NCBI GenBank assembly: GCA_026025075.1 | Contig: JAPEUI010000045.1 | Span: 62,001 to 124,103 of the forward strand | DNA: 62,103 nt | Source of the DNA: Vezdaea acicularis | Taxonomy: Eukaryota | Reading direction: 5' to 3' | Shown: piece after piece, positions 1 to 62,103 of the stretch | How the letters are laid out: each line of letters begins with the position of its first letter | Numbering within the stretch: position 1 is the first letter of the stretch | Notes under the pieces: generated by a model | Seen by the model: the letters and a program-made list of their open reading frames with translations, nothing else | The model's database searches: none | Told to the model about the DNA's origin: nothing | Program-made: the position numbers and the translations under genes

Positions 1-312
1 CCCTATGGCCAGTCGCAGCAGTACGGACAGCAGCCATACGGCCAGGCCCCTGTCGACCAGAAAGGCGCCGTCGCAGGATACGCACCCGTGTCCGGCTACG
101 ACCAGAACGCTCCGGCTTACCAACAACCCCAGCACACCGGCGTCAGTTCCGCATCTGGCGGTGGCGTCGCTCCAGGCTATACCCCGATCTCCTCCGAGCG
201 CTCCGGCCCTGACTTGGGTCCCACGCCCGGTACCCACGGCAACACGACAGGAACGAGCAACGAGCTGGCCAGCCCCGAACAAGCCCCCCGCTACGAAATG
301 GGAACTCATTAA
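1..312 (+). CDS. 3' end of an unidentified gene (Q/Y/G/P-rich low-complexity C-terminus), 5' part outside the window
   Basis: Frame 1 is open from base 1: PYGQSQQYGQQPYGQAPVDQKG...PRYEMGTH, ending TAA at 310-312. Strong C-ending codon bias. Confidence 0.7.
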   Translation, partial: PYGQSQQYGQQPYGQAPVDQKGAVAGYAPVSGYDQNAPAYQQPQHTGVSSASGGGVAPGYTPISSERSGPDLGPTPGTHGNTTGTSNELASPEQAPRYEMGTH

Positions 313-1017
313 AGCATCAACCTCCATCTTCCTTCACCTTTTTCTTTACATGCCTCCGACCCAACTCTGCATACTGGCTCTTATAATAGTAGGGGTGATG
401 GTTTGGGCGAAGAGGGGGAGGGGAATCACGGAATTTTTCTTTTCCTGTTTTTCTTGTCCTTGTCCTTGTAGCTGGGAGCTTAGGGCTGGGTTGCGTCACG
501 CGGCTTATTCGAACGAGAGCGAGTGCTAGAGGCTATTCAAACCCCTCCACCCCCCCCCTCTTCTTTTTTTTTGCTCTCCGAGGGGTCCTTTCTGTAGAAA
601 GATTCATGGGGCTGTGGGATAGGGGGTTAGCACATATTTTTCCATGACGCTTGCAAGAACCCTTTCTCGGCGCGGTTCATGTCTCGTGATACTCATCCTC
701 TCCCCTCTCTTGAGTGATACGTGATTTACCGTTTTGATTCACCCCTTTTCTAAGTGAAGTCGATGCGACTGCTATTGTTGTACTCTGGATCAACAAACGC
801 GGCGTGAAACCAATTGATATGCTCGTAGGGCAGTCTATCTATTTAGGTCACATCTCATATTGTGGTCCACGAAGTATGTACTGAAGCATCAAAACAGGAA
901 GTCTTTGAAGTATCATCATCCGCGAATATGTCGTACAAAGCAGGCCTCTCAAGGAACTTGTGGTGGCGTTCGTTCGTGGCAAGTGCCCAAGCCGCCAAAA
1001 ACCGCCTCCACGAAAAA

Positions 1018-1912
1018 ACTTTCTGTTCCTGCTCGCGAAGCGAAGTACCTTCCCACGTATTTTATGATGGGAGGTACTTCCAGCTCATACATCTTTGAGG
1101 TTGGTCGTAATCTGATTCGGGGAATTAGTTCAAATACATCTATAAGCTACAATTCCGCTCCTAAAACTTGATTATCGGCACTGGCGAAGACGCTATCTTG
1201 GATTTAGATGCGATGCGGATTCTCTCGTGGGAGAATGGGAACGGGAAATTGGAAGGTCATGTGGTTGTCATGTGATAAATCTGGAGTTTATGCGTTGCAG
1301 TGGTGTTACGCGCTTTCTATTCGTGCTTGCGAAGAGATGTACCTTTCTGTACGATTTGCATGGGAAGGTACTTTGAGCTTTACCATCTTTGAGGTTGGTT
1401 GTAAGCTGATTTGGGGGATTAGTTCAAATACATCTATGAGCTATAGTTCCGCCCCTGAAATCGAGTTATCAGCACCTGCAAAGGTAGTATTGTGATTTCA
1501 GATGCGACGCGGATTCCGTCGTGGAAAAATGAGGACGGGAAATTGTAGGGTCATGTGGGTGTCAGGTGACGGTTGCGAGCTTCACGCATTGCAGTGGTGC
1601 AACCACTTTCTTTCGCTTGCGGCTCGTGAAGTACCCCCTCATACAGCTTTTGCCTTGAAAGTACTTTGAGATTTCCCATCTCCAGGTTTAGTCGTAATCT
1701 AATTTGGGGGACTAATTCAAATACATCTATGGATTATAATTCCGCTCCTGAAATCGAGTTATCGGCACTTACGAAGGCTGTATCTTGAATTTGGAGGCGA
1801 TCCGGCTCCTGTCGTGGGATTATGGGAACGAGAAAATTGCAAAATCACGCGGAGGTCATGTGATAGCTCTAAACTTTATGCGTTGCAGTGACAAAACACC
1901 GACCACTTTCGC
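1018..1912. repeat. Three diverged tandem copies of a ~293-294 bp non-coding unit
   Basis: CAAATACATCTAT recurs at 1131, 1425 and 1718. Flanking blocks (TTCCGCYCCT, TTATCRGCA, TTGCAGTG) also recur in register. Confidence 0.9.
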
Positions 1913-2274
1913 CCTTACCGAGTCCAAGGGTGCTTGCTCTTACAGGGGCGAGGAGGATGGCCCCCAACAGATAAGATTCTGACTAATATTTTAGCAACCT
2001 TCGGTTGTATACACGTACAGTCAAGAATGCGGGGCCCATATGGTCTTTCTGATGTGTGCTCCATGCTTCGGAGGAGATATGACGTCAAATTTCCGCCACT
2101 TGAGCGTGGGAGGACATGGAGGAGAACGCAATGGTAAGCATAGGTCCAGAGACTTGCATGTGAGTACGGAATGTCGCCGGTGATGTTGATAGCTAATTTG
2201 GCAGCTGCACTCTTCTAGAGCCATCGCAAATACCCCACACTGTTCCGCCCCTTCCCGGCCCAAAGCTTCATTTC

Positions 2275-2284
2275 TTATATAAAA
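2275..2284 (+). promoter_or_regulatory. TATA box of the NmrA-like gene
   Basis: TTATATAAAA about 95 bp upstream of the ATG at 2375. Confidence 0.55.
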
Positions 2285-2374
2285 GCCCCTCCATACCCCG
2301 CTTTCGTCTCCATTGCACATCATCATTCGTTACAGCAAGCTTCAACTCCATTCATATAGACTTTTTGAACTACA

Positions 2375-3503
2375 ATGTCGTCCCACAAAGTCGTCGTCGT
2401 CTTTGGCGCCACAGGCAAGCAAGGTGGCTCTGTCATCAAGGCCTTGCTGAGTGATCCCCAGACCGCAAAAGAGTTCAAGATCCGCGGGATCACGCGAGAC
2501 CCAAGCAAGCCAGCTGCTCAAGCTCTAACTAAGCAAGGAGTGGAATGCGTTGCTGTAGGTATTGCTTATAAAGCTCCATCCCCTGATAGTGAACCCAATT
2601 GACGTGGTTCTAGGGTGACTTGAACTCCAAAGAATCACTAGATAAAGCTATCAAGGGAGCATATGGCGTCTATGCCGTAACAAACTATTGGGAGAAGATG
2701 GACGGCAAAGTCGAGGAAGAGCAGGGCCGCACAATTGCAGACATTTGTAAGAAAGAAGGCGTTCAGCATTTGATCTGGAGCAGTCTCTACAATGTAACAG
2801 AACGTACGTCCCACTCCCAAGCTATCTAGGTACTGTCGACCACAATTGCTAAGAGGCTACGGTCTAAAGTCACCGGTGGAAAGTACCAAAAAGTCTACCA
2901 CTTTGACTCCAAAGCTCACGTTGAGGAGTACATTCGTTCCATTGGCGTTCCCGCCACTTTTTTCATGCCGGGCTTCTACATGTCGAATTTCTCAGGTGGT
3001 ATGATGAAAGAAATCCCAAGCGGCGAAATGGCTATTTTCCAGCCCGTTCCGTCTCGCACACCGTACCCTTTGTTCGACGCGGACGAAGATACCGGCAAAT
3101 ATGTCAAGGCGATCTTGAAGCATCGAGACCAGACATTAGGGAAGCGCGTTTTCGGCGCGACAGCGTACTACAATCTAAGTGAGCTAGCAGATACATTCAC
3201 CAAGGTAACTGGCAAGAAAGCAGTGCACCTGGAGGTCACAGGAGAGCAGTTCATGGAGCCCATGATCAAGATGGGAATGCCCCAATTTGCGGCCGAGGAG
3301 TTGCTGCAGAATATGCAGTTCATGACTGACTACGGATACTATGGAAAGGAAAGCCTGGACTGGAGTAACTCGGTAAGTCCGACATTATGTGAAACGTCAA
3401 GATCATCTACTAAACTTTGTACTTTTATTAGCTCTTGGACGAGAAGCCAACAACATGGGCGGAATTCATCAAGACTGTTCCTGCATGGAAGGATCTCAAA
3501 TGA
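2375..3503 (+). CDS. NmrA-like (HSCARG-type) NAD(P)-binding Rossmann protein, 4 exons (2375-2554, 2614-2803, 2870-3372, 3432-3503)
   Basis: N-terminal VVFGATGKQGGSV, plus GAYGVYAVTNYWE and HFDSKAHVEEYIR. GT-AG introns join the exons in frame. Confidence 0.9.
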
Positions 3504-3656
3504 TCCAAGGGGTTTTTAAAGATATGGGGAGATTTGAAAGTCGTATGACCGGCCCTGCAGGATTAGGTGGTTGTGTAATTAAACTTCAAATATCCTCTCA
3601 AAAGTCTTAAACTCCATAAAATCCTTTTCTGCACCATCACACAAGCCCCTGCTGCC

Positions 3657-4190
3657 TTATGGATGTTGAACTTCATTGGAAGGTTTCGGGATGACCAAAG
3701 CCGGTAGGTGAGTACTTGGGGTGAGGGCAGATGACAGGCAAGCGCTCTGAGGCAGGCGCTCTTCCCCGCCAGTGTCTGAGCCGATGGCGTGGTCGGCGCT
3801 AATCTCGCAGACCCAACTTGAGCATCCTTGGTTCAGAAGTAAAATCCCTGCACACCCCTGATCTGGTCCGGAGCCAAAGGTTCTCAGAGTCTGCAATTGC
3901 GCTGGTACGGCTAGGAGGACGAAGAAAAATGAGAGGAAAGACAGCACCAGGAGCCTACAGAAGCTGTCAAGCAGCTTTTGTCGAAATGCGTATAAGGTGA
4001 AATCAAGAACGACGAGGAGTCAAGGTATCATCGTATCATAGGATCCGAGAAAGAGACAGGAAGAAATGAGGGAACAATACTGGATTTCTGGAATTGAACT
4101 TCTTGAACACGGGCCGACGCTCGATCTCGGAGCTATCTCCTGCGAATCAGTCGGGACGGTGCCATTGGCTGTCAGGATATCCGTGCTCAT
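3657..4190 (-). pseudogene. Possible small membrane-protein gene relic, one in-frame TGA
   Basis: ORF-track ORFs 4020-4322 and 3657-3947 share a frame and are separated only by TGA at 4020-4022. Hydrophobic segments P*LLVVLDFTLYAFR and LLVLSFLSFFFVLLAVP. Confidence 0.3.
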
Positions 4191-4921
4191 GTTTTCATTC
4201 AAGTTAGAAGAGGTCTCCTTGCAGCCTCGCGAGACTGACAAGGTCAGACCTCGGAGTGCCAGACTATCACTGTGCTTGACGTTCCGCAAGCTAGAACTTT
4301 GTCCAACAGCGTAACTTCGCACTGGATTCCTTTTGAGGGCTCAAAATCCCCTTTTTCTTCAATTCCTTAAGTTTCACGGCTAACACTCGTAGTCTCTTAG
4401 CGTGCTATTTTGGTTTACTTTGCGCGCAGTAGAGAGAAAGACCATGACGTTCACCTCGGCAATTCCGCGCCGAGCATGCTGTTTCTTAAGACGCATGTTG
4501 ATAAGGGTTCAACCAATCCGTCGTATCAACATAACACCATAGCCCGAAGGGCCCCAGGTACGATCGGTCAGAACTTTGAGTCCCGAAAGCAGAATTCCAT
4601 GTGTGATTCAGTTCCGAGGGTCGCTGATTGGATCCCAAAACGCTCTTTATTTGCTGATCCGCACTAGCAACCAGCGATTGATGAATCTTTTACCGGCTCC
4701 ATTGCCACTTCGGAAAAACTCCTAATTGCCGTCGCAAGCGTCCTGGCATTTTGCGTACTAGGAATGCCTTTAGTCATAATGACGAAGGCACCCGCTAGGG
4801 CGTTGCCTCGGCCCGCAATGCTAGAAGTATATAAAATATCTGGCCTATCCTATAATTCTTAGCGATCAATCACCAACGAGACTTTTGGGCTGAGAGTAAC
4901 ATATATCTGAGTCACTTCAAA

Positions 4922-6124
4922 ATGGGCGTTTAAGAAGTACAGAAATTCCAAGGATGGGTGGGCCTGGACAAGGAGTCCGCCAATGGAAACTTGAAGTATC
5001 AGGAGTATGAGCCAAAGAAATGGCAAGAGGACGATGTAGACATCAAAATTACGCATTGTGGCGTCTGTGGTTCAGATCTCCATACTCTACGCAGCGGATG
5101 GGTATGTTGCATTCCCGGTTTCTGAATCTAGTTTACTACCATGCTAACTCTTACTCTAAGGGTCCTACTATGTATCCTTGTGTTGTTGGCCATGAGATCG
5201 TCGGCACAGCCGTCCGTGTTGGTAGCAAGGCTCAAAACGAAATCAAGTAGGTTTCTTACAGTACTCCGAATCAATTGCGTAGACTAAGACAGGTTTAGGG
5301 TCGGAGATCGCGTTGGTGTTGGGGCACAGTCTGATTCTTGTCTAAAACCCGATTGCGAACCATGCTCGCAAGGTCTTGTAAACCATTGTCCGCGGAAGAC
5401 GGATACATATAATGGAAAATATGCCGATGGGAGCAAATCTTATGGAGGGTACGCCGAATACGCTCGAGTTCCTTCACGCTTCGTGTTTAAGATCCCAGAT
5501 GCCATCCCATCCGAGGAAGCTGCACCAATGCTGTGTGGGGGGATCACTGTCTTTTCACCTCTTCAGCAGAATGGAGCCGGCCCTGGTAAGAAGGTTGGCA
5601 TTATTGGCATCGGCGGCCTCGGCCATTTCGGGCTGCTCTTCGCAAAGGCGCTTGGCGCTGATGAGGTCGTGGCGATTTCGAGAAGCTCGACGAAGAAAGC
5701 GGACGCCCTGAAAATGGGAGCGGATAAGTTCATCGCCACAGAAGAAGACAAGGATTGGGTAAAGAAGAACGCAATGTCTTTGGACTTGATTGTGTGCACA
5801 GTATCCCAGCCAAGCATGCCGCTTGCAGATTATCTTAAGTTGCTGAGGCTGAAGGGCCGATTTGTGCAGGTCGGAGCCCCAGAAGAGCCACTGCCGCAAA
5901 TCCCGGCATTCTCCCTTATTATGACTGGAGTCAGTATTGGTGGCTCTATGATCGGGACACCGGAAGAGATTAAGTATATGCTAGATCTCGCCGCTAAAAA
6001 AAATGTCCACGCGTGGATTCAAACGAGACCTATGAAGGAAGCCAACAAGACAATAGTCGATATGGATGCAGGGAAGGCGCGGTATCGTTTTGTCCTTGTC
6101 AATCAAGGCCAGAGCAGCCTTTGA
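4922..6124 (+). CDS. NADP-dependent Zn-binding alcohol dehydrogenase (ADH6/cinnamyl-ADH-like), 3 exons (4922-5101, 5161-5246, 5299-6124); codon 4 is TAA, so possibly a pseudogene
   Basis: Motifs HCGVCGSD, GHEIVG, GDRVGVG, structural Zn C-x3-C-x2-C-x7-C, APMLCGGITV, GIGGLGH and RYRFVL. TATA at ~4828 and CAAAATGG start context. Confidence 0.85.
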
Positions 6125-6501
6125 ATGGTTGCGGTTGAGTGTATATAGTACGTTTCACGCATAAGGAAGGAGATAGACATAGACGTTAGATTGAATGAAG
6201 CAAAAGTCTTCTACAAATTAGTGCTAAGAATGGCTCTACTATCCCTGCGAGCAGAACATTCGCTATGAGAACCGTGATACTGTAATCTTTTCGGGGATAA
6301 AAGTTGTCGCCTTGGGTCTTTCACGTGATACACAAATCTCCAGGTCGAACCCTACGCGAACGCCCACGCAAAGCGAACTTCGCGAACTCCGAATCGATAT
6401 TTCAATCACGACCACAGCACCTTGTGACATCGCCCAGTGAGCTTTGCCTGAAGACATCCTACAAATATCGAACAAAAGCTAATGTTTGCAACCTCTCAGC
6501 A

Positions 6502-7038
6502 ATGTCTAGCAAGACCAAGACAGGCGGCAAGGCCGGCCGCTCCGCCATTGCGGACGTCGTGACTCGAGAATACACAATCCATCTCCATAAGAGGGTACAG
6601 TCTCTTTTCTTGAAACTCAAAAGGAGAATTCACATTCATGCTCGGTTCTACGGTCTTGAGTAAACGGGTCACTGACCAAAATGGGTGGTTCCAGGTACAC
6701 GGTGTCTCATTCAAGAAACGGGCGCCACGAGCTATTAAGGAGATTCGGAGGTTTGCAACGAAGGCAATGGTATGCACGAGATGCCTTTACTGTGGGGCAT
6801 AGTTCCATCGATTAACCTTCTCTTTCGGCAGGGCACACATGATGTTCGTCTCGATCCTCAACTGAACAAGAAAGTGTGGGAATCGGGCATCAAGGGCGTT
6901 CCATTCAGACTACGAGTCCGCATCTCGAGAAAGCGTAACGATGAAGAGGGCGCGAAAGAGAAACTCTACAGTCTCGTTCAGGCTGTCAATGTGAAGAATC
7001 CGAAGGGCTTGCCGACGACAGTTGTGGAGGACGCGTAG
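6502..7038 (+). CDS. RPL31: 60S ribosomal protein L31 (eL31), 3 coding exons plus a probable 5'UTR intron
   Basis: [35 protein letters not shown]...|[16 protein letters not shown]...[12 protein letters not shown]. Confidence 0.97.
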
Positions 7039-7270
7039 GTGAGGTGTATTATGGGATGGGTTTCGGGGATGCAAAGGGCTGTGGATCTAGCTCAATTCCA
7101 AAAAGCTCTTTCAATGGCACATACTTGCATCAGGAAATATGAGACTGGTTATCGAAGGGTTTGATTTCAGGTGATTGGTTGATCCAAATCGCTATGCTAA
7201 ACTCCACCCCACGCCAGCATACGCCCCTGAAAAATGCAAAATACAGCCAAAGCTCAAGCGTTGCAACAAC

Positions 7271-8967
7271 CTAGCTTGGTTCATCAGGTACGAACACACC
7301 ATCCTTGCACAAGACAACCACCTTCTTGAAGAAACGTCTCCATTCAAGAGGATCGCCCTTGACCTTCACGAATCGTACTTCCAATAACCCTCCCTCGCCC
7401 GCAGCTTCCCCAGGTGTCTTCTCCACAACAATGTCACCACTCATGCCGCATTGTCTTCCATCTATCGTTTTTACTTTGATCCATGCGGTGTCTTCCATAC
7501 CCTGAAGGGCTGATGCCGAAAAGCTTGGGGCAGGTACTCCCTGTCGATGCAGCGATTCCGACAACATGGGTAGGAGCACATTGTGCGGTAGATGGGAGAA
7601 GAAACGGGTCAGAGAGTGCGACGGGACGATGTCTTGGAAGCGTTGGGCGTGCTGAGTAAGGTTGAGAGGTATTCGTGATGCTGCCGTGAACTGCGACATG
7701 CTTGGATCCTCTGCCAGATAGTTATGCTGAGATGCACGGCCCATAGTGACATGCGTAGGCTGGCTTGCGCTCCACCTTTCGTTCGCGACTATACGTGGAG
7801 GTCGCTCCCATTCGAATACGTCATCGCCGATAGGGGTTTCTGGCTGCGTGGAGGCAAATCTTGCTGGAACTGTATCGTCAACATCCATACCATCCGTATC
7901 TGCAGAACGCTGACTCTGCTGGGAGGCCTTAGGCTGTTGACTGAAATCAATCTTGAGAGATTCGAGCATTTGGGTCGCAAGGGAGATTGGACTGGCCATC
8001 TTGCCATCTGATGTCAACAAGGGGTTTCGCCTTGTAAACCAGGGGTGCCGCCGGACGTCTTCGAAGGTGAAGCGCGTGGATGCTTCAATCTTCATCATGC
8101 CTCGTAAAAGAGAAAGAACTGCCGCTGGAGGTTTCTTCCAAAGTTCATCGCTGCTCCGTCCGCCTGATTTTTCGTACTCGTAGAATTCCCAGTTGTCGGG
8201 GGTTGGCGCGTCCCAAGGCGTGTTGCCTACTAAGAGTACAAAGAGAACAACGCCACATGACCAGACGTCGACTTGATCTGCGTAGTAACCAGAGATACTT
8301 GTCGAGCTCCTAGGCTCAGAGCTTTTGCCACAGGCAATGACTTCGGGTGCAGTATAAGGTGGACTGCCACACATCGTCTTACTCATCTTGCGCCTGTTAT
8401 GGTATGAGAAAAGCGTCGCAAGACCAAAGTCTGCAAGCTTCAAGTCCCCAGTCGACGAAAGCAAGATGTTCTCCGGCTTGACATCTCGATGGGCGATACC
8501 TTTCGAGTGCATCCACCCAACACCACTGACCAGTTGTTTGAAGTAGAAGTGTGCAATGTCTTCGCTCACTCCCACGTCTGCTTCGATTTTATCAAAGAGA
8601 TCTCCTCCTTCCGCAAATTCCATGGCAATCCATCTCCATACTGAGTCCTCACCTGTTGCAAAGTATTCAATAATATTCTGATGTTGGCCTATATGGCTTT
8701 GTAAGGATACCTCCATGGCGATCTGCTTTGCTGAGATTCTGCCATGGCGTACGGCGTAAGCTTTATGAATGAATTTGACAGCGAATACCGGCGTTGGTTG
8801 ATCTGGTGGAATTGCTTTCTTGATCCTGCGAGCAAAAGTCAAGATTTGTCCATATGAACACTAAACTGCGTGAATTATTCTTACGAAGCATACGCTCCAC
8901 GCCCAATGGTCTTCGATATGATGCGGAAAGGGAGATCTGGAGGTAGTGGGTCAAGCTGCGACTGCAT
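7271..8967 (-). CDS. chk1: Checkpoint Ser/Thr kinase Chk1, 2 exons (8967-8885, 8825-7271)
   Basis: MQSQLDPLP..IGRGAYA, HRDVKPEN, DFG and APE kinase motifs; ASTQP/SASQP SQ-TQ cluster; C-terminal LTRFFS and KGDPLEWRRFFKKV. Confidence 0.93.
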
Positions 8968-9573
8968 CAATGGTTCTACTGTTAGCTTCATATTTCGACT
9001 TTATTTACTCGGCTCTCGAAGGGAAAGATAAAATGTGCAAAATACGGGGAAAGCGAGGTTTGGATCGTGTAGAAGCAGAAATTTGCTAGCTTAAAAACAA
9101 AACTTGGAGCTTCTTCTTCGAGACAGAGCAGAGAGTACTTACCATATCTAATCATATGCGCAAGGGTCGAGGCTCTCTGATTCTAGATGATCCGTTACGT
9201 CCAATCGATCGCAAGACAGTCGCATCGGGGTTTGAAGGTAATCCGTGTGCCAGGCCATGGTTGGCTGCAGGGATCTGATTACGCGAGCCCGAACGGCCGT
9301 TCACTAGCGCCCGCATCTCATGCGACGTGCCCCGCGCGACCGTTGCCTCCATACGGTCTCGCTTCGCGCAGCAGTAAACACAACCGATTGCCTTCCAAAG
9401 CATTGAAGCCCAGCACCGTTCGTTTATTGTTTAACTTGCTGTTACAACCCACAAAGCCAACTCTTTACCAGTCAGTCAGTTGCATGGCCCACTCCTCTCA
9501 TCTCTTGCCAGCTTTCTGATAATCCACCTCTAGCTTGCAAGTGTCCATACCTTACTCGGACGATTTGATGGCC

Positions 9574-10279
9574 ATGCCTTACGATATGGAGGATATTCAG
9601 AACTCTGCGCCCGGTCAACCCAATGCTGCTCAGACAGTCAAATTGGCTACTCCTACAAGTCGCAATGATACCCAGAGTGTCACCAAGCGGTATTTCTCTC
9701 TGTCCGGCTCAGGGGCGCATATCAGCTCCAAAGCGCTTATGTGCCCGAGCGCCATTCTGGGAAAGATAAACTAACCTACTTTATGATAGGCTTCAGACCG
9801 AGTTGATGCAACTCATGATGTCTGGGACCCCGGGTATATCTGCTTTCCCTAACGGTGACGGAAACCTACTCAACTGGACCGCGACTATCGATGGGCCTGA
9901 CGAGACCTATTATGCTGGGCTTCAGTTCAAGCTCTCCTTCGCTTTTCCAAACAACTACCCTTATGCGCCACCAGCTGTCCTCTTTAAGACCCCTATATTC
10001 CACCCGAACGTTGACTTTGCTGGGAGAATCTGTCTGGATATCCTAAAGGACAAGTGGAGTGCTGTCTACAACGTCCAGACTGTGCTTTTGAGTCTGCAGA
10101 GCTTGCTTGGCGAACCTAATAAGTAAGTCTAGTGACAGTAACATTCTCTGGATATACGTCACTCATTCTGCACTAGTGCATCTCCTCTCAACGGTCAGGC
10201 TGCAGAACTTTGGGACAAGAATCCAGTCGAGCTGAAAAAGCTTATTCTTGCTCGCCACCAAGATATTGATGATGAATAA
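9574..10279 (+). CDS. ubc11: Ubiquitin-conjugating enzyme UBE2C/E2-C (Ubc11-like), 3 exons; start may be 9568, 9574 or 9586
   Basis: [67 protein letters not shown]. Confidence 0.9.
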
Positions 10280-11432
10280 GTTGTTCGTGCAATTGCAACG
10301 GTTTCAAACTCTTCCTACCCGCCTACTCTGAAAACTGATTGATAGCGGGCCCGCGAACTCCAGTTTGGTAAAGGACCTAGTTTTCCGTATTCGGTGTAAG
10401 ACAGCTGTGGTTTTTGATTTATACAAGCATTGCGAGGTCGTTGGGCAAACAGGTTAAGGGTGAAATTGCATAAGTTGTCGATTTAGACAATTTTCGGAGG
10501 GCAAATCATGGGGGCGACAATGACAATAGGCGGAAGCTTGAATAGCAACGACTGACTCCATACCTATCAAAATATTTCGCACTCTGCATTGAGTGATCTT
10601 TGTCGAAATGTTACATGGCAATACGCAGCCAACATCGCGATCACACATATCTTTAAAAGGTCAAGTGTATTATTAGAATAGTATGAGCCATTCTTGATAT
10701 TGTCTTGACACTGGCTTGAGGTTAGGGCGGGTCCAAAAATGCACATCACGATCAGTTCAGAGCCACCGTGGGCTCTTGAGCCAACCTCGAGCACGTACGT
10801 TGAACGTTCGAGCGAATTGATCACATAGGTAAATATCAGAAGAATCTCAAGTACACGATACTGTTCTGAGCCCAAGTAGAATGATTATGGCATCAAAGGG
10901 TTCAGAGGGGTGACGGGTAGCCTTCGTTGATTGGACCCCTCACTAAGTATCCTATCTAAGACGCACAATACTGTAATTGAGCTAGTAGATCTGATATCGC
11001 GTGAAATTTCCTCTAGCACCGTTTGTGAATCTTTTTGGGGCGCTCTCGACGGCATTGTTCTGGCATGGGAAGCTGCAGGAACTCTTCCCGTGGCGCTTCA
11101 AGTCTTGCGTCGTTCGATAGCCCGCCCAAACTTCGACCTATGAACAAGACCGGAGTGCCTTCTGATGCATGATGTCAACCACGGTGTGCTGCAAAAGAGA
11201 CACATTGGGCGTGCAGAGCTGTTCCCAAGTCAGCGGTACAATTTAGGGGGGATGGGAAAAGACGAAGCTGTTTGAGAGTGGGAGATATCTGAGTCGGCAA
11301 TTTCTTTTTAGACCGGCCGGGATGTCATTTTGCAGGCAGCCGGAAACAGCTTCTTGGAAGCTCAATCCGATCTTTGATTCTTAGATCTACGGATTGCTCG
11401 TAGAGATTCTCCATGCAGGGACGTCAGGGAGA

Positions 11433-13445
11433 ATGGACGGTCTGCCAAATGAGCTTATCTTATATATAGCTACTTGTAAGACTTCAGGCCCCGATCAGAC
11501 TGGATGCAGATACTAAATCTAGCAAGTCTTAAGTCCCATCGACCTCATACATTTACAGTTGGTCTCACATCGGTTTCAGTTGATCTGCCGCGATGAGAAA
11601 CTCTGGAAGATTCTGTGCTTTGAGTCTTCACGTTTCGAAACTCGGAGGCAGAGCCGCCAGCTAATCGATCCTAATTCTGAGGCCGCGCTGCTAGCCTGTG
11701 ACCATACTCGTAGCAGACCTCTGGAAGCGGTGACACGCTATATTCAAGCCCCAGAAGGAGAAACACAATCGTATAAGAATGTTTCTGATGAGAGGATTAG
11801 AGCAATAGCCAATTGGGATCCGTCATATCCGGATGAAGAGGTCAACTGGTATCAGGAATACATCCATCGGCATGGTCCCGTATCCCTCAGCTGGCTGGAA
11901 CAGCCGATTGACGGCGCATATAACAGCCGCCACAGAAGAGAGCTCTGTGGTATGGCCATACTTGATGTCCTCCCCATGAAGAGACAACTGGTTGTAGCTC
12001 CATTGGACGATGGCAGCCTTTGTCTCTGGAACGTTGATGAACCTTCTTGGGATCGAGGCGACCTTTCAGATGTCTTTACGGATAAAAGAGGTGGTAAAAT
12101 AATCTCACGTAGTAGACCGGGCTTGCTTTCTGTGAACGGCTCTGACTCCATGATGAATCTAGATGTAACTCAGATACGGGCTAAGATGATGGGGACCGGT
12201 GTTGCGGAATGCGTAAGCGTTGACTCCGCGCAGAAGAAAGCGTACATAGCGGTCCAAAGTGGACTGAATGAAGTGGACCTTTCGACGATGCAAGTCGTCT
12301 CGCATGAACGATTTCCTTTCTCTATAGCTGCCGTCTCGGAAGCTAATAGCCCTATTCCAATTACTGTTGCGACAAACTTGAGTCTTCACCTTTACGATCC
12401 CCGGACAGCGCGCCTATCCACTGCATCTGACAAATCGTCGGATGTCACCACTCATTGCGAGATCTGTGAAGTGAGCGAACGTCATCGTGGCCTCCAGTAC
12501 ATACTCTCAGAAGGCGCAAGTCCTGCCTACGCTTCCCTCTTTCAGCCAGGCCCTTGCTCCATCCTACATGTCGCAAGACATGATGGGAATTGGGATAGTA
12601 ACGGAGAGATCTATGTTGCTGGCCGATTTTCGAACATTCTCAATTACGACCGTCGCGCATTCCCTAAGATGCGTGGAGCAATACACTCCGGAGCGCGACT
12701 GAGTAGTTTAACTAGTGTGCAACATGCGTTTGCCGCCTTGGAGAGAGAGGCTATGTACGAGAATAAACTTCCCATATCAGCGGCGTATGCAGCAAAGCAG
12801 ATCCCTGGATATACTTTAGTTGCAGGCGGAGAATACAATGGAAAGGGTTCCTTAGAGATGTACGGCATCTCTCCTATTCCCGAGTACACGACAAACTCCT
12901 CAAGCTCGGGAGCTGGTAAAAACCAACACTCGGTATACAAGAACCGACAATCGGCCTCAAGGTCGAAGCTTCTTTCCGTCGTGGGCCATGGCACTCGTCT
13001 CGTCACTTCTGATGGTGATGGAAACATCAAGTGGGTAGAGCGAGATGGAGTAAGCGAGGTCCGCTCTGTGAATATCAATGCTGCACAGGGATCTGAAGAG
13101 CAAACAAGCTTATGGTCTGGGGTTACTGATACGCGCTCGCAAGGGATTTCAGACCATGGCCCCGGCGATGTTGCGAGGAAGCTCTTACCGCTGAGGAGAA
13201 GTGGGCCAGGGGAGGATGAAATGATTAAAGACGACTTATTACTATGGACGGGCGAACGAGTGGCCGTGCTGTCTTTTACTACCGAGCCAATCTTTGAGAT
13301 TGAAGCTCGAGAGGACAAATACTTGAGCCTGGAAGAAGCAGCAGAAAGGAAGAGAGAGGACCAGTACGGAGGTATGATGAGGCGAGCATTAAAGCAACAA
13401 GCAGATGAAGTGAGGTTCATGCAAGGGCTGGGTCTCAGGGGGTAA
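11433..13445 (+). CDS. F-box domain protein with a probable beta-propeller C-terminal region, 2 exons
   Basis: Spliced N-terminus MDGLPNELILYIATFLSPIDLIHLQLVSHRF...RDEKLWK is an F-box. It continues into the 628-aa ORF with WD-like DDGSLCLWN and SDGDGNIKW. Confidence 0.85.
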
Positions 13446-13739
13446 CTTTGGTCCAGACCTCGGATATCCAACCCAAAGCACATAAGCTTAGATTATCTAC
13501 ATCTTCCCCCAGCAAAAGGGACTCTCATGTCAAATAAGCATCTTCCCAAAAAATAAGGGATGGAGCATGAAACAAATTCACGTTCAAGGACCTGGCGGAA
13601 TCTTATTGCCTTGATTCCACTTCAGAAGACGAGCCTCTCTTCTGTAAACGCGAATGCCTTGGTGGGGAACTGGATTTCGCTCCTTAGAGAAACCCTTATC
13701 TAGAAAATAAGAGTTCTCACATGTTCAAAAACCTGCATT

Positions 13740-14870
13740 TCAATAAATGGCGATCTCCCATGTAATGAATGCCGGCGCAAGAAATTTGAGAATATCCACG
13801 AAGTTCTCTCTGTTCAAGCGGGGGGTCTCGTGCAAAGAATTCATGTTCGGAGACGTGGATTCACCCTTAGAACTAACTGCAATACAGCGCTGCATCGTCC
13901 TGTCTAACCTACATCGCCGAATCACCGAAAGTATCGACCACATCAATTTCCACCGGACGCGTGAACCTAGGTGAGCTCAAGAGACGCAGAGCTGGGAAGG
14001 AGCCTTCGACGATCCTAGCTGTAAAAAGAATGTCGAGACTGACTCCTCTTCCTCTTCCTCTTTTATTTTCTCACCACAGAAGCTCGCCGCACGAGCTAGC
14101 ATGAAACCTTCGAGGGAAAGCCAATCCTTGGTCTGTTCTAGGCATGGACCTTACGAGGACCAATGTTATTCCCAGAGGCCTTCGAGACGCTCCTCGAAAG
14201 CTGGGATTGGCCGGTAGTGGAGCGCGAGGAGAGGTATTGGGACGTAGTCTGACTGCATTTGGTCAGGACTAAATAGCGTATGTGTACTGGTTCCTGCAGA
14301 ACGGGCTTGCTGTGGCGTTGAATGCTCAGGTTCACCTCTGCTAAGAGCAGGTGAGGGGAATTCATCCACGATGATTGGTTCTTCAGCGGTTCCAGGTCCT
14401 TGCCGACGTTCGATATCCTCAGGACCATCCTTGACTGAGGGTACTAGTGAAGATGATGGGAGTCTGAAGATAGAACATCCAGATGGTGCTTTCTCAATCA
14501 TCGGAAGACTATATAGTCATCAGAATCTCATGAAATGAGTACCTCCCCGTTGTTTCATTGGTCAGTCATCAAACGGGCTACCGCCCGTTTACTCCACAGC
14601 ACCTCACTAAATGGAAGTTTTCTCTCTTCCTCTATTAAACGAAACGAATTTGACCATACCAAGACTAGGGCATTTTCCACAATTGTGGCAAATGGACGGG
14701 TATGCGGAATTTTCTCCGGAATGCATGCGAGATGGCTCAACCGTTTGCAGTATGCATGCAGTTTGATCCTGCCTGTTGGCGTGGAGGCTTGGCGTGCATC
14801 GCACGTCCCCGCTCGCGTGTTGGACGAGGTGGGGAATGGCAGGAGCACCCATATAGGCCGGCATACATCA
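13740..14870 (-). pseudogene. Degraded gene relic, possibly PHD-finger-containing
   Basis: One frame runs 14501 to 13740 with three in-frame stops. Upstream Cys/His pattern CDAR...YCKRLSHLAC...(frameshift)ICHNC. Confidence 0.3.
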
Positions 14871-15066
14871 TATCATGACTTGGGCAAGATTTTATAAATT
14901 TGTAAGTTAAGTAGGCGGTATCCTTTACACTAAATAGAAATGGGGGAACTGGATTCTTGTATCAATTCGGTTGTTCAACGTCATGCTTTTTCTTTGGGAG
15001 TGTTTGGGCGAGTGGGGGGATCCCAACATGCCTCCCCCTCCCCTCAGCCTGTCCCATTGTACACAT

Positions 15067-15877
15067 CTATCGAACGGCCAAAGTCAATGGACGACCGCTC
15101 CAGCTATCAATAGCCTTGCCAAAGATATCATCAAGGGAGTCTTTGTGTTTCGCCAAGTCTTTACCGACGTCGGGGCAGACGTTGATGGTCTCGAAGGAGA
15201 TGGTCTGTTCAGAGACATCTGCGTTAGCCCCCACCGGATCTAGAGTACAGACGTCAAGGCTGAAAGGCTCACATCGATGATGGATTCAAGTTGACGAAGG
15301 ACGAGAGCTAGGCGAGGCCCTGGGTATCAAAACTTAGCATACTCCCGCAGGTTCCTGTTGGGGTCAAAACCGACCAACGAGAGGGTTCAGGGCTGGGACC
15401 AAGCTGGCTTTCGAGTTGATAATGGTGATCAATGAATGGTGGTTCTCTGTGACCTGATAGGATTAGCCAAAGAGAGCTGAAGATACGGAGGTCCCGAGCT
15501 TACTTCTTTGACAGCCTTTAGGATGAGATCTTGATCCGCCTTAGATGTGAAGGTTGTCATTCCCCGACAGCTATCATAAGGTTTTTAGCACATCGACAGA
15601 AGATTTATCAATAGAGAGGGTATTATTTCGCCAACCTTCCCAAGTTTGAGTACACTGTTGAAGTCATGTCGGAAAGTCGATCAATGACCTTTGGCAGAGG
15701 ACCCTGGCCTGCAACAGCCATAGCTACGCTGACGACGTTGATCCGGTTTGCAGGGCCGTGACATTGTGCAGATTGCTGGGTGAACTAGAGGCCCAATCAG
15801 AAGACGCATTGAGAATACAATCTTTTGATACATACCACATTGATTAGATCTACGAGCTCTTGGGAGGTGACTGCCAT
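15067..15877 (-). CDS. UVI-1-like small protein, paralog A (6 exons, no signal peptide)
   Basis: Five GT-AG introns give MAVTSQELVDLINV|FTQQSAQCHGPANRINVVSVAMAVAGQGPLP...|VTENHHSLITIINSKASLVPALNPLVG|PRLALVLRQLESIID|TISFETINV...WSGRPLTLAVR*. Co-linear with paralog B; TATA at ~15970. Confidence 0.85.
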
Positions 15878-18804
15878 GTTGAAAGCGAGACTCTAATGTT
15901 GATTGAGATATGAGGATAGATGGAACGATTTTAGCTGTGATGTCGTGCTTAGTTTGTGGATTTCCGCTTTATAGACTCTGCTGACTAGCAGTAGCCCAGC
16001 ATATGAGATTCTTCTAGCCCACGTACGAGCTCCGGATAGTGCTTCCATCCACTGCCGCCCCAATTTCTGCTTCAAAATCTAAGTGGCCATACCCGGACCT
16101 TTCGCGCAGATCTCCTACGATCCAGACCCAACCAAGCAACCAAGCATTCTGCAATGGATCCCCCTTACGTGCAGGTGGGGTAAGACACGAAGCTAATGAT
16201 AATGAATGTTTGGACCAATCTGAAGGATGGCTTTTATCGTGAAGTTCTCCTCTGCTGCCAGCTCGGCTCGGGCGTTCTTCCGATCCTAGCAAGCTTGGAT
16301 CCCCGCTCAAGGGCTTGCATTCCCATAGCAGTTACTGCTTCTGACTAGCATACAGGGGTTGCTGTCAAGTTTTAAATGAAGCAACTTCCATATGAATGCT
16401 CCATATGGATTGGATAGAGGGGTAGAGCTGAGAAACCTCAAGCTGCGGAACAATGCAAGACCAAAACTCAATTGACGAAGCACAGCAGAGGCTGCATGAG
16501 CGAGACAATCCTCGAGTAACATTGCGCAATAACCCAAGTAGACGGCAGACAGAGAGGGTGTACGGTGACGGGCTCTGCTGAGCTCACAAGCTCTAAAAAG
16601 CATTTTGATTTGGTCCGGTCAGATTCAAGCGAGGTCGTACATTGATAGATCCGCCCAGGTGCGTGATCGTGATCAGCAATTAATTGTTTTGGGTTCCGAA
16701 AATCCGAGCAGAGACTTGAGATTGGCTAAGGAAAGCCACCAAGCTGCGACATGCCATTCATGGCTGTTGCTCGTCAATGCCATGCTAGTGCCGCACATAG
16801 CCATCCGGAGCAGTAGAGTAGAGCTCTGACAAGGGACAGTCCACGTCGAATATGCGTGCAGACAGTGAGTTTCTATCAGCATTTTCTTCTTACGTGCACT
16901 CTAACATCGTGTCTTCTCAACCCATGGTTCGAGGCTGATGATGCTTCTCTCCTGTGAAGAGTTTCGTCGTCTGGCACGGCCAACGGGGGCGTAGGAAGCT
17001 CTTCCTTGCTGGACTAGCGAGGGAGAGCAGCTCATGGAGGTGGCACGTTCCTCTGGATAATCCGAGCTGCGTCCGCTGTATTTGGAAACATACCCTGGCT
17101 TATGATGCGAAGAGCGCAATGGCGGTGTCACTATTGAGTTGCTTTTCGACGCCTTTGATCGCAAATCGATCCAATAACAGGAGGGTTTCCAGGGACCCAT
17201 GGCTCGATGATGGCCCGTCCCGCAGCGTGCTGGGGTGCTATGGTCGCTGAAATTGGTGGGGTCTCGGTGCGCTGGCTGATGATCGACTCCAGGCTCCTCT
17301 GTGATGGCGCTACGCTAATGGTATTCCCAGCAAGTGGTACGATGCCGCCATATCACTGTTGGGTAACGTAGATGTCCTTCTGTTAGTTCTCTGCTTCTGG
17401 ATAGAAAGACTTTGGGCTATGACGCTTTAGAGCTGACATATATGGATATGTCACTCTGAGTCCCGTAAAGTCCCGTTCAATAGGGAAGGAGATGTCGCAG
17501 GCCCGACCCAGCACGACAAGCTGGATGCAGCTTGCCGCTCTGCCGCCGGGAGAGGCAGATCCCGGAGCTGGGGAACCTAGAAAAGCTCTCGAGACACACG
17601 TGACGGATCAGGCTAGATAATCAGCAGCGAATCGGAGGGGAATGGTGGTACATGAGGCAAAAGCTGGCTGATATAATTTGCCGAATGAAGGGGCGAATCG
17701 CCATGGTGGTTCGTCCACCGCCCTGCAGCTCGGCGCGCTAACTTCCCCGCTTCGCGACCAGGGCCTTCGGATCTGGATCGACGCCGCTAGCTGGTAGTTT
17801 GGCAGCGATGTCGGAAGACGACCCGAACTTCTTGACCCGGGAGCACTGGTACCTTTGCGAAACGTAGGACAACGCTTCAAAGGAGGGTTGAAGGCGACTG
17901 CTTGAATTGGTCGTTATCACCATGCACAGGACTAATACCCCAATTAGGCGTTGTCAGATCATACTAAGACGGTTTAGAGCCACTTGATCAGCTTGAGCGA
18001 CTTATCATTTCCATCAAGATCGGCTTGAAGAACGCATCTGGATGCCCTTCTAGTCACCGCCCCACTTCAAGATATTGGCGCGTATGCATCCTTCGCTCCC
18101 ACGAGGGAGGAGGCTGTTTTCGTACTGTTCAAGGGAGCTGCATATCCTGGCAGAAGCACACTGCTTCGCTAGTCACTGGTCCAACCACCCCATTGTTACG
18201 ATACTTCTGATGGTGTAGCTTTCGATCACATCATGGAGAGCTTTCTACGCACCATCCTCATTTCTGCATGATCCAACTCGAGACTAATTTGCCCCCGAAT
18301 GAAGGACCTACAATCTCTCCAATCAACGTCCGTGCCGAGAGCGGACGGGCCTATCAAGCGCTCACAAGATGCGAAGCTTTACGAATATAGCGTGAGTTAC
18401 TGCAGATGCATATCTCGAGCGGGGCGATGAAGAGGCGGCTAGGAAATGAGTGGATCTTGTTGGTCAATGGCATGATTGTTCCCGCTCTGTCTTGCACGCT
18501 ACTCGCATGCACGATATAATTGGAGACACTCGATCATGCAGCACGGCTCTCATCAGATCCAGATCATACCAAGAGCTCGGCACGGATCAATCGACCTACG
18601 GACTAGGGAAACCTTGTCCAACGGCATGGTAACTATCGAGACGGAACTTTGATCCTAGATTTCTTTGGACGGCGTCTATAAATTCAGCCCCTCTAGACGG
18701 TCTTTTTCATCTGTGATTTTGGATTATTCGATTACAGTAAATACAGCCTCGCACATATCTAATCTTTCTCAAAGCTTTCTCAACTACTCAACACTATCAT
18801 CAAC

Positions 18805-19577
18805 ATGCCTGGTTTAGCTGCACCTGATGTGGTCTCCGCTATTGACGTGGTATGCTTACCACCCCAATCACTACCAGCCCACTCACCGGCCTGACCCGAA
18901 CATAGGTCACCGCCAAGTCACAGAGCGCCCAGGGCCCGGCCAACCAGATCAATATTATCAACATTGCTCTCGCTGTCACAGGCCAAGGACCAATTCCAGT
19001 ATTTAGAAGAGATTCTCCGGAATGTGCAATTTTGACAGTTTGTAGAATGTTATTGCCAGACTCAGTGATATCATCACTACTGTCACCACCACGATCACCG
19101 CTTTGGCAGGTACCAGCCCATTCACCGTCAAGTCCGACGAGGATGCCATCGTAAAGTCTCTCACCACCGTAAGCTTCCTCTTTCTATACACAGATATTCA
19201 AGCTAAAAGCAGTCAATAGTTTGTACAAGTACATCAAGTAATTGCCGAGTCTGCAAGCTCCACGTTGCCATTTCCTACTAACGCTATGCTCAGGCATTGC
19301 TTAACATCCTCATCGGAAAGGCCGGTTTGGTCCCTAACTTGCTCCCCTTTGTTGGTATGTAATTACGGGTAAGCCGCATTCTGCTAGCTAATAATGGTTT
19401 CAAGGACCCCCCCTTGCTGCAGTCCTCCGCCAACTCGAGTCTGTTGTTGATACCATCGCATTTGAGATCATTGACCTCGTCCCGGACAACGGTGCCGATG
19501 CTACCAAGCAGAAGGACTCTCTCGATGTCACTCTTCAGGCCTCCATTGACGCCTGGAATGGAGGGGTCACCATCTAG
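18805..19577 (+). CDS. UVI-1-like small protein, paralog B (6 exons: 18805-18849, 18906-18998, 19046-19168, 19220-19237, 19294-19354, 19405-19577; 170 aa)
   Basis: Spliced product contains TAKSQ..GQGPIP, FVQVHQALLNILIGKAGL and GPPLAAVLRQLESVVDTIAF, motifs I recall from the fungal UVI-1 family. TATAAA at ~18677. Confidence 0.88.
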
Positions 19578-20059
19578 GGAGGAGGAACTCCGTGGCGGGG
19601 AGTTGCGAACAGGAGACAAGGGACTCAATGCAAACCTGTCAAGCGCAATAGTAACTCCAGAGCCTGCTCACTTGTAAAGTACCTGCCAATAGTATACCAC
19701 AGTCTCTACAAATAATACAAAATGTGCTCTGAAATGGTGTCCAGACCTCATAATATGCAATACGATTGACTGTGAGGCCTGTGCGAAATAGCGAAGGTTA
19801 AAGTCTTGCTGTTCTGCAGCCTCGAATTGGAAGTGCACTCTCAAGTGCATTGCTTAGAGTGCTCTGTCCTAGAGTACTTTGTCCGAAAGAGTGTCAAGAC
19901 AAGAGTGCCATGCCTTGAAGACCCTTTTCACGGATTCTCCAGGCAACAATCATCCGCTGAGCAAGCCAACACGTATAAGCACACTAAGAGAACAGGAGAG
20001 GAGCGAAGCGTCAAGTCCGTACGGAAAAGGGGTGGCAGGCTGTCGTCCTCCACGAAGGA

Positions 20060-21450
20060 CGAGTTTCGTTACGATTTTACTGACGCGATGCTCCAGATTA
20101 GGATCGACACGCTTGACCCATCTGAAATACTTCCCGAGTACTCTTCCTGTTGAGTCAACGAAACATCGATCCAACTACCAATTCCAGCCCTGTGTTGACA
20201 ACAAAGGCGAAGGATGAGGGCTTCGTTCGCTATCCCTAAGAGATGAAGACCCAACCAACAATTCACCCCACTTCGAAGCAAGTGTGACGATAGGGTAGTC
20301 TGAATCAACAACGCTCCAAATCAGCTGTATGTTTCTCCCACTACGAACAATGCAACTGTTCTCTAGAAACCTCTCCTTTACAACTGGTTAACAGAGTGGA
20401 TGCTAAGATAAGGGATATAATCCATTATCTATGGACGCAAACCAAGAATGGCTGTTCCCTCGGTCGTAAGAGTCACCCTGCTCTAATTGGCTTCATCGCA
20501 TCACCCTTCTTGAAGCAATGGATTTCTGCAAAGCGAAACACAAGTCGTCCGCCACAGACGCGAATGATAGCGTGGTGGCAGAGGTCAGCTTTGCAAATAA
20601 ACAAGCCTGACGTTCACCGGAACATGTTGCCTGGGCCCTACTCAAGACACACAAATCCTTGTCAGGGGCAGATGAGGCAGGAGATGGGAGGACAAGAAGC
20701 TCCTTCGTTTTATAACAGGGAAGAGAACGTAGAGTCTGTGGCATTGAGCTTTGGCGTCGTGTATCTACAGCTAAGGACGAGCGTGTCCCGGAAACAGTAC
20801 AGGGCCATAGATAAAGAACGGACGCTAGGATACGATAGAAACCGGATATGCAACGATTAAGTTGGTCGTGCCGCTCGTAACAATCTCTCATAGATGACTA
20901 GACTCATGCCTTTTTTCTTGAAGGTGCTCAGCTAGACCACGAACGGGTGAAGCCCGAGCCCTGATCCTTCTCAATGATTCAGCAGAATCCTGCTGCGACT
21001 ACAGATGCTATTATACCGAGCATTATGACAGAACAGAGAAACCATCTGCTAGATGCTCAATCAGTCACGACGAGAGCGCAATTCCAACAAGCTATACGCT
21101 CAAGGCTGGACAATTGGCGAATCACACCGTTATCCGGATGGCAACAGTGTGTGCTTACGGTAGAGCTCCTACAATTGCGAGGGATCACCGACGTAGATGC
21201 TTAAGCTTGAGTTCGGGTGGTGAAAAGCTTTCTCAAAGCTCAGGTAGTACGGCTTACAACTCCATCTCTACAATGGCAGAGGCACCTGCTATCTCCAGTC
21301 ATAAGCGGAATCATCTCATACGGTGCTATTCTGCCTAAATGGGCTATCCTCACTTTGCTGGTGCCTTTTTTTGAAGCGGGCCTGGGGCTCCGTAGAAATC
21401 TCTACAGAGAACAAATATGATGGTTGATTCATGTTTTGTATCCCGCAATA
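20060..21450 (+). pseudogene. Possible HET-domain (het-6-like) gene relic
   Basis: Fragments in several frames follow HET-protein order: EFRYDFTDAMLQIRI..LDP; V*INN; ITLLEAM..ATDANDSV; RSPEHVAWALLKTHKSL; MVDSCFV. Confidence 0.3.
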
Positions 21451-22004
21451 TTCACTGGCCGTCTGACGCATATCTTTCGTACGTCAGGCGACAGGAGAAC
21501 TCATCATTTCCTTGAAGGGTGGCATTGCATTCGCGCTAGAAGTTGAACGTGCTTGGCTCTACTGTTCTACACTTCAGGCACAATACGGGGGCTCTCTAGG
21601 TATAATAGGTATACTAGGGTCCTTCTCCTACTGCAAAAGATGAGAAACTAGGCCGGTTTTTGGGTTTTTTGCGCCGCCATTGCCTGTAGCTGCACACTCA
21701 GCCAGCTCTATGCCTGGACAAGATACAAGGATAAGTGGTAGATATACATGGTACCACGGTACAACTCATCAAGCTAAACAGAAGGGTACAAAAGACGGCT
21801 GAGCCAAAACTACGGATGACTACTACAGATGGGCTCAAGCTCAAAGGCGGCATGCCCTAGCTACGGGCTTTGAGGGCCGCGGGAAATGGCAAATGTATTA
21901 CAACTATTGTGAAGGAGGCCGCAAGCACTGCCCGCTGACAGGGAAACCAGCTACACACATGCGTTCGGGTAAAGGAGGCGCATAAGACGCTTTTGACCTC
22001 TATT

Positions 22005-22551
22005 GCAGTTGCGAAGCCGCTGAGCTCGCGGTTACGGGGCTCGCCTCTATAGACGAGCCTGACTAAGTGGTACATACATGGTCCCCCCCTAACGTTCTTG
22101 CCCCCAAGAACCTCAGCTCACTTATAACTCACTTATAACTCACTTATAACTCACACTTAGCTCAGTTTCGATTCACTTTGACCTCATTTAACGACTTTGG
22201 ATGCCCAGAGCATATCCAGCTCGCCCTCGAGCGACTCAACCCAGCCCAACGACGCCCCCGGAACCCTCTCGCTCGGGCTGGGTCGAGTCGCTCGAGTCGC
22301 TTGAGGGCGAGCTGGGGACGCTTTGGGCATCCATAGTCGTTTAAATGAGGTCAAAGTGAGCTAGAAGTGAGGTGAAACTGAGTCATAAGTGAGTTATAAC
22401 TGAGTCATAAGTGAGTTATTAGTGAGTTATAAGTGAGCTGAGGTTCTTGGGGGCAAGAACGTTAGGGGGGGGGACTATGTACGTACCACTTAGTCAGGCT
22501 CGTCTATAGAGGCGAGCCCCGTAACCGCGAGCTCAGCAGCTTCGTAACTAC
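22005..22551. mobile_element. Non-autonomous foldback/MITE-like element: near-perfect ~550-bp palindrome with internal 11-bp tandem repeats
   Basis: 22005-22250 is the approximate reverse complement of 22270-22551 (e.g. GAGCTCGCGGTTACGGGGCTCGCCTCTATAGACGAGCCTGACTAAGTGGTAC). (CTCACTTATAA)x3 subrepeats; no coding capacity. Confidence 0.8.
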
Positions 22552-22860
22552 GCTATTCAATATTATAAACGCGTTCAAGTTGGAAGCTTGAGGTAATTGG
22601 CATTTAAGAGTGGCAAATTTCTCATTAGCTATCGACAATGCAAAAACTTTGGCCCGCCACTTTTATGATAGCTATTAAAAATTAGACCTTATCCTTGATG
22701 AGTTAACACGTATCGTCAAGGTCCGACCCAAGGTATATAGTAATGAGACTCCGTCTTCCAATGCAGCCCAACCCCCTAAATGATATCCACGCTATGCAGG
22801 CTAATACCATCGCCTCTCCTACATCTCAAGTGAAAAGCCATCTTTTGATGCCACGTTCTC

Positions 22861-24747
22861 CTACACGACCTCAGACTTGGCGGAGCGCGTCTCGTTGAAA
22901 GTCCTAGTGTTCACCCTATCGATCTCGTAAGGATTCTCCTCATAAGCTGGGTAGTAGGTGCCACCAATACTTCGTCTAGAGCGTGTTGTCTCAACGCGAC
23001 GCACACCGGGTCGTCCACCAGCAGGCTCTTCACCATCCTCGTCCAGGCTATCTCTTCCGCCATGTTCCCCGTCAAACTTCTCCTTGTCGATGTTGCCGTC
23101 AATGCTGCTATCGCTCTGCTCCGCGACCTGGGCTTGGTCGCCTTCGCGGAGCCTCTTCATGAAGGCATCGGCTTCGGCGGCGAATTTGCAGCGTGCGCGG
23201 ATGGCGGCGCCGTACCGGTAAAAGAGGAAGGGGAAAGGGACGCAAGCTAGCGCGAGGAAGGCGGGGATCATCGTCGCCCAGTGGATGCCGAGGTTCTTGT
23301 ACATGTACGTCGTGAAGAGAGGGAAGATGGCGCCGAAGAGAGAACGCAGGACAGAATTGGCAGCAAGAACAGAGGCCGCGTAGATAACATAGGCATCAAC
23401 CTAAATTTGTTAGATTTGCCCCATAGAAGATTTCTCGATGTTAAGACTCACAAGGTAATTGAAGATACCAAGGAACACAACAACTACACCGAAACCAAAT
23501 GGTGCACCAGCCATGATACTAACGATCCAGTGAACCGAGGGGCCGTTGGTCCAACCAAACCAGAAGAGTCCAATTGGGATGGTGACAGCACCTACCATCG
23601 CTGGAGGCAGGCGTGCTTCAGGGGGCGCGAAACCTCCAGACCTATCGACCAGCTTCGCATACCGGTCGTTATCGTAGATTGCATATAATACTCCGCCGAT
23701 CATTCCGACCATGACCCCAAGGAATGCAAGACCTCCAATGCCTGAACTCCATCCGCGTATTTGCTGGAAGACGATAGGGAACGCGGGAAATAACATGTAT
23801 AGTGTTCCGTATAGGATGGCCATGTACACTGATGTGAGAAGGACAATTGGCTCCTTGATAAGTAGAACCCAGGGACGAGACAGGGCAGTGCCGAAAGCAG
23901 CCTTCGCCGAGACTCGGCCCCGGTCGAGCTCGATCTTGGTTTTATATACCTTTCCCGTCGCCCTCGAAAGTGCTGACGCTCTCTTCCTAAGGAGAACTGG
24001 TGGATACGTCTCAGGGACGTACAGAGTGCCAATGATCCAGAGGCAGCCAGACAGTATCGCCATAAGTCCTTCGTTCCATCGCCAACCTTCGGCTTGGCTC
24101 AAAAATCCTCCGACGATGGGTCCAAGAGTAGGTCCTAGGAAAGGAGCAGCAGCGAATATGCTGAGGGCCAGTCCTCTTTCTCTAGCAGGGAACATATCTG
24201 CGATGACGCCACCAGCATTGGTGAGTGGCGATGAGCCAAAAGCACCCGCCCAAAATCGCAGTATGATCAAGGTCCAGATATTCTGCGACCCTGCAGCACC
24301 TGCATTAAATGCTGTAAAGGCGCCAAAAGTGATGAAGAACAGGAGTTGCCGGCCGTAAAGCTCGCTGAGAGGAGCCCAGAGTAGCGGCCCGATAGCGAAA
24401 CCGAGCACGAAGAGGGAGATCCCCAGAATGACAACTTCCTCACTGACTTCGAAATGAGCGACGATCTGTCGTATTCCTCCAGAGTATGCTGAAGAGTCGA
24501 AAGACACGGCCAATGTGACGAAGGCCACGCAAACAGTTATTGCCCATTTCTTCCAAACCGAGAACCCCATTGGGTCACCCGGGTCATTTGGAATCCAGCT
24601 AATGGCATAAGGGTCATCTTGAGTTCCGGATCCCGCATACTTGTGGTTGAGAATCTCAGGGGTTAACCTAGCATGATCCTTCACTAGATTCCAATGTGAT
24701 ATCCTTGTGGGCGTTTGCGCCTCAAGCTGAGGTTCGCTTTTCTCCAT
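22861..24747 (-). CDS. MFS multidrug transporter, DHA1 family, 2 exons (24747-23452, 23400-22861)
   Basis: [73 protein letters not shown]. Confidence 0.93.
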
Positions 24748-24873
24748 AGCAGCAACGAGGAACAAAGTCTTGTTGGCACGGCCGGAAAGAAATGAACCAA
24801 AAGTAAAAGGGTTTCGTGAGATGCGTCATAAAAAGAGAAACTCCACTTCTTATACGGTGCAATGAAGCAAAAG

Positions 24874-24887
24874 TCCGATAAGTCGGA
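24874..24887. promoter_or_regulatory. Palindromic CCG-N6-CGG site, candidate Zn2Cys6 binding site in the MFS promoter
   Basis: TCCGA-TAAG-TCGGA about 130 bp upstream of the MFS ATG, with further CGG triplets nearby. Confidence 0.3.
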
Positions 24888-26062
24888 GTTAACTATGCAC
24901 AGAGATTGTTTCCGGCATAAACTCCACGACTAGCTAACCTGTGCCCACAGGCCGCATTATTAGCGCTAGGTGTAACATCATTCCCTTATTCGTCCGCCCA
25001 GGTACAGAAGTGCGATTTCCAAGCAACGAAGTGCGGCCCTCCCTTCGCCAATGTCAAACGGGAAGCTTTCGGATAAAGCGGCAAGCTTGCGATAATGTCA
25101 TTTTGGAAGCCATGAGGTGAGTCTAGCGAACCTCGGCTTTACGAGCGCGCAATGTACTAGGCTTAATAGGGTAAGGCGCAGGCATCACGTAGGGTACAAG
25201 CAATGGGAGGCAATAAGTAGCACTCTACTAGAGTATGCAATAGGTGTTTAGATGCACAGATGAAAAGTAGACATTCATCCCTCAGCACTTTCCGCGATCG
25301 CATCTGGTAAGTCACGTGATATGCCTGTTGCTACCTCCTACGTAGTAAGTCATGGGGTGAACAGGTTCGTGGCAACCAAATACAGTCAGACCTCCTCTCA
25401 CAAGATCTCACGCGTAGCGTATGTGAGATGCAAGCTCATAAGCCGGCAACAGACTATGCCTTATGCAGAATAGGCCGACATCTCAAGGTACGGGGCTCAA
25501 CAAACGCCAAACCGAAGACCAGTGGACAAACCTAAGACATGAAGTCAATTTATCTACGGCTATTTTGAAACTCATACATTTATCGTCTTCTGGAGATTAT
25601 GCGGCTTGCCCCGAACCTCTTTCATACTGATAGCAGCGGCATTGAGACATGCGCATCTTCTGTCCAGAGACAACCGACGCTGTAGTGTCCTTACGCCGGT
25701 GAAAGTTAGGGATCTTTCGGGTTATAAGATTCATCCAGTAGGAAGTCCAAGAAATGGTTTCCGCACCATTGCGCATAGATGTGTAGCACCTACTTCTTAC
25801 CTCGAAAATTCTACCTTAATGGCCCAGAGGGCCTGATTGCCTATCCCAAACCCTCTATACACAGGCACCAGAAGCTCGCAGTATATTAGAGCGACAAGAT
25901 TGACGCAATCTGATCAGGATATCAAAATGCATTGTATTAGATATCTGTTCACCACCTAAAAAAGGTATCAACTGGCTTGTCCGTGATTTCTAAGGGCATA
26001 TGTTCAGTGTTTTGTATTAATGCGGACGAGAAGTGGATGAGAGTACGAACTCCGAGTACTGT

Positions 26063-27787
26063 TCAGGCCATAACTCTCATCCTGAAGCGATGCCTCCATC
26101 GGGATCTTGTCTTATTTTCTTTATCTGACGCATTCGTTGTCAGGATGGCTGCTGTTTTGAGCAGCTCAGGCACACTTAAGGGTGTCAAGGTGGATGCCAA
26201 TGACTGCCCCGTATCGAACATGAAGTCATTGCGCGGATGCGAGACGTAGCCTACAGTAGGTAGGAACGCCCTCATCTGAGCAGCCTCACTTATGTACTGC
26301 TGCTGCACAATCTCTTCCTTCACGAACTCGATCAGGGCCTTTACATCCTTCATAGTAGTCATGGCTCCAAGGCTAGCTCGAATAACTCCGGTCGGTTTCT
26401 GCTCAATTACATCGACTTCGTTACCACAACGCACCCCTTCATGATAGTTTCGGCGCATCTCAGCCGCGCTAAGTCTAAGAGACGTTGCAATCCCGCCTGG
26501 ATTACACATGCCCCCTGTGCGGAGCTGAATATTGCGTTTTATGGCCATGCGCTCGAACTCCGTCTTGCCGATCCAAGAACCTTTCCAATCTTGAACATTG
26601 AAGGCAAGAATTGGTGCCTGAGTTTTGCTATCTCCGTATTCTGAATCTTCGTTCTTGTAGATAAAACAGACAAGCTCTCCGTTCATATGTCGTAAAGAGG
26701 ATAACTCTTCAAAGAGATGCTTTGCCAGACTGCAGGTATGACGAGATATTTGATTCATTGACCCATATAGGCGTTCATGCGCACTCATGGCGGAGTCAAG
26801 AGCGATAATACTGTGGAAAGGGATGGTGCCATCCTCAAAGGACTCATGCAGCTGCCCTTCTTTCCTTACGAACCATTGATCTTGTATGCTTGTGACTATG
26901 TCAACTGTTCCTCCACCGAAAAATCGTCGATGCTGAAGCATATCTTGTGCACCTTTTCGAACAATGAGCGCACCTAGGTCAGGAAAGCCAAAGATTTTGT
27001 AAAAGCTCAGGGTAATGAAGTCCGGTGCCTTCTCGTGATCGCTCAGATCTATTTGAGCTGTAGTAGCAAACGCAGCAGCATCGAGTAGTGTGTATAGCCT
27101 TGGGTGTTTTTCATTTGACATATTTCGGAGCCGGCCAGACCAGCTCAGAGGTAACCTATGCCCATTCAGGTTCGATTGTGCGGGGAAAGCAAATAAAGAG
27201 GGGGCGGAGGGCGACTTAGCACTATCTACTCCTCTCGCGCTTGAGCTGCTTTCAATCCAATCCTCAACCTCTTGGTCGGTCTCGAAACACCTAGCTCCAT
27301 GTTGCGCAACCTCACGGACGCCAACAAGGCTAGTGTGTGAATCTCGATGATATCCGTACCAGAAACCTAAGATCTCCTCTTGTGAATTGTGGCAAGTGTA
27401 GTCTCTAAAAGAATCCATCACAAGCTTGATGGCCGCAGTCGCGTTGGCAACGAATATTATGTCAAAACAATTCGGATCAGCCTTAAAGAATTGGAGTAAA
27501 CGCGATCTAACACGTTCAGTCCGTAGCGTTGAAAGCATCGATGATGGCGAGCCTGAGTGAGGATTTCCGTAAAGCCCGGTCTTCATCTCCTTAGCAAATT
27601 CGTTGATGACTGACTTGGCGTAGATAGTGGTCCCCGCATGGTCCAAGTAGGAGGTGCCTGGTTGGGTTGGTTAGAGATCTGATGTCAAGTGAACTACTAA
27701 GGCAATGCACTCGCCTTCCATGATGGGATATTCTTTTCTCCTGATAGCTTCAACATCCCTTGGGTAGTTGTATTTCCTTTCCTTCAT
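26063..27787 (-). CDS. Molybdenum-cofactor-sulfurase-like PLP enzyme (NifS-like domain only), 2 exons with a GC-AG intron (27658-27714)
   Basis: EYPIMEG|TSYLDHAGTT, LYGNPHS, FVANATAAIKLV, YHRDSHTSLVGVRE, SFYKIFGFPDLGAL (PLP Lys), RTGGMCNPGG (catalytic Cys), RASLGAM. Confidence 0.88.
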
Positions 27788-29353
27788 GGTGCAAGATATG
27801 TACTTAGAACCGAACATGAATGAGTTGGAATGAATTGAAAAGCGTTTTCCGTAGAGAAGGGATGTCTCTTATAAGAAATTATGAGAATAGAATCAAGTAG
27901 AAAGAGAGTGCATGAGTAAAAGAACTGAGCTGGGTGTAATATTCGACAATATACCAGAAACCTGGACGAGGAACGCGCACGGGAGCAGATGTCAAAACAT
28001 ATTATACATGGGCGGGATTCATGTGCTAAGGACCCGATCCTTCGTTGGCACATAGCTCAAAAATGAAATGCATCTGTGCATACAAGCTTGTGGTTGCCAC
28101 TAGCTATAGGCATGTCAGCAACGCATATGGACAGCGTCAGATTGTAATGCTTGTTGCTGAATAAGTTCAGTCCTTAATAAATCCTTTAGGTTGACAGGGC
28201 CGATGAGCTTATTCACAACCCGTCAGCGCCCGGGTGTTACAGCGGAGCCCAGAAGTGTCGAACTATCTGACCAATTCTAGCCTCGTTCCCACAAGGATGA
28301 TACTTGTAAGCCTACGGCAAATCCCTATTCAGGTGTGGCCTATGGTGGGCCGCTGGGAAAAATTTACATGCACCTACGCGAAACTTTCAACCCGGAACCT
28401 TTGACTAGCGTCAAGTAGCAGCTAAGGAGCTACTATAGGCAGTAACTGAGACTTGATATTTTGTTGGAAATGATCCACTAGCTGTACTAGTGTAGAAAAA
28501 GCCTTATTTGCCTTGGTGCTGCCATCGAGACAGATGGTGTGTACAGCACGTAAAAAGTCGACTTTTTGGTGAAGGGCGTGTTCAAAAATAAATCGGTGAA
28601 ATCAGTGTTAGCAAAGCTGAGAGAGTCATGCTTCAGGCCGACTGCGAAGACATAAACAACTCATTTCCACATTTATTGGAAGGAAAGTAGACGGGTGATG
28701 TTGCTTCAAGATTTGGGGGCTTCTGCACAAGTCTGGCCAGCCCCACGCGAGCTAAAGTTTGAATAACACCCCTGGCCTCGCTTCGCACCACAAAACTTGC
28801 CCCGCGTTGTTGATACAACCAATCAGTCGAGAAACCGACATGAAACCTTAGCAGACATAGCGATTGATATTCTGATAGACACAGCGTCATCCTGTAGGTG
28901 CATGAAATACTATCTCTCATCATACAGATTTAAGAAGACGTACGGAATCAAAAACAGCTACAGCATTCACCAGGTGTCGTCGACCTTCTGGACCGAGAGG
29001 AATAGTCGCGCGACTCACTAGTCAAGGCCACCGTTTTGATCTCATCACCTGCTTATGAGATAAAGGAAGGGTTTCTCACTGTTTCATATGCGGTACCTGG
29101 AGCACCTCACCAATTCGGCAAAGCTTTTATTCTTCGTAGAGACAGTGGAGGTAGGTAAGAGAGTTCGAATAGAGTAGACCCATCGACAGCTTTCATACGT
29201 GATACCCGCTTCGATGCTTACCTGCGGGCGTGTTGGCCATAAATTAATTTGATCGAGATAAAGCAAGGGTATGATGATCCAGAGAATCCTGATAAAGTTC
29301 CACCAAGAGCAGCTTACCAAATCTCATGTCTTTATTCCTTCGGAGAGCATGAC

Positions 29354-30367
29354 CTACTCAGCTGTGTCCAAGTCATCGTGAGCGGGTGGGGGAGTCTCTA
29401 TTGGAACTAATAGAGTCAGGAAAATCTATGATTCTTTAAAGGTAAATAAGCCTCACTTTTTCTGTCTTCTCCGTCGGTACCATTTTCATCATTTCTCACA
29501 TCCTTCATTTCGCGGTCACGATCTTCCGGGCTTCTAGAGCGATCTCGGTCTCGTCGGTCATATCCACGGTCTCGACGATCGTCCTTACGAGGAGAATAGT
29601 CGCCACGGCCACGACGAGGCGGAGTCATAGATCGACGGCGTGGGGAACGCTCACGACGAATAGGCGGACCGCGCTCCCGGCCAGTATCGAAACGCCAAGA
29701 AGCAGATGGAGGAGTGCGGGCCCACTTTCATTATAGTTAGATCCATGAATCCTAGCCGGTAAGATGGGGGTTATTTCGCTACTCACTTCAATCTTGAGAA
29801 GGTCGTCCCTGCCAATACGCTTATTATGCATTTCATGGTAAGCATCATCAGCATCATGTCGATTCTCATACTCCACAAATGCAAAGCTTCTGGATAATTA
29901 GCTGTTGCTTCCCCGTTTCGGAGTGTTATCACCTACAGACGACTTTGCGCTGTGCGAGGCGCAGGAATGTCGCATCGTACTAGACGTCCATACCTTCGAG
30001 AGAATGTCAGAAATCGAGTGTTTTCGTGCTGACGGGAAACGGACGGAGGGAGGGTAGAACGAGGTTGAGAGTTGGAATATAGGAGCTAGCTCGAGTTCGC
30101 CGAAAACGTTCGAACGCTTCTGAAAGTGTACAGGGGAGAGGGGGGCTGTTCTCTGACGCTGACGACGACCGTTCGATCGGTAGGACGGAGAGCAAACGGA
30201 GCTCAAAGCGTAATCGAGACAGGAAGAAGAAGTCGACTTGAGATTTAGACGACCCGAATGCTCGACGACGCATCGTGAACTCACCGCTCGAATTCGTAAG
30301 CAAGGTCGCGGGCACGCGTGCCATGGCCAAAGCCAGTTACGTAAAGGGTTGTTCCCCCACGAGACAT
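29354..30367 (-). CDS. srp1: SR-family pre-mRNA splicing factor Srp1 (RRM + RS/RD tail), 5 exons
   Basis: MSRGGTTLYVTGFGHGTRARDLAYEFER|YGRLVRCDIPAPRTAQSRL|FAFVEYE...LLKIE|WARTPPSASWRFD...RDRSRSP...|HDDLDTAE*. Confidence 0.92.
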
Positions 30368-31624
30368 GCTGACTGTGTAGTTGGAATCTCGTACTTGAAT
30401 GTCTAGAGGTGAGCTGATATGATGCTCTTAAAAAATACCTCTGATGAAGTGTGATAGTCCGAGCTAATACTAGGGGTTATAATGTTGCACGGACCTTTAG
30501 GTTGTAAGTGAATCAGAAGCGAAAAATATCCCACAAGGCGACGCTAAGCACTTTTGCGTACGGAAGTCATGCATTGGAGAAGCCGTTATTACAGCTCTAG
30601 ATTTGAACGAATGAAAAGATATTCGCTTGTAAAATTAGCCAATTGATATCATGAAGGCAGAATACGTTAACGCCGCAATATTGGTCTTTTCGATCGATAG
30701 CCCACATCCCGTACAGATGAAAATTTGAGTCAAGTGACAATTATGAAGAATAAGAGCTTTTCCCAGTAAAGTATTGTCGCCAAAACGAAGCTGTTGCATC
30801 TTCTCTCGCAGCAGATTGCCATGCTATTGACTGCTTTCGAGCTTGATTGGCTGACTTGCGTCGGAGAAATACATGACCTTTTCTTCCCTAAAAGACTTGC
30901 TTTTGTGCTACATTCCCCCACGGGCTTCATCGGCCATGTAAAAATGGCATGTACGCTCTCATCTGCCTAGATTCACGCTTCCGTAATACGCTGGCTGCGT
31001 AAAGCTTTCGCCCTTGGGGTTTTCCTGAAAATTCTCTGAAGTTTTAACCGACCAACTAGATTTCGTGGTCTAGGCTATTCCTCAGACCCGGCGCCAAATT
31101 TAACGACATCGAATTTATTCCTAGGGGTCTAGCTTCGAATCCAGCCTCCTACCTGTCCTGTATTTATTGACTATCATTCAACGAGGACCTCTAGAGAGGC
31201 AGCCATACAGACTCCACTGCTGATCCCCTTCGCTATCACGGCCACTCCCGAGGTTTCGCCAAGCTCCCGCAGATCTATCTAAATCGTCGAAGCGCAAAGC
31301 ATCTGAATCTACTTTTACTGCAGCGTAAAGCAGATGAGCATTAACATCGAATCCTCGAACTTTCTAGGACTTCCCTATTGAGAGGTTTACGACCGCTACT
31401 CTTTGCATGGACGGACATATCGCGTATGTTCAGTTGTTTATCTGTCGTCCTTGGCGTCCAGCTTCCAAGCCACAGTGGAAGAGGTTATCCTCCAATTCTT
31501 CCTTCGAGCTTATGTAGCCTTTGAAGTCGACAACTAAGAATAGAAACTACAGGAGCATTACGTTCAATTGCTTTATTTGGGGTTGTAGGCTGCGAGTGTT
31601 GCGGCATCATCCTTCTTGCTCATT

Positions 31625-33007
31625 ATGAGCTTAGATAGGAAACCCCCGCAGCAGGGTGGGAGCTCCAGCCCTGGAGATACGCCTAGTGGCGCAATGCCGA
31701 GACTATCAGGTCTGTCATCGACTACAAGTGCTAAAGCCGATTTCACTCCAGAGGTGAGCGATGGATCTCCCCGGGTACAAACCACAGATTGACTGACACG
31801 ATTCACATTACAGAGCACTCCTATATCCGACACACCTTCACCTTTACCAACAACTGTACGTATACGGCACACTGTAGCACAGCCTGTTTTTGCTGCGTTT
31901 CTCGCTGGTGGTGTGGCTGGCGCTGTCTCAAGGACAGTAGTATCGCCTCTTGAGCGGCTCAAAATCCTATTCCAGATCCAAAGCTCTGGTCGAGAAGAAT
32001 ACAAACTTTCTGTTGGTAAAGGTCTTATGAAAATGTGGAGAGAAGAAGGCTGGAGAGGCTTTATGAGGGGCAATGGGACAAATTGTATAAGAATTGTGCC
32101 CTACTCTGCTGTACAGTTCGGGAGCTATAACTTTTACAAACGAGTAAGTCTGGCCCAGGAAAAGTAGCCATGGGGCTTTGACTAGTCCTCCGCTACATTA
32201 CATGATACCACTAAAAGCTGGGATTTCCTCATGCTGATGCTCCGCCATCATCTAGTTCGTAGAGCCTTATCCAGGCGCCGACCTTAGTCCACTGAGACGT
32301 CTAGTTTGCGGCGGTGCTGCTGGTATCACATCCGTCGCATGCACCTACCCATTGGATATTGTTCGCACTCGGTTATCTATACAGTCCGCATCATTTGCAG
32401 TCTTGAGCGAAGAGTCAAGAAAAAAACTGCCTGGGATGTGGGCTACTATGGTCGGAATGTATAAGAATGAAGGGGGTTTCTTTGCGCTTTACCGCGGGAT
32501 AATACCCACTGTTGCTGGCGTTGCTCCATATGTGAGTCACCTATCTACAAGGCCCTAAGGAAGTCCTCTGATGGATCAAGGTTGGTTTGAACTTTATGAC
32601 ATACGAAACCGTGCGGAAGTATCTTACCCCAGAAGGAGATCTGAATCCTTCTCCTGTACGAAAGCTGGCTGCCGGTGCAATATCAGGCGCAGTTGCTCAA
32701 ACATGCACCTATCCCTTGTGAGTTGAACCTTCTAGACCACTTCAAATCATTCCACTTCGTCTGACTAACAGCTACCAGTGACGTTCTTCGACGCCGATTT
32801 CAGATCAACACTATGTCAGGTTTAGGGTACCAGTACAAGTCGATATGGGACGCTATTACGGTCATTATTCGAGAGGAAGGCCCGAGAGGGCTGTACAAAG
32901 GCCTCGTTCCCAACTTACTTAAAGTTGCTCCGAGCATGGCAAGTAGCTGGCTCACCTATGAGGTGACAAGAGACTTTTTTGTCGCTTTGGGGCAGGACGA
33001 TGATTAA
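31625..33007 (+). CDS. Mitochondrial carrier family protein (YPR011C-like), 5 exons
   Basis: Three PX[DE]XX[KR] signatures: PLERLK, PLDIVR, PFDVLR. Also RGNGTNCIRIVPYSAVQF and LLKVAPS. Confidence 0.9.
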
Positions 33008-34001
33008 AGAAACGCTCTGATAGCCATCTATCTGCGTGCCATTACACTTTTACATCATGAACTCCAAGCTATGCCCGCCTTTCCTCACCACTCACAGGCT
33101 ATCGAGTGTCATTCAGATTGAGTGGGGTCTCTTTTCATTACTGCCAATTGACTTTAAGCATTGAACTTTGGGATTAAGGCATGAGCTTTTCAGGAGCGGC
33201 GTTCTGGTATCATCATTGCAGGGGTGTATACTGTCATACCTTTTGGATACGCGCAGCAAACAAACCTCCATACTGCCACAAAATCTAGTACGGAAGGAAT
33301 ATGAGGAGATTTGCTACTAAAAATGGGGCATATAGATGCTTATAAAGAGCTTAGATTTGATTTTTACGTACTGTACAGTTTTAGAAGTCATAAAAACGCA
33401 TAGATGAGCTCATGTATTCCTGTCAGAGACTTGACGGGGCCCATGAAGCCTGATAACTAAGGGGTTTGATACTTGACTAAAGGTAGCATCAAAGCGCGCT
33501 CTCTTGCCAAATCTCATTTCATCCGCTGCAAGTGAGGCGTGCGCCCCCCCCCTTTTTGACTTGCTCTTCCCATTAGGGTTATAAGTGTAACTCTTAGGTC
33601 GAAGCTCAAGGTGCTCACGAGGCTGGGTGAAATAGAGAGTGTTACACGCCTCGCCCAGATTCTCATGGTCGACAATCCCATTAAAATGCAATGAATTATC
33701 TGCATTAGATATATGAAATGTGAGGATTTGTTGGTGGCGTGGATGTTTCTAAGTCACAGCATCAAACAGGATTCTGTAGCAGAATTCCTGTCTTTCGAGG
33801 TGTGTCTGTAACATTCGACTTTTAGGTGACAGATGGCAGGAAAGTGTCACGCTCTTCGTAGGTAACCCGGCCTCCTTAGCCCTAATTTAGCGCACACTGG
33901 TATTCGCCAAGACTTACTTCGCCTATTCACGCAACCAAAGCCTCCACATCTGCAATCTCCATACACCAAGAAGACAAACTTTCCTCTGGACAGTGATCAA
34001 G

Positions 34002-34818
34002 ATGGGTACGTATAATTTCAGCAGCACATTCTCTTAAAGAGACATAGAAATGGGGAACGTCCTTGGATCAGGTGTAGCACTCATAGCACTAGAATGGAAG
34101 GCCGTCGTGAATTATAGCATATGCTGACGGCACTCTCTAGGTATCGATCTGGACGCCCACCATGTCCGGAGTAGTCACAGGAAAGCTCCAAAGAGCGAGA
34201 ATGTGTACCTCAAACTACTTGTAAAGCTGTACCGCTTCCTAGCCCGTACGTGCTCCTGGACTGTCAGCCACATTCTATTGGAAACTGACCACATCAAAAT
34301 CTAGGTCGGACCGACTCTGCCTTCAATAAGACTGTCCTTCGCCGCCTTTTCATGTCTCGCATCAACCGACCACCGATGTCGCTCTCACGAATTAACATGA
34401 TCACCAAGACACCGGGAAAGGAATCCGAAGAGCGAACCATAGTCATTGTTGGTACTGTTACAGATGACAACCGCCTTCTCAACGTCCCAAAGCTTTCCAT
34501 CGCCGCTCTTCGGTTTACCGCCACCGCTCGTGCGAGAATTCTGGCTGCAGGAGGAGAATGCTTAACTATGGATCAGCTGGCAATTCGGGCACCTAAGGGG
34601 GAGAATACACTACTATTGAGGGGGCCGAAAAATGCAAGAGAAGCAGTAAAGCACTTTGGTTTCGGGCCGCATAAGCACAAGGTTTGTTTCATTAGCATGA
34701 CTGTATTGTCGTATTGAATGCTGAGTTCTGATTTACATAGAAACCCTACGTCGAGAGCAAGGGCCGAAAGTTCGAAAGAGCGCGTGGAAGGAGACGATCG
34801 AGAGGTTTCAAGGTCTGA
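34002..34818 (+). CDS. RPL18: 60S ribosomal protein L18 (eL18), 4 exons
   Basis: [41 protein letters not shown]...[40 protein letters not shown]. Confidence 0.97.
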
Positions 34819-35070
34819 AATCATTCTCGATTTCATTCTTTCTTTTAAAGGCATTACCATCCGACCAAGGATATGGACCTGTAGCACTCGCAAGGTGTTT
34901 GATAGATGCGGATGGCGAAGTCTTCTAGCTTTTGCTGGACCGCTGTCTCACTAAATTCCAAACCAACATTCTGATTGCCGTGCTTGGACAACAGTTACAC
35001 CGAATTTGATGCAGTGCTACAGGAAAAAATGGTTGTCATGTTCTGTCTCCCGAAACTCCTATCCTACCTG

Positions 35071-36567
35071 TTACAGAAGGAGTCGGTGATGCTTCCAAGC
35101 TTTCCCCCCCGGGCCTTGGTGATATTCATCTGCAGTTTGTCCGGACCCTTTCAATAAATATTTATAAATCATCAATCCTTCCAGGCCAACAGGCCCTCGT
35201 GCGTGTATCTTATTCGTACTTATCCCCACCTCAGTCCCAAAACCGTACCTCATTCCATCGGCCATACGTGTACTTGTATTCCAGTACACCCCTGCGCTAT
35301 CAACGCCAGCAAGGAATGACTTGGCAGATGCCTCATCAGTTGCAAGAATACAGTCTGTATGATGTGAAGAATGTGCATTGATGTGCGCAATAGCAAGAGT
35401 GACTCCTTGACTCCCGCTTCCTCGGGGAATTGTCTTGATAGCTAATATTAAGTCAAGAAATTCTGTGTCATAGTCCTCATCGGAGGAATCCTGGAGCAAG
35501 ACGGAGAGATTTGACGGAAGATTATGAGCTAGAGCCGCTTTGCTCAACTTGTCGCATCTCAGGCTTACGCCCTTTGCAAGTAGAGCTTCTGCTACTTGAG
35601 GCAGCTTCGTAGAAACGATGCTCTCGTCTACAAGAAGCGTTTCCACAGCATTGCAAGCAGCAGGGTATCCTACTTTCGAGTCCAGCAGGACCTTGATTGC
35701 AACGGCTAGGTCTGCGCTTTCATGAAGATATATTGCGCAAATACCATCTGCATGACCCAATACTGGGATCTTGGTGTTTCGTTTAATGTAGCCAACTAAT
35801 TCGTTGGAGCCGCGAGGAATCACAAGGTCAACTAGACGATCAAGGGCGAGGAGAGCTGGAATGGCATCACGGGTGGTAAGGAGTTGAATGCTGCCATTGG
35901 GGACTTGTGTTTCAGATAGAGCACGAGATATCACAGTAGAAATTACAATAAAAGACTCCGTAGATTCTTTGCCACCTTGAAAATGATTAACAATGAGTCA
36001 GCTGCATCTAACTTTATATTCAGGGTAAAAGATGGTACCTTTTAGAATTGCTGCGTTCCCTGATTTGATAGCAAGGGCCGTTATATTAGCAATAACTTCT
36101 GGCCGTGCTTCAAATATGATGAGCAAAACTCCTATCGGACAGGTGACTCTTTCTAGTTCAAGGCCATCGTCTAAGGCTGTTCGCAGCGTGACTTTACCCA
36201 CTGCCGCATGATAAGTATGTTAGCATTGCTGATACGTCGTCTCACTCTAGCTAGAGATGAGCAGACCTGGATCCTCCAGATCTCTAACATCTAGGATGCC
36301 CTTTAGCATGTCATCCCATTTCCCCGGCCGCCCTAGGTCCAATCTTTTTAGAATACTGCTGCTTAGTTTTCCATCGGCTGCTGCCTTTGAAGCTGCCTTG
36401 AGGTCTCTAGAATTTGCAGAGAGGATCTCCTCTTTCGCTTTCGCTAGAGCTGCATGCGTTACCGTAAGCGCTTCGTTCCTTGCTTCTCCAGAGAGTATTG
36501 CGAGAGCCCTTGAAGCTTTAGAAGCAGCCTCCGCTGCTTCTAAAGGGGTAGAGTGAGTAAGAGACAT
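35071..36567 (-). CDS. PRO2: Gamma-glutamyl phosphate reductase, 3 exons
   Basis: [77 protein letters not shown]. Confidence 0.95.
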
Positions 36568-37098
36568 TAAAGCACTTTTTGTGTAGAGCAAAAGCAGAGC
36601 CTATCTTGAACTCATTAAGCCGGGTGAATTTTAGTATAACTCTGCCTCTGAAAAGAATGAGGTCAGACGAACATGGCTGATATAGACTTAAACCCTCGTT
36701 TCAAATAGCAACCGAAGAAATTTTGGTAGCGTATCGATTGATCAATCTAATCTAATCAAATCAAATGCACGATAGTCCCACGTCACTTTCTCCCCAGCGA
36801 TCTCATGCCATTGCTTCTTAAGGATAGCTGCCTTTCAGTGTATGCATAAGCTAGATGTTGTAGTGTTTTCTCCAATCTTTGGCTAAGCGTTTCTCCTAAC
36901 AAAGCAATACGACATTAGCTATATGCGACGCGGGTACACATACCTCAGAGGAAGCTCGCATGCTGAGCTACAAGGCAAAACCTTTTCACTGCCGGCGCCT
37001 TTCAAAGCGCAGGCTCCAGTCTGTAAACATTTCTCCACTGAGCTGCTTATATAAACTATCAAATGACTTCCTCATCGTTCGGCGGGGCCAGTAAGAAG

Positions 37099-38866
37099 AT
37101 GGACGAGCTTCTACCACAGCTACTATCCTTTCCTCCGCACCCGCCACCACCCAAGCCGCTCTCCGAGGTAGCATATGGGACTGGGGCTCGAGATCTTTGT
37201 ACCCTCCTCTCCAAGACACCTGCAAATATCCTGACAGCCGGTGTGAGTGGTGGAGGGGACCTGCTTGAAGTAATGTCACCCTCACATTCACTTTCACCCG
37301 ACATTGTGTCTTCTCAGAAGCAAAAATAACTGACAGGAGGTCCGTAGATACTTGATCCTTCAATCAACTCTATACCTTTCATGTACACCCTTTTAGCACA
37401 CCATCAAATATTTTCCGAGAAAGGCAAGGGGACTGGGAAAGCTACCGCGAATTTTCATACCATGTTGTTCTCAAAGATGGTCCTGTTCTTAGAGCAATTC
37501 GACGGAAGGCAGGTGAGGTATGACGGTTCCTCCTGGAGGCGCGTCTTGGAGTTGATGGTTGATATGGCCATCGAATCTGGAAGTGTACGTGAAACAGTCA
37601 TCCGTCATAAAATAGGCTGACCGATTATCAGCTAGCACTTGCCATATCCCCGGTCAGGACAGCAATCCTACGAATGGATCCTTCATCTTCTACGCTTACA
37701 TCCACCCATCATCTGTTTGTCCGCATGTGTTTGCAAGTAAGGTCATACCGTGCCGCACTACCTATACTAGACAAAGACGTTATCGACTTCCCAATCCCTC
37801 ACACTACGGCAGCACACACTGTCCCTCAATCCGCAAATCGGACAAGCGTATCGTACATCACCGCCGATTCTGGAATATCAGATAAATTGACCTACCATAC
37901 GCCGATGGAGTACCATATATATGGAGCCACAATATACATCGGCTTAAAAATGTGGGAACGGGCATTTGAATTCTTGGAATTTGTCCTCATCACGCCAACG
38001 GATGGGAAAACAAGCCAGATTATGATTGAAGCATACAAGAAGTGGATTCTTGTATGCTTAATACTCAAAGGCATAGTACGTAAACCCTGTTTCGCGTCAT
38101 TCCGGTAGCTAATGAGGCTCCTCATCCACAAAGGTACCTCGAATGCCGCCAGCCTGCGTTAGCAATAGCATTGGAAGGATTTTGTCGCATACAACAAAGC
38201 CCTATTTCTCTTTAGCGCAAGCATTCAAAGAAAGAGACACGACAAGACTGAAAGGTGACATTGAGGCTGGAACATCGATATGGGCCGAAGTACGTTCCAG
38301 TATCCATCTTTTCCAATCAGCGCTGCCACATGTCGTGTTCACTAACTGGATTCCTCAAGGATTCGAATACCAGTCTCGTTGTTCAAGTTCTGGAGGCCTA
38401 TCGTAGGTTCAATATTCTCGCGCTAGGCCAGACATATAGTACGTTGCCTTTATCAAAGGTTCGCGAACACGACATAAATCTTGTACCCGAAGGAACCAAA
38501 GTTCAATCCTTAGAATCTGATACCGAATCGTTTGTCCTCTCCCTCATAGCTTCCGGTGATCTAAAGGCAACCCTATTACCCCAATCTTCGGGAGTTGAAT
38601 CTATCATGCTTTGCTTCCAATCCTCCATACCTCAAATCTCAGAGCAAGAGCAGCTTAGAAACGTGGAGAAACAAAAAGAAAAAATTCTTGCGCTAGATGA
38701 GCACATTAAATCTGCTGATTGCAGACTTAGGCTTAGCAAAGAATACATAGGATGGGAGTACAAAACTAAGAAGGCTAAGGAGTCTGCTGGGCCCACAATG
38801 CAAGGGGCTGGCTTCGGAGCTGGAGATACCATGGATTTGGATGAAGACATGATGGGAGATTTTTGA
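37099..38866 (+). CDS. csn3: COP9 signalosome subunit 3-like PCI protein, 5 exons
   Basis: MDELLPQLLSFPP, ILDPSINSI, FLEQFDGRQVRY, LRMDPSSSTLTSTH, EAYKKWILV, PCI-like C-terminus ending DLDEDMM. Confidence 0.8.
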
Positions 38867-39377
38867 GTTCACTTTATATTTCGGAATGATCCCACGAAAC
38901 CGTGGCGTATATATCGACAAGTTGTGACTTGGTTTTGCAGGCGGATGAGGCTATGCTGAGATGAAAAAGGATGATGGTGGCATTGCACATGGAGTCGGTC
39001 TTAACACAGTTGTCTGAGCACAGCATTTGGCGGCCTGAGTCTGACGAATGCCAAACCGGCATTCTCACATGCAACGTTGAGAGTTATGTTGGGGAGAGAG
39101 TATCACAGGAGCTGATCGCAGGAGCTAGCAGGTTTACTGTGAACAATATACCGTTAAGAACCTCATCACCATATCAGACAAGAATAGAAATCTCAAAATT
39201 TCGCGGCCTGGAATGAATGTACCAAAGAGAATCTGCAGTGATGACGCAAAACTCCCAAATCCTCTGAAGCTGTGCTCAATCCATAAAAGCCACCCACCCC
39301 TTCAAAGCACTCGTTTTCGATGTACACTTGGCCCGGGCCCCTTGGGCACCATGCCTTAAAAATTCATAAGAACCCGT

Positions 39378-40085
39378 TTAAGTAGTCGCGGCCTGGGCGG
39401 GTTGCTCCGTGATTGTCTGGATATCGATCTTCGGCATCGCTGCTCCTACGCTTCCCAGATCTGTTTGCTTCGCCTTTGGATTCTTGGTGTAATAATTAGA
39501 TATGGCGGATTTGATAGCGTCCTCTGCAAGCATCGAGCAGTGTAATTTGACGGGTGGCAAACACAGCTCCTTCGCAATCTCCGTATTCCGGATCTTCCCT
39601 GCATCCTCCAGTTTCATACCCCGGACAAGCTCTGTCAAATAGCTTGAACTAGCAATCGCACTCCCACACCCGAAAGTCTTAAACTTGACGTCTGAGATAG
39701 TGTTATTTGTGGGGTCGACCCGGATCTGAAGTTTCATAACGTCGCCACATGCAGGTGCCCCAACAAGGCCAGTTCCCACATCTGTATCGGCCTTTGACAT
39801 TGATCCTACATTTCGGGGTCTGCTGTAATGGTCGAGCAGTGTGGCAAGTTAGCGGAGAATACATACTGATAGCAGGATCTGATAAGGGTATGGAAACAAG
39901 CACATGAGGGCGGCAAAGATGGAGAGAGTAAGAGAATACTAATCTTTCTCATGATATGATCTCCTCGAATTGGTGTAAACAGTTGCCGGAGCGGCTCTAT
40001 TGACTGGTGAAGAAACCAAGGGTCTAGTTGTCGTAGACAGCACTCGACCCACGGCGGCCGGTGTATGTACTAGAGCTCTTCGCAT
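39378..40085 (-). CDS. ISU1: Mitochondrial Fe-S cluster scaffold Isu1/IscU, 2 exons (40085-39944, 39838-39378) joined by a probable AT-AC intron
   Basis: Arg/Ser-rich presequence; RSYHEKV|LDHYSRPRNVG; GAPACGDVM; FKTFGCGSAIASSS; LPPVKLHCSMLAEDAI. Confidence 0.95.
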
Positions 40086-41087
40086 GCTCGCTATTTGATA
40101 ACTGTCGGGATCTGTAGTTCGTCTATTTTGAAGCTTTTGGCGGAAGTTGATAAAATGGTTGATTTTTTATCAAGGACAGTGAAGGTTGTGAGTTGAGATA
40201 GTTTGTTCTCTGAAAAATGACGACGAGGTTTATGTCATGTCCACTAGCTCCAATCAGATTAGATCAGTGCTAATCACGTGAACGGAACAATCAACAGCCG
40301 AGCGATTCGCGCTCCGATATCTCCGATTTGTGACTACAACATCCTGTCACGAACCTACCTTCCCGTGACTTAGCCTGCGGGACGACTGCGCTTAGCAAGC
40401 GCTAGGTGTACGTCACGTGATTACCGTTATATAGGAAAGCGGGGAAGCACTGTAGAATAACTCCTTAGTATTCAATCGTATCAATCCTAAGAGACATCTA
40501 TTGACTACTATCTACTATTTACTACCGCCTGCGAATCGCATGCGTATCGCATGCGACCATCCGAAGTGAGACTAGTCTGTTGCCTGCCCATACGCACGCG
40601 CCTCACACATCCCCGATATGTCTTCTAAGGATCCGAGTTCTATTCCAATTATGTCGATAATTTTCCTCATGCAAAACCTCTTTTGAGACCATAGCGTTTT
40701 GCTGATTTTGAGAACCATATCTGTTTCTGAAGCTACCACGTTTTCAAAAGGCGTCATATAAAGGTACATCCGGGCTGGGTGCTTTAGTGTTCCATGATCA
40801 TGACCTCAACCTGAGTCATTCAGTCTTGCCTTCAGCTGCTTCGCTCCATACTTCTAGACCAAGGCCTCACTCGCACGCTTAAGCACGCTATGCATTCACC
40901 AGGACCGTGTAGCCCAGGTCTTAGCCTAGGCCAACACCCGTCAAGAATGTAATACTCAATACTTGGTTATACTTTGATTTTGAATACAGAATAGGAAAGA
41001 CGCCTGTTTCCGAATAGACAACTGCTTTCCTCAACAACGGGTAACACTTCCCTCATACCCCTTTAAAGGAAACCCAGCTAGTATATC

Positions 41088-43264
41088 TCACATTCTTTCA
41101 TAAGTTGACATCAGTGAGCCTAGAAATCACTTAGCTCTGACAAGAAGGCTGCATTCGAGAGTACCACTTACCAATGAACGTGACCACAAGCCTACTTCGC
41201 ACATTATTGATATCTTCTGGCACCAACCAAATTGTCGCGCCCATTTTTCTTGCAATACTGATGCCCAACTTGGCATTCATGTAGCACTCATCATCTGTCC
41301 TCCCAGGCGCAACAAGTTCATAGTCCACATAATTCGACTTCATGCCGTTCATTACGTCCAGTAAGAAGATACCATTGCGGATACTTTGTTCCTTGAAGGA
41401 TCGTATCGAGCTAGACTTACCGCCTTTGCGAGACATGTCATTCGCCCATTTTACCATCTCCGAATCGCTAATCTCGCTCTTACCGAGACGCTTCGCAAGA
41501 GCGCTCAGCGTAGTTGAAATGTCTCGGCGCATCAGCTGCCAAACCATCGCAAGGGTTAACGTACGCTGGCCGTCCGTGATATCAGCACCTTGAATCCCAA
41601 CGAGTGAGAACCGATTGTCTTTGCCCAATTGAACCGCATAATTGGTGTTTTCCATAGCTTTGAACCGCATCAGCTCGCCGCCTCCTGGCGCTTTGTTGAC
41701 GTGCCGCCAATTGACGCTTCCTGGTATCACCTTGTCGTACGCCTGGAGTAGAATCGAGCCATCGCGTAAGTCATCGAATAAAGAGTTCACTGCTGGATTA
41801 ACATCTAAAGAGTTGAGCCAGAGAGTGAAGACTCTAGCTTCCCTCTCGCCCTCGGCGTCGAAGTCCTCAATTTCAAGTTTGTCCTCGTCTGTGATAGGAT
41901 CAAGACCAGGATGAGTGTTGAAGAGATGCGCGACGAAAGCGAGATTGAGTTTAGGATTTCCAGCAACGAGGGATGTCGGGGTCAAGAACTTCAGGCAATC
42001 CAACCTGTCGGCGTTTTGTAAGACTTGCTCGGCTCGCTGGAGTAAATCGCGAGTCTGTAGAGGGGCCCGTGTGCAGTTTTCAGGAGAGAGCTGATTTAGG
42101 AGGATAGTGTAATTTTCGCCATCCTTGACATCAGTTGAGAAGTTCGCGACCCTTCAAGCTGTCAGTTAGGTTCATCTTATCAAGCATACGATGGAATACC
42201 TTCTATCCCATTTGGCAGCTTTGAGATGATAATTAAACCACCTTAGCAGGATCTGTTCCGGCGGAAGTCTCAAAAACTGCTCCAATGTCTCATCTTCTTC
42301 CAGCAACCTATACAACTCGGGATGAAGCTTGATATCGATCTTTCCTAGTAAACCTCGCCGAATAATCTGCCATATAAGCCCCAAAATCAAATGCTCTCGA
42401 ACCTCAATAATATCTCCACTTCCGATGTTGACTACAGAGCAGCCAATACCCTTTGCTGAGTTGATCACTATGTTGTTGTTCTCGGTCATATGAAAGGCGT
42501 TCAAAGTCTTGATTTTCTTTCCTGGCCGATTTAGCACACGTTCGTCGATTGTGTCTGGAACACTGTCGTTGATGAGCTTTGCCAATACCAAGCCATCCTT
42601 GCACTCGTCGAACATTTCGAACGTGTCCGTGGGGAATGGAAGTCTATTGCCAATATCTGGATCTCCGAGCAGCACGGCATTGATGTGACGGGTGAACTCA
42701 GTGCGCTCATCTTCATTAATAGTGTGAGTGACATTGGATGATGACCCTTGTACTTGTATCCTTCCCCCAACGCTGCCCTTAGACGCATGACCAGGAGCTG
42801 GGGCTGGACCACTGCTAGTCGGTTGCCTCCCAGGGCCTGTAGACATTCGTTTCTGTGCGGGAGAAGATATGCGCAGCTTTGAAATCAACTAGAGACGGGT
42901 TAATCGCAGATTCCCAGCGTTGATACCTGGCAAACATACGTCGACATAATCATCCAGCTCCACTCTCCTAGAGCTATCTAGTTCTACTTCCTTCAGCGCT
43001 TGCCGAACAACATCATAAGGCTGTCGTTCTGATTGCTGGGTAGCCTTGATCACCGTAGCCTCATCGAGATAGCCTTTATCATCAACGTCCAGCTTGCGGA
43101 ATGATTCTTGGAGGCCAAAAATTTCGTTCTGTTGGAACTGGGGATATTTTCTAGTTATTGAAACTTGAGGTTAGTCTTGATTACTATGACAAGCTTGTGT
43201 CTCGACGCCGCCCAGCGTCTCTCTGCTATCTAGAATCTCACCGTTGCAACTTGATAACATTCAT
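41088..43264 (-). CDS. SAC6: Fimbrin (plastin), multi-exon
   Basis: EF-hand N-terminus, then HTINEDERTEFTRHIN, CH-domain motifs HLILGLIWQIIR, EQILLRWFNYHL and EGEREARVFTLWLNSL. Confidence 0.96.
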
Positions 43265-44047
43265 TGCTGCGGCTTTGTCTGCGCAGGGCTTTCGACAATG
43301 ACTCGGAGAGGGAGATATTCTGAGGACCTTGTTACTTGATTTCTTACGTCCTTTCCAACAAAGAATCAGCTCTACCAGGACATTCGTCGTCGCAGCTGCA
43401 GGCTGACGTTGTTGTTTAGGCGCGATCCGGAAAAGACACTCAGGCGAGGGGCAATCCGTGGCGCGCTTAGTGGGGCTGCCAAGAGCGCCCGAACCACGGA
43501 CGCGCGGACGCTTGCTTGAACGATGCTTAATTCACCTCAAATAAGGAAAGCATTTTAGGATCTATTGAATGCTTGAAAGAGGTGCGACAACAGCAGAAGC
43601 TGGATATGTGTCGACATGCGTTTGGATATGAGGGGCTACAGGTCAGACTGCTACGGCTATATGGCAGTTCAATCTATTTGACTACTCCGAGATTTTGACT
43701 ATCTGCTTCGCTCTTCGCGTTTCGCAGTTTTTAACAAACACCCGTATACTTGAAGATGTCACAAAAGTGGCCATCAAATTCACAGTGTGTGGGAAATGAC
43801 TTTTAAAATCACCTTTCATTTGCTACGCTTCGAGAATTGATCTAGGACGGTGACATAATGTCGCATTCAACTACTGGCACGTTGTCGCGTGTACCCATAC
43901 AATGTATAAATTTTGGCTTGTTTAACCCAATCACAAAAAATACGTCGCATATATTGTGCTCACAACAATCTACACCCAAACAACTCTCTACAAATAATTG
44001 TGGCCCCAACATTTCTTTCTCAACCTTAATATCGCTTAGAATTGGTC

Positions 44048-44696
44048 ATGGGCCGGAAACGCGCAAGCTCAGATGGCCCAGATAATTATGAAGCAGACGG
44101 AGGCTTCGTAGTCAATAGCGACCACGAAGGTGGCTCTCTACCGGTTTCAAAGAGAGCCAAGAGCGAGAAGAAAACAAAATTATCAAAGGCCAAAGGAGGA
44201 CTTGATGATCTCGAAGGCGGAGCTAAGCGTGATGGAGATGACGTTTACTGGGAGGTACATTCTGCGAAAAGACGTGTTGGTGGAAAGCGGCTAATCGATA
44301 GTCTAGATCAGTGCAAGTCGCCGCGTTGTGATATCCGAATTCAAGGGCAAGAAAATGATCAATATACGGGAGTACTATCTGAAGAACGATACTGGTGAAT
44401 GGCTACCTGGGAAGAAGGTATATTGACTGGTCTACTTTACCGAAATTTGCTGACAGTGACTACAGGGAATTTCGCTGACCTTGGAGCAATATTCTCAACT
44501 CGTTAATATTCTACCTTCCGTCGAAGCTTTGCTGGCAAAGAGTGGGGTAAAAGTCCCGCGACCGTTCTACGACGAGGTCCAGAAGGACGAAGATAATGAG
44601 GAGTCAGAAGAAGACCGGCCATCGAAGAAGGCGCGTTCTAAGGCAGAGAGAAAGAGAAATATCGAGGCGACGAGTGATGAGGATGAGGAAGATTAG
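44048..44696 (+). CDS. PC4/Sub1-like ssDNA-binding transcription coactivator, 3 exons
   Basis: YWE|ISASRRVVISEFKGKKMINIREYYLKNDTGEWLPGKK|GISLTLEQY. Confidence 0.9.
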
Positions 44697-45159
44697 TATT
44701 GCGGCTTGCAATAGGGCATTTACGGTTTCTGTTGCCATGGATAGAGTTCGGGGCTCGTTCATTGATATAAATTCCGAGGCGGCTTGTTGTCCATGACTAG
44801 GACCCACCCAGTATTAGGTTGATTGCTTGGTGTTCATCAACTGTATAATTGTGATTATTGTAAGGGCTTATATGTCTCCTTTACTATTGCCTTGTTACAT
44901 CAGAGTCTTAAAGCTAGGCATCTAAAGCAGAAACGAGGATTGTGATCTCCGCTATCCGAGTGAGTCCAGGCATTCAAAGTGTGAGAGTATGCCAGACGCA
45001 AAGAAGATTGCGTGGATGGTTTGAGGGTTCCTAATCAAGTGGGTTATGGAGAGCAAATCCCTTCTCTTCGGCGAAAATACTTATTTCGTGATGTACTTAG
45101 AAGCTCTTGAGAGTAAAACAAAGAAATTTGCTCAGAGGCTCGAGCATGAACCAGACCGT

Positions 45160-45597
45160 TCAAGGTCGTATGAATTTCGTGTGGCTCCCAGTTGCCACAA
45201 TGGCTCCGGCTTTCCCATCCTCAACTTTCGCAATAGTGACTGTCGTGAAGCCAAAAGTTCCACCGACACGATTGGCCTTGCCTTCAACCTCAATCCACTC
45301 GCCCAACCTCGCTGCTGTGATGTAAGTGACATGGATATCTGTGCTTAAGCCATTCTTTTCGAGACCATGGGAGGATATAGCCATTGACCCTGCCCAATCG
45401 ACAATAGCGGCTGATACCGCTCCATGTAGAATGCCTTTACTATTTATATGGATGGGAAGGAGTTGGAGGCGTGCCGTTATAAGGCCCTTGGTTGCGAATA
45501 CGATTTCTATAGTTGGAAGGAGAAGGCCATATATGGGACTATCCTCCTTGAGCTTCGCCCAAACTTTTTGGATGTGCTCCAGTTCCGAGGACGCCAT
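45160..45597 (-). CDS. PaaI/ACOT13-like hotdog-fold acyl-CoA thioesterase
   Basis: HINSKGILHGAVSAAIVDWAG, GLSTDIHVTYI, VATGSHTKF. Confidence 0.88.
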   Translation of the reverse strand: MASSELEHIQKVWAKLKEDSPIYGLLLPTIEIVFATKGLITARLQLLPIHINSKGILHGAVSAAIVDWAGSMAISSHGLEKNGLSTDIHVTYITAARLGEWIEVEGKANRVGGTFGFTTVTIAKVEDGKAGAIVATGSHTKFIRP

Positions 45598-45981
45598 TTC
45601 CTGGGTCCCAGAATGCTCAATAAGATCTTGGTGGTGATTCAAGCCATAGACCGCTAATCGTGAAACGCCGCCTGTTCGTCACGTTAGTGCTACTAGGGCT
45701 CTCTTGGCGATCCGTAGATTTTTCGCCAACGCGACGTCATCCTTTTGATTGGACAAGTAAACAATTCCCTGAACTCAGGCCTGGGGAGCAACTATGACCG
45801 CAGTCAAACTCCCATCCTGTCTATCCTCCAGATGCTGCCGGCTAGTTGAAATATCGCACTGGCGCTGCCAAACTTGCTAGGCCGTCTACTCGAGCGCGGC
45901 CTCCCTAGCTTTCTTACTCAAAATCTTTCAAGGTCGGCGACTAAGAAGGGCGGCGAGCAGGGAGGCCGCCAGAGAGTCAGA

Positions 45982-48900
45982 ATGTCTGCTTCTGATAAAC
46001 AACCCATGTTACATGGTGGACTCGGAAGTCTCACCCCATGGAGCTCTCGGACTTCAACTCCAAAGCCTGCAGAGACTGGTGAGAAGGCGCTGCCTAAGGA
46101 CGGATTAGGCCAGCGGAAGGGGGGAGATCATCAAGTTTCTCGCGGACCTAGACTCAGTCTGAAAAGCTACCCAAAAGATTGCCCTCCGTTGAACGTGCGG
46201 TGGTTCTATGCCTCTGATGTAGGCTTTTCCAATGTGCTCTGAATGCTTCGATCGGGGACACTGATGACTGTACGAGCAGATCCCCAAAAGAAAGCCGACA
46301 TTATTAAATAAGGAACCTAAGGATGCTAAGCCTCTACCACCTCCAAAGAAGTTTGTGGCTTTCTCAGTGCAGGATTCGCGGTCCATAGAAAATGCGTTCC
46401 AGAAATTGGCCGAGGAAAACGAATCGAAGCCACCACAACTGGAGAGAGGTGGCGTGCCCGAACCTGGTGATAAGGATAGCACTGCGATTAGAGATACCAA
46501 TCGAGAAGCAAATACCAGTATGGACCACCCTTCAAACTCTGAGAAGGGTGGCAGCGTCAAGGTTCCTGTACAGGAAGATTACTTATTCGACGTTGACATT
46601 GAGAAAAGGGAGCTTGGACCAGTATATTGGATGGGGCCTATATTTGATGTGAAGAGAGGTACGTGGTTTCAAATAGATGGGTCTACAAACAAGCCATGCG
46701 ACGAAAACTTGGCGACTCAGGTTGAAGAGGGATACTTGAAAGTAATGCCATGGCTGAATCCGGCTTCTGGCAGCATTGGTGTTGGAGTAAAAGAGATATC
46801 AAAGGAGCCTTCCGCGAAGAAGGCTGGACAGTTGGAGTCCGACCATAAAATATCTCCAAAGGCGTCAAAGGAGAGCCTCAAAACAGACGATCCCCCGAAG
46901 GAATCATTGAAATCTCAACGCCTTTTCGGGCCTTACTCGAATGCTATCGTGACATACGTGGACGCGAATACCGCCTGGCTTGTGACGGATGACTTGATGT
47001 CGCGCATGAGTAGCACAGTATACGCGCAGTTTGGAGGAGGCGGTCATTTTGGTGGAACCAAACTTACAAGAGGCTATACTGAGCTAGGGAAGCCAAAAGA
47101 TGGCAAAGCAGACGCATCAAACAAGACAGGTGAATCGCAAACTAGACAGGAGAAGACACCTCAAAATTACAAGAGAAGATCAGCCCCGCCAAGCACAGCA
47201 TCTGGAGGCAAACCTGTAGTTTTGAGATCCGACTCTGATCTACGAAAGGAGGCGATAGAGCACAGCTTGACGAAGCTCGTTTCGCGCACAGACGCTGGCG
47301 AGACCGACTTGCAGACTGAAGAAGAACGTGGAAGAGACCAAGAAGATGTACAAGAAGATTATAGCTTAGAAAAAGATAGTAATCAAGATCGGGAAATTGA
47401 GCATCTTCTCTTGGTCACTCACGGCATCGGGCAGCGACTTGGCTTACGGATGGAAAGCGTAAACTTCGTGCATGACGTCAATGTCCTGCGTAAGAACATT
47501 AAAAGTGTGTATGACAACTCACCAGACCTCCAAGCACTCAACGCCGAAGTCGAGGCGCTGCCAAAGAACTGTCGAGTCCAAGTCCTCCCAGTCAATTGGC
47601 GGCACCTCCTAGACTTCCCACGTCAAAGCCTGAAACGTAACAGAGAAGAGCACGACCTCGGCGACAGTTCTCCCTTGGAAGATGAAGAAGATTACCCCAG
47701 TCTACAAGACATAACGCTGGAAGGTGTCCCAGCTGTCCGCGCCGCCATCTCAGACATCGGCCTTGATATCCTCCTCTTCCACAGCGCTTATCGAGAACAG
47801 ATCTCTAGCATCGTCCTCGCCGAAGTGAATAGGATCTACAGCCTCTTTATGCAGCGTAACCCGAACTTCAAAGGTAAAGTCAGCCTATTGGGCCACTCCC
47901 TTGGCTCAGCCATCTATTTCGACATCCTCTCTCGCGCGAAAGGTTCCTCAGATCTCACGCACGCCACCTCGGACTCTAAAGCCTTCTACCACAACCGCCC
48001 CGGCGTAACCCAACGCAACGAAGCAGGGAAAGATGCCGCACTCGTCTTCCCTGTCGAGAACCTCTTCTGCCTCGGCTCCCCCATCGGGTTGTTCCAGATG
48101 CTCAAAGGTCGCACCATCGCTGCCCGCCATTCTCTCGACGGCCCGCCCCCCCAGACACCCTTCGATATCGACACGATGGATGACCCGTTCCTAGGCGCCG
48201 CCAGCACCACCAACACGACTAGTGTCAGCAAAGAGTCAAAAACATACCACCCGCCTTTCACAGTCTCCTCCCCGAACTGCAACCAGCTCTTCAACATCTT
48301 CCATCCCATGGACCCCATCGCCTACCGCCTCGAACCGCTGATCTCTCCCTCTATGGCCTCTCTAAAGCCGCAACCGCTCCCCTACACTAAAAAGGGCATT
48401 TTCGGCGCTCCGATGGGCCTCACCGACATCGGCACGCGTGTCAGCCAGAGCGTCACGGGACTGTGGTCCAGCTTCAGCTCCGGCATCGCGAGCGGGCTCA
48501 TAAACCGCAGTCTCGGCCTCACTGCCGAAGATGCAAAGTCACGCACCCTCCCGATAAGCGCCGAGACCGCCCAAAAAGATGCCAAAGCACTCCAAGACGC
48601 CACCGCTGCTGCGGCCGGAACGGGAATCACCGCGGGCGGGGTCGTCCCCGCCGCCTCCGTACAAGTGAACGCGAGCGTCGACGTCAAAGACGACGCCAAG
48701 AAGCAGCGCCTCGCCCAGGACACGCTGCTCTCGGCCAACTCTCTCGGAGAGACGGAAAACCTCCCCACTCTCATCGACAACGACCTCGACACCCTCTACG
48801 CCGGCTTCCAGAAGCGGCGCAAGAGCCAGCAGAGCGACGAAGGGCGCGATTTCGGTGCCTCTCCCGCATGGGAAGAGAGCGAGGAAAGGGCGAGGCGGCT

Positions 48901-49135
48901 GAGAAGAGAAGAGGCAAAGGTGCGGGCCCTGAACAGGACTGGTCGCGTCGACTTTAGTGTGCAGGAGGGCGTCTTTGATATCAGTCTCATCGCGAGCATC
49001 GCGAGTCACCTCAGCTATTGGGGCGATGAGGATGTGAGTCATTTCATGCTGAGCCAGCTGCTTAGCAGCCAGAAGGGGGGTGCGAAGAGGAAGAGAAGCG
49101 TGGGTAGTGGTAAACAACAGAACTTAGAGGCCTGA
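45982..49135 (+). CDS. DDHD-domain phospholipase A1 (Ddl1/YOR022C-like), 2 exons
   Basis: VRWFYASD|IP, LVTHGIGQ, LGHSLGS lipase motif, FCLGSPIGLF, NIFHPMDPIAYRLEP, ALNRTGRVDF, SHLSYW. Confidence 0.92.
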
Positions 49136-49509
49136 GCTGGGCGTTGTGGTAGAGGCAGGTGGCGCCGAGGTGGAGGCGGCGGCGTTTGGACGGGATCTTA
49201 CGTTGTTTAGACAGTTTTTGATATGGAGCACTATTCTGAGTTGGACAAGATTCCCAAGTTTTCTTTGTTGGAGGGGGGGGTGAGTATCAAATGACAGCTA
49301 GCTGGCGGCCAGGCCCATTCCCACTGATTCTAGTTCACCAGATCATTACATCCAGTACCGTACTTTTCCAAGAGACAAACTCCACCATCCAAATCCAGAT
49401 CCAACCCTTGACTCCGTTCCATGCGCCGACTGCCCTAGACCTAACTCGAAACCCATCTCAACCTTTCTCGATAGAAACTCACACCCACCGGCACTGCTCC
49501 CAGAAGAAA

Positions 49510-50947
49510 CTAGCCCTCCACCATCCTTCCCTCTTCCTCGAGTATTCCCTCCACGACACTCTCAACTGCCATCTCCAAGCCCTCCACGCCATCCAACCCC
49601 TTGGCCCCGCCTTTTTTTCTCAATCCCGCCCTTCGCACCTGCTCATAGATGCTCTTTTGGCCACTGCGTGCAAGAGAAAGGGGGGCAAACCTCGCTTCTG
49701 GCAAGCGAATGCCAGCGCGGATGGACTCGAGGATCCTATGAACAGCACCGTTAGTTTGTGAACAGCATTGTTGGTTTTGTGAGCAGCGGTTTCATCTGTG
49801 TTACGGTCTCAAAGAAAAACGGAGGAGAAAATGCGAAAACAAAAAGAACGAGGAGCGAGAAAGAGTATAAGAAGCAAAGCAGGGAACCAACTCAAGCAAG
49901 AATAGGAAAGCAAACATACCAGTCCACACTAACATATTTCACGCCCACGCTCCTGCTAATTCTCATCTCCTTCTCAAGCTTCCCTCCCGCCAGTCCACCG
50001 CCAGCCCCCTTTCCAGCGCTATTCGGTCGTCCCAGGATGACATGGCTCACGCTTCTCCGTCCCAGACTGATACTTAATCGCCCACCATGCTGAGCGATTA
50101 GCTGCTTGAGCATGTGGTCTGACACTGCTGGGGCCGTGGACCCGTTGATGTAGAAGACAAGCGTGCTGAATATCTGCTTGGGGGGGCGGTGAGAGACGGC
50201 TGGAATGTTTGTAGACTGGTTCTGTAAGTTGTTGAGGCCCGTCAAGGAGGACGAGGGGTGGGTGAAAGGTGCCACACCAAAGGTTAGGCGGGCGTTCTTG
50301 TCTTTCTGCTGGAGGGCGGTGGAAATTGTGGTGTCGTTCTCAAGACCGTTCAATGTTGTATCCCCGTTTAGGTTTGACGAGGGAGTGGAAAAGGGACCGC
50401 AGCTTGTGCTTGTTTCGTAGGCGTAGATGGTAGGTTCCTCTCCGCCTGCCCCCTTTTTCCCCTTCCCACAGGCTGGAGCACCAGCTTTCAACTTTGTTGC
50501 TCCCGTTAACCATTTGTCTAGTCCAGACCTGGCACGTGTCTGAGGCCCTAACGTCCGGTTGTCGTCTAGCCACCTCCCTCCCGCACCGCTCGCATCGCCG
50601 AACTGTTCACCGAGTCTCTTGTTTCTGACATCTCTCCAGGCCTTGTTACCGCCGGGATTGGTGTCGGCTCGCTGGTGACCGGAGGTTATGCTGTTCCAAG
50701 GATCGAATATCTCTCTTCTTGGTTTGGCTGCTCGCGTGATATTCGAGGGATGCGAGATAGGCTTATTCAAGACAGGAGACGGAGGGGACGAGCGGCGAGG
50801 AACTGGTTTGGGCCCATGGTAGATGTGTGACCCCGGTGATGGAAGTATCGGTCTGGCTACTTTTGTCGGTCGGGGGGGCGGGGTGACTGAGCGGGGCTGG
50901 TAAGATGGGGGTGGTTCGTCCATATTGGCAGGAGGAAATCGAGGCAT
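49510..50947 (-). CDS. BRCT-domain protein (Rev1-BRCT-like), 2 exons
   Basis: FDPWNS..SGHQ motif; IFSTLVFYINGST...SDHMLKQLIAQHGG...VKYVSVDW|ILESIRAGIRLPEARF. Confidence 0.85.
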
Positions 50948-51099
50948 GGGGAAGAGGGGATGGAGGAAGAAGTAGAAGAAGAAGACGTAAGGGAAGAAGG
51001 AGAAGAAGAGACGCAAGAAGGACCAGAAAATCCCGCTTCGAGAGGCCGTGCAAGAATCTCCAAAAGCTCGTTCCACACTAAGTGAAACAAGAGTAGCAA

Positions 51100-54000
51100 A
51101 AAGGAATGTGATCTCCTTCCTTCTTTCCCAAAGCTAATCTTTCCTATGCTTCCTCAATGCTATCCTTGCGTGTTCGTTCCCCAGTAGAATACCCAAAGAA
51201 AAATATCGACAGAAGAAAGAATCGTGAACCAAAGCTAACCAAGGAAACCCCACAAAAGAAAACCCTCGTGAGAAGATGGACATGTGTTTTTTGTCTCGAC
51301 ACGAACACGTCCCTTTCATCCTCCAACTCGCTTACACGTGGTCACGCCCCCCCCTCCCCTCAGCTGTCCCCACGACACCCTACCGCATCTCGCCTAGCGG
51401 CCCTCCGACGGGCGCGAAAATTGCGTGATCTCCCATCCTTTTTCTTATGCGAGTCATTTCGCTTTTAATGTCATCTTTATTTTTGGTTTTGGTGGGGTAG
51501 TAGCGGGTTGAGGGGGAGAAAAGAACATTCTTCGCAACCACCGCAGCAGCAGCATATTTTCTCGTGCGCGAGTGTTATCAGAGCTGTTCAAAAAAAAAGG
51601 AGGAGAGATTCGCATGATATATAAACATGGCAAAGTCGTACATCTCGATTCCTGGTCCGTGAGCTATCCATCTCCTCGGTATTCCCATCCCATCCCATCC
51701 TATTCCTCTCCGCAACGCAACGCACGCACGCGCACCATCCACGCGCGCACAATCCCACCCAGCCATCAACAACCGACGGTTACCATGCTGCCCTGCTGCC
51801 CTGCTGCTTCGTGATGAAGGAACAATACACACGCGGAGCGTCGTTCCTGACAGCGCTGCGAAGCAAGCAAGCAAGGGGAGCGTGGTAGCAGTACCTCACA
51901 TCGCACAGCGGGATCTCGCGCGGGGAGGGGGGGAGACAGCTGCGAATGCACACGTTTTTTCCCCAAGTCCCTTTGACTTTTGCTTTTACTTTCGCGGGCC
52001 TGGCGGCGGGGGAGCATGGGAGAAAGGAACAATACAACACGGGCGTCCCTGACAGCAGGAATAAGCAAGGAAAACCTGTCCGTACATCTCACGTCGCCAT
52101 CGTACAGCACAGCGGGGCCACGCGAGAGTGGTGTAAGTGGGAATGCACACGTTTTCTCCAAGTTTCTTTGCTTTTGCTGAGCCTATGGCTGCATACGTTC
52201 TTCTCCCTGGGCCGACATCAAGGCGATGGGAAGGGGTTTTGCTTTCGCTGGCTCGGGCCCGGCGCTGAGAGGCATGGGAAGACGATCGACCTACCAAACC
52301 TCCACCGGCCATCTCTCACATCCCCACATCGCCCCTATTTCCTCATCTTCCCCTCCTCTCCCCTCTCCAAAATGGCCAAGAACCCACACATCACACTTCC
52401 CTATCACCCTCCCACCTTCCCTCCCTCCTTCCTATCCCATCCGAAATCCGCAATCCTTCAAGCCACCCCATCTCCCCGAAAACGCACCTCCAACTCTACA
52501 ACCACACCCGCACAACTAGCTAGAACAACCCCCCCCTTCCTTCGACTTTCTAGCGCACTTCTAGCCTCCCTCTTAGCTCTCTCTGCGCCCACACGGTGCC
52601 CGCACAGTGGCGTAACCTCTTAGCGTGCACAAAGTGAATAGATTGAGCGGCGGAGTGTCGGATGCATGGCGTTTATTGACAGCATAAACCGTCCCCGTGT
52701 TCCTCGCCGATCAGCACCTCCTGCAGCTAGAGTATTAAACTCAAATGTTGCGCAGGACTGGTATTGAGTTGGTCGTACCTACATCCTCTGCATATTTAGG
52801 TATATACATACGTGCGTACATGACTATCTTATGCACAAGCGCATACGCTACGAGCAACACCGGCATGACAGAGCATAGCACGAGACCCCCATCCACCCTA
52901 TCCACCACATCTACGCCTGCAGCAATAGCAGCAGGAACATCAAAGTAGGTACAGTACATACGCAACCAACCACTGCACCTCCCCTTCATCTCCCGCGTCG
53001 CCCCCCCTTCCCGCATCTCCCACATCCTTATCGCGCACGTTCAACGACGCCGTCATATCAACACCAAGCCCAACCAGGCGCGCAGCCTCCCCCATCCAAA
53101 GTCCAGATACCAGAACAGGGCATGGTGGCGTTTATCGAGCCATAGATAGCTGCGTTTCGTGAGATGCAGGGACGCCGCTGCTGTCGTCGTCATTGATAGC
53201 TGCGTTGATTATCGATTGGTTCGGCGCGGGGCGTAATGTTGCATATGACGTGGGATTGCTACTATGGAAATGGGAAGTGGGAGAGGGGGGCGTGTAGCAT
53301 GCAACATGCGCTCATCACGGGCTCATGGGAGTAAGTAATCCAGAGCGAAACGAGAAGAGCAAACAACCCAGCAAGGAAGGGAAGGTTACTGGTAGCTTAC
53401 CCGATATAGCAAGGCTGGGAGCCGCCGAGTCATGCTCGCCCGGTCAGGCAGTCGGTCGGTCGGTCGAAGGATTCAGAGCCCTGGTGGGCAGAGAGGAGAG
53501 TAGGGCTAGTTAGGCTGGATAAGTTAGGCACTTGGCTAGCTTCCACGGCGTAGGATCGCGATACTGTAGTTGTGAGAGGAAACTGGGGAGGTTGTGATAG
53601 GCAAGATCACCCCCCTCCCCCTCCTCTCCGCTTCCGTATGTGTGTATGTGTGTGTGTGTTGTTGGTGGTGGTAGTAGTGGTGGTGCTGGTAAAGTTGGAC
53701 GGACGGACGGACGATACGAGAGAGCTGGACTGAGACTTTGTTGGTCAGCCCCACCGCGCCCCGGCCTGCCCCGCCCCGCCCAGTCCAGGCCAGTGCGCCA
53801 AGCGCACGATCGGAAAGTCAAATAACACATAGTCTAGTCGTTTGTGGTGTGTGGTATGTATGGCAATATGAAGTATGACCACAAGACGGCGTCATTCGCG
53901 AGAACGCAGACCGCGGAAAGCCAGACCGAGCAGAAGAGCACGGACAGAGAAGAGGAGAAGGGGCCGGGAGAGATTGAAAGGGGGAAGCATGACGACTTGA

Positions 54001-57000
54001 GATCAAGCCCACCAGGCCGGTCTAGGGAAGTACTCTGTCGCTCCCGGAGCAACAGCAGCAGTAACAAACGCGTTGAAGAATCGATGCCCGACCCCTCGAG
54101 CCTAGCACCCGAGCATCGAAGCCCGGGCCAGCATCACCATCTATCCCCCTCGGACCCCCCTCCCCCAAGCTTGATCCAAAGCCGTACGTATGACAAAAAC
54201 AACAGGCAAGGGAAGCTTCCCCATACAAACCCACAGTTTGGGTGGGGGGGGGGGGTCCCGTATTCGCGGCCCGTCCGCTCCGCTCCGTAGGAGCCAAGGA
54301 ACTCTGAACCCCGAACCCGGAACCTGGTCGATAGAAGAGATAGAAGGAGAAGAAGAAGATGTAGTAGAAGGACAGAGAGAAAGAAGAGAGAGAAGGAGAA
54401 ACGACTAGTATGCCCTAGCCCAAAAAAGAAAATGCCTCATATGCGACCAGCCCCCTTCAGAGCGTCCAGAACCACCAAAAAAAGAGAGAGACCAAGGACG
54501 CGCCTCTGCGGCGGCGGCGAAGGACGAAACAAAACCTTAAATTCGTCCCTCCCCCCCTCCTGCGAAATGCGGGGAGCGGGGATATTGCTTGTTCAAGACC
54601 CTTGGAAGAGGAGTAGTGTTCGAGTTCAGAAGAAGAAGCGAGAGGGGGGTTGGGAGGGAGGGTAGTGTGTTGGACAAGGATGGGAGTTACTGCGGGGGGT
54701 TACGAAGGATTTACCTTTTTGCAAGGTGTTTGCAACTTCGAAGAAGAAGGTTCGGGACTAGTGAACCACGGACATGAGACAGAGCGAGACTAGAACGGAG
54801 CGAGAAGAAGCTGAGGAGGAAAAAGGGAGGGAGACTGGGCAAAGAATTGTGTGGGAACTGGGGTTTTCCGGGCAACGCAGTTGCTTGGGGATCTGCGGCG
54901 GTGGAGGTTTGTTGTTGCCATGGACTGGAACTGCGGATCGCCGGGGACATGATGTTGATGTGATGTGAGGTGAGGCAACGCGGCTTTGTTGCTCCTCCTC
55001 CTTTCCTGCTGTCTCTCCCTTCGGTCTCTCCCGCATACTTTTTCTCTAGCAAGGAGATCCATCCCTTCGTACCACGGAAAAGGCCAGCTTGGCTGTTCCA
55101 CACGCCAATTGTCACCGCAGCCCAGCCTACTCCCCCCCGCCTCTCGACACAATTCGCATTTTGCATAAAACCGTCGCGGGTAGGTGCGTGGCCGACGGGG
55201 CGCGGCGCTGCACGTAGCCGCCGCCGCCTGCTGCTTGCTTGCTTGCTTGCTTGCTGCTGGCTCTTCCGGCTACTACCCTCGTCGCGGCGGCGTGTAAACC
55301 ATGTTGCCCGCTCTTCTCTCTTGTGCGACGGTCCGGTTGTCGTGTGTGTCGCCGGCAGCTAGCCGCGGATGGGCGGGGAAAAGACAGCGGGCAGAGCAAG
55401 CAAGTGGCCAAGCAGAGTAGATGACGATTGCTGACTGGACGCTCTGGACCAGGGAACTAAGAGGCGGGCGGAGAGCGCTTGGCTAACCAACTATCGGATA
55501 GTGGTCGTAGTGGTGGAGCGAGCGAGATGGAGGGGAGGTAGGGTGTGGGTAGGGAAAGACGCAGGAGCACGACATACGTGCATCAATCTGCCTGGACTCG
55601 CCGATCCAATGGTCTATCTCCACACCGCGCACCGCAATTCTCGTCCGTCCGGCGCGCGATTGCTGTTTTCTCGCGGAGGTGTGTGTGTGTGCTTGGACGG
55701 GGGGCATGACTCAGCAAACACGACGATCGTCCGTTCTCGTCCTTCGGGAGTGTCCAGTTCCAGTGCCGGAGCCGCCGCGACGAAAGGGCAGTCCCGTCGT
55801 CGGCGCACCCCTCCGCAGCGACGGGCGGAAAAACCCCCTCTTGGTGCCGTACGGGTGGCACCACGCCCAACTTTGTCTCGGAGCTGGAGAGCAATCGTCA
55901 CGAAATCGTCAAGTTCAAGGAAGAAAGCCGCCCACCAGCAGCAGCAGTAACAACCCAACAAACCTCCTCAATCTACCCATCCATCCCTCCATCTTCTTCG
56001 CGTCGCGCAAAAAACCCGAAGACGAGGGCGTCAAACTCGACCCCAGCGCGAAGTGAAACCCTAAGGCCATCTGTGGCTTCTCCCCCCTCCCCCCCTTCTT
56101 TCCGCGGCCTCAGCGCTTGGGGAACGCCGACTGGCGGGCGCAGGGAGCGGAGAGGAGGGCTGGGCGCGGACATGGATACGCTGCTGCTTCTAGATCCGTG
56201 GGCGACGTGGGCTCCATAGCGCCCTTGCCCCGAGCGAGCGCGGTTAGGGCTCCAGGCGAGCAGGGCAAGGGCAAGGGAAGGATCAAAGAGGGAAGGGGGG
56301 TTCGTTTGGTGGACCTGCCCTTTCTCGTGAATAGAGCCCAGCCCCGTCCTCGGAGCGAATGCCGGTGCATCGTCGGAAACGGACAGTTGATTCGGACGGA
56401 GGGGGGGGTGCGCGGCGAAGGGTGTCCCGTGCTCTTCTCCCCCAAGTCAAGTCCGAGGCCGAGGGCTGGGACGAGCGGCGGAAGCCCGGCGCGCTGTCTG
56501 AACTCGATCAGGACTGTCGCGTGGCTGAGCTGACCTCTTCTTCCCCTCTTCTCCCACAACTTTACCCACTCCACCGATTCAAAGGTTCGCACACCCGCCG
56601 AACAAAGCAGAGAAAGTGGAAAAAGCAAAAAGTCCGCGCGCCCCTCCAATCTCCGCCCCGCAATCTGAAACGTAGCGCGAGCGAACGAGAACGAAGGAAA
56701 AGAAGCAAGAGCGGGGTGGGCCCGCCACCAGTCTCGGCTCGGAAAGGGCGACCGGGTCAGCTGCAAGTCATTCCCCCATCACCCCCCCCTGTCCATCCAA
56801 CCCAAACCTTCACTCACACACACACAGACGCCGCCAGCCGCGGGCCCCCGTCTTTAGCGTCGTTCATCCGTCCGCCCTCCGCTCCGGCCGGCATTCTCCG
56901 CTCCAGCTCCAGCTGCGTGAGGACAGGACCACCTCCTACCGCCGCTGCTGAGCGTATCACGGGTGTAGCCATCGAAAACGGAGCGAGCGGAGTCAGTTGA

Positions 57001-60000
57001 CTCCACATCGGATCGCCGAGCGGCGGCGGCGGCGGCGGTGGGTGACATGTCGCGCAGCACACGCACAGGAAAGACGAGGAAGCGGCGGAAAGTGGTGATG
57101 GTTCCTGCGCTGGTTTTGCCGGGCTCATGCATTGTTCATCTCCCGCCTGCACCGTCGTCGTCGTCATCGCGGGTTTGAGGTGGGTTGGATGAGATGGGAT
57201 GTTGTGATGTGATGTGAAAGGGAGAAATGGGTGGTCAGATGGTTGTTGCGGGGCGGAGGCATCATTCATTTCGTCGGCCTCCTTCAGCTCATCTCCATTT
57301 CTCATCTTCACCTTCATCTTCATTAGATAGAGGAAGTGCTACAGTCCAACCCCTACCTTGCGATATGTGACGGCCCTTTCCCTTTCCCCCAGCTTCGATT
57401 TGCCCAGCCAGCCCGGAAAATTTCCGTTGTAAATTGGCTGGACGGGGCCTTGTTGGCCAATCCCATCTCGCACCGCGACACATCCATCGTGACCTTTCAT
57501 CCCCCCTCCCCCCCCCTCTATCGGTCGCGCGCGTGAAACGTAGAAGGCGTCGTCGTCATCGAGCTGAAGGCGCGCCGGAGGGGCATGCTTCGACAGTTTG
57601 ATCCGGTCGCCGGAGCAGGTGATCTTCTCTCTAGCAGAGACGGGGAATGCATGATCGAGAATGAGCATGCTCCAGGCGCCTGCGAACCGCGTACACGAAT
57701 CAGAACGGGTTTGGCAGCAAGCGCATAGCCGCCCTCTCTCCATCCTTCCCCCCATTGGCTCGGGGCCGTTTGGCGACGAAGGCGCCAGAAAAAGACTTTC
57801 GTTCATTCGGGTGGTCCAGCCACACACACACACACACACGCCCACACGGCGCTTCGCCTTTTTTCCGCCCCGCCACGGGAGAAAAAAAGAGCGGTGTGGA
57901 GGACGCTAAGGGGGTGCGCTTATCTGTGCGATAACCGTGGAAGAAAGCGTTGAGTGACATGGAGGGAGGGGGGCGTGCAGGAGACGAGACAAGAGACAAG
58001 AGAACTAGTCTTGTCGTACTTTCTTGCTCACTCTCAACCCCGATGGTGGCTATGGATAAGTTCCCGAGACCCAGTCCCTGCGCCGTCACACACATGCCCA
58101 CTCGCCCCTTCCAACATTCGGAAGGGAGAGTACTACCACCGGAAAGACGAGAGACACGTCAAGAAAGGTGAAGTTGGGGAAGCAAGGGCGCTCATCCGCG
58201 CCTCATTTGGTCCCTTGACGGCGTGAGTGAGTGAATGATGCCCCTTCGTAGCCTAATCCAGCGTAGTCTCTACTCCCCTCTCTTGCTGCGTGGTGGTTCA
58301 TGCAGCTGTAAGTAAGTAGATCATCATCCAACACCGTCCGGTCCCAGAACCCGCACGAAGGAAGCAGCAGGCGCATTAGCACAACCGTAGATCCTCAGAA
58401 CCCTCCCCCCTCTCTCCAAGAAAACCCGCTCAAGGGAGAGCAAGCAAAACCGGTTCGTCCGTCCCATTGGCCGACTCTTGGGGGACGATCGGGTTTCGCA
58501 AAAGGCAAAAAAAGCTCGCGTTTGATCTGGGATTCCCGGCGGCCGCGATGCCTGTCCTGCCTTGTCCGCGCCGTGTCGCTCGCTGGCTCGGCGCCCGCTT
58601 GCTGGTCATGTTTCAGAGCGGAAAGGCGCGATGCAGCTTTTGACGGGCACCTCTTGTTTGGCGGAGCGGGCCTTTTTCGTTCTTGGACGTCCTACGCTTC
58701 CTCTTTCTCGTGATGACATCGTCCTTGACATGTGCTGCTTTTGACTTGCCCTTGTCCGCTACCTCTCTTGCTCACTGGAAGTGCCTACCTCCGTCCCCGT
58801 GTCCCCATGTTGAATGGGAAATATCATGGGCGCGATGGATGGATGGGCGAGAGTGGCTGATCCTTTCCAGCACTTGTGGCGAGGTTCGGCCTTCCTTCCC
58901 TATCTCCCCCCTCCCCCGGTCGATTGCCCGCCAACAACGACAGCCTGGTCTGGAGACATACGAAGGCGAAGGTTTTCTTGCAAGCGATCCGATACAGGTT
59001 GAACCTTGCGGTGGAGGGGCCCCGCTGAGGAAAGCGTGCTTGCATCTCACGCCTTGAAGGGGGCAGAGCGCTGGGTGTGTGGTGCGAGTGCAACGATGGC
59101 GGGTACCCGTGACCCATCGCGCGGATGCTGACTACTGGTCGGGAAGGATGAGGAGAGGAAGGTAGAAGAGATGCACGACGGCTTGACTCCCAAGGCCGCA
59201 ACCACAGCGCCATCGAAGTCCCTTGCTGATCGCAGCGTCGTTGAACGGGGCAGAAAGCATTCTCCGTCGGCTGATGGTGGATGGTTGATTGGATGGTGGG
59301 ATGGAATGGTGGTGGATGGAGAATGGTGGGCCATCCGCTTGCCAACGCACACATCCACCACCAGCGCGGCCTGGCCAATCAGCGGCGCCCACCCCCCCGC
59401 CGCGACCCCGGTCCACGCCCGAGCCGACAGGAAGGCTGAACTGACCGCCGACCTTCCGTGATGGGCGCGCCCGTGCTTAATTGGATGTTATCGACCTCGT
59501 CCGAACGTGGGCGAACTTTATCGTCGGCGTCCGCTCAAGGGCCTCGCTCGTTGTCTTGTCGCGTGGCCGTGTCGCCTGCGAATGGCTGGCGACACGAACA
59601 TCACATTCGGCGATGGACGAGATGAGATGGGCGTGGTAACCGGGTGATCGTTTGATTTCCCCTCAGCTCTGCTCTGGTCTGGTGGTGGTGCAGCACGACC
59701 AGAGCGACAAGAGGGGATGGTTGAACCGGACCCGCGCCTCTCCTCGTCCCATCCCCCTCCCCGAGCAGATAGAGGAACGCCGATTGTTGTCTTTTCTCGA
59801 CCCTGGAACCTGGCTCGCTGGCTATTCTTGTTTCCCTTGGGTGATCCATCATCCATCATCCCATCACGCTCGACTCACTAAGGGCATTCCTTTGGCCCCG
59901 CCCCGGCGCTGGACGGGATTCCGCCAAGCCGCAAATCCTTTGTGCGCCGCGCCCGCCCTCTCTCCCTCCTCCCTCCTCCCTTCTCCCTTCTCAAATTCTT

Positions 60001-62103
60001 TCCTGCGTGACCCGCTCGTCGTGAGGGTCTCTGACGCTGGCGCTGATTGATTGATTGATTGCTTGCTTGCTTGCTTTGCCTTTGCCTTGATCCTGGCGTC
60101 TCACCGTCCCGATACGCCCCCCGTGAGGAATGCTGGTCCCACCGTAGTAAGCTCCTTCCCCCACCGATGGCGCGATGGCCGAGACGGTCATTGGCGGGCA
60201 CGGTAAGGGAAAGAGAAAAATTGAAGAAAAGCGCCTCACGTTTCATGCCTCTGCAATCCCTCTGCCCTACCTTCTCTCCGCTGCGTCGACCTGTTCCCCA
60301 TTCGGCCCATCTGCTCGAACGAGGCTCACGTCGCTGCCGGATGCCAGACCAGGGGAGACATGGACGTACCAGTCGATACCATCGAACGCAGTGGCCAATC
60401 GCCGCGCCCTGGCCCCTCCGCCGCCCCTTCTCGTCCACGCAGCATCGTGCATGCGTCGCGGGTTCGCCACGAAATCGATGCTCGGGCTGCTTTGGGAACG
60501 ACGAGGCCATGCGGTTGCCGCACTGCCCGTCATCGGGCCCCTTGCGGCCAAGGTCGTTCGTCCATGGGTCTGTTGTCGCGCTCGCGTCGCACGTCGATGG
60601 ACGATCCGCTGGTGGCGTCATGCTGGGGCCGGTCCTATCTCCAAGCGTCGAGGCCATCGCAGTGAAGCGTGAGAGCGTGAGAGCGTGAGCATGAGCCGGA
60701 GTCTGAGCCTGAGCAGTTCTCAGGACCGGATGGCGTTAGACTTGTGCGTGTGGGGACGTTCGGCGGCCTGAAGTTCCGCTGGCGGCCAGCCCACGATTTT
60801 CCCGCACCGGCCATGTCCCATCCTTTGGAGTTGTCTGGTGGTGGTGGGGGCAGAACGAGGCCGGAAGAGGCCAAGCGGTGGCCTGAGAGTTTTCTGTGGT
60901 GGAGTTGTCGACAACGGAGCGGCCAGCCATTCAGCATCGACCAACCCCCCCCCCCCTGCCGGCAGCCGCGATGGTCTCCCCCTCCCTTGGCCGCGACGCT
61001 GCTTCATGCGTGGATCGACTCGCCTTGCTCCGGACCCTACATGGAATGACCCACGAAATGCCGGCATGCGCGGCTGACGACTGACGACTGACGTGAGGAC
61101 GCTCGATGGATGGTCGAACCACGCATGGCGAGCCACGATGGACGGGCGCGTGGAGGTCGAGTGAGTGGTGAGCAAGAGAAGACGAGATAGGGATGTCCAC
61201 TGTGGAGAGAGGGGTGGTTGCGTGAGGGCAAGAGTGACTGCTTTCCCGTAGAGAGACAATCGGTCCCCCCGCCAGCTAGCCACGATTGCCGGGTGGAGCT
61301 GCTTTTCTTCCGGTCGACGGAAGCAGAGAAGCGCCAGCATCGTTAGAGAGGGAGAAAGAGTCGTCGAGCACAAGTTGTCCACGGCGCAGACCCTCTGGGT
61401 GACCGTGTTTTCTCGTCCATCGTCCATCGTTCCCATCGTCCGTCGTTTATCGTCCATCGGCACTCGTACCGCATCGGCCCAGCGTCTAGCTCAGCATCCG
61501 GCCAGCGTGCAGCGCGACATCGCGCCCATCTGGCGATAACCGTGCGGTGGAGGGGGGGGCGTGGCCGAAACGGACGAGTGAGCGACGTGGTGATCGAGCA
61601 CCGACGCAGTCGCAAGCAGCAAGCAGCAGCAGCCAGCAGCGGAAACTAGAGAGCGAGCGCAGCTGCAACTGCACCGTCTCTGTCTCGTACCTACGTCCGC
61701 CGCTCCCCGTCCCCTTCGAAGGCGCCCTCGATGGGACATGCGATGGCCATGCACCCGGCCCCACTGCAAGTCGACCGCCGCACCCACGCCCGCGCTGCAT
61801 CCCGCCGCGCGCCGTCACGGAGCCTCTCGCCCTCTGCGGCCATATCGATCTCCCGCCGGCATGATCGTGATATCAGAAAGCCATGAACTCTGTTCGGCCC
61901 CTCCCCCTTTGGTCTTGTCATCTTTCCCCCTTCTCTCTTCGCGCGTGAAGGAGCCCAACGGGGTGGGTTCGAGACGGGGGGGGGGGGAGGAAGGGCTGGG
62001 GCGATCGTCGGTGGCCGTGGTCCCCTCCGTGGCTTCGGGGGCCCCCCCCTGCAACCAGCGGACGGCGATGGAGCAGCCAGACGTGGACTGTAGTGACCTT
62101 CCT
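51100..62103. other. Long GC-rich, microsatellite-rich, apparently non-coding region
   Basis: No ORF with a recognisable domain. SSRs include (GT)n 53638-53660, (GCTT)n ~55233 and ~60061, (CA)n ~57822, (GGAC)n ~53697 and poly-G/C runs. Confidence 0.65.
51817..52280. repeat. Degenerate tandem duplication of a ~205-260 bp non-coding unit
   Basis: Blocks AAGGAACAATACA, CCTGACAGC, AAGCAAGG, GCACAGCGGG, GAATGCACACGTTTT, CTTTTGCT and GCATGGGA each occur twice in the same order. Confidence 0.8.

Follow-up and report, generated by a model that had tools for sequence, protein, structure and literature searches.

A probable U2-type AT-AC intron in the ISU1 gene of Vezdaea acicularis and its counterparts in related fungi

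Among introns that begin with AT and end with AC, Sheth et al. (2006) define a U2-dependent class, the "AT-AC II" introns, and cite experimental proof for members in the SCN4A and SCN5A genes (PMC1557818). Work described in the same source has demonstrated that a G-to-A change at the first intron base can be rescued by a G-to-C change at the last base in both yeast and human pre-mRNAs, with splicing proceeding less efficiently (PMC1557818). In filamentous fungi, some xylanase genes have been hypothesized to hold type II AT-AC introns (PMC1557818). AT-AC ends are generally rare in fungal annotations (PMC7072748), making up 0.03% of SnowyOwl introns (PMC4084796), and they constitute one of several rare non-canonical intron types in Fusarium graminearum (PMC3577648). 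The F. graminearum genes with non-canonical introns are tabulated in a supplement to that report, where an ISU1 ortholog might be named (PMC3577648). A literature search of texts other than such supplementary gene lists found no report linking an AT-AC intron to ISU1 or IscU; the match obtained for IscU concerned human pseudoexons, and those for Dothideomycetes dealt, to judge by their titles, with polyketide synthases or fungal genomes.

The DNA analyzed here, referred to as the window, is a stretch of 62,103 nucleotides from the Vezdaea acicularis genome, and all coordinates count from its first letter unless an ortholog is named. On its minus strand lies ISU1, a small, essential housekeeping gene for the mitochondrial Fe-S scaffold, in which the segment from 39943 to 39839 probably represents (with a probability of roughly 0.83) a genuine spliceosomal type II AT-AC intron that is removed by the major, U2-dependent spliceosome. 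The parts of the gene are as follows.

39944 to 40084, minus strand: ISU1 exon 1, with its ATG at 40084 to 40082, a presequence-like N-terminus and the 3' end TAT CAT GAG AAA G
39839 to 39943, minus strand: candidate AT-AC intron, 105 nt, phase 1, splitting the Val codon of YHEK-V-LDHY
39938 to 39943, minus strand: 5' splice site ATTAGT, preceded by exonic AAG; by motif comparison it fits U2-type AAG/GTNAGT save for the A at +1
39848 to 39853, minus strand: putative branch-site motif GCTAAC, the sole CTRAY motif inside the intron
39839 to 39840, minus strand: 3' terminal dinucleotide AC, as read from the sequence
39378 to 39838, minus strand: ISU1 exon 2, TG CTC GAC CAT TAC ... TAA, with its stop at 39380 to 39378

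Exon 2 encodes the IscU core with the LPPVK motif and the conserved cysteines, scores 199.6 bits against the TIGR01999 IscU profile (curated cut-off 192.4) and is 83-90% identical to named fungal ISU1 proteins. The last base of exon 1, G39944, supplies the first base of the Val codon, and joining it to T39838 yields 200 amino acids in one intact frame that includes LPPVK and the core cysteines. This length matches that of the homologs (195-204 amino acids), which carry PF01592. Read on the minus strand, the intron runs ATTAGTATTCTC... GCTAAC TTGCCACAC, or equivalently ATTAGTATTCTC...CCGCTAACTTGCCACAC, and its branch A, assigned by motif, is presumed to be position 39849, 10 nt from the last intron base. 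A first-pass annotation of this DNA had given the boundaries of the intron, its length and the sequences at its two ends, and all of these coordinates and readings proved correct when the minus strand was read again. It had also stated that retention of the intron meets a stop at once, and the unspliced window indeed reads GAT TAG, the stop being the second codon.

To define the possible splices, the GT-AG, GC-AG and AT-AC pairs near the junction were enumerated exhaustively, provided that they left the IscU core in frame, both in the window and in two genomic orthologs, L003 and L004, that are described further below.

Window: 37 in-frame options, 16 canonical (GT-AG or GC-AG); 1 yields YHEKV[LI]DHY, the AT-AC pair 39943/39839
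L003: 51 in-frame options, 17 canonical; 1 yields YHEKV[LI]DHY, an AT-AC pair at the equivalent position
L004: 135 in-frame options, 48 canonical; 1 yields YHEKV[LI]DHY, an AT-AC pair at the equivalent position

The options in the window comprise 10 GT-AG, 6 GC-AG and 21 AT-AC pairs. The single one that restores the motif is the pair singled out by the first-pass annotation, and no GT-AG or GC-AG pair does so; the claim that removal of an AT-AC segment is needed to obtain YHEKVLDHY therefore stands. The motif itself is universal, with YHEKV[LI]DHY present in 120 of 139 fungal homolog records and ...KV[ILV]DHY..PRNVG in the bacterial IscU loci among 80 loci fetched from metagenomes.

A conventional splice has nonetheless to be weighed against this solution, because the window contains one canonical option that preserves part of the motif.

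39823 to 39939, minus strand: in-frame GT-AG rival, GTATTC...TACAG (117 nt); excising it would give YHEKDYRPRN, with VLDH lost

The enumeration confirmed the earlier reading of its product and identified the pair as the sole canonical option of the window that keeps YHEK. Excision between GTATTC (39939) and TACAG (39823) would be in frame, would retain both YHEK and PRNVG, and can share the GCTAAC branch, and the pair could be used to some extent in the window. That it is the real splice, with a mature protein reading YHEKDYRPRN without VLDH, is nevertheless very unlikely, for four residues would be missing from a motif that is retained in bacteria and fungi alike, and GTATTC does not have the +5 G that is seen in the window's confirmed introns. 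The splice-pair enumeration found no counterpart of the segment in L003 or L004. In L003, none of the canonical options keeps YHEK, and the seven that do so in L004 (two GT-AG and five GC-AG) all yield unrelated sequence and leave the junction motif unrestored.

The splice signals alone were rejected as stand-alone evidence for the AT-AC intron. A loose AT..CTRAY..YAC pattern matched the window 13 times and the GT..YAG version 17 times, so that the former is about as frequent as its canonical equivalent and not above chance. Since the signal pattern is unremarkable by itself, the case for the AT-AC intron rests on the restored reading frame and on the orthologs.

These orthologs were obtained by scanning metagenome contigs with exon 2 and fetching 80 loci. 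Two of the loci are genomic and fungal, namely L003 (best segment 93% identical, on a 22.7-kb contig) and L004 (83%). Two others, L001 and L002, are uninterrupted fungal contigs of about 1 kb that resemble spliced transcripts, and the remaining loci are 56-71% identical, those that read through the motif looking bacterial. Both L003 and L004 carry GAG AAA G/ATAAGT ... [GA]CTAAC ... AC/T[GC] CTN GAC CAC TAC at the same codon position as the window, with AAG/ATAAGT as the 5' site in each. Their introns measure 105 nt (L003) and 128 nt (L004) and end in CTCAC and AAAC, respectively. The distance from the branch motif to the intron end is 10 nt in the window (GCTAAC), 12 nt in L003 (GCTAAC) and 11 nt in L004 (ACTAAC). 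Beyond these signals, an alignment of the three copies showed that the introns barely align at all. The ISU1 AT-AC intron is thus conserved, as had been surmised, in the sense that its boundaries, phase and branch spacing are common to the window, L003 and L004, while the intron bodies have diverged.

Because L003 and L004 share the AT-AC signals, it is very unlikely that the pattern in the window arose by chance or through faulty assembly. It could be argued that GT and AG were turned into AT and AC by a mistake in sequencing or assembly, or that the gene is a decaying pseudogene, given that the bases in question rest on a single assembly of the organism and that filamentous fungi very seldom have AT-AC introns (one pipeline put them at about 0.03% of the introns it predicted; PMC4084796). 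Such an explanation is scarcely credible, however, when the same two bases are found at the same positions in two independent metagenomic assemblies of related species, when an identical footprint is seen in 19 annotated or predicted proteins (see below), and when the spliced frame is intact over 200 amino acids and scores above the IscU cut-off.

L003 and L004 also possess a second ISU1 intron after LPPVK, an ordinary GTGAGT...CTGAT...TAG intron that is absent from the ISU1 gene of the window.

39530 to 39560 of the window, minus strand: second-intron site, reading ...CCACCCGTCAAATTACACTGC...
1794 to 1854 of L003: the same site
1794 to 1851 of L004: the same site

The presence of this intron in the two orthologs and its absence from the window suggest that introns have been gained or lost independently at two sites in ISU1. 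A second GT-AG intron after LPPVK is also found in homolog records that read into junk at this point (P0122, P0123, P0125, P0127, P0128 and P0131).

Protein records of homologs provide a broader view of the junction. The set consisted of 139 records, comprising the 120 best homologs and 19 from a second search; the latter was restricted to one region (residues 36-75 of P0093), with 22 candidates scored, and is a sample rather than a census. It added four deviant records and four intron-less genomic calls. Records that are wrong exactly at the junction number 15 of the 120 best homologs and 19 of all 139, in agreement with the earlier suggestion that gene predictors mis-annotate this site. The footprints of the intron in these records were read from the amino acids of annotated proteins rather than from DNA. 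In nine of the 19 deviants, YHEKD continues with K, M, E or N, and the residues after the Asp fit ATAAGT, ATATGT or ATGAGT; because the Asp codon is GAY, the first intron base in these nine would be A. Similarly, 16 of the 19 have L directly before LDHY, and since a final G would encode V, the last intron base in them would be C or T. Finally, eight of the deviants translate [KQ]LT, the reading of CTAAC, at 12-15 nt before the junction.

By hand count, 51 of the 120 best homologs are NCBI species-named records, and all 15 deviants of this first set are among them. Their distribution by class is given below, ten lineages having been looked up for the assignment.

Dothideomycetes: 11 of 16 deviant
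Candelariomycetes: 2 of 2 deviant
Lecanoromycetes: 2 of 2 deviant
Eurotiomycetes: 0 of 1 deviant
Caeruleum (incertae sedis): 0 of 1 deviant
Leotiomycetes: 0 of 29 deviant

Where records of the affected classes are modelled correctly, the pipelines behind them may be ones that take transcripts or homology into account. In Leotiomycetes, as judged from the protein records, the intron at the junction may be of the GT-AG kind or absent. Intron absence is illustrated by P0122, P0123, P0125 and P0127, which come from genomic contigs of up to 106 kb and read YHEKVLDHY followed by the second intron. Because these four genomic calls run through the motif without interruption, some fungi appear to have lost the first intron.

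What is most simply the spliced form of the transcript was encountered in relatives. Three proteins, P0032, P0033 and P0034, derive from Logan contigs of 1.2-3.9 kb. P0032 is the same as the annotated Botryosphaeria dothidea protein P0037 except at the junction, and P0033 and P0034 differ from it by one or two residues besides. All three have V in place of 28 read-through residues of P0037 (DKS...AAL), precisely what is expected if the 81 nt between G/ and /TG are cut out. Since the B. dothidea annotation reads through an open intron and the contigs are without it, these contigs are most simply regarded as spliced mRNA, their RNA origin being suggested by their size and uninterrupted frame. 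In a related example, Paraphaeosphaeria minitans is represented by two models, of which P0064 reads through the intron and P0055 is correct; elsewhere they are identical.

As for the machinery involved, the U2-type character originally attributed to the intron is upheld by its AAG/ATTAGT and AAG/ATAAGT 5' sites and by a CTAAC branch 10-12 nt from the intron end. The 5' sites (ATTAGT and ATAAGT in DNA; ATATGT and ATGAGT via footprints) vary as U2-type sites do and are never ATATCC. Introns of the window's fimbrin gene have GTATGT and GTATGC as 5' sites and TTAAC and CTGAT as branches; together with the second ISU1 intron of L003 and L004, they indicate that the ordinary introns of this organism are U2-type with a like branch motif. 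Within the 62-kb window, no Rfam family was detected at gathering thresholds. Splice signals and lineage thus point to dependence of the AT-AC intron on the major spliceosome.

Conversely, it is extremely unlikely that the intron is of the U12 type and is removed by the minor spliceosome. Its AT-AC ends would be compatible with this, as would the position of the branch motif, a spacing of 10-12 nt from the 3' end being also typical for U12-type introns. On the other hand, the U12 5' site ATATCC(TT) is matched neither in the window (ATTAGT) nor in L003 or L004 (both ATAAGT). Likewise, the branch is CTAAC and not the U12 branch TCCTTAAC, from which all three contexts (CCGCTAAC, AAGCTAAC and CAACTAAC) depart. 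Moreover, when Larue and Roy surveyed more than 3000 genomes, neither Ascomycota nor Basidiomycota yielded convincing minor introns, and Ascomycota are also reported to lack most minor snRNAs (PMC10639083).

For removal of the AT-AC intron by the major spliceosome, the following mechanism is proposed. To U1 and U6, AAG/AT(T/A)AGT would be an ordinary 5' site that mismatches at +1 only, and the CTAAC branch would be paired by U2. During exon ligation, the second step, a contact of A with C would replace the usual non-Watson-Crick contact of G with G between the first and last intron bases. Choice of the non-AG 3' site would probably be helped by the short, fixed distance from the branch to the 3' end, which is 10-12 nt in the three DNAs and is put at 12-15 nt by the eight read-through proteins. 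If only one end changed, giving GT-AC or AT-AG, the exons of an essential gene should fail to be ligated. Because either single change should be defective, the AT-AC state would persist, and it would most easily be left by changing both ends or by losing the intron precisely. We infer that the AT-AC arrangement is a trapped state that is left mainly through intron loss.

A bolder proposal is that the AT-AC state of ISU1 dates to the ancestor of Dothideomycetes, Lecanoromycetes, Candelariomycetes and the lineage of the window. The intron would then be either a converted U12-type AT-AC intron, left over after Dikarya lost their minor spliceosome, or one that is spliced slowly and has been selected to limit Fe-S scaffold dosage. 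This is unlikely, but if it were true, the ancestral ISU1 intron would be among the oldest known natural uses of an A-C terminal pair by the major spliceosome.

The first-pass annotation had gone further in proposing that the intron serves as an iron-responsive or NMD-coupled control point, and this part of its interpretation found no support. The proposal accepts that the AT-AC intron is real and adds that it is spliced slowly, such that retention, premature stop and NMD tune ISU1 dosage to iron. Several observations are in keeping with it: AT-AC replaces GT-AG in U2-type splicing "although less efficiently" (PMC1557818), the AT-AC state has been retained in an essential gene across several fungal classes, and retention leads to an early stop in the window and in L003. 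Against it, alignment and folding of the three copies revealed no conserved or structured element inside the intron; the copies share splice signals only, and none has a stable fold or folds better than its shuffled controls (z of -0.24, +1.07 and -1.04). Nor is the outcome of retention conserved, since it varies by taxon from an early stop (window and L003) to a frameshift (L004) to an open in-frame insert, as read through in the annotated proteins of Botryosphaeria dothidea and Xylographa carneopallida. In addition, the first intron is evidently dispensable, because P0122, P0123, P0125 and P0127 read YHEKVLDHY without it and have only the second. The need for two simultaneous changes explains the persistence of the AT-AC ends more simply, and a conserved TCACGTG box upstream of the gene hints at ordinary transcriptional control. 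A regulatory role for the intron is consequently quite unlikely.

In the window, a palindrome occurs twice ahead of ISU1.

40274 to 40281: TCACGTGA palindrome, about 190 nt upstream of the ISU1 ATG
40413 to 40420: second TCACGTGA palindrome, about 330 nt upstream of the ISU1 ATG

The 62-kb window contains four copies of TCACGTGA versus 0.76 expected, and two of the four lie within 340 nt upstream of the ISU1 ATG. In the orthologs, TCACGTG is found upstream of ISU1 at -180 in L003 (about 1070-1079) and at -146 in L004 (about 1072-1081), with an ATTGG box nearby. TCACGTGA/TCACGTG may therefore be a conserved promoter element.

Several features of the neighborhood were also noted. An ORF at 38252-38866 (plus strand), with no Pfam match, adjoins ISU1 and has counterparts at 277-798 of L003 and 585-830 of L004. 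It is convergent with ISU1 in the window and upstream of and co-oriented with it in L003 and L004, a difference in orientation that suggests a small local inversion. Other near neighbors are a fimbrin-like gene with CH domains (41131-43161, minus strand) and a gene for a DDHD-domain phospholipase (45982-48967, plus strand). GTATTC was considered as a used 5' site in the fimbrin gene and was rejected, the frame, as read by eye, placing the start of that intron at GTATGC. In Candelaria pacifica, a single record of 1668 amino acids (P0160) fuses the fimbrin-like and DDHD proteins, and it looks like an annotation merge of a conserved gene pair. The DDHD protein of the window (46268-49135, plus strand) has a 99% identical match on a 26.8-kb metagenome contig. 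Its best named relatives (Caeruleum, Chaenotheca, Geoglossum, Sarea, Lasallia and Xylona) are just 54% identical and are spread over several classes, which suggests that the window comes from a poorly sampled lineage of Pezizomycotina. Finally, a class-V aminotransferase ORF lies 12 kb from ISU1 (26063-27670, minus strand; PF00266, the fold family of cysteine desulfurases).

The practical consequences of the ISU1 intron concern annotation in the first instance. Of the 51 records with NCBI species names in the set of 120 best homologs, 15 mis-model this essential, universal gene, every one of them outside Leotiomycetes, and this is attributable to predictors that do not accept AT-AC ends. Such annotations would be mended by a simple rule that allows ISU1 a phase-1 AT-AC intron after YHEK. 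In terms of mechanism, a natural, conserved A...C terminal pair combined with a constant spacing of 10-12 nt would provide a ready substrate for work on the choice of a 3' site that has no AG. Likewise, the retention of AT-AC in some classes, the absence of the intron from some genomes and the freedom of Leotiomycetes from mis-annotation together offer a test of the trapped-state idea.

Among the systems described to date, U12-type AT-AC introns resemble the ISU1 intron in their terminal dinucleotides and in having the branch close to the 3' end. Unlike them, the ISU1 intron has neither an ATATCC site nor a TCCTTAAC branch, and its host lineage is reported to be without a minor spliceosome. 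The yeast and human double mutants contain the same pairing of A as the first and C as the last base, handled by the major spliceosome, and provide the rationale for a joint change at the two ends (PMC1557818). Those mutants were engineered and are spliced with reduced efficiency, whereas the ISU1 intron is natural and resides in an essential gene. The AT-AC introns reported from filamentous fungi are of the same kind and from the same broad group; the portions of those reports that were available describe neither an ISU1/IscU case nor conservation across classes of Pezizomycotina (PMC1557818, PMC4084796, PMC3577648, PMC7072748). The animal type II introns of SCN4A, SCN5A and TAF2 are similar in having AT-AC ends with an otherwise U2-like 5' site, in keeping these ends among orthologs over long distances and in being extremely rare (PMC1557818). 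In contrast to them, the ISU1 intron occurs in a lineage reported to be without the minor spliceosome, with U2 dependence deduced here from sequence, and in a small housekeeping gene with one or two introns. Taken together, these comparisons indicate that the intron kind is already known and that the ISU1 case, judged by its splice signals and orthologs, is a new and unusually well conserved example of it.
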